Assembly: GCA_049700215.1 (NCBI GenBank)
Contig: JBNAVT010000018.1
Location: 1 to 44,076, forward strand
Reading direction: 5' to 3'
DNA: 44,076 nucleotides
Source of the DNA: Thermoproteota archaeon
GTDB lineage: Archaea > Thermoproteota > EX4484-205 > JAAOZP01
A model generated the notes under the pieces. That model made no database searches. It was given only the letters and a program-made list of their open reading frames with translations, and had not been told where the DNA came from. This document shows positions 1 through 44,076 of this stretch, in pieces. The number at the start of each line of letters is the position of its first letter. Within the stretch, counting starts at the first letter, position 1. A program made the translations under genes and the position numbers.

Positions 1-333
1 GTATTCGATCAGCAGCTCCGGCCTGATTTTCTCAGGATCCAGTTTCCTCTCACCATGCCCCCTGGCGTCAACAGCCATTATCGAGAAGCCGAATTTCTCC
101 ACGAATGCTTTAAAGTATAGAACATCCTCCTTACTGCCGCCCAGGCCGTGTAGGAAAAGCATTAGTTTCCCAGATGGGCCTGCCGGGTGGTGTGCAGCCA
201 AGCCCGGAATATCCTCGTCGAACCCAGTTATTCTAAACCTGTTTAAAACGACTCCCTCCTTCGCCTCCCTGCCTACTTCAACATAGTTGATTTTCCCACG
301 GGCTTTCTCATAAGCCTCCTCGTGAGACTCCAT
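1..333 (-). CDS. alpha/beta-fold hydrolase (partial, runs off the left edge)
   Basis: Not in the ORF track. Manual translation from ATG at 333 gives MESHEEAYEK...LMLFLHGLGGSKED...FSIMAVDARGHGER, with the HG-x-GG and D-x-RGHG motifs; open to position 1. Confidence 0.85.
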   Translation of the reverse strand, partial: MESHEEAYEKARGKINYVEVGREAKEGVVLNRFRITGFDEDIPGLAAHHPAGPSGKLMLFLHGLGGSKEDVLYFKAFVEKFGFSIMAVDARGHGERKLDPEKIRPELLIEY

Positions 334-407
334 GCCGCCAATATTTTCCCCGGAGGCTAATAAAGATTATAGTGTTCACGCTCGTTTGGAAAAACGCATG
401 CTATGGA

Positions 408-1112
408 TTAGGCTAAAACGTTCAGAATCGAGAATGCTTCAGGCGCGAAAAAGTAGAACAGCATGAGGATCAGGAAGGCGGAGATCGGGACAGTTATGTT
501 GTCGTCTATAGGGCCGAACTCGAAATGCTCGATCACGCTGCTGAACAGCCCGGCGACGACACCTGGTAGTGCAAGCTTCAACCCGATCACGATGTTGACG
601 ATAGCCATAGCCAGGTTTCCCCACCACGACTTCGTACGTCTCTTAAACATGGCGTTCCTGACAAGCCCGGTTACAGCATCCCCTAGAGCCATGAACATTA
701 TGGGTATTACTCCAAACCAGAAGTTTCCGCCGGCGAACCCGCCTGTGAGGAGCCAGCCCGCGGTTAGAATCAGCCCCCAGCTGAGGCAGAAGTGAACCTC
801 GTAAGCATTATCGCTCGTCTGAAACCAGTACATGGGCTTTTTAAGAATGTGGGGGATGAGTGTGAAAACCCCTAGAACCATTGAGAGGACCAACGGGTAA
901 AATGGTGTGCTGAAAGTGAATGGTACAAGGTAGCCTATTAACCCGCCTGCTAGAATGTGAATAATCTTCCTGTTATAGTATACCGCCACCCCCTCGGGAA
1001 CCTTCTTGACGAGAATCTTGTAGCAAAGGTATGTTAACACTCCTACGACGAACAATACCCATATGAAGAATATGCCGGCGTATAGGCCTTCAGCCAGTAG
1101 GGTTTCAAGCAA
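408..1112 (-). CDS. dolichol/phytol kinase-like CTP-dependent membrane kinase
   Basis: Multi-pass hydrophobic protein with RKIIHI, GDAVTGLVR, KSWWG and DDNITVP motifs. Confidence 0.8.
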   Translation of the reverse strand: MLETLLAEGLYAGIFFIWVLFVVGVLTYLCYKILVKKVPEGVAVYYNRKIIHILAGGLIGYLVPFTFSTPFYPLVLSMVLGVFTLIPHILKKPMYWFQTSDNAYEVHFCLSWGLILTAGWLLTGGFAGGNFWFGVIPIMFMALGDAVTGLVRNAMFKRRTKSWWGNLAMAIVNIVIGLKLALPGVVAGLFSSVIEHFEFGPIDDNITVPISAFLILMLFYFFAPEAFSILNVLA

Positions 1113-1233
1113 CTTGTCTAACTCGTTTTAGAAGGCTTTAAAACTGTTTTTCAACGAGGATTAAATTTTAACGACACTTGTCTAACTGCTTGTTGAATTG
1201 GAGGAGGAATCCTCTTATTTACTCCCATAAATC

Positions 1234-1695
1234 CTAAATAGACACGTTGAAATCCTCTTTAACCACGGTTAAGACGAAGTGAGTATTGGTTCTCTCAACG
1301 TTCGGCATTGACAGAATCCTCTTCGTAAACCTGCTTAATTCAGCCGGGTTCCTAAACTTGCTTATCACTATAGCGTCAAAATCCCCCGTGACGTCGTAGA
1401 CTGCGCAGACCCCCGGCAGTTCAGCAAGCTTCTTCTCCACCTCCACAAGCTTACCCTTCGAAACCCTTATCTCAGTAACGCTGGTAACTGAGAACCCGAG
1501 TTTCTCGTAATCCAAGCTTAAAGTATACTTTTTCAAAACCCTGTTTTCTTCCATCCTCCTTATTCTGGCTAGAACCGTCCCGGGGGCGACTCCAAGCTTT
1601 TTAGCTATTCTCCTATAGGACATTCTTGAATCAGACGTAAGCTCCCTGAGTATTTTCAGATCCAGCTCGTCTAACGCTTGCTCCGTCGAAGACAT
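1234..1695 (-). CDS. Lrp/AsnC family transcriptional regulator
   Basis: N-terminal HTH (LDELDLKILREL..DSRMSY..IAKKLGV) and C-terminal RAM domain (YDVTGDFD). Confidence 0.95.
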   Translation of the reverse strand: MSSTEQALDELDLKILRELTSDSRMSYRRIAKKLGVAPGTVLARIRRMEENRVLKKYTLSLDYEKLGFSVTSVTEIRVSKGKLVEVEKKLAELPGVCAVYDVTGDFDAIVISKFRNPAELSRFTKRILSMPNVERTNTHFVLTVVKEDFNVSI

Positions 1696-1740
1696 GTTTG
1701 AATATGCGGGCTGCGAGATTATAAAAGTTTGCTAAAAACC

Positions 1741-2958
1741 TTACTCAACTTTCCCTAGAGTTTTTTCAACGAAGCCGAGTAGAATGCTCTCATACTCCGT
1801 CAAGTCTCGCCCACCCGGGTAGTTGACGTATTCACAGACGTGTGAAACCTCGAAGCCGGCCTCGCTCAATCTTGAGGAAAGCTGGCTTGCCGCCGTCCCT
1901 CCCCAAAGCTTCGTAACAGTTACGGCCGCAAGCTTTCCAACACCCATTTTCTTTATCCGGAGAAGCTCGACAATGCTGCTTAGGGACGGGAACACGTTTC
2001 CCTCGTAGGTCGGCGTTATGAAGACGACTCCCGCTGAATCAATAATGTCGCTTAAAACATTGGTCACACTACTGTCCACGGAACTGTGAAGAGCAACCTC
2101 GTCCACCATGTCCCTAAGGAGGCTGCACGCGTGTCTCGCAAGCCGCTCCGTAAAACCGTACATGGACCCGTATACCACAGTTATCTTCCTCCTGCTTTTT
2201 AACCTGCACCAGGAGGTTAACACCTCAGTAACCTCTGGGATCCTGCTTCTTAAGACGACCCCGTGCGCAGGAGCAATAATCCTTAGGCTTAAACCAAGTT
2301 TTCCAACCTTGTCTAAGGCTTTCAGAACCATCTGCCTGTATGCTGCGACGACTGTTGCAAAATACTGCTTGGCGTTGTGCATGTATTGCTCGAAATCTGT
2401 TTCATCGTCGAAAACAGGCTTCTCCAAAGCGCCGAAGGCGCCGAAGGCGTCGGAGCTGAACAGGATTCCCTCGTCCTCAAGGTAGAGGAGCATAGTGTCC
2501 GGCCAGTGTATCCAGGGAAGCTCAATAACCCTGAGCCTCCTTCCACCGACGCTCACAGTATCCCCGTCTTTCACAACCCTCGTCTCAACGTTGAACATGC
2601 TTCTCATGAGGGCGGAGGCCCTCAGAGTAGAGTATAATACTGGGTTTCCAACCCTGTTTGAAACCTCTCCTATAAGACTGCTGTGATCAGGCTCTGCGTG
2701 GAGCACTGCGATATGCCTTATGTGACTCGGGTCAGAAAACTGTTTGAGAAGACCTAACAATTCTTCAGCAGCATAAATATTTTTAGAGGAATCTATCAGA
2801 AGATACTCGCCGTCGTCGGCAACAAGGTAAGCGTTGTAGTTGACTCCACCTGGTATTGGCCAAATGTTTTCGAAGAGCCTGGTTTCATAATCAGGCATGC
2901 TCAGCCAATAAACGTCTCTGCCGATAGTCCTCCAGGATGGGGTGGGCATGCTTAACAC
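1741..2958 (-). CDS. fprA: FprA-type flavodiiron protein (metallo-beta-lactamase plus flavodoxin domains)
   Basis: Diiron ligand motifs HAEPDH, HWPD, SDAFG and PAHG; flavodoxin loop YGSMYGFT. Confidence 0.9.
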   Translation of the reverse strand: MLSMPTPSWRTIGRDVYWLSMPDYETRLFENIWPIPGGVNYNAYLVADDGEYLLIDSSKNIYAAEELLGLLKQFSDPSHIRHIAVLHAEPDHSSLIGEVSNRVGNPVLYSTLRASALMRSMFNVETRVVKDGDTVSVGGRRLRVIELPWIHWPDTMLLYLEDEGILFSSDAFGAFGALEKPVFDDETDFEQYMHNAKQYFATVVAAYRQMVLKALDKVGKLGLSLRIIAPAHGVVLRSRIPEVTEVLTSWCRLKSRRKITVVYGSMYGFTERLARHACSLLRDMVDEVALHSSVDSSVTNVLSDIIDSAGVVFITPTYEGNVFPSLSSIVELLRIKKMGVGKLAAVTVTKLWGGTAASQLSSRLSEAGFEVSHVCEYVNYPGGRDLTEYESILLGFVEKTLGKVE

Positions 2959-2960
2959 TC

Positions 2961-4253
2961 TTAAAAACGCTTTAAAAGCCTTCCCAGTATCGAAGGCCCG
3001 GCTAGGCCACGGGGCTTCTGCCTGACCCTTGCCAAGATAACTGTGCTGGCGGTGGAGAATAGGGCTGAGGCTAAGAAGGCCGGTGGGTAACCGTATTCTT
3101 CAATAACCAGTCCCCCGATGATGGGGGCGACGGCTTGCGAGGGTGCTCTCAGAGCACTGTTTAAACCGATGTATGTAGGCCTATCTTCCTCCGGAGCCAT
3201 CTCCATGAGCATTGGGAAGCTTGAAACCATGAACGAGCTGAAGGAAGCTCCTGATAGAGCGAAAACCAGCAGGAAGTGGCTCGGCGAGGTGGCGAGCAGG
3301 GCGATAATGGTAGCCAGAATGCCCGCTACGCCTCCTGCGACGAGCACCGTCTTATGGCCATGCTTCTCCTGAATGAAGCCCCAGAGAATATTGGCGAGTA
3401 TCTGTGCTCCAACTGAGACTGATGTGAACAATCCTATTTCGAAGCCTCCTGCTTTAAACCTGTCTATAGCGTACGCTGTGTAGAAGGAGGAGGCGATTCC
3501 CCCGAAGGAGCCCACTATCCCGGAAACCGTGTAAAACATGTAGTTTACATCGTTCTTGATGATTCCCGGAATCTTGCCGACGTATTCTCTGACGCTGCGC
3601 GGCTTCCCAGCTACGTTTGACGGCGGCTCGTCTATGAACGTGATGTCCACCCAGGATATGGAGACGAGTATGAACGCGGTTAGGAAACACATGAAATAGT
3701 TTACAGGGTATTTGAAGAAATCCATGTAGAAAGCCACGGCGACGCCGCTCGCCAGCCCTAGAACTGACGAGGCGAGGTTTGCAGTCGCGAAGAAGAAGCC
3801 CCTCTTCCCCTCGGGAATCGTCTTGGCAACAATATCTAGCCAAGCGGTGGTGCATAGGCCGGAGGAAACGTTTATCGTAGTGTACGACGCGTAGAATATG
3901 AGCAGGGCTAGTAAAGGATTTTTCTGGGCGAGCAGGATTGTTGAGAAAGCAATTATGAGCCACGGTATTCTTTCACCCGGAGTTATTCTCAGTAGAAAAG
4001 GCTTCTTATACTTCCTCATTTCTATTCTTCCAGCCGAGACGAGTTGGAAAAAATTCCATCCTAAGACCGATATCGTTGTAACTAGTCCCACCGCGATCTT
4101 AGAGTCGGTGAGGCTCATTATGAACGCGGGCAGGACAGTAGCAACGGATACGAAGTTCATCGCTGAACCATAAGTCATCCAGTCTATGAGCAGGACTAGA
4201 AGGTTCCTCCTATACCTTTTTCCCGAAGCCTCATCGTCAAGCGCCTGAGCCAT
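2961..4253 (-). CDS. MFS transporter
   Basis: 430 aa, about 12 hydrophobic segments, MFS loop motifs (PEGKRG, GFIQEKHGHK, PEEDRPTY). Confidence 0.9.
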   Translation of the reverse strand: MAQALDDEASGKRYRRNLLVLLIDWMTYGSAMNFVSVATVLPAFIMSLTDSKIAVGLVTTISVLGWNFFQLVSAGRIEMRKYKKPFLLRITPGERIPWLIIAFSTILLAQKNPLLALLIFYASYTTINVSSGLCTTAWLDIVAKTIPEGKRGFFFATANLASSVLGLASGVAVAFYMDFFKYPVNYFMCFLTAFILVSISWVDITFIDEPPSNVAGKPRSVREYVGKIPGIIKNDVNYMFYTVSGIVGSFGGIASSFYTAYAIDRFKAGGFEIGLFTSVSVGAQILANILWGFIQEKHGHKTVLVAGGVAGILATIIALLATSPSHFLLVFALSGASFSSFMVSSFPMLMEMAPEEDRPTYIGLNSALRAPSQAVAPIIGGLVIEEYGYPPAFLASALFSTASTVILARVRQKPRGLAGPSILGRLLKRF

Positions 4254-4348
4254 CTATGGATGCCTGCTGATAAAAACTGGATTTAAATGTGTTTTCCCAT
4301 CTTTTTTCCACTATAAGGTTTATTTCAGCCCTCGGAACAACATGGGCT

Positions 4349-4888
4349 ATGGCTTACGTGAAAATAGGGGGCTGCACAGTAAGGCTTGCGAAGGGAGACA
4401 TCACGAGGCTGAGGGTCGACGCGATCGTTAACGCGGCTAACAGTTGGCTGAAACACGGTGGTGGAGTGGCGGCAGCCATAGTCAGGGCTGGAGGCAGGAT
4501 TATTCAAGAGGAGAGCAACAGGATTGTTGAGCAGAAGGGGCCTTTGAAGGTTGGCGACGCAGTCTACACTACGGCAGGCTCCCTGGGGGCGAAGTACGTT
4601 ATCCACACCGTCGGCCCGAGAATGGGCGAGGGCGACGAGGAGGAGAAGCTTAGGAGCGCCACGCTCAACAGTCTGAAGCTTGCTGAGCAGCTTGGTTTAA
4701 GCTCAATAGCGTTCCCGGCAATATCCACAGGCGTATTCGGCTACCCTAAGGATAAGTGTGCCCAAGTAATGCTGAGAACAGTTAGGGAATACGTTTACTC
4801 AGGTGGAAAAATAAGGGAAATCATACTCTGTCTTCTCGACGAGGAAACATACAGGGTTTTTGAAGAAACACTTTGGAAAACGTTTTAA
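4349..4888 (+). CDS. macrodomain protein (ADP-ribose binding/hydrolase, YmdB-like)
   Basis: GDIT..VDAIVNAAN..LKHGGGVAAAI, VIHTVGP and AFPAISTGVFGYP. Start moved to ATG 4349, about 35 bp after the TATA-like ctataagg. Confidence 0.95.
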   Translation: MAYVKIGGCTVRLAKGDITRLRVDAIVNAANSWLKHGGGVAAAIVRAGGRIIQEESNRIVEQKGPLKVGDAVYTTAGSLGAKYVIHTVGPRMGEGDEEEKLRSATLNSLKLAEQLGLSSIAFPAISTGVFGYPKDKCAQVMLRTVREYVYSGGKIREIILCLLDEETYRVFEETLWKTF

Positions 4889-4910
4889 CAAGGCGATTTA
4901 AGATAGTCAA

Positions 4911-4965
4911 CGGATGAGGAATTAAGGTGGTCTCTGAACAGTAGTGAGAAACCCCGTTCCGATGT
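4911..4965 (+). ncRNA. candidate box C/D guide sRNA
   Basis: ATGAGGA (C, 4914-4920), 13 nt, CTGA (D', 4934-4937), GTAGTGA (C', 4941-4947), 11 nt, CCGA (D, 4959-4962), lying between convergent genes. No target identified. Confidence 0.4.
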
Positions 4966-4969
4966 GGGC

Positions 4970-5788
4970 TTAACCAGAGTTTTTGAACACTCGAATTATC
5001 TCTTCACCAAGGCTTCTCGAGCAAGCTGCTACAACCGGGCTTTTCGAAACAGGCACTAGTTTAACCTGAAGATCCTCCCCCTCCCCGTTCAAAACTACTC
5101 CCCCAGCCTCCCTCACTATTAAAAACGCTGCCGCGAAGTCTAGGCTCCTCAGAAAACCCCTCAGGTCTACGAAGGCATCAGCCGCCCCTGAGGCCACTAG
5201 ACATATTTCAAGCGCGTCAGTCCCTAATGATCTAACGTGCCTAGCCTTCTCGATTATGCGCGACAACCGGTTAACGTAACCCGGCAGCCTACCCCTGACG
5301 TTAAGGTCGACAGCTATCAGAGCCTCCTCAATCCTCTCAGTGTTCGAAGCCTTCAGCCTACCACCGTTCAAGAATGCCCCATGATTCTTCTCAGCAAAGT
5401 AAAAGTCACCGTTTAAAAGATTGATCACTCCGGAGCATACGACGTCGCTCAGGCTCTCCCCTTCTGCAACCCCTATTGAACAGCTGTAGCAGGGATATCC
5501 TCTTGAAGCGTTAACACTCCCGTCGACAGGGTCAACGATTATGAAAGGAGGCCCGCCGCCCCCAATCTCCATCAGCCCGGATTCCTCGCTAACAACCGTC
5601 GCGTCTTTAAAGAAAAGCCTGGTTGCTTCTAAAACCGTTTCCTCAGCAACCCTGTCAACCTTGAAAGTCTGGTCTCCGAAAGGGTTTACTGAGACTCTTC
5701 CCCGGATCGACTGCTCATCCATCACACTAATCTTTTCAAAACATTTTTTCAAAGCCTCCTTAACGTACTCTGAATACTTGCTCTCCAT
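4970..5788 (-). CDS. inositol monophosphatase / fructose-1,6-bisphosphatase family protein
   Basis: SEE, IVDPVDGS and LRSLDFAA motifs. Start moved from the track's 5959 to ATG 5788 (MESKYSEY). Confidence 0.9.
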   Translation of the reverse strand: MESKYSEYVKEALKKCFEKISVMDEQSIRGRVSVNPFGDQTFKVDRVAEETVLEATRLFFKDATVVSEESGLMEIGGGGPPFIIVDPVDGSVNASRGYPCYSCSIGVAEGESLSDVVCSGVINLLNGDFYFAEKNHGAFLNGGRLKASNTERIEEALIAVDLNVRGRLPGYVNRLSRIIEKARHVRSLGTDALEICLVASGAADAFVDLRGFLRSLDFAAAFLIVREAGGVVLNGEGEDLQVKLVPVSKSPVVAACSRSLGEEIIRVFKNSG

Positions 5789-5924
5789 CTCGACGCTCCC
5801 GCAGTCGGGGACTCCTGTTCCCCAGGCTTTATAGACTTTATGGCTTATGTGCAGGAGGTTCAGGGCTGGGTCGACTGGTACAAGGTAACGTTTTAATCTC
5901 CTCCCGGCATAGTCATACCAGGCG

Positions 5925-6443
5925 ATGACCAGCCCGCCGGAGAAGCAGGAGTATTTCATGAGGGTGGAGGCCTATTTTCAGAAGCCAGGCGGATACTGGC
6001 CCCTGCTTGTCGAATCTCTTAAAAAAGTCTCCAGACACGTTTCAACAAGGCTCCGCACAGAGGTCTATGAGGATTTCAGCGTGACGCTTTTCCACGAGGA
6101 AGAGCTTGAGAAAACCATGCATGCTTCACTCCATTTCTCCGGTTTGAAAAACCCCCTTACTGCCGACAGGATTGTCGACAGTATTCTCGAGCTATGCGAG
6201 CATGTTGAGACATACCTTACCGTAAAGGGTGGTGTAGAGCAGTTCCAGGGGCTTGGTGAAAGCCTTTACGTGGAGGGGGTTGGAGTAAGGGTTTCAACCT
6301 ACCCTGAGAAGGGGGTTGTCACGTTTTCCTACAGGCTTTTCAAGCCGAACAGGGGTATTAACCTGGCTTCCAGGATCATCTCCAAAACAGCGGGAAGGAG
6401 CAGGGCTTTTTCAGAAAGACTTAGAAGCCTTCTGAGGCCCTAG
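5925..6443 (+). CDS. hypothetical protein upstream of crenactin
   Basis: 172-aa soluble ORF with genome-typical codon usage; no family recognised. Confidence 0.65.
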   Translation: MTSPPEKQEYFMRVEAYFQKPGGYWPLLVESLKKVSRHVSTRLRTEVYEDFSVTLFHEEELEKTMHASLHFSGLKNPLTADRIVDSILELCEHVETYLTVKGGVEQFQGLGESLYVEGVGVRVSTYPEKGVVTFSYRLFKPNRGINLASRIISKTAGRSRAFSERLRSLLRP

Positions 6444-6580
6444 CCCGCTTTCCCACGGCTTTTCGAAAGGTTTTAAGAGGCTTCGAGGCTTGTTGAAGAG
6501 CCGGGGGAGTTTTAAACGCTGAACCAGTAGCTTTTTTAAATGGTTTAAAGGAGAATTAGAAGGGAGAGTGTGAAGGAGGA

Positions 6581-7849
6581 TTGTCCGAAGCGTATAAGCG
6601 TTCACACGTGCTGGGAATGGATTATGGGACGAGCTTCTTCAAGTACGGCCCGATCTCACTCGGCGAGACGCCTGAGCTGACGGAGAACAGGGGCTACTTC
6701 CCGGATAAGGATGCGATAATGACTAGGATAATGGGCGAGGGCAGGGAGGTTGTGGTGGGCAGGGATATTCCGCTATACTTGGAGGCTAGGGAAGACCTGG
6801 CTTCAAGACTCGTCTACCCTTTTAGAAACGGCGTCATAGATAAGAATGACAGCAGGGCCTGGCAGGTTGTTGAAGAGGTTTCTCGAATGGCGCTTAGAGA
6901 GTTCACTCCGAAGGAGGAGGGGTTTAACGGTTTCTACGTTGTAGCCTCGCTTTCAGCAGTCGCGCCGAGATACATGTATGAGAAGCTGTTCGACATCTAC
7001 AGGAGGATAGACTCGGAGGAGCATACTGTCGCGGCGGCCACGATAATCCCGCAGCCCCTGGCGGTCGCGATCTCCCACAAGGTTCCTACTAGCGTCGTCG
7101 TCGAATCCGGGCATGGGAACACGCAGATAACCCCGATCTCTAGATACCCTGTTAGAACAGCCATCATCGCTCTCAACAGGGGTGGGGGGGACGCTAACTC
7201 GATAACGGCGGAGATATTGAAGGACAGTGGTTACGGCGACCTTGCTAAGGAGGAGACTGTCGTCAGACAGGTGAAGGAGCAGGTTGGCCTTGTGCCCAGG
7301 AGGCTGGAGGAGGCGATAAGGTTTGGGAGGGAGAACCCGGATAAGCTTGCCGCGGTGATAAACATACCTGGAACAAGGCTGAGGATAACGCTTGAGGATA
7401 ATGGTTGGCTCAGGTTCCTAATAGGCGAGTATGTTTTCAACCCTAACCATGAGGTTTTTCAAAGCTATTTCTCGAGAGGCATGCCTAGGCCTGGGGATGT
7501 TAAGGTCGGGGACACGTTTTTCCTAGGCATGCTCGACATGGCTGAGGCGATAGTGCAGTCGATCGAGAAATGCCCGGTTGAGCTTCAACCATACTTGTAC
7601 AGGCAGATTATACTTTCCGGCGGTAACTTTGAGTGGAGAGTCCCCCCGGGTCTTGAAACCACGTGTGTAAACTCTGTTGAAAAGATTAAGAGTATGCTGA
7701 GCGAGAAAGGGTTGTCTGAAACAGGAGTCGTGATGGCGAGCTCGCCGAAATACTCTGTCTGGAGGGGGTGCATAGTATACGGCTACGCTGTCCCAGAGGG
7801 CTTCAAGTGGAGCTGGGACAGGATGGAGGGATGGATGAGCTTCAGATGA
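6581..7849 (+). CDS. cren-1: crenactin (archaeal actin homolog)
   Basis: GMDYGTSFFKYGPI (phosphate 1), IIPQPLAVAI, VESGHGNTQITPIS (phosphate 2), LNRGG, ILSGGNFEWRVPPG and YSVWRG..YGY..EGW, collinear with Pyrobaculum crenactin as I recall it. Confidence 0.95.
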   Translation: MSEAYKRSHVLGMDYGTSFFKYGPISLGETPELTENRGYFPDKDAIMTRIMGEGREVVVGRDIPLYLEAREDLASRLVYPFRNGVIDKNDSRAWQVVEEVSRMALREFTPKEEGFNGFYVVASLSAVAPRYMYEKLFDIYRRIDSEEHTVAAATIIPQPLAVAISHKVPTSVVVESGHGNTQITPISRYPVRTAIIALNRGGGDANSITAEILKDSGYGDLAKEETVVRQVKEQVGLVPRRLEEAIRFGRENPDKLAAVINIPGTRLRITLEDNGWLRFLIGEYVFNPNHEVFQSYFSRGMPRPGDVKVGDTFFLGMLDMAEAIVQSIEKCPVELQPYLYRQIILSGGNFEWRVPPGLETTCVNSVEKIKSMLSEKGLSETGVVMASSPKYSVWRGCIVYGYAVPEGFKWSWDRMEGWMSFR

Positions 7850-8511
7850 GCCTCTCGAGAAGAATTATTCAGAGGGTTGAGAAATACTTCTCTAAACAGG
7901 GTTTCCAGGCTAAGGACTATGGTGAAGAGCATGGTGAAGTCGTTTTTTCAAACGGCAGTGAGGAGGCTTTGGTGAAAATACTCTTCGAGGAGGAGGCGGA
8001 CAAGCTTACTCTCTACGAGGCTCTGGCCTCAGTCCTTGAAAAATCCCAGGAGTACAGCATGGTTTACGTCGCCGCCCCCAGGAACCTGGGGGAGGACGTG
8101 GAGACAGCTTCCTTCATGAAGAAGGGTGTCGGGTTAATCCTGTATGACGACTACGGTGCTGAGGAGAGGATACCTGCTGAGAGCAGGCTTAGGAAGGCTG
8201 TGGCCAAGCGGGCTCAGCGGCCTGTTGAAACACAGTCTCTCGAGAAGAGCCTCTGGAGAATAGAGTCTATGATCAGGGAGCTTTCTGAGAGGGTTGACTC
8301 GCTTGAAAAAGCATACTTTTCACTTTTAAGAGAGGTGAGGGAGCTGAGGAAAGTTGCAGAGGGGAGAACGATGGTTGCGGAGGAGTCTGTTCGAAAAGCC
8401 TTCTCCAAGCGGGAGGAACAGGCTGAGACGGGAGGCCTCCCATCATTCTTAAGAGACAACCCCTGGGTAGAAATCCTGTCGAAAAGACCTGAGGAAAACA
8501 GTGGGCCCTAG
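7846..8511 (+). CDS. rkd-2: arcadin-2-like crenactin regulator
   Basis: ATG 7846 overlaps the crenactin TGA (ATGA). Central coiled coil; C-terminal FLRDNPWVEILSKR resembles the arcadin-2 actin-binding tail (ENEWVKILRSKR, recalled). Confidence 0.75.
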   Translation: MSLSRRIIQRVEKYFSKQGFQAKDYGEEHGEVVFSNGSEEALVKILFEEEADKLTLYEALASVLEKSQEYSMVYVAAPRNLGEDVETASFMKKGVGLILYDDYGAEERIPAESRLRKAVAKRAQRPVETQSLEKSLWRIESMIRELSERVDSLEKAYFSLLREVRELRKVAEGRTMVAEESVRKAFSKREEQAETGGLPSFLRDNPWVEILSKRPEENSGP

Positions 8512-8882
8512 GTTTTCCCAGCCTCGTGGAGAGCCTTTCTAAGAACCCTAAGCGGTAGGACTATGCACCTGTAGCGGGGGCTTTTAGAATCCGCGTTGAA
8601 GAATCTTAAGAGATCGTCTTCTTTAAACGTAAGCGCCTCTTCAACAGTCTTTCCCTTAACATGGTCTGTGAGAAGGGATGCTGAAGCGTTGCAGAACAAG
8701 CATGCTTCTGAAGTGAATTTCACGTCCACAATCTTCTTCCCCTCAAGCTTGAAAAACATTCTCAGCCTGTCTCCGCAGGAGTAGTCCGCCTCCTCTGAAA
8801 CAACGTCAGCGTTCTCAATCACACCGTAGTTAGCTGGTTCTCTGAAGCGTTTAAAAAGATCACGGGGATCCTGCGGGCCCAC
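8508..8882 (-). CDS. sufU: SufU/IscU-type Fe-S scaffold or sulfur-transfer protein
   Basis: SCGD, ACLFCNASAS and RYRCIVLP; directly downstream of sufS. Confidence 0.88.
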   Translation of the reverse strand: MGPQDPRDLFKRFREPANYGVIENADVVSEEADYSCGDRLRMFFKLEGKKIVDVKFTSEACLFCNASASLLTDHVKGKTVEEALTFKEDDLLRFFNADSKSPRYRCIVLPLRVLRKALHEAGKT

Positions 8883-8908
8883 GCTGGTTCTCCACCCCCA
8901 TTAAGCAG

Positions 8909-10123
8909 CTAGATGAGAAGCCTCATCCTCCTCAGCGATTCGAGAAGCCTTTCCACCTCCTCCAGAGTATTGTAGAGGTAGAAGCTTACTCTGGCGACGG
9001 CGCTGGCTCCCAGAGCGTTCACAAGCGGCTCAGCACATAGGGCTCCAGACCTAATCATTATCCCATCTGCGTCGAGAAACTGGGCGACATCATGAGGATG
9101 AACACCCTTAACGTTGAAGCTTAAGAGGCCGGAATGCTTGCTGCTCTCCCTAGGCCCGTAGACCTCAACCATGCTCCAGTCAAGCCCCTCCAGAAGGTGC
9201 TTAACAAGCTTCAACTCGTGTTCAGCAATGTTCTCCATCCCTATCCTGCGCAAGTAGTCTACGGCGGCAGCCAGCCCGATGACACCTCCAACGTTCGGAG
9301 TCCCGGCTTCAAACCTGAAGGGAATATCCTCGTAAACCTGGGTTTCAGCGGTGACCGTCTTAACCATACCGCCTCCGAGGAGCAGCGGCTCAAACTCCTC
9401 CAGAATACTCCTCCTAACGTACAGCACGCCTATTCCTGTCGGCCCAAGCATCTTGTGGCCGCTGAAAGCCATAGCATCAGGGTCAACCTCCTTAACGTTG
9501 AAAGGCATATGCGGCACGCTCTGGGCAGCGTCCAGTATGAATAGGCTACCATGCTTGTGGGCTAGTCTTGAAAGCTCCTTAACCGGGTTGACTGTTCCAA
9601 GAACGTTTGAAACATGCAGGGTTGTAAGTATTTCACACCCTTCTTCAAGGCTTTCCTCAACCTTCTCCATGTCTATCGTGAAATCCCTGTTCATCCCAAC
9701 TATGATAAGCCTCCCACCCTTCTTGGCCACGATTCTCCTCCAGGGCAGGAGGTTGCTGTGATGCTCCATTATGCTGGTTACAACCACACGCCCCCTGCTG
9801 ATTCTCCCGGAGAAGGCTTCTGCAACCATGTTTAAGCCCTCGGTCGTGTTCCTGGTGAAAACTATCTCGTCCTCGCCGGCACCTATGAACCCGGCTATTT
9901 TACGCCTAGCCTCCATGTAGAGGTCAGTCGCCTGAGAGCTCAACGTGTTTACGCTGCGAAAAACATCAGAATTATAATTATAGTAGTAGTCTTTTATGGC
10001 CTCAACAACCTGAACCGGCTTCTGGGTTGTCGCCGCATTGTTGAAGTAAACAAGTCTTTTACCGTTTATAACCCTCTTCAGAATCGGAAAATCCTCCCTT
10101 ACAGCATACGGGTCCAGGGGCAT
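8909..10123 (-). CDS. sufS: SufS-type cysteine desulfurase
   Basis: YFNNAATTQKP, EHHSN, DAAQ, SGHKMLGPTG (PLP lysine) and RSGALCA (catalytic Cys). Confidence 0.93.
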   Translation of the reverse strand: MPLDPYAVREDFPILKRVINGKRLVYFNNAATTQKPVQVVEAIKDYYYNYNSDVFRSVNTLSSQATDLYMEARRKIAGFIGAGEDEIVFTRNTTEGLNMVAEAFSGRISRGRVVVTSIMEHHSNLLPWRRIVAKKGGRLIIVGMNRDFTIDMEKVEESLEEGCEILTTLHVSNVLGTVNPVKELSRLAHKHGSLFILDAAQSVPHMPFNVKEVDPDAMAFSGHKMLGPTGIGVLYVRRSILEEFEPLLLGGGMVKTVTAETQVYEDIPFRFEAGTPNVGGVIGLAAAVDYLRRIGMENIAEHELKLVKHLLEGLDWSMVEVYGPRESSKHSGLLSFNVKGVHPHDVAQFLDADGIMIRSGALCAEPLVNALGASAVARVSFYLYNTLEEVERLLESLRRMRLLI

Positions 10124-10210
10124 AAGCCGATTATAGCCCGGGGGGCTTTAAAGATGTTTCTTTCGAAAGCGAGAACTTTAAAAACCTTCTCTACTGTTAC
10201 AGGACAATAC

Positions 10211-11674
10211 TTGTTCGAGCCGAGCGAGCACGAGGAGAAGGTTAGAAGGATACTTCCCATACTCATAATAGTCTCGGTGGCTCTGCTCGGAGTAGTCATC
10301 GTCTACTTCCTGCTGACCAGGGTTCTCACCCCACCGGCGCCGGTTTACGACTTCAGGCTTGAGCTGAACAGCACCCGGGTTGAGGTTCTTCCGGGTAAGA
10401 TTGTGAACACGCTGATAACCCTCGTGCCCGAGGGAGCTTTCCAGGGGAGCGTAACCCTTAAGATTGAGAAGCCGGTGGACATTGATTACTCCGTCTCAAA
10501 CTGGGTTCTAACACCGTCTTCGAGAAACGCTGTTCTAACGCTGAACACGACAGGCCTACCACCGGGTTCATACCCGGTTAACGTCTCAGGCTCCTACCTG
10601 GAGGTTGAGAGGAAAACCAGGCTCACGATAATAGTCAAGGAGGTTGAGAAACCCTGGTTTGAAGCCAGCGTGAGCATTCAGCCTGGAAGCATCATGCAGA
10701 CTGAAACGTTCCTGCTGAACATTTCAATAACTCCACGCGCCGGCTTCAACGAGAGCATAAGTGTTTCGATCAGAGGCCTCGCGGGAGCGAGCCTCGAGGA
10801 AAACACTATAGAGAAGGGAGTGGTGAGAAAAACGGTAAGAGTTAAAACAAACAGGAGCATCCCCGTCGGAGTTAACAGTTTCACGGTGGTTTTAAACTCG
10901 ACGAGCCATGAGGCGCTTGCAAACCTGTCGATAACGGTTTCAGAGGCTCCTCCACCAGACTTCACAGTAAGCTTCCACCCGAACATTACGCTGGCTAAGC
11001 CGGGGGATGTTGTAAGCATCGCGGTAAGCGTTACGCCGCTCTACGGTTTCGACGAGACGGTGCACGTCTACTCGAGCCACATCGGGCTTAGTCTGAACGA
11101 GTTTAACGGCAGCGACTTCTTCATGACGCCGAGGAACTACAGCAGGGTGTTTGTGACTATGGAGATAGATGAGCGCTCCACGTTCGGGATAAATGTTTTA
11201 ACGTTCATTGTGGAAACCTCGTCTAGGAGGGAGATTAAAGGTGTTAAGCTGGGGGTTGCGAACGTTTCCTCAACCTTTAAGCAGCCTGCGCCAAGCATAG
11301 TAGCATACTTCGAGAGTTTCGACGCATCCCCCGGGGGGAAGACGACTATCGATTTCCTCGTTGGGTCTATAAACGGGTTTGAGGGGGAGGTTCTCCTCAG
11401 AGTCACAAAGTATAATTCGTCAGACCCGGATTTAGGCATGTTCTACTTTTCAACGGGAGAAGGGTTTCCGAAAATAGGGGTTAGCGTCGAGAGGGTGAAC
11501 ATAACCGCCGGGGAAGCTAGATTCGTATTCCTAAGCATAGAGCTGAAGGAAAGCATTGCCAGCGGGGTTTACAGGATCAACGTTGAGCTGTGCACAGAGC
11601 AAACCCCGCCGAACATGGCTTTCCCATTGTTGAAGCCGGTAAGCGTGTACACTATTGAGCTGCACGTCGACTAG
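10211..11674 (+). CDS. membrane-anchored surface glycoprotein with about four Ig-like beta-sandwich repeats
   Basis: One N-terminal TM helix, repeated DFxL/V...PxxGFxxxV units and 14 N-x-S/T sequons. Start TTG 10211 inferred from tttaaaaa at 10177. Confidence 0.75.
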   Translation: MFEPSEHEEKVRRILPILIIVSVALLGVVIVYFLLTRVLTPPAPVYDFRLELNSTRVEVLPGKIVNTLITLVPEGAFQGSVTLKIEKPVDIDYSVSNWVLTPSSRNAVLTLNTTGLPPGSYPVNVSGSYLEVERKTRLTIIVKEVEKPWFEASVSIQPGSIMQTETFLLNISITPRAGFNESISVSIRGLAGASLEENTIEKGVVRKTVRVKTNRSIPVGVNSFTVVLNSTSHEALANLSITVSEAPPPDFTVSFHPNITLAKPGDVVSIAVSVTPLYGFDETVHVYSSHIGLSLNEFNGSDFFMTPRNYSRVFVTMEIDERSTFGINVLTFIVETSSRREIKGVKLGVANVSSTFKQPAPSIVAYFESFDASPGGKTTIDFLVGSINGFEGEVLLRVTKYNSSDPDLGMFYFSTGEGFPKIGVSVERVNITAGEARFVFLSIELKESIASGVYRINVELCTEQTPPNMAFPLLKPVSVYTIELHVD

Positions 11675-11699
11675 GAGTCGGGCAGGCTCCCCGGCGGTT

Positions 11700-12542
11700 A
11701 TGAACCCGTTTCAAGCGTCTAACGAGAACCTGGTTAGGGAGACGATTAGCCTGATCAAGAAATACGGGGTACGGCCTAGGAAGAGGCTTAGCCAGAGCTT
11801 CGTCGTCGACAGGCTTCTGGTTAAAACAATCGTTGAAAACGTTCAGCCTAAGCCTAGTGACGTTATCGTCGAGATTGGAGCAGGGCTGGGAACACTGACT
11901 TTTGAACTGGCTAAGCATGGTTCAAAGGTTAAGGCTGTTGAAATCGACCCGGTGCTCGTAAGGGTTTTGAAAGACCGTTTCTCAAGTTTCCAAAACGTCG
12001 AGGTGGTTCAGGGCGACTTCACCAAGATGGATTTGAAAGGGAATGTTTACACTGGAAACATTCCCTACCATGTTTCAACCCCCGTGATTTTCAAGATTCT
12101 CGGGCAAAACTATGAGAAGGCTGTGATCACAGTGCAGAAGGAGGTTGCTGAAAGGATTGTTTCTAAGCCAGGTACCAGGGGCTACGGCAGGCTCACCGTC
12201 TCGGTTAACGCGATGGCTGAGCCGCGCGTACTAGGCTTCTTCCCATCCTCCTCATTCTACCCTAGGCCGAAGGTTGCCCACGCAGTCCTCTATATTAAGC
12301 CCTCCAGGAAGACTGTTGACAAGAATGTTCTGGAAAGCCTGCTTAGGGCAATGTTCAGCCAGAGAAACAGGCTGGCGAGAACAGTCTTGAAGAGGAGTCT
12401 TGAACAGCTGTACGGTGAAAAGGGCAGACGAGCCTACCCTAGTGTTTTCCAGCTTATTCCAGAGGCCGGCAGGGTTTTCGAGCTTACCGTCCAGGATTTT
12501 CTCAACCTCGCCCAGGCTGTTTCAAACAGTATTGGCGCTTAA
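11700..12542 (+). CDS. ksgA: 16S rRNA adenine dimethyltransferase (KsgA/Dim1)
   Basis: LSQSF, EIGAGLGTLT, VEID, GNIPY, QKEVAERI, YGRLTV and FYPRPKV. Confidence 0.95.
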   Translation: MNPFQASNENLVRETISLIKKYGVRPRKRLSQSFVVDRLLVKTIVENVQPKPSDVIVEIGAGLGTLTFELAKHGSKVKAVEIDPVLVRVLKDRFSSFQNVEVVQGDFTKMDLKGNVYTGNIPYHVSTPVIFKILGQNYEKAVITVQKEVAERIVSKPGTRGYGRLTVSVNAMAEPRVLGFFPSSSFYPRPKVAHAVLYIKPSRKTVDKNVLESLLRAMFSQRNRLARTVLKRSLEQLYGEKGRRAYPSVFQLIPEAGRVFELTVQDFLNLAQAVSNSIGA

Positions 12543-12569
12543 GTGCATAACGCGTAAGGATTCCTCGGA

Positions 12570-15500
12570 ATGCTGGTTTCGAAAACAGTTTGGAAAACCC
12601 TGCTGCTCGCCTCAACCATAGTCGCGCTCCGATGCCTCATCCTGGCGGAAGCCCAGCCGAGCAGCATACCGTCATCCTACTCTTGGAGCGGCTTAAGGAC
12701 GGACACGGTGCGAGTAAGCTACTCCTACAGCCAAAGAATATGGTACGGAGGAACAGGCTACCTTCAGATTAAGGCGAGCGGGCCGGGAGTATACAGTGAC
12801 ACTAAAACAACTACTGCAACAGTCACCGTGTCAGAGGGTGGTGAGGCGAGCATCTACGTCTGCGGCGACGACAGGAACCCTGTTCCAAACGGCTGGACTG
12901 TTCAGGAAAAACGTCTCACTGTTTACGTCGACGGCGTTAAGGTTTACGGGCTGGGGAAGGAATACTGGTGGGCGCACTGCTACTCTAAGGCTGCGACCCT
13001 TGGAGCGGGGACGCATAGGGTTGAGCTCACCATAAGCATTACTGTGAAAGTGGTTTCAAACGTTTACGAGGAGCTCTCCATAGCCTACGCAACCATGGAT
13101 ATTAAGGTTGAAGCCTCGGGGACGGTGCGGGCCGAGTCCCACAGGGCTCAAGCAGAGTTAAACGGGGAGGTGACTCACGTCTTCACCTTCAGGCTTCCGG
13201 AGGCTTCTGGCGTTGGGAGCGTTAACTGGAAAGCCGTTTGGAACAGTTTTGAGAAGACTGGCTGCGGCCCCCCGGGAAGCGTTCAGGAAGCGTTCTTCAC
13301 AGGAGTGAACAGGGACTCATGGGTTTTCGCAAGCCCGGTTGTGGTGGGGATGGGAGGCTCCACTCCCCGTGTTGAACCGGTTGAGGAATACTCGGTGGAC
13401 TCCGTCTACTCCGAGGGAGCTGGGGAGGTTGGGGTTCGCAGGATCGCCGTGGCCGTCAGCAACGGTGACGAGGTTGGGTTCACCCTCGGGAAGTACCTTG
13501 TGACGAGCATAGAGTACCTGGGTTTAAACATAAGCGGGTGCACTAGCGTGGAGGGCTTGGACGCGTGGGCCGACAGCAATTCTAATGTTCACTGGTCTCA
13601 GAAAATAAGGTTCTACAGCGCGGAAGGATGGGTTGTGGAGGAGGCTGCCGGCGGGGTTGAAACCGGGTTCTGCGTTTTGAAGGAGATCGGCGGGGGGACA
13701 GTCTCCAGGAGAGTCTCCTTCTCGTCTAGAAACAGGGTTGACGAGTTGACGCTGACGATCAATGTTCCCCAGCTGAGGCTGCGCTTCGACTCGATGACGA
13801 TTGAGCCCATTGGGCCGACCGACCTGGGTTTACGCATGCTTGGCGAGACTGTTGAGCTCAGGGTTAAGGCTTCCGACTGCCTCGGGGAGTACTCGAGAAT
13901 AGAAGTCTACAGGGTTTCAGAGTCGAGCCCTGGCGTCAGGAAATACTCTTTCAACCCGCCTACGGGAGTCTACCGGGGAATAACCTCGACCACTGGTGGA
14001 AACGTGACGTTTAAAGTCGCATGGTCATCCTACGAGCTCGAAGTCAAGAATGTCTCCGGCGGGGTTCTGAGGAGCGGTGTTTACTGGGCGAGGAGCGGCT
14101 CAAAGGCGAGGATCACTGTTTCAGCATGCTTTTCTCACGATAATAGTCCAGCGGCCGGCGTCAGGATAATGGACTCCAAGGGTGGCGAGGCTTTAACAGG
14201 GCTCAACGGTGAGGCAGAGTTCTCGTACACCGGGGAGGATTGTGAAGCTTGCTTGACCTACGTTATCGTAGACGGGGAGGGGAATAGGCTGAGCGGAGAG
14301 GCGTGTGTGAGAATAGTTTTCACTGGGATCAGGCTTGAAGTCTCCGGGGTAGACGCCTTCCTCTACGAAGGCTCCTACTATGCTTGCAACGACGCTTTCT
14401 CAAGCGTTTCAGTCAAGGCAGTCTACTCCCACAGCTTTAAACCGGTTGCCGGAGCCCTGGTGGAGTTTAAGCCCTCAGGATCCTCCGCCTCGACGGGGGT
14501 TGACGGCGCAGCGGTGCTGAGGCTGACCGGCAGGAACAGAGTTTACGAGGGCAAGATTGAGGCGAGCGACGGCTTCATTGTGGGGGAAGCAGGCTTCAGA
14601 ATATTTTTCACTGGAATACTGCTGGAAGCGTCCAGGACGCTGGTCAGCGGCAGGCCCGGGGAGGAGGTGGAGGTCACTGTCTCCGCGAGGCTCTCCCTCA
14701 ACAGCACGCCTTTAAACGGTCTTGAAGTAAGATGGGTTGAGACCGGGCTCTCCGGTGAAACCCCCGCGTCCTTCAGGCTGAGAATACCTGACAAGGGCTT
14801 TTCGAAAGCGTCCTTCGACGCCGTAGGGTTACTGCCCTGTGTTGAACCCTGCGTCGTAACCCTTGTCTCCAACAGCGTAGGGTTCAGCGGCCCGGAGAAC
14901 ACTGGGCCAGTGATAATCGTTAATAATATTCTTCTGGAAAACTATTCCTTCAGAATCATGCTGAACATAATGGACCTGCTTAACATAACGATACCCCGGG
15001 TGGCTTGGCGTAACAATGGGAGCGTTGCCCAAGGGGTTAGGATCGGGGTTGTGTCTTCTAACGGGACGGTGGTGAGGAGCAGCCTAGTCTCAAGCACGGG
15101 TGTAAGCTTCAACTGGACGGAGTCTAAGCCCGGCGTCTACCGTTACTTCGTGAGGACGCTTGAGGAAAATGTTTACAGCGACGTGCTCAGCATTGAGGCT
15201 GTTTTCACAGCCTTCAACATTACCGCGGACTACATACTGGATTTAAACGGGTCCAGGGTGTTCTGCGCCACGGCGCGCTGGGCTCACAACGGTTCTCCTG
15301 TAAGCAGCCTACCCGTCTACACGAGTCTCACGAGGAAGAGGACTCTGTCAGACGACGAGGGGAGGATAAGGCTGGCTTTAAACGACTACGAATACAATGC
15401 TTCATGCGTTGAGAGAATACTGGTTTTCAAAATGGACCCGCATTCCTCCGGAATATGGAGGACCGTCGGGGACTGCAGCATCAGGATTGTTAGGCTCGAC

Positions 15501-16106
15501 TGGGGGAGCCTGGCTTTAAGGGGAGACCAGTATGGCTTCGAAGCCCTTCTAAGCCTGGAGGCTGGCGACGGCTTAGTCAGCCTGCCTCTGAAGATCATGG
15601 TTGAAGGCTATCCTCCGGAAATATTTTCCTCAATAAGGGTTCTGAGAGTCCAGAGTGATAACTCGAGCATGACTGTTTTCCTAAACCCTTCCGGAGGATT
15701 CTCCTTCAGGGAGAGGCTTGCGCTGAGAATAGACTACGCTGAATACGATGGCAACAGGATAACGGTTAGGGTCAGGTCTCTCGCTGAAAAGCTGGTTGTC
15801 AGGAGCGTCAGGGTGAAGGCGGTGGATACTGGTGTTGAGAAGACGCTTGGAGACCTTCAACCAGGCTCCTGTCTAGAAGCCTCGCTGGAGCTGCCCCAGG
15901 CTGTCGGCGTGAACCCAGTAATAATCGTAGCATACTCTGAGAACACTGTTCCCCATGCTGTTAGGGTTTGGAGGAGGAACGGGCCAGACCTTTTCCCACT
16001 AATATCCGTGACACCGCTGCTGGCTGCTCTCGCCCTGAGGCTTAGGAACAGGGGTAGGAGCGCCGACGGTGGGAAACAGGGTTCTCGAGAGAAGCCTTCG
16101 TGTTAA
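12570..16106 (+). CDS. large exported beta-rich surface protein with tandem Ig-like repeats and C-terminal membrane anchor
   Basis: N-terminal signal peptide (ending AEA), five roughly 90-105 aa repeats, and a C-terminal hydrophobic stretch followed by RLRNRGR. Confidence 0.8.
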   Translation: MLVSKTVWKTLLLASTIVALRCLILAEAQPSSIPSSYSWSGLRTDTVRVSYSYSQRIWYGGTGYLQIKASGPGVYSDTKTTTATVTVSEGGEASIYVCGDDRNPVPNGWTVQEKRLTVYVDGVKVYGLGKEYWWAHCYSKAATLGAGTHRVELTISITVKVVSNVYEELSIAYATMDIKVEASGTVRAESHRAQAELNGEVTHVFTFRLPEASGVGSVNWKAVWNSFEKTGCGPPGSVQEAFFTGVNRDSWVFASPVVVGMGGSTPRVEPVEEYSVDSVYSEGAGEVGVRRIAVAVSNGDEVGFTLGKYLVTSIEYLGLNISGCTSVEGLDAWADSNSNVHWSQKIRFYSAEGWVVEEAAGGVETGFCVLKEIGGGTVSRRVSFSSRNRVDELTLTINVPQLRLRFDSMTIEPIGPTDLGLRMLGETVELRVKASDCLGEYSRIEVYRVSESSPGVRKYSFNPPTGVYRGITSTTGGNVTFKVAWSSYELEVKNVSGGVLRSGVYWARSGSKARITVSACFSHDNSPAAGVRIMDSKGGEALTGLNGEAEFSYTGEDCEACLTYVIVDGEGNRLSGEACVRIVFTGIRLEVSGVDAFLYEGSYYACNDAFSSVSVKAVYSHSFKPVAGALVEFKPSGSSASTGVDGAAVLRLTGRNRVYEGKIEASDGFIVGEAGFRIFFTGILLEASRTLVSGRPGEEVEVTVSARLSLNSTPLNGLEVRWVETGLSGETPASFRLRIPDKGFSKASFDAVGLLPCVEPCVVTLVSNSVGFSGPENTGPVIIVNNILLENYSFRIMLNIMDLLNITIPRVAWRNNGSVAQGVRIGVVSSNGTVVRSSLVSSTGVSFNWTESKPGVYRYFVRTLEENVYSDVLSIEAVFTAFNITADYILDLNGSRVFCATARWAHNGSPVSSLPVYTSLTRKRTLSDDEGRIRLALNDYEYNASCVERILVFKMDPHSSGIWRTVGDCSIRIVRLDWGSLALRGDQYGFEALLSLEAGDGLVSLPLKIMVEGYPPEIFSSIRVLRVQSDNSSMTVFLNPSGGFSFRERLALRIDYAEYDGNRITVRVRSLAEKLVVRSVRVKAVDTGVEKTLGDLQPGSCLEASLELPQAVGVNPVIIVAYSENTVPHAVRVWRRNGPDLFPLISVTPLLAALALRLRNRGRSADGGKQGSREKPSC

Positions 16107-16118
16107 TGCTTTTAAGCG

Positions 16119-18095
16119 TTGCCCCGGATGGGGATGCAGAAGCCTTTGCACCAGACGGTTGAGAAATGGGCTAGGAAATACTTTCCCTACTCAGAGTTCA
16201 GGGAACACCAGCTTGAGGCTATAGAGTTCATCGCCAGAGTTTTCATCACGGGCAGAATAGGATTATTGTCTTCCCCCTGCGGAACCGGGAAATCTGTTTC
16301 AGTGTTAACAGCCTACTTGATGGCTAGGGAGGCTGAGGAGGTTGGTAAACTGTTCATACTGACCAGGACTAGGAACGAGCTTGAAATATACGCTAGAGAG
16401 CTTCAAACCATTGCTGAAAAGTCTCGAACAGTCCTCAGGGCGACGCTGATGATAAGCAGGCAGGAGATGTGCCCACTAGCCAAGGGTAGGATGGATGTTG
16501 GGAGAATGGATTACCGGAGCTTCCTAACGTATTGCAGCAGGCTTAAGAAGAATGCTTCAGGAGCACCCTGCCCCTACTACGCCAGGGTTTTCAGGGACTG
16601 GAGGCCTTCCAAGGAGGCATTAGCCTTCCTGGAGGAGACGAGTGTGAAAAGCGTTTTAATGCCTGACGACATGTATGACGAGGCTTCCTCCCGCGGAATG
16701 TGCCCGTATGAGCTGACTAGGCTGGCGGCTGCTGACTCAGACGTCATCATCGGCAACTATAATCATTTCCTTATAGAAGAGGCTAGGAGAAGCATATTCG
16801 CCAGGGGGAGGATGCGGATGAGCAGTGTGAACATTGTTTTCGACGAGGCCCACTCGCTTCCCTCCGTTGCCTCAGGGCTCCTTTCAGACGAGGTTTCCAC
16901 GAGAACCGTTTCAAGAGCCTGGAGAGAGGCTGTTGAACACGGGTTTGGAGAAAAGGGTTTCATAAGGCTTTTCAAAGCCTTCATGGAGAGGCTTGGGGGA
17001 AACGCTGTGAAGCAGGTTGGCGTCGGGGAGAACCACGTTTTGAAAGAGGACGAGGCCTCCGTGCCTAAGGCTGTCAGCCTCCCGGTGGAAACCATTCTTG
17101 AAACAGTCGAGAAGATGCTGGAGGAGTCTGAGAGAATAGTCTCCATGAAAATGGACGCTGGAAAGCCGCCTGTTTCACACCTTGGGAGGATCGCCGAGTT
17201 TATTCAAAGATGGGTCTCCGAGGATTCCGAGGAGACTGTTAGATACGTCAGGGTTGAGAAGGATGCTCGGGGCAGGAGGATAGTCAGGCTGGGAATATGC
17301 TCGATGGATGTTTCAAGAGTGACGCGCAGCCTGAACAGGGTTAGGTCAGCAGTATTAATGTCCGGCACACTGTGGGATTTCGACTATTACAGGGATGTTC
17401 TAGGCTTGGATGAGCATCGCGTATCAACACTATCCCTCCCCTCGCCGTTTAAAAAGGAGAACAGGCTGATACTCGTGGATAAGGCGGTAACAACCAAGTA
17501 CGAGCTTAGGGGGGAGATGACGGGCAGGATAGCGGAGAGGCTTAAAACGATAGTGGAATCCGTAGACGGGAGGGTTGCAGTATACTTCCCCTCCTACGAG
17601 CTGATGGAGAAGGTTTCAGACAGGCTCGTGGTAAACCGTCCAATAATGAGGGAGAACGTGAAGACAAGGGTCAGGGACGTTCTCAAGTTCCTCAGGGAGA
17701 ACGATAAGTGTATAGCGGTAGGTGTTGCAAGAGGGAAGATAAGCGAGGGCGTGGACCTTACGAGCGAGGGCTCATCCCTCCTCTCGGCGGTTGTGATAGT
17801 CGGCCTCCCCTACCCTAAGAGGAGCGAGATGCATGAAGCCCTTTTAAAATACTATGAGAAGAAGTTCGGCGACAGGGCTTTTGAATACGCCAGCACCACG
17901 CCATGCATAGTCACCCTGGCCCAGATGGCTGGCAGGCTGATTAGGAGTCAGCAGGACAGGGGAGTCATAGTAATAATGGATAGCAGAATATACGGGAGGG
18001 TTAGGGATAAGCTTCCGCCGGACTGGAGGGAAGACATGCAGGCTCATTTGAAAATCGAAAACCTTGCGGGAGAGATAGGCAGATTCCTCTCGTGA
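16119..18095 (+). CDS. xpd: XPD/Rad3-family Fe-S DNA helicase
   Basis: Q motif FREHQ, Walker A SPCGTGKS, four Fe-S cysteines (EMCP, YCS, PCPYY, MCPYE), DEAH, SGTL, SEGVD and QMAGRLIRS. Confidence 0.92.
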   Translation: MPRMGMQKPLHQTVEKWARKYFPYSEFREHQLEAIEFIARVFITGRIGLLSSPCGTGKSVSVLTAYLMAREAEEVGKLFILTRTRNELEIYARELQTIAEKSRTVLRATLMISRQEMCPLAKGRMDVGRMDYRSFLTYCSRLKKNASGAPCPYYARVFRDWRPSKEALAFLEETSVKSVLMPDDMYDEASSRGMCPYELTRLAAADSDVIIGNYNHFLIEEARRSIFARGRMRMSSVNIVFDEAHSLPSVASGLLSDEVSTRTVSRAWREAVEHGFGEKGFIRLFKAFMERLGGNAVKQVGVGENHVLKEDEASVPKAVSLPVETILETVEKMLEESERIVSMKMDAGKPPVSHLGRIAEFIQRWVSEDSEETVRYVRVEKDARGRRIVRLGICSMDVSRVTRSLNRVRSAVLMSGTLWDFDYYRDVLGLDEHRVSTLSLPSPFKKENRLILVDKAVTTKYELRGEMTGRIAERLKTIVESVDGRVAVYFPSYELMEKVSDRLVVNRPIMRENVKTRVRDVLKFLRENDKCIAVGVARGKISEGVDLTSEGSSLLSAVVIVGLPYPKRSEMHEALLKYYEKKFGDRAFEYASTTPCIVTLAQMAGRLIRSQQDRGVIVIMDSRIYGRVRDKLPPDWREDMQAHLKIENLAGEIGRFLS

Positions 18096-18139
18096 GAAAG
18101 CCTTATATTTCTTTGAGAAGCATGGTTTCCGGCTTGAAC

Positions 18140-18637
18140 ATGGAAACCGGGGAGCCGGAGTATGGCGTGAGGGTTAGGAAGAGAGACGTTGAGGTGGAGG
18201 TCTGGGGCAGCAGGGAGTTTGTGGAGGCGACTTTCGAGAGGCTGAGGAGCGAGTTCCTCCAGGAGAGGGTTGAGGCCGCGAGAACACTGGAACCCCAGCC
18301 GGCGCAGGGCGTAACCTTCACAGAGTTTCTCGCCGAGGAGGCTAAGAGAATCGGGAGGGAGCCGGATATGCTGAAGGGCTACGAGAAGATTCTGTTAATC
18401 GGCTACTATCTGTACATGGTTGAGAAAAGAGATTTTACTTACGAGGATGTTGAGAAGCTTAAGGAGGAGGCTAGGCTAAGCGGGCTTGAAAACCCCAGGC
18501 AGTATATGAGCATACTGATAAAGAGGGGTTTTGTGAGTGAAACGGGCGTCGAGGGTGGTAAGAAGGTTTTCAAAATGCTTCGGAGAGGCCTCCAGTATGT
18601 TGAGAACGGTTTTAGAGAGGCGGAGGCTCAGGTTTAA
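18140..18637 (+). CDS. two-domain hypothetical protein with C-terminal winged helix
   Basis: Small N-domain (VRVRKRDVEVEVWGSREFVE) and a wHTH-like C-terminus (NPRQYMSILIKRGFV...FKMLRRGLQYV). ATG 18140 follows cttatatt at 18102. Confidence 0.75.
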   Translation: METGEPEYGVRVRKRDVEVEVWGSREFVEATFERLRSEFLQERVEAARTLEPQPAQGVTFTEFLAEEAKRIGREPDMLKGYEKILLIGYYLYMVEKRDFTYEDVEKLKEEARLSGLENPRQYMSILIKRGFVSETGVEGGKKVFKMLRRGLQYVENGFREAEAQV

Positions 18638-18638
18638 A

Positions 18639-18658
18639 AAGGGTTTCCTGAAACCCTT
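18639..18658 (+). terminator. perfect 9-bp inverted repeat just after a stop codon (terminator-like)
   Basis: AAGGGTTTC-ct-GAAACCCTT begins 2 nt after the TAA at 18635-18637. Confidence 0.45.
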
Positions 18659-18829
18659 ATCTTTCAACAGGGCTTGCGGAAAGACTCCTAGACTCAGTAA
18701 GCCGGCACACGTTAACATAGTCCCGTGTTTAGTTTAACAGGGGACATGGCATTCACCATATGAAAGGCTATGCTGAATATTTTTAACCCTCACCCTCTAA
18801 ATATTCAGAAACAAGGGAGGCGGGAGAGC

Positions 18830-19777
18830 TTGAGCTTTGTAATAGAATGCGAAAACCTCGTAAAGATATTCAAGGGCACGCCTCCGGTGACTGCCCTGGA
18901 TAATGTTAACCTTAGGGTTCCTAAGGGCAGCGTATACGGGCTCTTCGGCCCGAATGGAGCCGGGAAATCAACGCTGATAGCGATCCTGATGGGTTTAACT
19001 CTGCCGACGAGGGGCGTGGCCAGGGTGTTAGGGCACGACGTGCTTCGCGAATCCCTGGAGGTGAGGAGGAAGGTTGGGCTGCTGCCGGAGGGCTTCGGGT
19101 TCTACGACAACATGACTGCCCTGGAGAACCTTAAGTATCTCGGCCTGCTGGACGGGATGCCTGGCGACAGTGTTGAGCAGAGGGCTAGAGAAGTTTTAGA
19201 GAAAGTCGGCTTGGGAGACCGGGTTAACGCTAAAGTATCGACTTTCTCAAGGGGGATGAAGCAGAGGCTTGGAATAGCGCAAGCCCTGTTGAAAGACCCT
19301 GAGATACTGGTATTCGACGAGCCGACTGTAGGGATTGACCCTGACGGAGTTATGGAGTTCAGGAGGTTCGTCCGGGAGATTGTTGAGGGGGGAAGGACTG
19401 TTTTCCTTTCAACACACCTTCTACGCGACCTAGGAATGGTCTGCACCCATACCGCCATACTTAGAAAGGGCAGGGTGGTTGCTCAAGGCAGTATGGAGGA
19501 GCTTACTCAGAAAATGAAGAGCAGCATGGGCTACAGTTACGAGATCCGTGTTAAACCAGAGGGTTTGGAAAGGCTTTTGAAAGAGGTTAAAAACCTGCCT
19601 GGGGTTTTCGAGGTTAGGCTGGAGGGAGGGGGAAGAATATCCCTCGTCAGTAGGGAAGACATTGGGGGCGAACTGTTCTCCCTGCTGAGCAGGGGGCAAT
19701 ACTCTGTTGAGGCAATGTTGTCGTCTAAGCCCGAGTGGGAAGACCTCTACCGGTTCTACTCTGAGGAAGGTTGCTGA
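18830..19777 (+). CDS. ABC-2 type exporter ATP-binding subunit
   Basis: GPNGAGKST, FSRGMKQR, VFDEPT and STH. Start TTG 18830 after GGGAGG. Confidence 0.93.
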   Translation: MSFVIECENLVKIFKGTPPVTALDNVNLRVPKGSVYGLFGPNGAGKSTLIAILMGLTLPTRGVARVLGHDVLRESLEVRRKVGLLPEGFGFYDNMTALENLKYLGLLDGMPGDSVEQRAREVLEKVGLGDRVNAKVSTFSRGMKQRLGIAQALLKDPEILVFDEPTVGIDPDGVMEFRRFVREIVEGGRTVFLSTHLLRDLGMVCTHTAILRKGRVVAQGSMEELTQKMKSSMGYSYEIRVKPEGLERLLKEVKNLPGVFEVRLEGGGRISLVSREDIGGELFSLLSRGQYSVEAMLSSKPEWEDLYRFYSEEGC

Positions 19778-20694
19778 TGATGGGAACCGGTTTCCGCGAG
19801 AAGAGGCCTCCGTTGAAAAGAGTAATGATAATTGCGCGGAAGGAGTTTTCCGACGCTGTCGTAAGCAAGAGACTATGGCTGTTGATAGCAGTATTCCTTC
19901 TCTACTACCTAGCCATGATTTTCTCGCTCTCATTCTCATACTCGATGATGCCTGAGGAAGCGAGGCCCGCAAGGATAACGCAGGTTTTCCAGGGCGCTGG
20001 ATCCTCGGTGGCGCTCATAGCCCCCTTCCTCGGCATCGCATTCGGCTACGATGCTGTTTCAAGGGAGAGGGAGAGCGGCACCCTCAGGGTTCTTCTAGCT
20101 AGACCGGTTTACAGGGAGGATGTGGTGAACGGTAAGATTGTTTCAGCCCTAGTCGTAATAGGGGTCACGATTTTCACGGCGACTTTCCTCGCGGTTTCCG
20201 CAACCATGTTTCTATACGGTTTAAACATAGACTTAGACGATTTTGCCAGGCTAACGCTGTTCTCAATATTCTCACTGATGTTCGCGTTCGCATACTACTC
20301 CGTCTCGCTTTTCTTCTCCACGATTCTAAATAAATCTGGCCACTCGCTCACAGCAAGCATAGCGCTCTGGGCATTTTTCACGATAATAATGCCTTTAATA
20401 TCCATGATGATCGCCTTCATGATGCTGGGTATGCCTTCCTTCGCCTCTTTCAACCCGGGGAGCGATTACTGGAAGAAATACGCTGAGCTAAACTACATGA
20501 CGCAGATCTTCTCGATCAATAATCACTACAGCAGTTTAACAGGCCCTGTTCTCGCTAAGGCTAGCAAGCAGGATGTCTTCGACCTGCTTAAACTGTCTTC
20601 ACAATACCCCATATCCCTAATGGTCTTGATACTGTATCCGACAGTATTCGTAATACTTTCCTACATCGTTTTCACGAGGCGAGAGGAAAAATAG
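19771..20694 (+). CDS. ABC-2 (NosY-like) permease
   Basis: IARKEF, GYDAVSRERESGTLRVLL.RPV.R..VVNGK and six TM segments. Start may be ATG 19777 or 19780. Confidence 0.9.
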   Translation: MLMMGTGFREKRPPLKRVMIIARKEFSDAVVSKRLWLLIAVFLLYYLAMIFSLSFSYSMMPEEARPARITQVFQGAGSSVALIAPFLGIAFGYDAVSRERESGTLRVLLARPVYREDVVNGKIVSALVVIGVTIFTATFLAVSATMFLYGLNIDLDDFARLTLFSIFSLMFAFAYYSVSLFFSTILNKSGHSLTASIALWAFFTIIMPLISMMIAFMMLGMPSFASFNPGSDYWKKYAELNYMTQIFSINNHYSSLTGPVLAKASKQDVFDLLKLSSQYPISLMVLILYPTVFVILSYIVFTRREEK

Positions 20695-20775
20695 CGTTTT
20701 CAAAAACCTATTCGCAGGTTGCCGGGAAAAAGTCTTATATTCCCAGACCCGGTTGTTAAAAATCAGAATACACAT

Positions 20776-21405
20776 ATGGATGTTAGAGTCGGTGAAAGGT
20801 TTAAGCCAGACCCGTCTTTCAAGAAGCTTCAATACACCTACCTTCTAATCGGTTTAGTACTGATCCTCGTCTTTCCGCTATGCCTCATAAGCATCTTAAT
20901 AATGCTCTCCCCCATCACTCTCAGCCTGGCGATTCTCACGATAATCCCGTTCATTCTCACAATCATATGCCTCTTGATACTTGTCCCCTCGATTATTTGG
21001 ATAAACCTGTATTACCAGTGCTTGTCCTACACTTTTACTGAGAGCGAAATAATCGTGGAGAAGGGGGTGTGGTGGAAGCATAAGAGCATAGTGCCTTACA
21101 ACCGTATAACTAACGTCGACATCCGGCAGGGGCCTGTCTCCAGGATACTAGGCCTCTGGGAGCTTCGCATTCAAACAGCCGGGTATCATGTTGCTACTGG
21201 AGGCAGCTACGGGGTTGCGGAAGCCGTTCTCCAGGGCATTAGGAACGTTGAAGAGGTGAAGAGCTTCATACTTAAAATGGTTAGGACGCTTAAGCCGGTG
21301 GCTGTTGAAGCAGGCTTCGAAACCGTTACTTACCCGGGGGGGCTGGGGCAGCAAATACTTGAAGAGCTTAGAAGAATAAGGGAGATCCTTGAGGGGAAAA
21401 GTTAA
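20776..21405 (+). CDS. membrane protein with bacterial PH (YdbS-like) domain
   Basis: Two TM helices, then KGVWW..IVPYNRITNVDIRQGP..RILGL..LRIQTAG. Confidence 0.85.
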   Translation: MDVRVGERFKPDPSFKKLQYTYLLIGLVLILVFPLCLISILIMLSPITLSLAILTIIPFILTIICLLILVPSIIWINLYYQCLSYTFTESEIIVEKGVWWKHKSIVPYNRITNVDIRQGPVSRILGLWELRIQTAGYHVATGGSYGVAEAVLQGIRNVEEVKSFILKMVRTLKPVAVEAGFETVTYPGGLGQQILEELRRIREILEGKS

Positions 21406-21430
21406 CAATCCTCGCCTTTAATCCTTACGC

Positions 21431-21931
21431 ATGAGTAGGATAAGCGAGATAATCTTCCCAAGGGTAACCGGCCTAGTGGTTACCTGCGACTCAAAGGGTA
21501 AGCCCAACATAGCTGCCTTTTCATTCATAATGCCCGTGAGCTTTGAGCCTAAGTATGTTGCCTTCTCAGTCTCGCCTAGGAGGAAGACCTGGGAAAACCT
21601 GAGGGAGGTTGGTGAATTCGTGCTAGCTATTCCTCCGAGAGAGATGATCGACGTGGTGTGGGCCTGCGGCACGAAGTCCGGAAGGGAGGTTGACAAGTTC
21701 ACCCTTCTAGGGTTGGAGACTGAGATGGCTGAGGCTGTTAAGCCACCCGTTTTAAGAAACATGCCTGTCCAGCTGGAGTCTAGAGTAGAGCTGTTCAAGG
21801 AGTTCGGAGACCACTGGCTGGTCGTCGGAAGAGTTTTAAAAGAGCATGTTGAAACACTCGACTTCCAGCCAGTCTTACACTACTCCAAGAATGTTTTCAC
21901 AACCGTTTGTGAAAGAACGAGGCTTGAGTAA
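21431..21931 (+). CDS. flavin reductase-like FMN-binding protein
   Basis: GKPNIA, VSFEP, CGTKSGREVDKF and GDHWLVVGRV. Confidence 0.92.
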   Translation: MSRISEIIFPRVTGLVVTCDSKGKPNIAAFSFIMPVSFEPKYVAFSVSPRRKTWENLREVGEFVLAIPPREMIDVVWACGTKSGREVDKFTLLGLETEMAEAVKPPVLRNMPVQLESRVELFKEFGDHWLVVGRVLKEHVETLDFQPVLHYSKNVFTTVCERTRLE

Positions 21932-21991
21932 AAACCGGCGTGGGATGCAAACTATTTAAACTCGCAGTCTGCTGGTTGGAAAGCATTAATA

Positions 21992-22456
21992 ATGACGAAT
22001 AATGCTTTCAGAAACACGGTTCAACGGCGCGCGCGCGGTTTTACACCCGCTGGCCGAATGGGAACCGGTAAGCATCCCGCCCCACACCTGACGGAAGCCT
22101 TCTTATCGATACTCATTGGGCTTCTAATCGGGATTGTTTCAGGCCTGCTTGGAGTCGCCGGGGGAGAATATAGGATCCCGGCTCTAATCTACCTCTTCGG
22201 CCTCCCGGTTAAAACAGCAGGCACAGTAAGCCTGCTTGTCTCCATCCCAAACATATTCGCCGGGTTTTTGAAGCATTCGCAAATAGGCCATTTGAACAAA
22301 TGTGGTGTTGCCGTCGGGTTAACCATGGGATCCGCCTCAATCGTGGGCTCGTATGCTGGAGCCAGCTTAGCAACCATTGTTGACGAGAGCCTTTTGAAAG
22401 TGTTGCTCGGGATCGTGCTGCCGTCAGCAACTGTCAGAATGCTCACTAAGCCGTGA
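21992..22456 (+). pseudogene. half-length TauE/SafE (TSUP) exporter, probably a 5'-truncated remnant
   Basis: Contains only one TauE repeat (GIVSGLLGVAGGEYRIP...AGTVSL...GSYAGA). The first 30 or so codons do not look family-like. Confidence 0.55.
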
Positions 22457-22479
22457 AAACATGAATCGTTGAGCACGCG

Positions 22480-23268
22480 CTATTTCTTTAAAATCCTCTC
22501 GGGATTTTGAGCCAGATCCCTCAGGTTCTTCTGCAGCGCGCTGAAAATATTGTCGAAGCTCTGTGAAACCTTCCTCTTCCTCTTCATAGGGTTGCAGAAG
22601 GAGACAACCTCGTTGTAGATGAACTCGTGCTCCAGCCCCAGCTCCCTGACTTTCCTAACAACCTCCCTCGTCAATTCGTCAGTCTCGACTATCACCCCAG
22701 CCCTCCTCTCCCTCTCTGAAACAGCATCCTTTAAAGGCTTCGGGAGAAAACCGTCTACCTTCTTAAGCAGGGGTTCATACGGGGAGCCGGATACCCTGGG
22801 CTTCTTCTCGTAAGCTATCCCGAGGGTAACATAATAAGCGTATTCTATCGAATCCATTATTCTCCCATCATCCTCCTTGATGGAGGGATTCTCATCAAGG
22901 TACATTCTGTAAACGTTGAGCGCAACATAAGCCCTCTCCCTCAGCGACATCTGTTTCTCAACATTAAGCTCCATCAGGTTGTGCGCATACTTTTCAGGTA
23001 TTATTATCGCAGGCAATTCCTTTATCCCAAGCTCCTTCGCCGCCAGAAACCTATGCTGACCGTCGATTATTATGTTGTCCTCCCCCCTTCTGACCACTAT
23101 AAGCGGTATTGTGAAACCTATCTTCTTGATAGAGCTTTTAAGCCTCTTAACGTGCGGAGTGGAGGGTTTTCTCTGAACCTCTATAACCTTAAGCCTGCTC
23201 ACAGGGATTAAGGCTATCTCCTGAACATAACCGTGAAGTGGCTCATTAATCCTGGCAACTGTCTCCAT
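22480..23268 (-). CDS. ParB/Srx N-terminal domain protein (no ParA nearby)
   Basis: QR..S..HVKRL..SI...GF..PLIV..IIIDGQHR..AAKELG and LNVEK. Start moved to ATG 23268. Confidence 0.85.
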   Translation of the reverse strand: METVARINEPLHGYVQEIALIPVSRLKVIEVQRKPSTPHVKRLKSSIKKIGFTIPLIVVRRGEDNIIIDGQHRFLAAKELGIKELPAIIIPEKYAHNLMELNVEKQMSLRERAYVALNVYRMYLDENPSIKEDDGRIMDSIEYAYYVTLGIAYEKKPRVSGSPYEPLLKKVDGFLPKPLKDAVSERERRAGVIVETDELTREVVRKVRELGLEHEFIYNEVVSFCNPMKRKRKVSQSFDNIFSALQKNLRDLAQNPERILKK

Positions 23269-23393
23269 TACCAGTATTAGGATATTGCTTACACTCATAA
23301 ATCTTTCCATGCTTAACGCCAAGAAGACCAGGTTTAAACGCCGTGTTTTCACAGGATGCTCGGCCCGTCTCCTGGGAACACCGTGAAAGGTTT

Positions 23394-23681
23394 TCAAATA
23401 GGTATTCCAAAGGCTTTGGCGAAAGCCTGTATCCGGCGAAACTCTTGGATAAAAGCCATCCCTTTTTCAGTTAAAGAGTAGAAAACCCTGTCCTCCTCAT
23501 TCTCCTCAACAATTAACCCTAGGCTGATAAGCTGGGACAAGTGTTTAGTCAAACGGTCATGCGACAGGTTTGCGCCGTAGAGGATGCGCGTGGGCCCAGC
23601 CCTACCGCCTTCGTTAACTATCTGGCTCAATATGTCGAAGTAGATGCGTGCTTTAGAACGGTACTCTTTTGAGGCAGTCAA
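23394..23681 (-). CDS. small archaeal winged-helix transcription regulator
   Basis: YRSKARIYFDIL..PTRILYGANLS..RL..HL..L..LGLI..YSLTEKG..F. Its TTG start overlaps the upstream TGA. Confidence 0.9.
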   Translation of the reverse strand: MTASKEYRSKARIYFDILSQIVNEGGRAGPTRILYGANLSHDRLTKHLSQLISLGLIVEENEEDRVFYSLTEKGMAFIQEFRRIQAFAKAFGIPI

Positions 23682-24322
23682 CCCGTCCTAGTCACCCGTG
23701 TCAGCATCACTAAAAAGAATATGAATCCGAAAAGCTGAATAATCTGGCCTAGGAACAAGAGGCTTTCCTCAATAGGAGCGAAAAGAAAGAACAGGTGGCT
23801 TACGAAGAAGCATGAAAAGCCTAGCAGGACTAGAAGCGAATTACCGCCGCTTTTATAAATGAAGAGGACTAGGGCGCGGGCCACGACGTACCCGATTATC
23901 GCGAGACACAACAGCTCTAGAAAAGGGTTGAAAAAGATAAGGTAGAAACCGGGTAGGACCGCCATTATTTTTCCATTCCCATCTACGGCTTCGGGTTGAG
24001 ATGTGTATGAGGCTGAGAAAAGAACATAGGCGGCCAGCTGTAGAGAGGAGAAGACGAGTCCTCCTAGAGAAACGATCCCCCGTATAGCTTGAAAATGCTG
24101 CTCAGAGAAACGCAGCGATAGGAGGAAGCTGAAGGTTACGAAGCGGAGTAAGAGGGCTACTCCAAGTATTATGAACCCTAAATGCAGTAGAAACAGTCTT
24201 CTTACTGAAGACATTCTAAAACTCTTATAAGCGTAATAGCCTATTGCGAAGCTTATCACTGCACTCACCGGCTCGGTTAGAATCGACATCAGCAGTAAAC
24301 CATCCAAGCCTCTCCGAAACAT
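23678..24322 (-). CDS. 6-7 TM integral membrane protein coupled to the winged-helix gene
   Basis: Very hydrophobic; 4-nt overlap (TTGA) with the wHTH gene. Confidence 0.8.
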   Translation of the reverse strand: MFRRGLDGLLLMSILTEPVSAVISFAIGYYAYKSFRMSSVRRLFLLHLGFIILGVALLLRFVTFSFLLSLRFSEQHFQAIRGIVSLGGLVFSSLQLAAYVLFSASYTSQPEAVDGNGKIMAVLPGFYLIFFNPFLELLCLAIIGYVVARALVLFIYKSGGNSLLVLLGFSCFFVSHLFFLFAPIEESLLFLGQIIQLFGFIFFLVMLTRVTRTG

Positions 24323-24348
24323 ACCACTGTTTTAACGCTTTTTAAGTT

Positions 24349-24390
24349 TATGGACGATTCATCCATACGAATCATGCGTCACATATAAAA
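24349..24390. promoter_or_regulatory. divergent promoter with nested repeats (candidate operator)
   Basis: TATGGA-N7-TCCATA inverted repeat (24349-24367), direct repeats ACGATTCAT (24354) and ACGAATCAT (24367), then TATA-like catataaaa (24382-24390). Confidence 0.45.
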
Positions 24391-24425
24391 ATCATGGGAA
24401 AACGCTTTAAAAGAAGGTGGTGAAC

Positions 24426-24932
24426 ATGAGAAATGTAAGCAGGTTCAAATGGCTGGCGCTAGCGAGCTTGTCAGCAATACTGGTCTTGACGACGCTATCA
24501 TTACGAGCCAGCGGCGAGCCTCAGGATCAGTCGCCGATCAGGGGGAAAACAACCGTCTCTATCAACGCGAAAGGATTAGCAGTATGGAGAACCGACGAGG
24601 GCACGGAGAAGACGGATCTGGTTCTGAGCCTGACTCTGAACCTTGGAGAGAAACGGGAGAACTTTATCCCTATAGAAGCAGTTGAGGGAAGCGTTGCAAT
24701 TGGTGGAACAACCTATAGTGTTGCAGAAGCCAGAGGCGTAGTGTTATGTAGGAGAAACATTATAGTTCTTAAACTCGGATGCGATGAAGGCTCGGCAAGC
24801 ATGGTTCTTCACATAAGGATTCGCTATTTCTGGATGGGCGGGGGACTGTATGCTTTAAGGGGCTCGGGCGTTTCCAGCTTTGAAGACGGAAGAACGATAA
24901 TCCTGTTCAGGGGAGCCGCACGCTTATCTTAG
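24426..24932 (+). CDS. secreted beta-rich hypothetical protein
   Basis: Signal peptide MRNVSRFKWLALASLSAILVLTTLSLRA; GGTGA before ATG 24426; alternating beta-strand pattern. Confidence 0.75.
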   Translation: MRNVSRFKWLALASLSAILVLTTLSLRASGEPQDQSPIRGKTTVSINAKGLAVWRTDEGTEKTDLVLSLTLNLGEKRENFIPIEAVEGSVAIGGTTYSVAEARGVVLCRRNIIVLKLGCDEGSASMVLHIRIRYFWMGGGLYALRGSGVSSFEDGRTIILFRGAARLS

Positions 24933-25099
24933 CGTCCAGCCGATTACGGAAATCTTTCTCAATCCCCGGTTAAGCGTAAGATGTTTATCTTTCTCGGGAG
25001 AAGCAACGATAGCGCGCGCGCTCCATGGTCATTAACACTGCCAATTAATAACATGTTGCAAGAGTTTATAAGTGGATTATCTAGTTTCATGGCTGAGGC

Positions 25100-26059
25100 T
25101 TGGCGGAGAACAGGATAGCCTCCAGCGTCCTTAACGCGATAGGGGGAACACCGTTAGTTAGGCTGAACAAGATTTCTGAGAAAACAGGCGTAAATATTTT
25201 CGCAAAACTGGAGTTTCTAAATCCGAGTGGAAGCATAAAGGACAGGATAGCCCTGTACATTATAGAGTCTGCGGAGAGGAAGAGGCTTCTCAAACCCGGT
25301 TCAACCATAGTTGAGGCTACTAGCGGGAACACAGGGATCTCTATCGCAATGGTTGCGGCGGTTAAAGGCTACAACGCTATCCTGGTGATGCCGGATAATA
25401 CTGCTAAGGCTAAACGGCAGATGATGCATGCGTTAAACGCTAAGATAGTCCTGGTTCCCGAGGAGGAGGGTATGGAGAGCGTCGTTAGAAGAGCGGGGGA
25501 AATAGCTGAAAAGACCAGTGGCTTCTTAGTCAACCAGTTTTCAAACGAGGATAATGTTAAGGCCCATTACGAGGGCACCGGCAGGGAAATTCTCAGGCAG
25601 CTGGATGAGGAGATAGACGCCTTCATCGCAGGAGTTGGAACCGGCGGGACGCTTATAGGGGTCGGAAAGGCTTTGAAGGAGAAGCATCGCAATATGCGTT
25701 TAATCGCGGTTGAGCCTGAGAGTTCCCCGGCGCTCTACAACATGTTTTACGGAAAAGGGGCGTCAAAGATAGCCGGGATACCGCACGTGATAGAAGGCAT
25801 TGGAGAAGGCTTTGTCTCAAAGATCCTCCAGGATAACTTGAGCCTTGTCGACGGGGTCATGCTGGTTAGTGATGAGGAGGCTGTTCAGACAACTCTTCAG
25901 CTGGCTAGGATGGAGGGTTTGCTGTGCGGAGTATCCTCTGGGGCGAACGTTTCAGCCTGTTTAAAAGCAGCAGAGGATTTCAAGGGCGGGAGCATTGTTA
26001 CAGTCCTGCCTGACGGAGGCTACAGGTATTTAGACCTGCTTCTGAAAAGCGTCTACTAG
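25100..26059 (+). CDS. cysK: PLP-dependent cysteine synthase family protein
   Basis: IGGTPLVRL, KLEFLNPSGSIKDR, EATSGNTG, GVGTGGT, IEGIG and GVSSGAN. Substrate (O-acetyl- or O-phosphoserine) is not resolvable. Confidence 0.9.
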   Translation: MAENRIASSVLNAIGGTPLVRLNKISEKTGVNIFAKLEFLNPSGSIKDRIALYIIESAERKRLLKPGSTIVEATSGNTGISIAMVAAVKGYNAILVMPDNTAKAKRQMMHALNAKIVLVPEEEGMESVVRRAGEIAEKTSGFLVNQFSNEDNVKAHYEGTGREILRQLDEEIDAFIAGVGTGGTLIGVGKALKEKHRNMRLIAVEPESSPALYNMFYGKGASKIAGIPHVIEGIGEGFVSKILQDNLSLVDGVMLVSDEEAVQTTLQLARMEGLLCGVSSGANVSACLKAAEDFKGGSIVTVLPDGGYRYLDLLLKSVY

Positions 26060-26313
26060 ACTCTCGATCTTGGCGAGTGGTTCGCTGAAAAATAAGGCTT
26101 GAAAAAACGTGTTGAGCCTTTTAAAATTTAAAAAAAAGAAGCAAAAAGCTTTTTGAAGTTGAAAAAAAGTCTATGAAAGATATCGCTAACCATTCAACCA
26201 ACATTTTTATTTTAAAACAGTTTTTATCAAGAAAAAACGTTTTAACCTTCTTTTTAACGCGTAACCGTAAAATTTAAATCGTTTTAATATACACTATCCT
26301 GAAAAAATCAGAA

Positions 26314-26718
26314 ATGAACGGGATAGTGTGCTTAGGTAAGCAGATAATAGCGGAGCTATACTATTGCGATGAAAAACTGTTGAACGACATAGACCATGTT
26401 AGGAAAACCGTCATAGAGGCTGCTGAAAAGGCGGAGACACGGATAATAGATTACAGGTTCCACAAGTTTACGCCGCAAGGGGTCTCCGGGGTCCTGGTTA
26501 TAGCGGAGTCCCACATAGCGATTCACACTTGGCCGGAGTACGGCTACGCGGCGATAGACATCTTCACCTGTGGAAACAGAAGCATGCCGAGGCTGGCGCT
26601 CAAACACGTAAGCAGGGCTCTAAAGGCTAAAAAAGTGAGATACAGGGAGCTTAAACGAGGAGTGTTGGAACATGTCCAGGTTAACGAGAGTAAGATACTT
26701 AACACTCGACTCCGTTGA
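26314..26718 (+). CDS. speD: S-adenosylmethionine decarboxylase proenzyme (pyruvoyl type)
   Basis: HKF.PQGVSG..VIAESHIAIHTWPE.GYAAIDIFTCG with the ES/H autocleavage site. Adjacency to speE favours SAMDC over the arginine-decarboxylase paralog. Confidence 0.92.
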   Translation: MNGIVCLGKQIIAELYYCDEKLLNDIDHVRKTVIEAAEKAETRIIDYRFHKFTPQGVSGVLVIAESHIAIHTWPEYGYAAIDIFTCGNRSMPRLALKHVSRALKAKKVRYRELKRGVLEHVQVNESKILNTRLR

Positions 26719-27631
26719 CAACTACTTCCTCTTCAAGGTCAGCGACATCCTGGCGGCTGAGAAGACGAGGTTTCAAACCCTGGAGGTTTTAAAGTCGCCT
26801 GAATTAGGATTATGCTTGGTGCTAGACGGCCTCATACAGGTTGCGGAGTATGACGAGTACAGGTATCACGAGACGCTTGTGCACACGCCGCTTCTGAACG
26901 CTGAGAACCGTAGGCGCATCGCTATACTTGGCGGAGGCGACGGGTGTGCGCTCAGGGAGGTTTTGAGATACAGGGAGGTTGAGCATGTGGATCTTGTTGA
27001 CCTGGATAGAAGGGTCGTAGAAGTATCGGAAAGGTATCTTCAACGTTTGAACAGGGGGTCGCTTAGAAGCCGGAGGGTGAGGGTTAACATTGCCGACGGG
27101 AGGAGGTTCATATCGCGCAAGAAGAACGCTTACGATTCGATAATAATAGATTTGACGGATCCCGTTGAGGGTGGGCCCTCGGTCCTACTCTACTCTGAAG
27201 AGTTTTACAGGATGGTTTACAGTGCCCTGAAGCCCGGCGGCTCCTTCATAACCCAGGCCACTGCTTTTCAGAGCCGTCAGTATAGGAGAATATTCTGGAC
27301 TGTTAGAAAGGTTTTTGGGAACGCTATCCCCCTGCATGTTTACGTTAAAAGCTTCTGCGACGACTGGGGCTTCGTAATGAGTTTAAAGCCTTGGACCCGG
27401 CTTAAGCTACCCCCTGAAGACTTTAAGGAGGTTGACAGGAGGATCTCTGAAAAAGTGAGGGGACGTTTAAGATACTTGAATGGGAAGACGTATTTCTCAA
27501 ACTTCACAATACCTCCTGAGGAGGAGGAGACGCTGGTGAAACCAGTTAAGGAGATCAGGGACAGGGAGGCATTTAGGAAAAAAACCTCCGGGGGAGGAGA
27601 ACCGGTTAGCCTAGGCTTGGTTTTCCAGTGA
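26672..27631 (+). CDS. speE: polyamine aminopropyltransferase (spermidine synthase family)
   Basis: LVLDGLIQ, DEYRYHETLVH, ILGGGDG..LREV, DGRRF and IIDLTDP. GGAGTG precedes the start; 47-nt overlap with speD. Confidence 0.93.
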   Translation: MSRLTRVRYLTLDSVDNYFLFKVSDILAAEKTRFQTLEVLKSPELGLCLVLDGLIQVAEYDEYRYHETLVHTPLLNAENRRRIAILGGGDGCALREVLRYREVEHVDLVDLDRRVVEVSERYLQRLNRGSLRSRRVRVNIADGRRFISRKKNAYDSIIIDLTDPVEGGPSVLLYSEEFYRMVYSALKPGGSFITQATAFQSRQYRRIFWTVRKVFGNAIPLHVYVKSFCDDWGFVMSLKPWTRLKLPPEDFKEVDRRISEKVRGRLRYLNGKTYFSNFTIPPEEEETLVKPVKEIRDREAFRKKTSGGGEPVSLGLVFQ

Positions 27632-27645
27632 ATTTAAAAAAAGGT

Positions 27646-28092
27646 TTAATAGCTGCTTCCCGATTTCCCCAGTAGTAGTTCAAGCTCGGTTATGTGTTCC
27701 TGCTCATCCATTATCACGTGTCTTACCTCGTGTTCCAGCAGGAAGTCGTAGTATCCTTTTCCCCTCTCCTTAACGATCGCTTCGTATATTCTCCTGTAAG
27801 TATCTACAGCCTCCTTCTCATCCTTTAGATTCTGCTCAAGTATTTCCCTAACTGTTTTAGCCGGATGGGTTTCAGCGATCCCCATGCTGGGAGTCCCTCC
27901 CAGCATGCCTATTAGAGACCTGAACTTATCCTGGTGAGTCTTCTCGTCGTTCGCAATCTCTTTAAGCCTCTCTATCAGAGGCTCAGCGTTTTCACCGTCT
28001 ATTAACTCGGCGTGGCTAAGGTATTGCACGTACGCGGCATGTTCAAGCTCAAGCGCGTGGTTAAGCATTTTCAAAAGCTCTTCCTTTGTCAT
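27646..28092 (-). CDS. ferritin-like diiron four-helix-bundle protein
   Basis: ELEHAAYVQY, DEKTH, DEKEAVDTY and DEQEH give paired E/ExxH ligands. Confidence 0.88.
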   Translation of the reverse strand: MTKEELLKMLNHALELEHAAYVQYLSHAELIDGENAEPLIERLKEIANDEKTHQDKFRSLIGMLGGTPSMGIAETHPAKTVREILEQNLKDEKEAVDTYRRIYEAIVKERGKGYYDFLLEHEVRHVIMDEQEHITELELLLGKSGSSY

Positions 28093-28177
28093 TTCTCATC
28101 GTATTTAGAATAGAAGGCTTTTTAATAAACTTTATACGAAAAACCCTTATAAAGCAAACCCTGAAGAATAGCCATAG

Positions 28178-28648
28178 TTGGCCAGCACCCGTGTAAAGGA
28201 GAAGTCCGCCGGCTTCATAGTTTTCGCGAAGGAGAATGGCGAGTTAAAATACCTTTTTCTAAAGGTCGGGGAGAGGCTTGATTTCCCGAAGGGCAATATT
28301 GAGGAAAACGAGGATGAGCTTTCAGCCGCGTTGAGGGAGTTGAGGGAGGAGAGTGGAATAGCTAGAATCAGGGTCATCCCAGGGTTTAGAAAGGTTTTAA
28401 ACTATTATTACAAGAGGAACGACGGCACTCTGGTCAGCAAGACACTGGTCCTTTTTCTCGGAGAAGCCTTGGAGAAGAATGTTTCAATATCCTGGGAGCA
28501 CGAGGGCTTCGAATGGTTAAGCCTTGAAGATGCGGTTGCAAGGATCAAATACCCGCGTTACAAAGAAGTTTTGAAGGAGGTTGAGGAATTCATATTGAGG
28601 AAGACGGGGGGAAGCCTAGGCAGATGGTTTGGAGAGCCTCAGGCTTAG
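28178..28648 (+). CDS. NUDIX hydrolase (asymmetric Ap4A hydrolase-like)
   Basis: SAGFIVF, Nudix box FPKGNIEENEDELSAALRELREESG, and SWEHEGFEWL. Confidence 0.92.
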   Translation: MASTRVKEKSAGFIVFAKENGELKYLFLKVGERLDFPKGNIEENEDELSAALRELREESGIARIRVIPGFRKVLNYYYKRNDGTLVSKTLVLFLGEALEKNVSISWEHEGFEWLSLEDAVARIKYPRYKEVLKEVEEFILRKTGGSLGRWFGEPQA

Positions 28649-29454
28649 AGGGGAACCTTATGCAGCCTACCCTTGTGAAACGTGGATAACTCGCAGTAGC
28701 CAACGCTCTTAGCATAATCGACAATAGCATCATAGTTTGCGTCAATCTCGCTCAGCCCGTGTGCATCCGTGCCCAGCGTCACCGGTATGCCCAGGGATTT
28801 GCATCCTTCTAAAATCCTTCTCGCAGGATAGGCCTCGCCCACGGGGCTCCTCAAACCCTTACTCGAAACCTCCACAGCCATCCCCAGCTTGACGACGCTC
28901 TCCAAGATCGCCTGCTCATCCGCCTTAAAATCCCCAGAGGGCTTAAAACCCCAGTTTCTAGCAACGTCGAAATGGGCGACAACGTTGAACAATCCTGACT
29001 CCACAGCCCTCCTTAGAAGCCCCAAGTACTTCGAGTAGAACCCGTCGAAACCCTCTTCCCTAACAGCCGTCTCGAAAGCCCTCCTGTGTTTCACACAGTC
29101 CAGGCAGAACTCACCTATCCAATGGATGCTTACCATAGTGAAATCCAGATCATTACTACCCAGGATGTCTTTCAGCATTTGTTCAGAACCTGGGAAATAG
29201 TCCACCTCTAGGCCAGCCCTCACCCTTAAGCCTTGCAAGCCTTTTTCAACAGTCCTAACCTCCTCAACGTAATCCCCTATCCTGGAAACATCTATAGAGT
29301 AATACAGTTTCTTCATCGACCCGGGTCTCACAGCCAAGTGTTCGGTGAAAGCAACCTCGTCGAAACCCTTTCTCACCGCTTCCTGGACGTATTCGAGTAT
29401 AGTAGCCCTGCCATCGCTATACGTACTGTGAATATGATAGTTCACTCTAACCAT
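28645..29454 (-). CDS. PHP-family phosphatase (histidinol-phosphatase HisJ-like)
   Basis: YHIHS.YSDG, FTEH, GLEVDY, SIH, AHFD and GTDAH. Confidence 0.88.
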   Translation of the reverse strand: MVRVNYHIHSTYSDGRATILEYVQEAVRKGFDEVAFTEHLAVRPGSMKKLYYSIDVSRIGDYVEEVRTVEKGLQGLRVRAGLEVDYFPGSEQMLKDILGSNDLDFTMVSIHWIGEFCLDCVKHRRAFETAVREEGFDGFYSKYLGLLRRAVESGLFNVVAHFDVARNWGFKPSGDFKADEQAILESVVKLGMAVEVSSKGLRSPVGEAYPARRILEGCKSLGIPVTLGTDAHGLSEIDANYDAIVDYAKSVGYCELSTFHKGRLHKVPL

Positions 29455-29534
29455 GTACCTGAGAATGCTTTCTAAAACCTAAACATTATTTAACGATTTC
29501 CCAAATCGTCGAGCGCGTAAAAACCGGGGCAACG

Positions 29535-29541
29535 TTTATAA
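29535..29541 (+). promoter_or_regulatory. TATA box of the riboswitch-thiBPQ transcript
   Basis: TTTATAA about 30 nt upstream of the aptamer 5' end. Confidence 0.6.
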
Positions 29542-29571
29542 GCAGATTTCCACGGGAAACAGCCTGACGGC

Positions 29572-29670
29572 GGTAGCTGGGGGAGCTGGGGAAACCCGGC
29601 TGAGAGGACCCTTCATGGGGGTCGACCCCGATTCACCTGATCCGGATAATACCGGCGGAGGGAAGCTACC
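29572..29670 (+). ncRNA. TPP (thiamine pyrophosphate) riboswitch aptamer
   Basis: P1 GGTAGCT/AGCTACC; GGGG..P3 GCTGGG-GAAA-CCCGGC; conserved CTGAGA; extra helix GACCCTT-CAT-GGGGGTC; ACCCC; ACCTGAT; P5 CCGG-ATAATA-CCGG; CGGAGGGAA. Lies upstream of a thiamine-type ABC transporter. Confidence 0.95.
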
Positions 29671-29706
29671 CGATGCTCCTTCTTCTACCGCCCAATATGA
29701 AAGGAG

Positions 29707-30741
29707 GTGGTAAGAATGAGAATAGGCTGGAGAATGATGGTGGCGATCGTGGTTGCAGCGTCTGCAATAGTGTCCTCAATCCTGTATCTTCAGTTCACCC
29801 AGCCTAGGCTTGAAGACACCTTGATAATCTACGGCCCCAGGGGAATCTCGGGCCTCGCAACAGCGCTTGTTAAAGAGTTTAAAAACAGGCACCCGGGTGT
29901 GAACGTGACCTTCATAAGCTACGGCATGGGTTCAATCGAGATAGCTAACAAGCTGATCCTCGAGAAGAATTCTCCCGTGGCCGATGTAATAATGGGCGTG
30001 CCGGAGTTCTACGCGAAAACCTTGATAGACGCTGGTGTTTTAGAGCCGTATAGGCCCCAGAATATTTCGCTAATACCCGCGGAGGAAATCTGGGACCCCA
30101 CGGGCACGATTATGCCGATGGACAAGGGCTATGTCATAATAACCTACAATAGTAGCGTCATCGCCAGACTAGGCCTCCCGCCGCCTGAGAGGCTTGAAGA
30201 CCTGCTTAAGCCAGAGTACCGGGGCCTAGTATTCTATCAGGATCCGACTTCAAGCGGAACCGGCTTATCATTCCTCGTATGGGTCTTGTCCGTCAAGGGT
30301 GTTGAGGAGGGATTCAGCTTCCTTAAGCAGCTTGAGCAGAGTGTAAAGACGCATCCCTCAGGCTGGACCTCATCCATAATGGCTTTGAAAAACGGCGAGG
30401 TTGCCATAGGACCAATGTTTAACACTGACGTGGGATACGAGGAGACTCCTAACCTTACAAGCATGGCTGTCGAAGGCTTTGTCTACAGGGAGGGCATAGC
30501 TCTGGTTAAAAACGCTAAACATCCTGAGATAGCCAAGAAGTTCATAGAGTTCGTTTTAAGCACCGAGGCGCAGAACCTTGTTGCACCAGAAGGCTACATG
30601 TACCCTGTTAACCCAAAGGCTTCCGTAGAGTTGTTCAGCTACGCTCCAATACCCTTGGAGAAAATAACTTTCAAAAGAGAGCTTGCCGGCAGTGTTGAGC
30701 AGTGGCTCGACAGGTGGAGGAGAGAGGTTAAAACTGGATGA
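29707..30741 (+). CDS. thiB: thiamine ABC transporter substrate-binding protein (membrane anchored)
   Basis: N-terminal TM, ILEKNSPVADV, DLLKPEYRG, QDPTSSGTGLSFL and AKKFIEFVLS..AQ..MYPVN. AAGGAGG fits a start at ATG 29716 better than GTG 29707. Confidence 0.85.
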   Translation: MVRMRIGWRMMVAIVVAASAIVSSILYLQFTQPRLEDTLIIYGPRGISGLATALVKEFKNRHPGVNVTFISYGMGSIEIANKLILEKNSPVADVIMGVPEFYAKTLIDAGVLEPYRPQNISLIPAEEIWDPTGTIMPMDKGYVIITYNSSVIARLGLPPPERLEDLLKPEYRGLVFYQDPTSSGTGLSFLVWVLSVKGVEEGFSFLKQLEQSVKTHPSGWTSSIMALKNGEVAIGPMFNTDVGYEETPNLTSMAVEGFVYREGIALVKNAKHPEIAKKFIEFVLSTEAQNLVAPEGYMYPVNPKASVELFSYAPIPLEKITFKRELAGSVEQWLDRWRREVKTG

Positions 30742-32354
30742 GCCTCGTTAGAAAGCTTCTAATCCTCACACCGTTCTTTTTATTCCTAGCCTTTTTCTAC
30801 GCAATACCCCTGTCCTTTCTCGTGGGCAACGTGAGCCCGACTGATTTCGCAAGCGTTTTAAGCGACGAGTATATTCACAGGCTGTTCTACGGGACTCTTG
30901 GACAAGCCCTACTCTCAACAGTGCTAACCCTGCTCCTAGCCCTTCCAGTAGCCTTCTTCTTCGCAAAGTATTCGTTTAAGGGTAAGAGGACCCTGGAGTA
31001 CTTGCTGCTGACAACCTTCTTCGTGCCTGCTTTCACAATAGCGGAGGGCCTAATAGTTCTGCTCGGGGAAACAGGAATTATAAATTCCCTCCTATCCCGG
31101 CTGCTTGGAACCGGTGAACCGGTTGTTAAAATCCTATACTCGATCTGGGCTGTAGTGCTGGCACACGTGATATACTATGTTCCGCTAGCAACGCTTATTC
31201 TTGAACAGGGCTTCTCCTCGGTAGACCAGAACCTTGTGGATGCGGCCAGGGTTTTCTCAGGCTCGGCTCTACGAGTCTTTAAAACGGTATACCTAAGCTT
31301 TTTAACGCCATACCTGGTTGCTGCCTCACTCCTTGTCTTCGCGTTCTCATTCATAACCTATTCGACGCCAATGCTTGTAGGAGGGAGGTTTGCAACGCTT
31401 GAGGTCGAGATATACGCCACCAGGTTTAGGCCAGTCTCATCATCCATAGCCCTATTTCAACTATTGTTAACACTATCAATATCGATCATAATCATACTCT
31501 TCAGGGAAAAGTTCTACACGCCCTCCTCAGACAGCAATCCTGTTGAAGAGCCTGTTTCAAAGCTTTTCTCAAGCCCGGGCGGGATTCTCCTCGCCGCCTA
31601 CGTGGCGCTCCTCTACGTTTTCGAGCTCGCGCCAGTCGTAATACCAGTTGTAAGCCCATTTCTGGATGCTGAGCACCCCTTCACCTGGCTTTTTAAAGAG
31701 CTGCGCGACTTTAAATTCGGCTTCGGCCTAGGCTTCACCGAGATCCTCCTTCAAAGCCTTGCAATAGCGTTGATCGTTTCAGCCGTTTCAACCATGCTTT
31801 CAGTAGCAATAGTATGGTCTTCAAAGTTTTCAGGAGGGGTCGTGGAAAAAACCGTAAGCATACTCATGGCGCTGCCGTTAACAATGTCCCGCTCATCCCT
31901 AGCCCTCGGAATACTTCTTTCCTACGGCTTCGGAGTCACCAGGCTCTACGGAAGCTGGATCCTCATGGCCATAGGGCAGTCAGCAGTAGTAATACCGCTT
32001 GCAGCAAGAATCATCGAGGCCTCTTGGAGCAGGATAGTTAAAGAGTATCGTGAGGCTGCTGACGCCCATGGGGCAACAGCCTTCTTCAGGCTGATAAGGG
32101 TTGAAATACCGCTTGTACTGCCCGCCGTGGTTGCGTCGCTCCTCATGGCGTTCTCCTCGTCTTTAAGCGACTTCACTTTCTCAACCTTCTTCAGCACGCT
32201 CAACCTGATGACGCTCCCGGTAGCCGTTAACCTGCTGATAGACTACAGGAGGCTCAGCCTTGCGTTAACCCTAACCTCACTCCTCACGATGCTCGTGATT
32301 ATTGTTGAAACAGCCGGGTCACAGTTTTCAAGAGAGAGGCTGAGGCTGATTTGA
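30738..32354 (+). CDS. thiP: thiamine/iron-family ABC permease (two fused TM domains)
   Basis: Two EAA-like loops (LVDAARVFSG, YREAADAHGA); ATGA overlap with thiB. Confidence 0.83.
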   Translation: MSLVRKLLILTPFFLFLAFFYAIPLSFLVGNVSPTDFASVLSDEYIHRLFYGTLGQALLSTVLTLLLALPVAFFFAKYSFKGKRTLEYLLLTTFFVPAFTIAEGLIVLLGETGIINSLLSRLLGTGEPVVKILYSIWAVVLAHVIYYVPLATLILEQGFSSVDQNLVDAARVFSGSALRVFKTVYLSFLTPYLVAASLLVFAFSFITYSTPMLVGGRFATLEVEIYATRFRPVSSSIALFQLLLTLSISIIIILFREKFYTPSSDSNPVEEPVSKLFSSPGGILLAAYVALLYVFELAPVVIPVVSPFLDAEHPFTWLFKELRDFKFGFGLGFTEILLQSLAIALIVSAVSTMLSVAIVWSSKFSGGVVEKTVSILMALPLTMSRSSLALGILLSYGFGVTRLYGSWILMAIGQSAVVIPLAARIIEASWSRIVKEYREAADAHGATAFFRLIRVEIPLVLPAVVASLLMAFSSSLSDFTFSTFFSTLNLMTLPVAVNLLIDYRRLSLALTLTSLLTMLVIIVETAGSQFSRERLRLI

Positions 32355-33422
32355 ATGAGGCTTGAGGTCCAAGACCTCAGGAAGAAATTCGGAGGCTTCG
32401 AGGCTTTAAGGGGCGTAAGCTTCAGCATCCCGTCTGGAAAAACACTTGCGCTCCTCGGGCCCAGTGGATGCGGTAAGACGACTACGCTCCGGATAATCGC
32501 TGGACTCCTTGAGCCTGATTCCGGCAGAATCCTTTTCGAGGGGAAGGATGTGACTGAACTCCCCCCAAGGGAGAGGAATGTTGGAATGGTTTTTCAAAGC
32601 CCAGCGTTGTTCCCAAACCTGACGGTGAGAGAGAATATTGCATTCCCCTTGGAAGCCAGGGGCAGGAGTCCTGAGGAGGTTAGGAGACGGGTTGAGGAGG
32701 TTGTGGAGCTGGTTGAACTCGCTGGGCTTGAAGAGAGGCGGCCCCACGAGCTGAGCAGGGGGCAGCAGCAGAGGGTTGCGATAGGGAGGGCCATAGCGTC
32801 CGAGGTTAAGCTGCTACTCCTAGACGAGCCCCTCACTGCTCTGGACGCTGCCTTAAGGACAGAGATATCCAGCGTTATAAGAGTGGTTCAGAGGAAACTT
32901 GGTCTTACAACTATATACGTTACTCACGACCAGCTTGAAGCGTTCGCCATGGGTGATTTTATAGCTACAATGTTCGACGGAACCATAGACTCTTACGCTG
33001 ACGCTCAAACAATGTACGCGAAGCCCCCTACGGAGAAGACAGCGAGGTTCCTAGGGTTCGTTAATAGGCTTGAGACCGTGGCAGAATACTTGGGCCAGGA
33101 AGACTTTAGGCTCGTCTTCCCAAGAGGCGAGTTCAGGATTAGGTGGCATGGGCCGGAGGCTGATGTGAAGGTTGCTGTCCTATTCAGGCCTGAGGATGCT
33201 TCAATAAGCCTAGAGGGTGAAGGCCTGCTGGAGGGCGAGCTTTCAAGCAGCATGTTTGCAGGCAGAAACGTTGTTACGCGCGTGAAAACAAGCCAGGGCA
33301 TGATTGAATGCGCGGGAAACGATTTCTCCCAGTACCGAGCAATATCCGGGATGATAGGGAGGAAGGTCATCGTCAAAATAGACCTGGACAAGGCTTTGCT
33401 GATACGGGCCAGTGGGTTCTAA
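32355..33422 (+). CDS. thiQ: ABC ATPase of the thiamine importer
   Basis: GPSGCGKTT, LSRGQQQR, LLLDEP, YVTHDQ and a C-terminal TOBE-like region. Confidence 0.83.
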   Translation: MRLEVQDLRKKFGGFEALRGVSFSIPSGKTLALLGPSGCGKTTTLRIIAGLLEPDSGRILFEGKDVTELPPRERNVGMVFQSPALFPNLTVRENIAFPLEARGRSPEEVRRRVEEVVELVELAGLEERRPHELSRGQQQRVAIGRAIASEVKLLLLDEPLTALDAALRTEISSVIRVVQRKLGLTTIYVTHDQLEAFAMGDFIATMFDGTIDSYADAQTMYAKPPTEKTARFLGFVNRLETVAEYLGQEDFRLVFPRGEFRIRWHGPEADVKVAVLFRPEDASISLEGEGLLEGELSSSMFAGRNVVTRVKTSQGMIECAGNDFSQYRAISGMIGRKVIVKIDLDKALLIRASGF

Positions 33423-33483
33423 GCCTCTGTTTAATCGAAGCCGGAAAGCTTTTAAGATTCGACCCCAGGTTCATTCTTTGATT

Positions 33484-33957
33484 TTGCTGCGAGAAGTTGA
33501 AAATAAAATTGAGAAAGCCAGGGAGGCGCTTCAATCCATCAGTTATCTCGCTGAGGAGGTTTCAACTCAAGAATTCTACGATTATTTAACAGGAGAAACC
33601 TTCTCGGGAGACACCACTACTTTCAAGGATGTATTAGGCAATGAATATCTTCTGGTTCACGAGCTGGCTGAAATAACCGAGTTGAAGAAAAAGGGGCTGA
33701 CCATTAATAAACGTGTAATCGTAGACTCGCCGAAGAATATGATCTACGACGCGCATCTGACAGCGATGGAGGCTGAGCTCAATTATGCTTTACATGAAAA
33801 GGATTATTTCTGGATTAAGGCCAGACTGAAACAATACGGAGAAAGCATTCTGGATACTGACCCCAGTCTTCCAAGGGAGATGAGGGCTAGAGCCGAAAGG
33901 TTGCTCGAAAAGTTTCGCAGAGCCGCGGAAAGACTTGAGGAAGCTGCTTCTATTTGA
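33484..33957 (+). CDS. hypothetical helical protein with HELAE motif
   Basis: Plausible coding region with LLVHELAE and AHLTAMEAE. Start TTG inferred from ttttaag at 33450. Confidence 0.7.
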   Translation: MLREVENKIEKAREALQSISYLAEEVSTQEFYDYLTGETFSGDTTTFKDVLGNEYLLVHELAEITELKKKGLTINKRVIVDSPKNMIYDAHLTAMEAELNYALHEKDYFWIKARLKQYGESILDTDPSLPREMRARAERLLEKFRRAAERLEEAASI

Positions 33958-33962
33958 TTTCC

Positions 33963-34000
33963 CTATGCTTTCATCATTTCGAGGAAGATGGGAAGCATAG
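33963..34000. terminator. imperfect hairpin between convergent genes
   Basis: CTATGCTTTCATC (33963-33975) pairs with GATGGGAAGCATAG (33987-34000), with an inner TTC/GAA. Confidence 0.45.
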
Positions 34001-34032
34001 CATCATAAACGTGGATTTTTACTGGCGGCGTG

Positions 34033-35097
34033 CTAATCCTCTCCCGGCTTAACCTCAACATCAAACCCCCAATGGTATTTGAAGGGAGCAACCTCCCTTA
34101 TCCTTCTCGACGATAAGAGCCTGGTTTCGCAGCCAAGCCTCCTGAACGATTCCTCAATGCTCGCATATTTTTCTTTAGGATCAGTATTCTTTTCTAAGAA
34201 GACGTGGAGATGCACTACACCCCCCTGTTTTTTAAGCGCGTTCCTAGCTGCATCAAGATACATTTCAGAACTCATCGGCAGGTTCATAATAATCCTGTCC
34301 CCAACATTTTTCAAATCCCTCCCGGAGAGCTCTCTAGCATCCCCGAGATACGCCTTAACCCTGTCCTCAACCCTGTTCAGCCTTATGTTTTCAACGAGGT
34401 ATCGGTAGGCATGCGGGTTTATGTCGCAAGCGTGAACCTTTACACCAGGATTCTTCTTCGCGATAACTATGCTGAAAGGCCCTATTCCAGCGAAAAGATC
34501 GCAGACGACCTCTCCAGGTTTAGCCAGTGAAGCCACCCTGATCCTTTCGGCTGAAAGCCTCGGGGTGAAGAAAACCTTTGAAACATCGAGTTTAAAGACG
34601 CAGCCGTGTTCCCGATAGACGGTTTCCGTGCCACCCTCGCCGGCTAAAACCTCGTATCCACCGACCCTGTACTCGCCTGAAAGAGGCTCAGTCTTGTTAA
34701 GCACTATTCTCACGTTCTTCATGGATTTTAGAAACGCCTCTCCAATAATCCTGCGGCGATCATGAAGCTCCTCCGGAAGCTGGAGAATGCAGACGTCTCC
34801 AATAATATCGTAAGACCTAGGTATCATCTTAAGATCCTCGACGGACAGAATACTCCTCAAGTTTTCGAAAAGGCTCGGCCTCTTGCAGGCTTCCTCAAAA
34901 TCCTCAACCACCAGATTTGCCTCAACACTTAACTCCTTTAACTCTTCCTCCTTGAACTCACTGGCGAGAGGAATAATTAGAAATTCTCCCCTTCTTTTAA
35001 TGGCGAGAGAATTGTCGACGAGGCTTCTTTCCCTAAGTATTTTCAAAACTTTCTCTCCGAATTGTTTTTTAACTTGGATGCCTGTTCTAACCCTCAT
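34033..35097 (-). CDS. trm5: Trm5-family tRNA (guanine37-N1) methyltransferase
   Basis: N-terminal D1 domain, SYDIIGD, GEYRV, VFFTPRLSAER, DLFAGIGPF, DINP and RIIMNLP. Confidence 0.88.
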   Translation of the reverse strand: MRVRTGIQVKKQFGEKVLKILRERSLVDNSLAIKRRGEFLIIPLASEFKEEELKELSVEANLVVEDFEEACKRPSLFENLRSILSVEDLKMIPRSYDIIGDVCILQLPEELHDRRRIIGEAFLKSMKNVRIVLNKTEPLSGEYRVGGYEVLAGEGGTETVYREHGCVFKLDVSKVFFTPRLSAERIRVASLAKPGEVVCDLFAGIGPFSIVIAKKNPGVKVHACDINPHAYRYLVENIRLNRVEDRVKAYLGDARELSGRDLKNVGDRIIMNLPMSSEMYLDAARNALKKQGGVVHLHVFLEKNTDPKEKYASIEESFRRLGCETRLLSSRRIREVAPFKYHWGFDVEVKPGED

Positions 35098-35202
35098 AGC
35101 TTTTCATCTGCGATACTAACGCTGGTTTTTATAAAAACCTTCCTGATATTTTTTCATAGGGCGGTCTAAAGGTTTAATAAACTGCTGGCTGAGGTTTGGG
35201 TA

Positions 35203-36120
35203 TTGCCAGGGCTGTTTGAAACAATACTGGAAATAGTCGTCTTGCTTTCATTAGGCGTACTTTTAAGAAGGCTTCACGTTTTAGGCGAGGAGTCTTGCAA
35301 GAAACTTTTATCATTATCCATTAACCTGCTCCTGCCCATTATAGTGTTCTGCTCCTTCGCAACAGTAAAAATACGCTTAGAGGACTACCTGCTGCCAGCG
35401 ATCGGGCTAATGCTTAACCTTCTGCTCCTAGCCGCAGCATTCCTTTCTTCCGGAGGACTGAACATGGATAGGGCGAGGAGAGGAGCTTTCCTCCTGGGAT
35501 GCAGTACTTTAAACATCGGCATAATAGGCTTACCGTTCATAGAGCTTTTTTTCAATGCTGAAGGCGTTACAACAGCCTCGTTGCTCGACATAGGTAATTC
35601 CATCTATGTTTTTTCAATAGCGTTTCTAGTAGCATCAAGATTCAACCCTTCGCGAACAGGAAAGTCCTTTAGAAACAGTGTTAAAAGGCTTCTTACGCAA
35701 CCCTATATTCTTTCGATAATTTTCGGTCTGGCGGCTAACCTTTATGGAGTGAGGCTGCCTGAATCAGCCCGGGTCTTGGCAAGCACCGCCTCTTTCGCAA
35801 ACATTATTGTAATGCTTGTCGCAGTGGGCACGTTCATAAGGCTTCCTTCAAGAAGCCTTGTTCGTCAAATACTCGTCGCAACAATCATCAAAATCCCTGT
35901 TGGAGGATTCGTCGGCCTAACCCTAGCCAGCCTGTTCAGCCTGACTCCGCAAGCATCAGTAGTCACAGTCATGGTGGCGCTCCTCCCCCCTGCCTTCATG
36001 ACAATAGTGCACGCTAGCACTGAAAACCTGGATCTGGAGTTTGCGACAATCCTGCTGGGATTCACGCTTACGGTTGGAATCCCGCTAATAACCCTCTACG
36101 GCCTGATCCTATCTTTCTAG
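35203..36120 (+). CDS. AEC (auxin efflux carrier / malate permease) family transporter
   Basis: About 10 TM segments; LLLP..VF.SF, NIGIIGLPF and LPPAF. Confidence 0.85.
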   Translation: MPGLFETILEIVVLLSLGVLLRRLHVLGEESCKKLLSLSINLLLPIIVFCSFATVKIRLEDYLLPAIGLMLNLLLLAAAFLSSGGLNMDRARRGAFLLGCSTLNIGIIGLPFIELFFNAEGVTTASLLDIGNSIYVFSIAFLVASRFNPSRTGKSFRNSVKRLLTQPYILSIIFGLAANLYGVRLPESARVLASTASFANIIVMLVAVGTFIRLPSRSLVRQILVATIIKIPVGGFVGLTLASLFSLTPQASVVTVMVALLPPAFMTIVHASTENLDLEFATILLGFTLTVGIPLITLYGLILSF

Positions 36121-36280
36121 AATGTTTCCATGGGGGTTAAGCGTTGAGAAAAATGGTTGACAGCGTCTTCGGTAAAAAAAGCAATTACCTTGGAGGGATT
36201 TAAGCGTAACGCTCGCCGGAAAACGTCGCCAGGCTAAACCATAAAGGTTTTAAACATTAGTCTTTGAATGGTGCCGGAGC

Positions 36281-37954
36281 TTGCCAGCCGTCGTAGCGGA
36301 GAAAACAAGCCGGTTTAGAAAAACAGTGCGTAGGCTTATCACTCGGCTGGACAAGCTCTCTGAGAGGAAAACAGTCGCGTATTTCCTCTACTTCGCCTCA
36401 GTAATCTTCTTTCTCGGCATTATTCTCCTCCCCTCCCTTCTCGGGATCCTGCTCAAGCTAGACGCAGCCTTGAGTATAGTGTCAGACCCGGAGCTGCTGC
36501 AGAGATCCGTTTCAGCAGTCCTATCGTCGATAATCATGGCGGGCCTAGTCTCCGCGCTGGACGTGGCAGCCGGCTTGCCCCTTGCCTGGATTATCACTAG
36601 GAAGAAATGCTGGTGGATGAATATAGTTGATTCTCTGGTGGATTTCCCCCTGATAGTTCCGACAGTAATACTGGGCTATTCGACGCTGATACTTTGGTGC
36701 GAGGAAACCCCCTTCGCAGCACTCGGTTTCCAAGGTTTTTCACCCGGTTTTCTAACCGTTCTACTCCTGCATTTCTCCTTCTCCTACCCCGTGGTCGTAA
36801 GGGTTCTGGTGGGTAAACTGATGGAGATAGAGGCCACGTACGAGGTTGCCGCCAGGACGCTCGGAGCATGCCCGTTCACAACCGCCAGGACGATAACAAT
36901 TCCGATGCTTAAATCCGGCATTATAACCTCGCTAATCCTGTCTTTCGCAAGATCCCTTTCAGAAACCGGTGCGACAATAATGGTGGCGGGAAGCTTTGAA
37001 AACGGGCCTGTCTTAATAAAAAGATCCATAGACGCTGGGCTGGTCTCCCCCCTGGTTTTCGTAAGCCTCGTGCTGACAGTGCTCTCAATACTGATACTCG
37101 CTGGACTGAAACTCTTAGGATTCAAGGTTAGAATACCGTTTAGAAGAGCCTACAGGGTTGAAGCAGCCTTAGGCAGCAGACCCGTAACCCGCGTTAGAGA
37201 CTTTTCAGCCTTAATCATCTTCCTTTTCCTAGTTCTCCTGCCTGCCTCCTACATGGTTCTCGCAAGAATACGATTAATGCTTTTCTCCAGCGTGCTGGGA
37301 GAAGCCTTTCTCCCGGGACCAGTATGGTCCTCATACTGGGCAAGCGTATGGAACTCTTACGTAATAGGCCTGCTGACAACCCTGATCAACACCCTGTTCA
37401 GCCTACCAATGGCGACGATAATAGTCAGGAGAAAACTGGGAAACCGGTTTTCAAGGCTGCTGGAGGCTTTAAGCAATATTTCCATAATAATTCCCTCCGT
37501 CGCCCTAGGAGTGTCACTAAGCCTTTTCTGGGGGTCCACGGGAGCCTCAGACTTCATCCTGGTTCTCCTAGCGCATCTATGCATAACCTATCCCTACATG
37601 GTTGCAACAATGGTTTCAGCGCTTGAAGACATTCCTGTGGAGCTTGAGGAAGCTGGAAGAACCCTTGGGGGAACACCGTTCGCAGTCTTCAGGTCGATCG
37701 TGCTTCCGGTGGCGAAGTATTCCTTCCTGTCTGGGGCGATACTTACGTTCACAAGGAGCGTGAACGAAACTGGAGCTACGCTGGCAGTTTCAAAAACATT
37801 CAAAACGGTCTCAGTATTGCTCGTCGAATGGGTTAAGTCGCCCGCGATGAGGGTTGAGGCCGGCGCCGGCACGATGATACTCATGTTCTTCTCAGTAATC
37901 ATCCTCATAGTCTTCAGATACCTGTATACTAGAGGGGGCGGCGCGGTTGCCTAA
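36281..37954 (+). CDS. ABC importer permease with two fused TM domains (iron/oxyanion-type)
   Basis: GLPLAW, DFPLIVPTV, EAA loops YEVAARTLGA and LEEAGRTLGG, FARSLSETGAT and FTRSVNETGAT. Confidence 0.88.
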   Translation: MPAVVAEKTSRFRKTVRRLITRLDKLSERKTVAYFLYFASVIFFLGIILLPSLLGILLKLDAALSIVSDPELLQRSVSAVLSSIIMAGLVSALDVAAGLPLAWIITRKKCWWMNIVDSLVDFPLIVPTVILGYSTLILWCEETPFAALGFQGFSPGFLTVLLLHFSFSYPVVVRVLVGKLMEIEATYEVAARTLGACPFTTARTITIPMLKSGIITSLILSFARSLSETGATIMVAGSFENGPVLIKRSIDAGLVSPLVFVSLVLTVLSILILAGLKLLGFKVRIPFRRAYRVEAALGSRPVTRVRDFSALIIFLFLVLLPASYMVLARIRLMLFSSVLGEAFLPGPVWSSYWASVWNSYVIGLLTTLINTLFSLPMATIIVRRKLGNRFSRLLEALSNISIIIPSVALGVSLSLFWGSTGASDFILVLLAHLCITYPYMVATMVSALEDIPVELEEAGRTLGGTPFAVFRSIVLPVAKYSFLSGAILTFTRSVNETGATLAVSKTFKTVSVLLVEWVKSPAMRVEAGAGTMILMFFSVIILIVFRYLYTRGGGAVA

Positions 37955-39041
37955 GGTTGTTTTAGAAAACGTTTCCAAGAGGTTTGGGAGAATCACTGCT
38001 CTAGACGGTATCAGCCTGACGCTTGAAGACGGGGAGTACAGCTGTATCCTTGGCCCGACGGGAAGCGGTAAGACGACGCTTCTAAAGACTATAGCGGGGC
38101 TTGTTGAGCCTGATGCTGGCGATGTTTACATCGATGGGAAACGTGTAACTGGAACACCCCCGGAGAAAAGGAACGCGGCCTACATGCATCAAAACTACGC
38201 GCTCTTTCCACACTTGACGGTCAGCCAGAACATAGTCTTCGGCTTAACCGCGAGGGGTTTCGGCGAGGAAGCCGCGAGGAGAAGGGTTTCAGAGGTTCTC
38301 GAGATAGTTAAGCTCGGAGAATGGGCAAACGCTTATCCGAGAGAGCTCAGCGGGGGGATGCAGCAGAGAGTTGCCCTAGCCAGGTGCCTGGCAACAGGGG
38401 CGCGGCTCCTCCTTCTCGACGAGCCTCTTGGCGCGCTTGACGCCAGGCTAAGGCTGGAGGTCAGGAGAGAGTTGAGCAGGATAGCTGAGGAGCTTAACCT
38501 AACGGTGATCCACGTCACCCACGACCAGTCGGAAGCCCTGTCTCTCGCAGACAGGCTAATACTCATGAGGAACGGGAGAATCGTCCAGACTGGTTCCCCA
38601 CTAGAGGTTTATTTCAAGCCTAACAGTGTTTTCTCAGCTTATTTCGTCGGGGAGAGCGTTTTCCTTGAAAGCGTTGTTGCAAGGGTTGAGGGAAAGCTCG
38701 TCTACTTAGAGCTTAGAAACGGCACGGTTATTGAAGCATTATCCAACTATGGTTTCAACAGGGGGGAGTTGGCTGTGGCTGCAGTGAGATGTGAAGACAT
38801 AGTGGTTGGCGAAGGGCCCTTAACAGGTCTTCTCAAGGAGGTAAGCTTCCTAGGCAGCTTCTCCAAGCTGGTTTTCGAACTCCAAGGAGGTTTGAAAATA
38901 CATGTGAACATGCCTTTGTCAAGATTTATTAAAGGAGGGTTCAGGACTGGAGAAAGCTTCCAGCTATCCATACCCAGGGAAAGAGTCTACTTGTTCAAGT
39001 ATCCGCCAACGGGTTTAGCGAGGGAGATAGAGGCGGTCTGA
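37947..39041 (+). CDS. ABC importer ATPase 1 (with TOBE domain)
   Basis: GPTGSGKTT, LSGGMQQR, LLLDEP and HVTHDQ. Confidence 0.92.
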   Translation: MPKVVLENVSKRFGRITALDGISLTLEDGEYSCILGPTGSGKTTLLKTIAGLVEPDAGDVYIDGKRVTGTPPEKRNAAYMHQNYALFPHLTVSQNIVFGLTARGFGEEAARRRVSEVLEIVKLGEWANAYPRELSGGMQQRVALARCLATGARLLLLDEPLGALDARLRLEVRRELSRIAEELNLTVIHVTHDQSEALSLADRLILMRNGRIVQTGSPLEVYFKPNSVFSAYFVGESVFLESVVARVEGKLVYLELRNGTVIEALSNYGFNRGELAVAAVRCEDIVVGEGPLTGLLKEVSFLGSFSKLVFELQGGLKIHVNMPLSRFIKGGFRTGESFQLSIPRERVYLFKYPPTGLAREIEAV

Positions 39042-39043
39042 AA

Positions 39044-40120
39044 ATGCCCAGTGTTAAAGTTGAGGGCGTAACAAAGACGTTCGGAGGCTTCAAAGCCCTG
39101 GAGGACATCGATATACGCGTGGAAGACAGGGAGTACGTAACTATAATCGGCCCATCGGGGTGTGGTAAAACAACCCTGTTGAGGATAATCGCTGGCATAA
39201 TCAGGGATTACGAGGGTCACGTCTACGTGGACGGGAGGCTTTTCAACGATAAGCCGCTGGAGGAGAGGGGAATCGGATACGTGTTTCAAAACATTGCCCT
39301 ATTCCCGAATATGAACGTCGGCGGGAATGTTTCATTCAGCCCTAGGGCAAAAGGGCTGGACGACAGTGTTGTGAAAACAACCACGCTGGAGATGCTTGAG
39401 CTCATGAAGCTGGGGGACCGCTACCATGATCACCCGAGGGCTTTAAGCGGGGGAATGCAGCAGAAGACGGCTTTAGCCAGGGCATTAGCCTCTGGCGCGA
39501 GGCTAATGCTCCTAGACGAGCCTCTCTCACTCCTAGACCTGAAGGTTAGGACTGAGCTTAGATACGAGCTTAGGCGAATCGTTAAAGACCTCGGCTTAAC
39601 AGCCATACACGTGACCCATGACCAGGAGGAGGCCATGGCGATCTCGGACAGGATAATAGTTATGAGGAGGGCTCGAGTGGTTGAAGACGGCACCCCCTTA
39701 GACCTTTATCTGCACCCCAAGAATATTTTCACAGCCTATTTCCTTGGGGAGTCGAACATTTTCGAGGGAAGCGTTGCTGAGGCGGGTGAAGACACTGCTT
39801 CAATAGACTTGGGAGGCCTGTTGATCAGGGCTAGAAACACTGGCTTTCAACCCGGGGAGAAAGTTGTAGTAATGATTAGGCCTGAGCTTATAGAGATAGG
39901 GGGGAGCATTAGCGGGAGGGTTTTGAAGAAAACTTTAGAAGGACTGTTCAACCGGCTTGTTATCGATGTTAACGGTATGAGAATAGTTGTTAAACAACCC
40001 CACTCGATTGTTTCAGAAGTGGGTGAAGGCTCCACAGTAAAGATAAGGCTGCCTGAGGAACACGTCTTAGTCTATAAGCATCCGGGGAGAGACTTATATA
40101 GCGAGGTCTCGCTTTATTAA
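39044..40120 (+). CDS. ABC importer ATPase 2 (with TOBE domain)
   Basis: GPSGCGKTT, LSGGMQQK, MLLDEP and HVTHDQ. Confidence 0.92.
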   Translation: MPSVKVEGVTKTFGGFKALEDIDIRVEDREYVTIIGPSGCGKTTLLRIIAGIIRDYEGHVYVDGRLFNDKPLEERGIGYVFQNIALFPNMNVGGNVSFSPRAKGLDDSVVKTTTLEMLELMKLGDRYHDHPRALSGGMQQKTALARALASGARLMLLDEPLSLLDLKVRTELRYELRRIVKDLGLTAIHVTHDQEEAMAISDRIIVMRRARVVEDGTPLDLYLHPKNIFTAYFLGESNIFEGSVAEAGEDTASIDLGGLLIRARNTGFQPGEKVVVMIRPELIEIGGSISGRVLKKTLEGLFNRLVIDVNGMRIVVKQPHSIVSEVGEGSTVKIRLPEEHVLVYKHPGRDLYSEVSLY

Positions 40121-40127
40121 GTTAAAA

Positions 40128-40814
40128 TTGCCGTATAGAGACTTGGAGGAGTGGCTTAGGGACCGGAGAAAGGCTAGGTCGCTCGAGCTGCTGGCCTCCC
40201 ACGCGGACAAGGTTTTCCAGGTTGTCGACGAGCTTCTGAATATCACCAGGGCCTCGATGAATGCTCAGGCAAGTGAGGTGAGCATCACGTATGCGAGGCA
40301 GGACCAGATAGAGAGGGATGCTGATTTCCTCAGGAGGAGAGTCATGGATGAGATTGCTAGAAGCGAGCTTTCACCAGACATGAAGAAGTATTTCATGGAG
40401 CTTTCGAAGGAAGTCGACATGGTTGCGGACTATGCTCATGGAGCAGGCAGGATACTGACTTTTCTACCCTTAAACGGCCTGGATCCAGGGATTAAGGACA
40501 AGATATGGCAGATGTGTGTTAAGACAAGGGAGTGCGCCTCAAGCCTTAGGGACGCCTTAGCAGCATTAGCGTCAACGGATTATGATAAAGCGGTTCGTTT
40601 AAGCGATATGGTTGAGGAGGGGGAGAAGGAGGTGGACATGCTTTACGCGGAAGCCAGGAGAACACTCTTAGGCGACGAATACTCCGGCATCGATCCGAGG
40701 ATAATCCTGTTTCTCACAGAGTTTCTAAAGGCTATTGAAGAAACATGCGACAGGTGTGAAGACTCCATAGATCATTTCAGGGTTCTCCTTGTAGGTCTTA
40801 CGAGGCCGATGTGA
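40128..40814 (+). CDS. DUF47 / PhoU-like helical protein
   Basis: Repeated ExxxD motifs: IERDADFLRR, VDMVAD, EKEVDMLY and ETCDRCED. Confidence 0.85.
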   Translation: MPYRDLEEWLRDRRKARSLELLASHADKVFQVVDELLNITRASMNAQASEVSITYARQDQIERDADFLRRRVMDEIARSELSPDMKKYFMELSKEVDMVADYAHGAGRILTFLPLNGLDPGIKDKIWQMCVKTRECASSLRDALAALASTDYDKAVRLSDMVEEGEKEVDMLYAEARRTLLGDEYSGIDPRIILFLTEFLKAIEETCDRCEDSIDHFRVLLVGLTRPM

Positions 40815-40819
40815 AAAAA

Positions 40820-42388
40820 TTAAGCGTTGATCTTCTCAACAACCCCGAGCCCCCTGGTTCTCCCCTCTCTGAAAATAAAAGTATCCCCAATCCTTATGTA
40901 TTCAGGCCTCTTTATGAATTCAAACTCGACGACATCCGTGTCCCCCGTCCTCAAAGCCTGCTTCCTCATCCTAACTATTTTCGCAGCCTGTTTAACCGTC
41001 CTAGTCTGTATCACAGGCTCGTAGCCCAGCATAATGGTGGTTGGATGATGCAGAATCCTGACTTCAGCAGTAAACCTTCTCACAGCGTAGGCTCTGGCCT
41101 CAACGTCGAGCAGAACCATTCCAGTCCTAATCTCATCGTAGTCAACGTTTGTTATTGCTAACGCGGCTATCTGGCCTGCAGCAGCCTTTTCAACGTGAAC
41201 CCTGTTCACGTGAATAGACTTAACCCTGACTGTTCTGAAGGAGCCGTCGTCGAAAGGCCCGAGCAGAAGCATCTCATCCTTCTTAACAACCCCCTGCTCG
41301 ACGAGCCCGCCTACAACAAGTCCAACACCCTCAACGTAGAACTTCTCATCTATGAAGCAAAGCGTCTCCATGCCTGCTTTCTCAGACCAGTCTGTCTTAG
41401 GCGGCAGGGCGTTTAGAAAAGCCTTAAGCTCAGGCAAACCCTGTCCAGTAGTGTTTGAAACAAGGAACACGGGGCAGACTCTTAGGTGGGGCATTATCCT
41501 GGCAGCCAGAGACGCATCCCCCCTGCTCTTTATGATGAATGGGATCTTGTTAACCCCTGGAAGCTTGAGAATCGACTCAACGTCGCTCACCGTCCTCGAC
41601 AAGACTTCTCCAGGAGTCATATCAACCTTGGTAACAACCATGAAAACAGGTATTTTAAGCGCAACCGTCAGGCCAAGGTGCTCCCTGAAGGTTCCGATGG
41701 GCCCAGCGTTGCCGCCTACAACTATGCAAACGTAATCCGGAACGTTCCCCAGCACTCCTCTTATCGTGGTCTTCAAATACTTCTCGTGCCCGGCGAGATC
41801 TATAAGGGAAACTATTTTCGAGCCGTTCAGGAATATCTTGGACTCGTCGTAGGAGCCGAGGCTGTCGTTAATAGACTCTCCCTTCGAGTCGAAGCCTAGG
41901 AGGTGAATCGCTACTGACGACGACCTTCTAAGCGTGATCTCGTGAAGATACCTTGCAACCATGCTCATCGCAGCCCCGTTCCCGTCGTCCAGCTTCCCCG
42001 ACACTAGAACACCCTTCAAAGTTGATTTGCCTGAGTCAACATTGCCCAGAAGGGCTACTGAAACCTGGACCGGCGGAAAGTCCACAGTCCTCCTTACAAG
42101 GATTTCGAAAACCCTTCCCCTTCTAGCTTTCTCAACCCTAGTCACCATGTAGGACGCCCCCACCATGCTGGTTATCCTGTCCAGTGTCTGGAGGGATTTC
42201 TCAGCCTCCTCATCCGTTAGGCCAACCGTCTCACCGTCGTCGCTAACACCCAGCTCGTAGAAAGCCTCCCCCCTTCCCTCGTTAAGCCTGTAGTTCAACT
42301 GGGTTGCAAGCTGCTGCAGCCTCTTCTCGTCGCTGGCGGCGAATAGAAGCTTGTACTCGACGTTCCCCTCTTCCCTCTCCTTTTCCAA
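40820..42388 (-). CDS. GTPBP1/GTPBP2-family translational GTPase
   Basis: N-domain EGNVEYKL..GEAFYELGVSDDG; G1 GNVDSGKST, G3 DLAGHEKY, G4 TKVD, G5 VSN; EF-Tu-like domains II/III ending FREGRTRGLG. Confidence 0.92.
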   Translation of the reverse strand: MEKEREEGNVEYKLLFAASDEKRLQQLATQLNYRLNEGRGEAFYELGVSDDGETVGLTDEEAEKSLQTLDRITSMVGASYMVTRVEKARRGRVFEILVRRTVDFPPVQVSVALLGNVDSGKSTLKGVLVSGKLDDGNGAAMSMVARYLHEITLRRSSSVAIHLLGFDSKGESINDSLGSYDESKIFLNGSKIVSLIDLAGHEKYLKTTIRGVLGNVPDYVCIVVGGNAGPIGTFREHLGLTVALKIPVFMVVTKVDMTPGEVLSRTVSDVESILKLPGVNKIPFIIKSRGDASLAARIMPHLRVCPVFLVSNTTGQGLPELKAFLNALPPKTDWSEKAGMETLCFIDEKFYVEGVGLVVGGLVEQGVVKKDEMLLLGPFDDGSFRTVRVKSIHVNRVHVEKAAAGQIAALAITNVDYDEIRTGMVLLDVEARAYAVRRFTAEVRILHHPTTIMLGYEPVIQTRTVKQAAKIVRMRKQALRTGDTDVVEFEFIKRPEYIRIGDTFIFREGRTRGLGVVEKINA

Positions 42389-42439
42389 CTGTTCTCGATT
42401 ACGAGAGCCAGAAGTTGATAACTTTACCGCCCACCCCTT

Positions 42440-44076
42440 TTACGATGCTTGACTAAGCTTTTTCCTGCTCAAGCAGGCTTCTATGAAGCCTTTGAAGAGC
42501 GGTGCCGGCCTAAGGGGTCTTGACTTAAACTCTGGGTGTGCCTGCGTGGCGACGAAGAACGGGTGGGTACTGAGCTCGATGAACTCCACGAGCCTGTTGT
42601 CTGGGGAAACTCCTGAGAAAACCATTCCGGATTCCCGTAGAACACTATGATAATCAGGGTTAACCTCGTACCTGTGCCTATGCCTCTCGTAAACCACAGC
42701 CGCATCGCCGTAGAGCCTTGAAACAAGCGTTCCCGGCTTCAAAACCGCCGGGTAAGCCCCCAGCCGCATGGAAGCCCCGTATCTCGAATCCTTCAAAACC
42801 TCTTTCTGCTCAGGAAGAATATCTATAACCGGGTGGGGCGTAGAAGGGTTGAACTCAGTCGAATCAGCCCCCCGGAGGCCGGCGACGTTTCTCGCATACT
42901 CCACCACCGCCAGCTGAAGCCCGAGGCACAGCCCTAGGAAGGGAATGCTTTTTTCCCTAGCATGCCTTATCGCCATTATCTTGCCCTCAATGCCTTTCGA
43001 CCCAAATCCTCCTGGAACTATCACGCCGTCTAGTTCCTCAAGCCTGTAAAGATTCTCAGGATTCTCCTCGAAATCCGCCGAATCTATGAACCTGAGAGAA
43101 GGCTTTACGAAAAACGCTGCGCAAGCATGCTTAACAGCCTCTATGACCGATATGTAGGCGTCTGGAAGCCTGTACTCGCCTGTTTCAAAATATTTACCAA
43201 CTATCCCGACCCTGACCTCCTCGGTTGCAGTGTTTAAAGCGTTAACAAAAGCCTTCCAGTCTTCAAGCCTAGGCTCCCTCTGCCCCATTCCAAACTTCGC
43301 TAGAATCTTGGCGCCCAGGCTCTGCTCCTCGAAAACCAGCGGAAGCTCGTAGACATTCTTTAAATCCGGGTCTGAAATAATATGGTCCTTAGGAATGTTG
43401 CAGAATATCGATATCTTGCTCTTTCTAACATCGTCTATCGGCTCCTCGGACCTGCATACTATGAAGTCGGGCTGTATGCCCAGTTCGCCGAGCCTCTCGA
43501 CAGACTGTTGAACAGGCTTAGTCTTCATCTCTCCCAAGTGTTTAGGAATAGGCAGGTACGCCACGTGAACGAATATAACCCTGTCACCGTCAGCCTTCAT
43601 CATTCTCGCAGCCATGTAGTATATCTCACTCTGATACTCGCCGACCGTCCCACCTATCTCAACAATGGTGAAGTCAGCCTCAGCCTCCTCAGCCGCAGCT
43701 CTTATTCTCCGCTTTATCTCGTCAGTTATATGCGGAATAACCTCAACCGTCTTGCCGAGGTACTCGCCCCTCCTCTCCCTCTCTATAACCGCCCCATACA
43801 CCTGGCCGGTTGTAATATTGTTCCTCCTTGGAATGTTTATGTCCAGGAACCTTTCATAGTGCCCAAGATCCTGGTCTATTTCGCCACTGTCCTCGGTGAC
43901 CCATACCTCTCCATGCTCAGTCGGTCTGAGTGTGCCAGCATCATAATTAAGGTAGGGGTCTATTTTCACAGCTGTTACACGGTAACCTCTTGCCTGAAGA
44001 ATCTTCCCTATCGAGGCTGCGGTAATGCCCTTCCCTATGCCGCTGATAACCCCGCCGGTCACAAATATGTAGTTTG
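42440..44076 (-). CDS. pyrG: CTP synthase (start lies just beyond the right edge)
   Basis: Frame is open to the edge (NYIFVTGGVISGIGKG); KIDPY, HGEV, KTKP.Q, GLCLGLQ, RHRHRYE and QAHPE. Confidence 0.97.
   Translation of the reverse strand, partial: NYIFVTGGVISGIGKGITAASIGKILQARGYRVTAVKIDPYLNYDAGTLRPTEHGEVWVTEDSGEIDQDLGHYERFLDINIPRRNNITTGQVYGAVIERERRGEYLGKTVEVIPHITDEIKRRIRAAAEEAEADFTIVEIGGTVGEYQSEIYYMAARMMKADGDRVIFVHVAYLPIPKHLGEMKTKPVQQSVERLGELGIQPDFIVCRSEEPIDDVRKSKISIFCNIPKDHIISDPDLKNVYELPLVFEEQSLGAKILAKFGMGQREPRLEDWKAFVNALNTATEEVRVGIVGKYFETGEYRLPDAYISVIEAVKHACAAFFVKPSLRFIDSADFEENPENLYRLEELDGVIVPGGFGSKGIEGKIMAIRHAREKSIPFLGLCLGLQLAVVEYARNVAGLRGADSTEFNPSTPHPVIDILPEQKEVLKDSRYGASMRLGAYPAVLKPGTLVSRLYGDAAVVYERHRHRYEVNPDYHSVLRESGMVFSGVSPDNRLVEFIELSTHPFFVATQAHPEFKSRPLRPAPLFKGFIEACLSRKKLSQAS

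Follow-up and report, generated by a model that had tools for sequence, protein, structure and literature searches.

Introduction

To our knowledge, crenactin is the best-studied relative of eukaryotic actin outside the Asgard archaea, and its biochemistry has been worked out entirely in a single genus, Pyrobaculum. The Arcade cluster of Pyrobaculum calidifontis was reportedly described by Ettema et al. in 2011. It comprises the genes for arcadin-1, crenactin, arcadin-2, arcadin-3 and arcadin-4 (Izore et al. 2016, PMC5173319). According to the published account, arcadin-2 has a folded core from which a linker leads to a conserved C-terminal helix; it forms a 1:1 complex with crenactin (Kd 31 nM) and depolymerises the filaments, and its C-terminal peptide, residues 187-203, binds the hydrophobic groove of crenactin (PMC5173319). 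As described there, a short partner helix similarly fills the groove between the actin-fold halves in ParM-ParR of plasmid R1 and in actin bound to thymosin beta4/WH2. These systems have no sequence relationship to crenactin and arcadin-2, and the partners differ in role: ParR is an adaptor that binds DNA, and arcadin-2 is described as a sequestering and depolymerising factor.

A smaller set is credited to the Caldarchaeales (Aigarchaeota) in PMC9723716, namely crenactin, arcadin-1 and arcadin-2 only, without arcadin-3 or arcadin-4; in the same account, marine Culexarchaeia also carry arcadin-4. Here we analyse a crenactin locus from a hot-spring archaeon of Candidatus Brockarchaeota. No actin from this group was described in the literature searched, in keeping with the suggestion of the initial annotation that the lineage has an uncharacterised actin; the supplementary tables of PMC9723716 may list more lineages. 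Taken as a whole, the locus is very probably the core actin-cytoskeleton module of this organism.

Genomes and loci compared

The window, a stretch of 44,076 nucleotides, comes from an uncultured Candidatus Brockarchaeota MAG, with the crenactin locus on contig C18. This host genome is 94.6% complete and consists of 85 contigs, so that "not found" in it does not equate to "absent". Profile searches covered 41 genomes, which included 17 of the host genus, 9 others of the order and a Pyrobaculum control (G035); 17 of the 41 had no crenactin match. Gene order was compared across 75 crenactin loci, the host locus and 74 others, from Bathyarchaeia, Caldarchaeales, Culexarchaeia, Brockarchaeota and Thermoprotei. 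The Pyrobaculum-type locus was re-read in this set (L087).

A full-length crenactin outside the Thermoprotei group

The gene at 6581-7849 on the forward strand encodes 422 amino acids from a TTG start. It had been read initially as a full-length crenactin with all nucleotide-binding motifs, and this held when checked. The product matched the Pfam Actin family as a full-length actin-fold protein (E 2e-15) and was the sole Actin-family match in the host genome. Against the PDB, the best match was P. calidifontis crenactin (4cj7/5ly3/5mw1; E 1.4e-112, residues 2-419 against 5-428), followed by actin at E 1.4e-09. Among NCBIfam models, the crenactin model NF053560 gave E 3.4e-170 and 566.5 bits, with MamK as runner-up (E 1.9e-11). 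The score is below the NF053560 equivalog cut-off of 630 bits, which is a curator's naming threshold and not a biological feature. Identity to the Pyrobaculum protein was 43%.

In an alignment of 66 crenactin sequences, the nucleotide-binding and catalytic columns D14/G16/T17/K21, Q158, E175/G177/H178/G179/N180/Q182 and S346/G347/G348 were invariant, as was the polymer-contact residue E334. By residue count on the pairwise alignment with the PDB crenactin, Q158 corresponds to Q164 of the P. calidifontis protein and V333/E334 to V339/E340. The host thus shares its catalytic glutamine and its polymer-contact residues with the Pyrobaculum system, where lysine mutants of V339 and of E340 showed no polymerisation (PMC5173319). 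The residues preceding M13 were also conserved, with Y5 in at least 90% of the alignment rows, which favours the TTG start over the ATG from which some public gene calls begin (410 aa).

The crenactin tree was unrooted. The host protein fell in a 14-row Brockarchaeota clade (SH-aLRT 100) and, more widely, grouped with Caldarchaeales-type rows (28-row group, SH-aLRT 92). A branch with support of 100 split 58 non-Thermoprotei rows from the Thermoprotei rows. The Pyrobaculum-type row sat on a branch of length 2.95, very long relative to all others. This long branch and the missed NF053560 cut-off probably account for the public naming, in which NCBI records call both this protein and the product of the next gene "hypothetical", while JGI/IMG uses "crenactin" for the first. 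The curated NCBI models are tuned to Thermoproteales, and both proteins are probably left unnamed as a result.

An arcadin-2 homologue overlaps the crenactin gene

As in the Pyrobaculum Arcade, the gene directly after crenactin lies on the same strand (7846-8511, 221 aa). The crenactin TGA at 7847-7849 overlaps its ATG at 7846-7848 (...AGATGAGC...), exactly as first annotated. The same 4-nt overlap is kept in more distant members of the genus (gap -4, L018-L023), without an earlier in-frame start. The ATGA overlap makes translational coupling of the two genes probable.

The suggestion that this gene is arcadin-2-like was upheld. Its product aligned with the Rkd2 model NF053561 over essentially the whole profile (E 2e-9, residues 13-214 against positions 10-195 of 196), and it was the sole Rkd2 match in the host genome. 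At 37.4 bits the score is far below the equivalog cut-off of 290, which marks the protein as a distant arcadin-2 member. Pyrobaculum arcadin-2 aligned with it by BLASTP over its full length at 27% identity (E 3e-8). Sequence comparison with the PDB gave chance-level matches only; the chains in this library have at least 20 residues, and the solved arcadin-2 peptide may be too short to be among them.

The AF2 model of the protein comprised an N-terminal domain (residues 1-110), a long helix (128-177), a low-confidence linker (176-196, pLDDT below 50) and terminal helices (200-212). The host protein therefore has the published layout of arcadin-2, a small conserved C-terminal helix set apart from the core by a non-conserved linker. 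The N-terminal domain was predicted to have a restriction-endonuclease-like fold, with matches to XisH, tRNA splicing endonuclease, Bax1 and PaqCI (target-normalised TM 0.53-0.60). Neither a D...ExK triad nor any other obvious nucleic-acid-binding signature was conserved in its columns. Nuclease activity was accordingly set aside, and catalysis is not proposed.

The arcadin-2 gene converges on an ORF at 8508-8882 on the reverse strand, the two meeting tail to tail with overlapping stop codons. This head-on neighbour, initially called sufU, encodes a NifU_N/SufU-type Fe-S scaffold (Pfam E 9e-20); TIGR01994 also matched (E 2.5e-17), below its cut-off. It follows sufS (8909-10123, over the family cut-off). 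The sufU-type gene thus bounds the crenactin unit from outside.

That the pair is an artefact, mis-binned or decaying and no working part of the organism, is hardly credible. The genome is a MAG, and there are public bins in which a crenactin contig is labelled bacterial (L050, L055, L081). However, the order upstream gene-crenactin-arcadin-2-sufU-sufS recurred in 13/13 Brockarchaeota-type loci from different assemblies, the genes have no internal stops, and the active-site columns of crenactin are invariant. Within the genus, 15 of 17 genomes had a crenactin match, and the other two are 70% and 80% complete.

A nearly invariant C-terminal motif with a predicted place on crenactin

Conservation and alignment with the Pyrobaculum protein located a C-terminal docking motif, LPSFLRDNPWVEILSKRP, at residues 198-215 (codons 8437-8490, forward strand). 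P199, N205, W207 and L211 were invariant in 69/69 arcadin-2-family proteins. Its counterpart in the alignment is the C-terminal stretch of Pyrobaculum arcadin-2; the motif, LPSF..DNPW..LS.R, is longer and more uniform than that of Pyrobaculum. This near-invariance makes it a simple marker for arcadin-2.

[quoted passage not shown] At least 62% of contacts were common to the runs, and the partner pLDDT was at least 53. The predicted interface lies between arcadin-2 residues 199-218 and crenactin residues 25, 28-29, 163-169, 188 and 395-417, a region corresponding to that filled by the partner helix in ParM-ParR and actin-thymosin beta4/WH2. A like complex is already solved (5LY3), so this pass may reflect likeness or recall and is not an independent prediction. 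The model suggests that the arcadin-2 C-terminus may dock on the crenactin groove, the predicted interface being a sign of likeness to 5LY3 and not of binding.

The pair is a common core, and other arcadins are set apart from it

The initial annotation regarded the locus as a reduced two-gene system. The crenactin-arcadin-2 pair is real, but the idea of reduction did not hold. An arcadin-2 gene lay within 5 kb of crenactin in 71/75 loci, and in 69 it was the immediate same-strand neighbour, 61 times downstream, as in the host, and 8 times upstream, as in the Caldarchaeales-type loci. A pair found in 71 loci across at least five lineages is a common core rather than the product of local reduction.

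No arcadin-1, -3 or -4 lies in the window, as initially observed; for arcadin-1, neither Pfam (PF18653) nor BLASTP found a gene next to crenactin. Elsewhere in the genome, an Arcadin_1 family gene scored over the Pfam cut-off on another contig, at C3:90179-90466, whereas that of Pyrobaculum is directly upstream of crenactin. This match, at 27.5 bits for a cut-off of 25, is marginal. The family was over cut-off in 17/17 genus genomes and also occurs in six genomes without a crenactin match (G018, G020, G027, G033, G037, G040). Being unlinked, marginal and present where crenactin is not matched, the host gene has a weak tie to the module. Pyrobaculum arcadin-1 as a single query found no match in the host genome; since the profile detected a gene that this query missed, single-sequence negatives mean little here. 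For a CdvA-like neighbour of arcadin-1 in five other lineages, tblastn gave no match in the 3-kb loci L103-L108. A Snf7 (PF03357) search for CdvB gave no match in the host genome, but the Sulfolobus control itself matched weakly, so that this negative carries little weight.

The distant Arcadin_1 gene, with the incompleteness of the genome, would also suit a routine split Arcade, in which all four arcadins are present but scattered and nothing is reduced. Searches for arcadin-3 and arcadin-4 make this very improbable. The arcadin-4 model Rkd4 (NF053563) was over cut-off in 1/41 genomes, the Pyrobaculum control (1069.8 bits), and in none of the 17 genus genomes or the 9 others of the order. The best Rkd4-like matches in the host were Rad50, beside Mre11, and SMC, the top score being 36.5 bits against a cut-off of 860. 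Arcadin-4 adjoined crenactin in only six of the 75 loci, all Thermoprotei-type. The arcadin-3 model Rkd3 (NF053562) had no match at E <= 0.01 in 40/41 genomes, including all 17 of the genus; the control G035 gave E 9.4e-31, and the best host match was E 0.297. Arcadin-3 has only 56 amino acids and could diverge beyond detection. In 25 loci arcadin-2 is followed by a member of a small Cys-rich family (f2); this family had no match in the host genome, in a search without a positive control.

The annotation had itself allowed for a split Arcade, with the other arcadins elsewhere in the genome and the crenactin nested in a characterised Thermoproteales clade. One other arcadin is indeed found elsewhere, but the crenactin nests in no Thermoproteales clade. 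As the tree is unrooted, gain of arcadin-3 and -4 in Thermoprotei and their loss elsewhere are both possible. The complement of crenactin, arcadin-1 and arcadin-2 instead matches that of the Caldarchaeales, for which the same trio, lacking arcadin-3 and -4, has already been published (PMC9723716). The two differ in that FtsZ2 is reported for Caldarchaeales in the same source, whereas FtsZ/tubulin had no match in 17/17 genomes of the host genus.

A small upstream family accompanies crenactin

In the host, the slot held by arcadin-1 in Pyrobaculum contains an unrelated gene of 172 codons (5925-6443, forward strand), a candidate third partner of crenactin recognised by synteny and profile. Its product belongs to no Pfam or NCBIfam family, and we refer to it as f3. 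Its members immediately precede crenactin, in the same orientation, in 13/13 Brockarchaeota-type loci and in 10 further loci from Bathyarchaeia, Culexmicrobium and others. Comparison of the Brockarchaeota group with the other members by hhalign gave a probability of 96.2% (E 2.2e-9). Identity with arcadin-1 was rejected: there was no BLASTP alignment and no Pfam match, the hhalign probability was 0.2%, and 5ly5 was not among the Foldseek matches listed. The AF2 model was confident (pLDDT 87.9, pTM 0.82), and Foldseek found no close solved fold in the PDB (best TM 0.51). Weak two-layer alpha/beta matches (AdoMetDC, tandem KH, TBP, ACT pairs) were seen at this level, and no function was drawn from them. 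The ESM Atlas held no usable match.

Between f3 and crenactin lies a spacer of 137 nt (6444-6580, forward strand) with A/T-rich boxes, TTTTAAA at 6510-6516 and TTTTTTAAAT at 6532-6541, and a GGAGG at 6575-6579. A TATA-like element here would give crenactin its own promoter, and the two genes may not be co-transcribed.

The spacer bears on whether the system is strictly minimal, that is, crenactin and arcadin-2 alone, with f3 and the distant arcadin-1 gene unrelated to them. Only the crenactin and arcadin-2 genes overlap, nothing but the pair recurs in nearly all of the 75 loci, and the Arcadin_1 family persists in the six genomes without a crenactin match. For P. calidifontis, arcadin-1 is reported to bind crenactin moderately (Kd 15 uM) and to leave polymerisation unaffected (PMC5173319). 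However, the f3 profile found 18 matches in the 41 genomes, all directly in front of crenactin and none in the 17 genomes lacking a crenactin match. In other lineages f3 abuts or overlaps the crenactin start (in L033, f3 at 9276-10004 and crenactin from 10001), and Arcadin_1 is kept throughout the genus. A strictly two-gene system is therefore unlikely. By homology, f3 is most likely a further, uncharacterised partner of crenactin.

Three f3 members (L027, L033, L035) carry a C-terminal ribbon-helix-helix (RHH), identified below the respective cut-offs in L027 (PF01402, E 0.0023) and L033 (ORF56, E 2.7e-4) and by sequence likeness only in L035. The module could be a ParMRC-like DNA-moving machine rather than a shape or division cytoskeleton, with arcadin-2 as a ParR-like adaptor whose C-terminal helix would tie DNA as cargo to the ends of filaments, and f3 supplying or regulating DNA binding. 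The restriction-endonuclease-like prediction for the arcadin-2 N-terminal domain would suit such a role, and the C-terminal helix is reported to sit in the groove that ParR uses on ParM, and to be oriented alike (PMC5173319). Yet the data published there show bulk depolymerisation together with sequestration at 1:1, and not the capping of filaments; the N-terminal domain has no conserved nucleic-acid-binding signature; Brockarchaeota f3 proteins have no RHH; and the RHH could be a plain operon autoregulator. We consider a DNA-moving machine quite improbable. A broader proposal is also improbable, namely that f3 is a new dedicated component of archaeal actin systems, RHH-fused in some lineages, which with the endonuclease-fold domain of arcadin-2 would tie filaments to DNA. 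On this view, the module of FtsZ-less archaea, the host genus among them, would serve ParMRC-like chromosome segregation or positioning, and not only shape.

Implications for archaeal actin systems

For the core actin-cytoskeleton module favoured here, homology to the Pyrobaculum proteins points to the following mechanism. Crenactin would form an ATP-dependent, F-actin-like polymer. Arcadin-2 would act through its three parts, the folded N-terminal domain, the long helix with its floppy linker, and the nearly invariant C-terminal helix. The last would plug the hydrophobic groove of crenactin, the site that receives the D-loop of the next subunit, so that monomers would be held back or filaments taken apart. 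Crenactin systems are built around this widely conserved pair, with arcadin-3 and arcadin-4 as additions found only beside Thermoprotei-type crenactins. The host genome keeps an arcadin-1-family gene at a distance, and f3 travels with crenactin.

The host locus does not overturn current views. As a small family that never leaves the side of crenactin, f3 is the obvious next candidate partner. The host genus is without an FtsZ/tubulin match, and its actin may therefore matter for division or DNA handling. Among the 75 loci the five-gene Arcade is the exception; what the systems of Bathyarchaeia, Caldarchaeales, Culexarchaeia, Brockarchaeota and Thermoprotei conserve at their heart is actin paired with arcadin-2, together with the docking motif.

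Crenactin and arcadin-2 genes overlap

The open reading frame at 6581-7849 on the + strand (TTG start, 422 aa) matched the Pfam Actin family with E 2e-15, and was the sole Actin-family match in the host genome. Comparison with the PDB returned Pyrobaculum calidifontis crenactin (4cj7, 5ly3 and 5mw1; E 1.4e-112, residues 2-419 against 5-428), with eukaryotic actins as the next matches at approximately 1e-9. The NCBIfam model NF053560, 'crenactin', was matched with E 3.4e-170 and 566.5 bits, slightly below its equivalog cut-off of 630. In a 66-sequence crenactin alignment, the phosphate-1, phosphate-2 and adenosine motifs were invariant, as were Q158 and E334, whose P. calidifontis counterparts on the pairwise crenactin alignment are Q164 and E340 (numbered as in the available text of PMC5173319). 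The initial annotation of a full-length crenactin with its nucleotide-binding motifs is thus upheld. Residues 2-12 were conserved, with Y5 present in at least 90% of rows, and the TTG start was therefore preferred over the ATG at codon 13 used by some public gene calls (410 aa). Some members of this protein cluster carry the label 'crenactin' at JGI/IMG and 'hypothetical protein' at NCBI.

The next gene, 7846-8511 (+), begins with an ATG (7846-7848) that overlaps the crenactin TGA (7847-7849). The end of that gene meets a NifU_N/SufU-type gene (8508-8882, -), which follows sufS, tail to tail; both junctions were as first described. The second gene product had no Pfam family and no PDB match by sequence. 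Reference proteins were taken from L087, a Pyrobaculum-type locus holding arcadin-1 (5ly5, E 3.5e-61), crenactin, arcadin-2 (307.8 bits against NF053561), arcadin-3 (112.4 bits against NF053562) and arcadin-4 (1069.8 bits against NF053563). The second gene product was 27% identical to the reference arcadin-2 over its full length (E 3e-8). It matched NF053561 with E 2e-9 (residues 13-214 on positions 10-195 of 196), scoring 37.4 bits where the cut-off is 290, and was the sole match to that model in the genome. Its C-terminus, LPSFLRDNPWVEILSKRP, aligns with that of the Pyrobaculum arcadin-2, and P199, N205, W207 and L211 were invariant in 69 family proteins adjoining crenactin genes. By sequence comparison, the second gene is an arcadin-2 homologue, as initially suspected. 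All members of the family are named 'hypothetical protein' at NCBI.

According to the available text of PMC5173319, the C-terminal peptide 187-203 of P. calidifontis arcadin-2 binds a hydrophobic groove of crenactin, and the full-length protein binds crenactin 1:1 with a Kd of 31 nM and depolymerizes its filaments. In an AlphaFold2 model of the arcadin-2 studied here (mean pLDDT 79.9), residues 1-110 formed an N-terminal domain of good confidence, residues 128-177 one long helix, residues 176-196 a linker of low confidence and residues 200-212 short terminal helices, in agreement with the core, linker and conserved end outlined in that text. The predicted complex of crenactin with arcadin-2 residues 160-221 gave a median ipSAE of 0.89 over three runs, against 0.01 for the highest-scoring of three controls. 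Of 80 solved complexes, 58 reached the mark applied, as did 2 of 110 mismatched pairs. At least 62% of contacts were common to the runs, and partner pLDDT was at least 53. The predicted interface placed arcadin-2 199-218 against crenactin 25, 28-29, 163-169, 188 and 395-417. Since a homologous complex has already been solved, this result shows likeness and is no independent demonstration of binding.

Gene order and phylogeny of crenactin loci

Gene order was compared in 75 loci, by calling open reading frames and clustering neighbours within 5 kb. The set comprised 73 of the 74 loci first gathered (L086 gave no callable crenactin), L087, and L088, a duplicate of L066. Arcadin-2 was found in 71 of the 75 and was the immediate same-strand neighbour of crenactin in 69, lying downstream in 61 and upstream in eight, all Caldarchaeales-type (L037, L038, L040, L043, L051, L062, L066 and its duplicate L088). 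L042 also showed the inverted order, with a 100-aa call between the two genes. Two of the four loci without arcadin-2, L054 and L064, stop approximately 460 nt past crenactin. Arcadin-4 adjoined crenactin in six loci only, all Thermoprotei-type (L047, L068, L070, L072, L074 and L087). The Caldarchaeales complement is given in the available text of PMC9723716 as crenactin, arcadin-1 and arcadin-2. Because the pair is so widely shared, the two-gene unit is no reduction peculiar to this lineage, and the reduced system initially proposed was not borne out.

Other neighbours were also recorded. In the Thermofilaceae/Thermoprotei-type loci L047, L068, L070, L072 and L073, the gene before crenactin encodes a 74-78-aa SHOCT-domain protein (PF09851, E 2.4e-7 in L070) and not arcadin-1; in L072, arcadin-1 lies approximately 3 kb away on the opposite strand. 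Directly after arcadin-2, on the same strand, 25 loci between L024 and L084, mostly Bathyarchaeia-type, carry a gene for a protein of approximately 96 aa (e.g. L033:11855-12166). Its Cys, Arg and Pro columns are invariant (consensus ...CPED..P.L.SEC..C.RF.RR...); it matched no family in Pfam or NCBIfam, and a search of the host genome did not find it. The gene order after arcadin-2 (8909-16106: sufU, sufS, and genes for proteins of 506 aa, 10154-11674, 295 aa, and 1178 aa, 12570-16106) is kept genus-wide, as compared in L013-L023, L032 and L076.

The host genome is a 2.09-Mb MAG of 85 contigs, 94.6% complete, in which the window is contig C18. Crenactin was 88-99% identical in related loci, including L016, L019, L020 and L032, labelled Candidatus Brockarchaeota; other labels were Thermoproteota, Nitrososphaerota and Thaumarchaeota. 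A maximum-likelihood tree of 66 rows (quick search, SH-aLRT support only; unrooted, midpoint root for drawing) placed the protein inside a 14-row clade of these related genomes (SH-aLRT 100). This clade was nested in a group of 28 rows that also held Caldarchaeales-type sequences (support 92). The 58 non-Thermoprotei rows were parted from those of Thermoprotei by a branch with 100 support; the branch leading to the Pyrobaculum row was very long (2.95), which makes the placement of that row unsure. The protein lies outside any characterized Thermoproteales clade, in line with the initial suggestion of a lineage whose actin is uncharacterized.

Three crenactin contigs under bacterial names (L050, L055 and L081; Acidiferrales, Acidoferrum and Methylomirabilota) fell within the Bathyarchaeia part of the tree, and are probably mis-binned archaeal contigs. 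Crenactin was broken into two or three reading frames in L078, L079, L080, L082 and L084, whose isolate names begin MFD; frameshift-type errors of assembly would seem a likelier cause than gene decay. Neighbouring genes were likewise split in L075.

A gene upstream of crenactin

Directly upstream of crenactin lies a gene for a 172-aa protein (5925-6443, +), here termed f3, separated from it by a 137-nt spacer with A/T-rich boxes. The protein had no Pfam or NCBIfam family, and all named relatives are 'hypothetical protein'. The gene occupies this position, on the same strand, in all 13 Brockarchaeota-type loci and 10 more, which include Culexmicrobium and contigs labelled Bathyarchaeia. Profile comparison of the Brockarchaeota members gave a probability of 96.2% against the others (E 2.2e-9, 159 columns) and 91.6% against the four-locus group L028-L031 (E 8.4e-7). 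A 40-member profile matched in 18 of 41 genomes, in all 18 beside a crenactin match, and in none of the 17 genomes without one. Only 40 of 1.84 billion representative proteins were matched at E <= 0.001. The AlphaFold2 model, which was of good confidence (pLDDT 87.9, pTM 0.82), gave weak fold matches, with TM at most 0.51, to AdoMetDC, tandem KH, TBP and ACT pairs. Identity with arcadin-1 was ruled out by sequence and profile comparison. These data suggest f3 as a candidate partner gene of crenactin, of modest interest.

Three long f3 members (L027:9310-10008, L033:9276-10004 and L035:9279-10004) have a ribbon-helix-helix-like end, all below cut-offs: PF01402 with E 0.0023 in L027, ORF56 with E 2.7e-4 in L033, and sequence likeness only in L035. 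The Brockarchaeota members lack this end and terminate instead in a basic helix. Structure comparison of the arcadin-2 model related its N-terminal domain to restriction-endonuclease-like folds (XisH, SPO1766, tRNA splicing endonuclease, AF2093, Bax1 and PaqCI), with a best E-value of 1.2e-4 and target-normalized TM of 0.53-0.60. The conserved residues of this domain were G19, Y74, P78, G94, G96, L97, D101 and E107, and no D...ExK triad was conserved in the family alignment. The word 'nuclease' does not occur in the eLife paper (PMC5173319). A link of the crenactin module to DNA, drawn from the nuclease-like fold and the ribbon-helix-helix fusions, is speculative and would seem quite improbable.

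Other arcadins and division genes

The initial annotation recognized no arcadin-1, arcadin-3 or arcadin-4. Genome-wide, this held for the latter two. Matches to arcadin-4 (NF053563) in the host genome were weak and confined to the head domain (best 36.5 bits against a cut-off of 860), falling on a Rad50-like gene adjoining Mre11 and on SMC; none exceeded the cut-off in 17 genus genomes or nine others of the order, and only the Pyrobaculum control did so among the 41. Arcadin-3 (NF053562) likewise matched only in that control, with a best host match of E 0.297. A single Pyrobaculum arcadin-1 query found nothing in the host genome. However, an Arcadin_1-family gene does occur elsewhere, on contig C3 (90179-90466, -; 110 aa; PF18653, 27.6 bits against a cut-off of 25, E 4.4e-6), closest to a Caldarchaeum-type member (32% identity). 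Equivalents were found in 17/17 genus genomes and 30/41 overall. Six genomes had the family and no crenactin match, in agreement with the available text of PMC9723716, where terrestrial Culexarchaeia are said to possess arcadin-1 but no crenactin.

FtsZ/tubulin (PF00091) was found in two other families of the order, and in none of six genomes of one sister family or 17 of the genus (70-95% complete); the genus therefore looks FtsZ-less, like Thermoproteales. The host genome encodes a Vps4_C-bearing protein of 399 aa. On C3 (89685-90466; L109 6686-7467), the arcadin-1 gene converges, with a 4-nt overlap, on a CdvA-like coiled-coil gene (150 aa; PF18822, E 2.3e-12, above cut-off). A tblastn search of five arcadin-1 loci from other lineages (L103-L108) did not find this neighbour.

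No description of a Brockarchaeota actin was found in the article texts searched; one paper alone named both Brockarchaeota and crenactin, and it referred to Brockarchaeota in other contexts. The crenactin-arcadin-2 pair at 6581-8511 is confirmed, and the locus belongs to the already known crenactin-arcadin-2 kind. Through the pairing of arcadin-1 with the CdvA-like gene, the actin system might be connected to the Cdv system.

Follow-up and report, generated by a model that had tools for sequence, protein, structure and literature searches.

A candidate thiM-type OFF switch of translation, responsive to TPP, in the leader of an archaeal thiamine importer operon

Background

Does the TPP aptamer in front of an archaeal thiamine importer operon act by hiding the Shine-Dalgarno (SD) sequence of the first gene, and which part of the leader would do the hiding? 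The locus lies in a window of 44,076 nucleotides (contig JBNAVT010000018.1, assembly GCA_049700215.1), which is the whole stretch of DNA analysed and to which all positions refer. The original prediction proposed that without TPP an anti-P1 helix opens the closing helix P1 of the aptamer and leaves the SD accessible, and that with TPP a separate hairpin blocks initiation. Its four motifs were all found where it had placed them: GGCGGTAG at 29569-29576 with its exact reverse complement CTACCGCC at 29685-29692, and CTCCTT at 29676-29681 with AAGGAG at 29701-29706.

The DNA belongs to a Brockarchaeota-like member of the TACK group from a hot spring, a predicted thermophile, and its archaeal nature was correctly foreseen. 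By the formula that turns the fraction of IVYWREL residues into an optimal growth temperature, the observed fraction of 0.442 predicts an optimum of about 79 °C. The tRNA genes have a GC content of 64% compared to 49% for the genome. All 21 sequencing runs listed for the locus (29450-30450) are of DNA.

Results

The TPP aptamer and the importer operon

The aptamer matches RF00059 over the full length of the model (positions 1-105 of 105) and scores 65.1 bits, above the gathering score of 54.3, with an E-value of 1.1e-10; the result is the same when the whole genome is searched. It is the sole match to any Rfam family in the window and the sole TPP match in the 2.09-Mb genome. In the cmscan alignment, the P1-P5 helices and the junction and loop motifs of the sensor arms (CUGAGA and ACCUGAUC..GG.UAAU.CC.GCG.AGGGA) agree with the consensus. 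P1 pairs 29572-78 with 29664-70, and its inner pair covaries from U-A to A-U among the relatives, while RNAalifold of ten relatives reports compensatory changes in P3 and P5. By family match and covariation this is a genuine TPP-class aptamer, as had been proposed, and it would be expected to bind TPP.

Table 1. Features of the leader and the operon (window positions)
Feature	Position	Strand	Remark
BRE-like element and TATA box (TTTATAA 29535-41), archaeal promoter	29529..29542	+	conserved motif
TPP riboswitch aptamer RF00059	29569..29680	+	core 29572-29670, P1-closed (GGUAGCU/AGCUACC)
Predicted 5' switching arm (anti-anti-SD): GGC overhang, P1 5' strand (29572-78) and P2 5' strand (GGGGGAGC)	29569..29586	+	complementary to 29675-92
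Predicted pyrimidine-rich switching tract GCUCCUUCUUCUACCGCC(CA)	29675..29694	+	two partners: 5' arm and ribosome-binding site (RBS)
Shine-Dalgarno sequence AGGAGGUGGU	29702..29711	+	complementary to 16S 3' end; 6-nt spacer before ATG 29716
thiB-like substrate-binding protein gene	29716..30741	+	start ATG 29716, MRIGWR conserved
Rest of the operon after the thiB-like gene	30738..33422	+	permease and ATPase
Fused two-domain permease	30738-32354	+	Pfam BPD_transp_1, two stretches
ABC ATPase	32355-33422	+	Pfam ABC_tran

The gene downstream of the aptamer is of the thiamine type, also in line with the prediction. Its product matches TIGR01254, the thiamine ABC substrate-binding family, with 135.4 bits against a cut-off of 93.4, and in addition the Pfam families SBP_bac_6/1/8. 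For the permease the nearest NCBIfam name is ThiP, with a score under the cut-off. The junctions between the genes overlap or abut. From its gene content the operon is a thiBPQ-like thiamine importer with a leader of about 150 nt. TTATAA is unchanged in all ten relatives and stands 30-34 nt upstream of GGCGG. Archaeal transcripts usually start at a set distance from the TATA box, which would place the start at about 29563-29567.

As originally noted, the leader has no hairpin followed by a U-tract: no terminator-like site was found in 29480-29800, and TTTTT does not occur on the + strand from 29242 to 30777, which covers the leader and the first kilobase of the gene. Neither a hairpin with U-tract nor an archaeal oligo-U stretch, as a transcription-terminating riboswitch would have between aptamer and gene, is therefore present at this place.

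The Shine-Dalgarno sequence and the start codon

The 16S gene of this genome ends at a contig edge and lacks its 3' end, which was taken instead from five relatives of the same genus (...GAUCACCUCCU). With this sequence AGGAGGUG at 29702-09 forms eight Watson-Crick pairs, or ten pairs counting G.U and A-U, and the SD is strong. The 16S match and the spacing to the ATG are those of a thiM-type platform. The SD lies 9 nt past the switching tract, and AAAGGAGGUG is unchanged in all ten relatives. Genome-wide, SD-like 5-mers are over-represented at positions -16 to -9, where 230 of 1294 ORFs contain them compared to 103 of 1294 in a control window. Two start codons had been considered. Judged by conservation, ATG at 29716 is the true start, because the MRIGWR that it opens is conserved, whereas in three relatives (L003, L005, L007) translation from GTG at 29707 would meet a stop codon or be in the wrong frame.

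A pyrimidine-rich tract with two partners

As predicted, the alternative helix involves the P1 5' strand; it is larger than noted at first. The tract at 29675-29692 (GCUCCUUCUUCUACCGCC) and the first 18 nt of the aptamer at 29569-29586 (GGCGGUAGCUGGGGGAGC) form 8 bp, a 2x2 internal loop, and another 8 bp including two G.U pairs. RNAduplex assigns -31.2 kcal/mol at 37 °C to the tract with the 5' arm and -18.4 kcal/mol to the same linker with the RBS. These energies are equalled by 1 of 3000 dinucleotide shuffles of the linker for the 5' arm, by 152 of 3000 for the RBS, and by 0 of 3000 for both together. With random genomic 30-mers the corresponding numbers are 21, 175, and 0 of 20000. The complementarity between tract and 5' arm exceeds chance and extends past the 8 bp first seen. 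Because the anti-P1 helix shares 29572-76 with P1, closure of the aptamer and capture of the anti-SD by the 5' arm are mutually exclusive, which is the arrangement of a thiM-type platform.

In the model, the 16-bp ON helix is less stable than the 8-bp version that keeps P2 and P3. CUCCUUCU also has a third partner, GGAGGGA.GC at 29657-66, and this pairing is the minimum free energy structure at 60 °C when P1 is forbidden. The purine-rich segments able to pair with the tract are the P2 5' strand, GGAGGGAAGC at 29657-66, and the SD.

Which part of the tract hides the Shine-Dalgarno sequence?

In the folds with P1 forced, 29685-94 is the partner of the SD, with summed probabilities of 0.81, 0.67, and 0.63 at 37, 60, and 75 °C. 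This stretch is CUACCGCC(C), and it is the predicted partner in 8/8 leaders of the genus at 37 °C as well. This is not the element that the original prediction had named. There, CUCCUU at 29676-81 pairs with AAGGAG at 29701-06 in a hairpin that is separate from the anti-P1 helix and blocks initiation when TPP is bound. We regard this version as unlikely. Relative to the P1-forced ensemble, forming the hairpin requires +9.6 kcal/mol at 37 °C, +6.3 at 60 °C, and +5.2 at 75 °C, so that it is disfavoured by 5-10 kcal/mol. Its occupancy is below 0.2%, with a mean pair probability of 0.0014 or less, and the probability for the SD to pair with 29674-84 is 0.00. In addition, the hairpin would close a 19-nt loop that holds a better partner for the SD. 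The two helices of this version share no nucleotides and could coexist as an H-type pseudoknot with connectors of 3 and 8 nt; therefore, TPP would not be obligatorily coupled to SD masking. On the other side, the two 6-mers are exactly complementary and both invariant in all ten relatives, and conservation begins precisely at 29701, where the version with 29685-94 leaves the invariant A29701 unexplained. CUCCUU also resembles the CCUCCU of the 16S 3' end.

Folding with and without P1 had been suggested as a check of the prediction. It bears out a difference in the exposure of the RBS but does not yield CUCCUU as the partner of the SD. At 75 °C, the RBS is unpaired at 0.96 in the ON ensemble and at 0.37 in the OFF ensemble. 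At this temperature forbidding P1 exposes the RBS more than forcing it in 10/10 genus-type leaders (+0.08 to +0.38), and at 37 °C three of the ten relatives have no such gain.

The modelled balance between the conformers depends on temperature. The ON state lies above the OFF state in free energy by 8.4 kcal/mol at 37 °C and by 1.8 kcal/mol at 75 °C, and the difference is 0.0 at 85 °C; energy parameters are unreliable when extrapolated to 75-85 °C. Without constraints, P1 is closed at 0.94, 0.91, and 0.86 at 37, 60, and 70 °C and the anti-P1 helix reaches 0.01 or less. Because P1 is favoured in the model up to 70 °C, the leader would be OFF in this range whether or not TPP is present. The two states are predicted to be isoenergetic only near 75-85 °C, which fits the predicted thermophile.

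Conservation of the leader

All eight pairs of the anti-P1 helix are intact in 10/10 distinct relatives, amid variable linkers, loops, and spacers. The 5' arm is unchanged in all ten except at 29578, and the tract except at 29684. Both of these positions, the only variable one of P1 (29578, compensated at 29664) and the only variable one of the tract, fall into the predicted 2x2 internal loop. In four metagenomes, variants were found at 29674, 29695-29700, and 29710-29715, and none were found in 29569-86, 29675-94, and 29701-09. The boundary of conservation lies at 29700/29701, position 29700 being polymorphic (A>T) in three of the metagenomes. RNAalifold of the ten leaders returns the ON conformer, with the anti-P1 helix, GGGGG paired to CUUCC, and an unpaired RBS.

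Covariation in orthologous leaders, which had been put forward as a further check, does not decide. It is absent among the ten relatives from the anti-P1 helix, whose 8/8 pairs are invariant, and from the core of the sequestering helix. Taking P1 and the sequestering structure jointly (22 pairs), no pair is changed on both sides. Because the pairs are invariant, covariation neither supports nor refutes the structure. In the lower part of the sequestering stem the pair 29682-29714 forms in one relative of ten, and over the whole helix 88.7% of cells are paired.

The two pairings of the tract differ in specificity. The pairing with the aptamer is equalled by 0-3 of 400 shuffles in the relatives. 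For the pairing with the RBS, the numbers of composition-preserving shuffles at least as good are 6, 74, 217, 216, 8, 40, 170, 13, 221, and 368 of 400 in the individual relatives, so that in six of the ten (74-368) it is not beyond shuffles. Therefore, the pyrimidine-rich composition could explain the pairing with the RBS. The tract might then be only an anti-aptamer element that tunes the response to the ligand, and TPP would control elongation, termination, or stability of the transcript (e.g. by exposing the free tract or the 5' end to archaeal RNases) instead of masking of the SD. In favour of this, the fluoride riboswitch is the only native archaeal one listed as experimentally validated in PMC11549558, so that little has been established about how archaeal riboswitches produce their output. 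However, neither a terminator-like hairpin nor oligo-T is found in the leader or in the first kilobase of the gene, a very strong SD follows closely on the tract and has the canonical distance to the AUG, and the predicted conformers differ greatly in RBS exposure at 75 °C. We consider this explanation to be rather improbable. That the leader is mainly a temperature-dependent or non-switching structured 5' UTR, whose aptamer binds TPP but whose alternative helix is a by-product of composition, is very improbable: the strong temperature dependence of the ON/OFF balance and the several purine-rich segments that can pair with the tract would suit it, but an exact 8-mer extending to 16 bp is hardly ever equalled by shuffles, and the helix is invariant in all relatives amid a variable linker, loop, and spacer, with variation confined to the predicted internal loop.

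More distant orthologous leaders (ten distinct ones, L048-L059, at 62-67% protein identity) do not reveal significant dual complementarity. The linker pairs with the 5' side beyond shuffles in L049 alone (6 of 400), whereas in the others 95-373 of 400 shuffles equal the pairing, and P1 comprises just 3-4 contiguous base pairs. In some of them, for example in L059, a C-rich element is paired to GCAAGGGG in folds that lack P1 and moves to the SD once P1 is forced, an anecdotal observation. The folding included neither L060-62, which matched no aptamer pattern, nor L064-L068, with linkers of 180-250 nt.

Discussion

Proposed mechanism

The analysis establishes the aptamer, the complementarities, their conservation, the match of the SD to the 16S, and the absence of a terminator. 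On this basis we consider it probable that the leader of the thiamine importer responds to TPP by switching translation off in the manner of thiM, and that it would do so by hiding the SD. Without TPP, the tract at 29675-29692 would pair with the 5'-terminal 18 nt of the aptamer (29569-29586). P1 and part of P2 would be broken, and the SD and the AUG would be single-stranded and accessible to the 30S subunit. With TPP, the aptamer would close P1 and thereby release the tract. Its CUACCGCC(C) part would then pair with GG(A)GGUGG of the SD, and its UUCUU and CUC parts with the spacer and the start codon, so that initiation would be blocked. TPP would be coupled to the SD because CUACCGCC serves as both anti-P1 and anti-SD. 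Invasion of P1 would begin at the GGC toehold. TPP binding, the switching itself, a transcription start near 29565, and operation near 75-85 °C are predicted in this scheme.

A bolder version would have the leader as a thermally tuned, natural SD-sequestering riboswitch of the TACK group, whose conformers balance near the growth temperature of about 75-85 °C and which senses temperature in addition to TPP. This is possible, yet rather doubtful. If true, ligand control of SD-dependent initiation on archaeal ribosomes could for the first time be studied in a tractable natural system, and the leader could be used as a genetic tool in hyperthermophiles.

Archaeal riboswitch mechanisms are almost untested, and the layout of this leader is directly readable: the SD is strong, a terminator is absent, and one switching tract has two clear partners. 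For mutations at 29569-76, 29664-70, 29676-81, and 29685-92, the expected effects are clear-cut and opposite. The leader could reveal whether bacterial-style masking of the SD works on the archaeal 30S at high temperature, and it could become a TPP-repressible expression element for thermophilic archaea.

Comparison with known riboswitches

The literature searched contained no paper that names riboswitches or Brockarchaeota in its title or abstract when the two were sought together, and none that deals with expression platforms of archaeal TPP riboswitches. TPP riboswitches of archaea have been predicted from genome comparisons (Rodionov et al. 2002, cited in McCown et al. 2017, PMC5473149). 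The numbers of riboswitches counted by McCown et al. are 79 for Euryarchaeota and 6 for Crenarchaeota. Like the present leader they are known from sequence alone and have the aptamer upstream of thiamine-related genes. In most other TPP leaders sampled in the same phylum, the start codon follows 4-8 nt after the GGAGGGA of the aptamer, and the SD thus lies inside the aptamer, whereas the leader described here has a separate platform of 45 nt.

Two papers, of 2021 and 2024 (PMC8241225 and PMC11549558), name a single native archaeal riboswitch as experimentally validated, the fluoride riboswitch of Thermococcus kodakarensis (Speed et al. 2018, cited in both). It is likewise natural and from a hyperthermophilic archaeon but differs in ligand and aptamer, and in its validation from the present leader.

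The closest counterpart is thiM of Escherichia coli. In its published model (Winkler et al. 2002, summarised in PMC2018614), the anti-SD has two alternative partners, the SD and an anti-anti-SD overlapping P1. Both leaders share the RF00059 aptamer and the absence of a terminator and, as predicted here, the logic of three elements and the closure of P1 by TPP that frees the anti-SD to mask the SD. The anti-anti-SD of thiM is a 4-nt element in the region of the P1 3' strand (nt 83-86), whereas the candidate found here consists of the 5' strands of P1 and P2 together with the 5' overhang, and forms 8 to 16 bp. Unlike thiM, the leader belongs to an archaeal TACK host, has a modelled balance at about 75-85 °C, and precedes a transporter operon instead of a biosynthesis gene. 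Devices of this kind are well known; the layout is unusually clear here and the host has been little studied. For a thiamine importer it is an expected regulatory solution.

Aptamer, promoter and operon

The TPP aptamer is the sole Rfam match within the window and the only TPP match in the 2.09-Mb genome of 85 contigs. Judged by its sequence, the element downstream of the promoter is a genuine TPP aptamer. The leader is followed by three genes, which encode a substrate-binding protein, a permease and an ABC ATPase. The substrate-binding protein matches Pfam SBP_bac_6/1/8 and the NCBIfam model TIGR01254 (thiamine ABC transporter substrate-binding protein; 135.4 bits versus a cut-off of 93.4), and the permease is a fused two-domain protein, for which ThiP is the nearest name with a score below the cut-off. 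By hand count on the collected leader sequences, the TATA box lies 30-34 nt upstream of GGCGG. Given the usual archaeal distance between TATA box and transcription start, the transcript should begin at about 29563-29567, just 5' of the 5' arm (29569-29586) of the aptamer.

Features of the leader and its surroundings
Feature	Position	Strand	Remarks
HisJ-family PHP phosphatase gene	28645-29454	-	divergent, upstream of the leader
TATA box TTTATAA	29535-29541	+	preceded by BRE-like GYAAYR; kept in 10/10 relatives
TPP aptamer RF00059	29569-29680	+	65.1 bits (gathering score 54.3), full model, E 1.1e-10
P1 (aptamer-closing helix)	GGUAGCU 29572-29578 with AGCUACC 29664-29670	+	covariance-model alignment
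SD AGGAGGUG	29702-29709	+	8 Watson-Crick pairs with 16S 3' end ...GAUCACCUCCU
Start codon ATG	29716	+	MRIGWR N-terminus conserved among relatives

Direct reading of the sequence places GTG at 29707 and ATG at 29716, both of which had been considered as starts. The conserved N-terminus favours ATG, in whose place L046, a related leader, has GTG; the GTG at 29707 is followed by a stop in two relatives (L003, L005) and is out of frame in a third (L007). The 16S 3' end was taken from five genomes of the same genus, since a contig end truncates the 16S of the window genome itself. The spacer between SD and AUG is 6 nt, and across the genome SD-like 5-mers occur in excess at -16 to -9 ahead of long ORFs (230 of 1294, versus 103 of 1294 for a control window).

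The proposed switching tract and its partners

All four motifs of the original prediction, GGCGGTAG (29569-29576), CTACCGCC (29685-29692), CTCCTT (29676-29681) and AAGGAG (29701-29706), are found at their sites, and CTACCGCC is the exact reverse complement of GGCGGTAG. The complementarity behind the anti-P1 helix is present and even larger than predicted. The entire pyrimidine-rich tract 29675-29692 (GCUCCUUCUUCUACCGCC) can pair almost perfectly with 29569-29586 (GGCGGUAGCUGGGGGAGC), in two 8-bp stretches, the second with two G.U pairs, on either side of a 2x2 internal loop. With RNAduplex at 37 C, the linker pairs with the 5' arm at -31.2 kcal/mol; its energy with the ribosome-binding site (RBS) is -18.4 kcal/mol. 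Out of 3000 dinucleotide shuffles of the linker, one reached the 5' energy, 152 the RBS energy and none both, and for 20000 random genomic 30-mers these numbers were 21, 175 and 0. A further possible partner is GGAGGGA.GC (29657-29666), made up of the P4 3' strand and the beginning of the P1 3' strand. Its pairing with GC.UCCUUCU (29675-29683) gives the lowest-energy fold at 60 C with P1 forbidden, so that at least three purine-rich segments can pair with the tract.

We lean towards a mechanism in which a single tract toggles between the aptamer 5' arm and the RBS. In the absence of TPP, the tract would pair with the 5' strands of P1 and P2, leaving the RBS exposed. Upon TPP binding, P1 would close, the freed CUACCGCC would pair with the SD, and CUC and UUCUU with the start codon and the spacer. 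When P1 is imposed in the folding, the SD pairs with 29685-29694 at summed probabilities of 0.81, 0.67 and 0.63 at 37, 60 and 75 C, and its pairing with 29674-29684 is 0.00. This partner recurs in 8/8 genus leaders folded at 37 C, and the rest of the tract, CUC and UUCUU, folds onto AUG and spacer. Because the SD pairs with 29685-29694 when P1 is forced, CUACCGCC is, by predicted folding, both the anti-P1 and the anti-SD element, and the shared nucleotides therefore imply an obligatory coupling.

The original prediction had instead combined the anti-P1 helix with a separate anti-SD hairpin, CUCCUU (29676-29681) with AAGGAG (29701-29706), which we regard as unlikely. In its favour, both motifs are invariant, conservation begins at the 29700/29701 boundary, and the invariant A29701 is not explained by the single tract. 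However, forcing this hairpin costs +9.6, +6.3 and +5.2 kcal/mol at 37, 60 and 75 C, and the two helices share no nucleotide and could coexist as a pseudoknot. The proposed TPP OFF switch by SD masking is partly supported: the aptamer, the anti-P1 helix and the lack of a hairpin-plus-U-tract terminator hold, and CUCCUU as the anti-SD is not supported. There are 0 terminator-like sites in 29480-29800, and the + strand carries no T5 run between 29242 and 30777.

Conservation

Orthologous leaders were gathered from genomes of the genus, public MAGs and contigs of metagenomes, deduplicated to 10 distinct genus-type leaders and aligned. The 5' arm GGCGGUAGC, the tract CUCCUUCU(U/C)CUACCGCC, and AAAGGAGGUG do not change across them; differences occur between promoter and arm, in the linker that follows P1, in the loop ahead of the SD, and between SD and AUG. 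Within the tract only 29684 varies, and within P1 only 29578 (U-A in six leaders, A-U in three, and an additional pair in L003); both positions belong to the predicted 2x2 loop. All 8/8 anti-P1 pairs are intact in 10/10 leaders. The anti-P1 helix shows no covariation among these 10 leaders because its pairs never vary. The RNAalifold consensus is the ON conformer, with the anti-P1 helix, GGGGG:CUUCC and an unpaired RBS.

Contigs of four further metagenomes (at least 80% likeness) vary at 29550-29566, 29674, 29695-29700 and 29710-29715 as well as in loops of the aptamer, and show no variants in 29569-29586, 29675-29694 or 29701-29709; they are not independent evidence because some represent lineages of the aligned loci. 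One contig from each of two runs (X3, X9) lacks 68 nt of the aptamer core, with 29596 joined directly to 29665 (likeness threshold 80, side 28 letters). These contigs may derive from another organism or a deletion variant.

Several results speak against the single tract. In 6/10 relatives, 74-368 of 400 composition-preserving shuffles match the tract-to-RBS pairing, and one lower-stem pair is present in just 1/10. Ten distinct, more distant orthologous leaders (62-67% protein identity) have a short P1 and, L049 excepted, no significant dual complementarity in the shuffle test.

Energetics and host temperature

The ON state (anti-P1 forced) lies above the OFF state (P1 forced) by +8.4, +5.5, +3.8, +1.8 and 0.0 kcal/mol at 37, 55, 65, 75 and 85 C. 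At 75 C, the RBS (29703-29718) is unpaired at 0.96 in the ON versus 0.37 in the OFF ensemble. Forbidding P1 increases RBS exposure in 10/10 genus-type leaders at 75 C (+0.08 to +0.38) and in 7/10 at 37 C. In the unconstrained ensemble P1 amounts to 0.94, 0.91, 0.86 and 0.56 at 37, 60, 70 and 80 C. Because P1 stays mostly closed up to 70 C, the model gives a functional switch only around the temperature at which the host presumably grows, and to which the energy parameters are extrapolated.

The proteome IVYWREL fraction (0.442), the GC content of the tRNAs (64% versus 49% for the genome) and of the relatives' 16S (about 62%) point to a thermophilic host. By a linear formula, this IVYWREL fraction would correspond to an optimum of about 79 C. 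Among public sequences, the nearest relatives of the binding protein (83-98% identity) come from MAGs of hot springs, under the titles Candidatus Brockarchaeota, Thermoproteota or Thaumarchaeota archaeon, and the window genome contains an archaeal 16S fragment. In several genomes of the genus (G000, contig C49, 9255-10029; G002, G004, G005 and G006), the 16S match is interrupted close to model positions 496/509-528 and 828/830, which points to an insertion or a strongly diverged stretch, or to breaks of the assembly within the rRNA gene.

Other TPP leaders and known systems

Genome G009 contains a decayed copy of the window-type leader, with an aptamer below the gathering score (44.6 bits, part of P2 missing), a mutated tract (CTACTGCC) and no binding-protein gene 3'; the first ORF, 226 nt away, encodes 97 unrelated residues. 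Upstream of three binding-protein orthologues (L060-L062, 64% identity) the 400 nt are AT-rich and gave no match to the TPP-aptamer pattern (regular expression only), and regulation may have been lost or replaced. Five more distant orthologues (L064-L068, 52-53% identity) keep the aptamer, from which the start codon is separated by linkers of 180-250 nt with long GC-rich hairpin-like repeats (e.g. CCCGCCTCCTAGAGGTGGGCGG). By its sequence, their expression platform is different from and longer than that of the window.

In other families of the phylum, eight leaders (L015, L031, L033, L036, L040-L043) have an ATG 4-6 nt, and seven (L008, L009, L034, L035, L037-L039) a possible TTG 6-8 nt, past the aptamer GGAGGGA, and all precede apparently membrane proteins of 169-199 aa. 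There, GGAGGGA is probably itself the SD, with the start codon in the P1 3' strand, which would be a platform-free, direct-occlusion design, whereas the window leader has a separate platform.

Archaeal TPP riboswitches are described as predicted since 2002 (McCown 2017, PMC5473149), and papers from 2021 and 2024 (PMC8241225, PMC11549558) name the one for fluoride as the sole native riboswitch validated in archaea. Our literature search found neither an account of a TPP expression platform in archaea nor one of Brockarchaeota riboswitches. In the Escherichia coli thiM model, as outlined in PMC2018614, the anti-SD is held by an anti-anti-SD overlapping P1 as long as TPP is absent; once TPP has closed P1, the anti-SD pairs with the SD instead. 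The switching logic of the window leader matches that of thiM; its anti-anti-SD would consist of the P1 and P2 5' strands and would be much longer.
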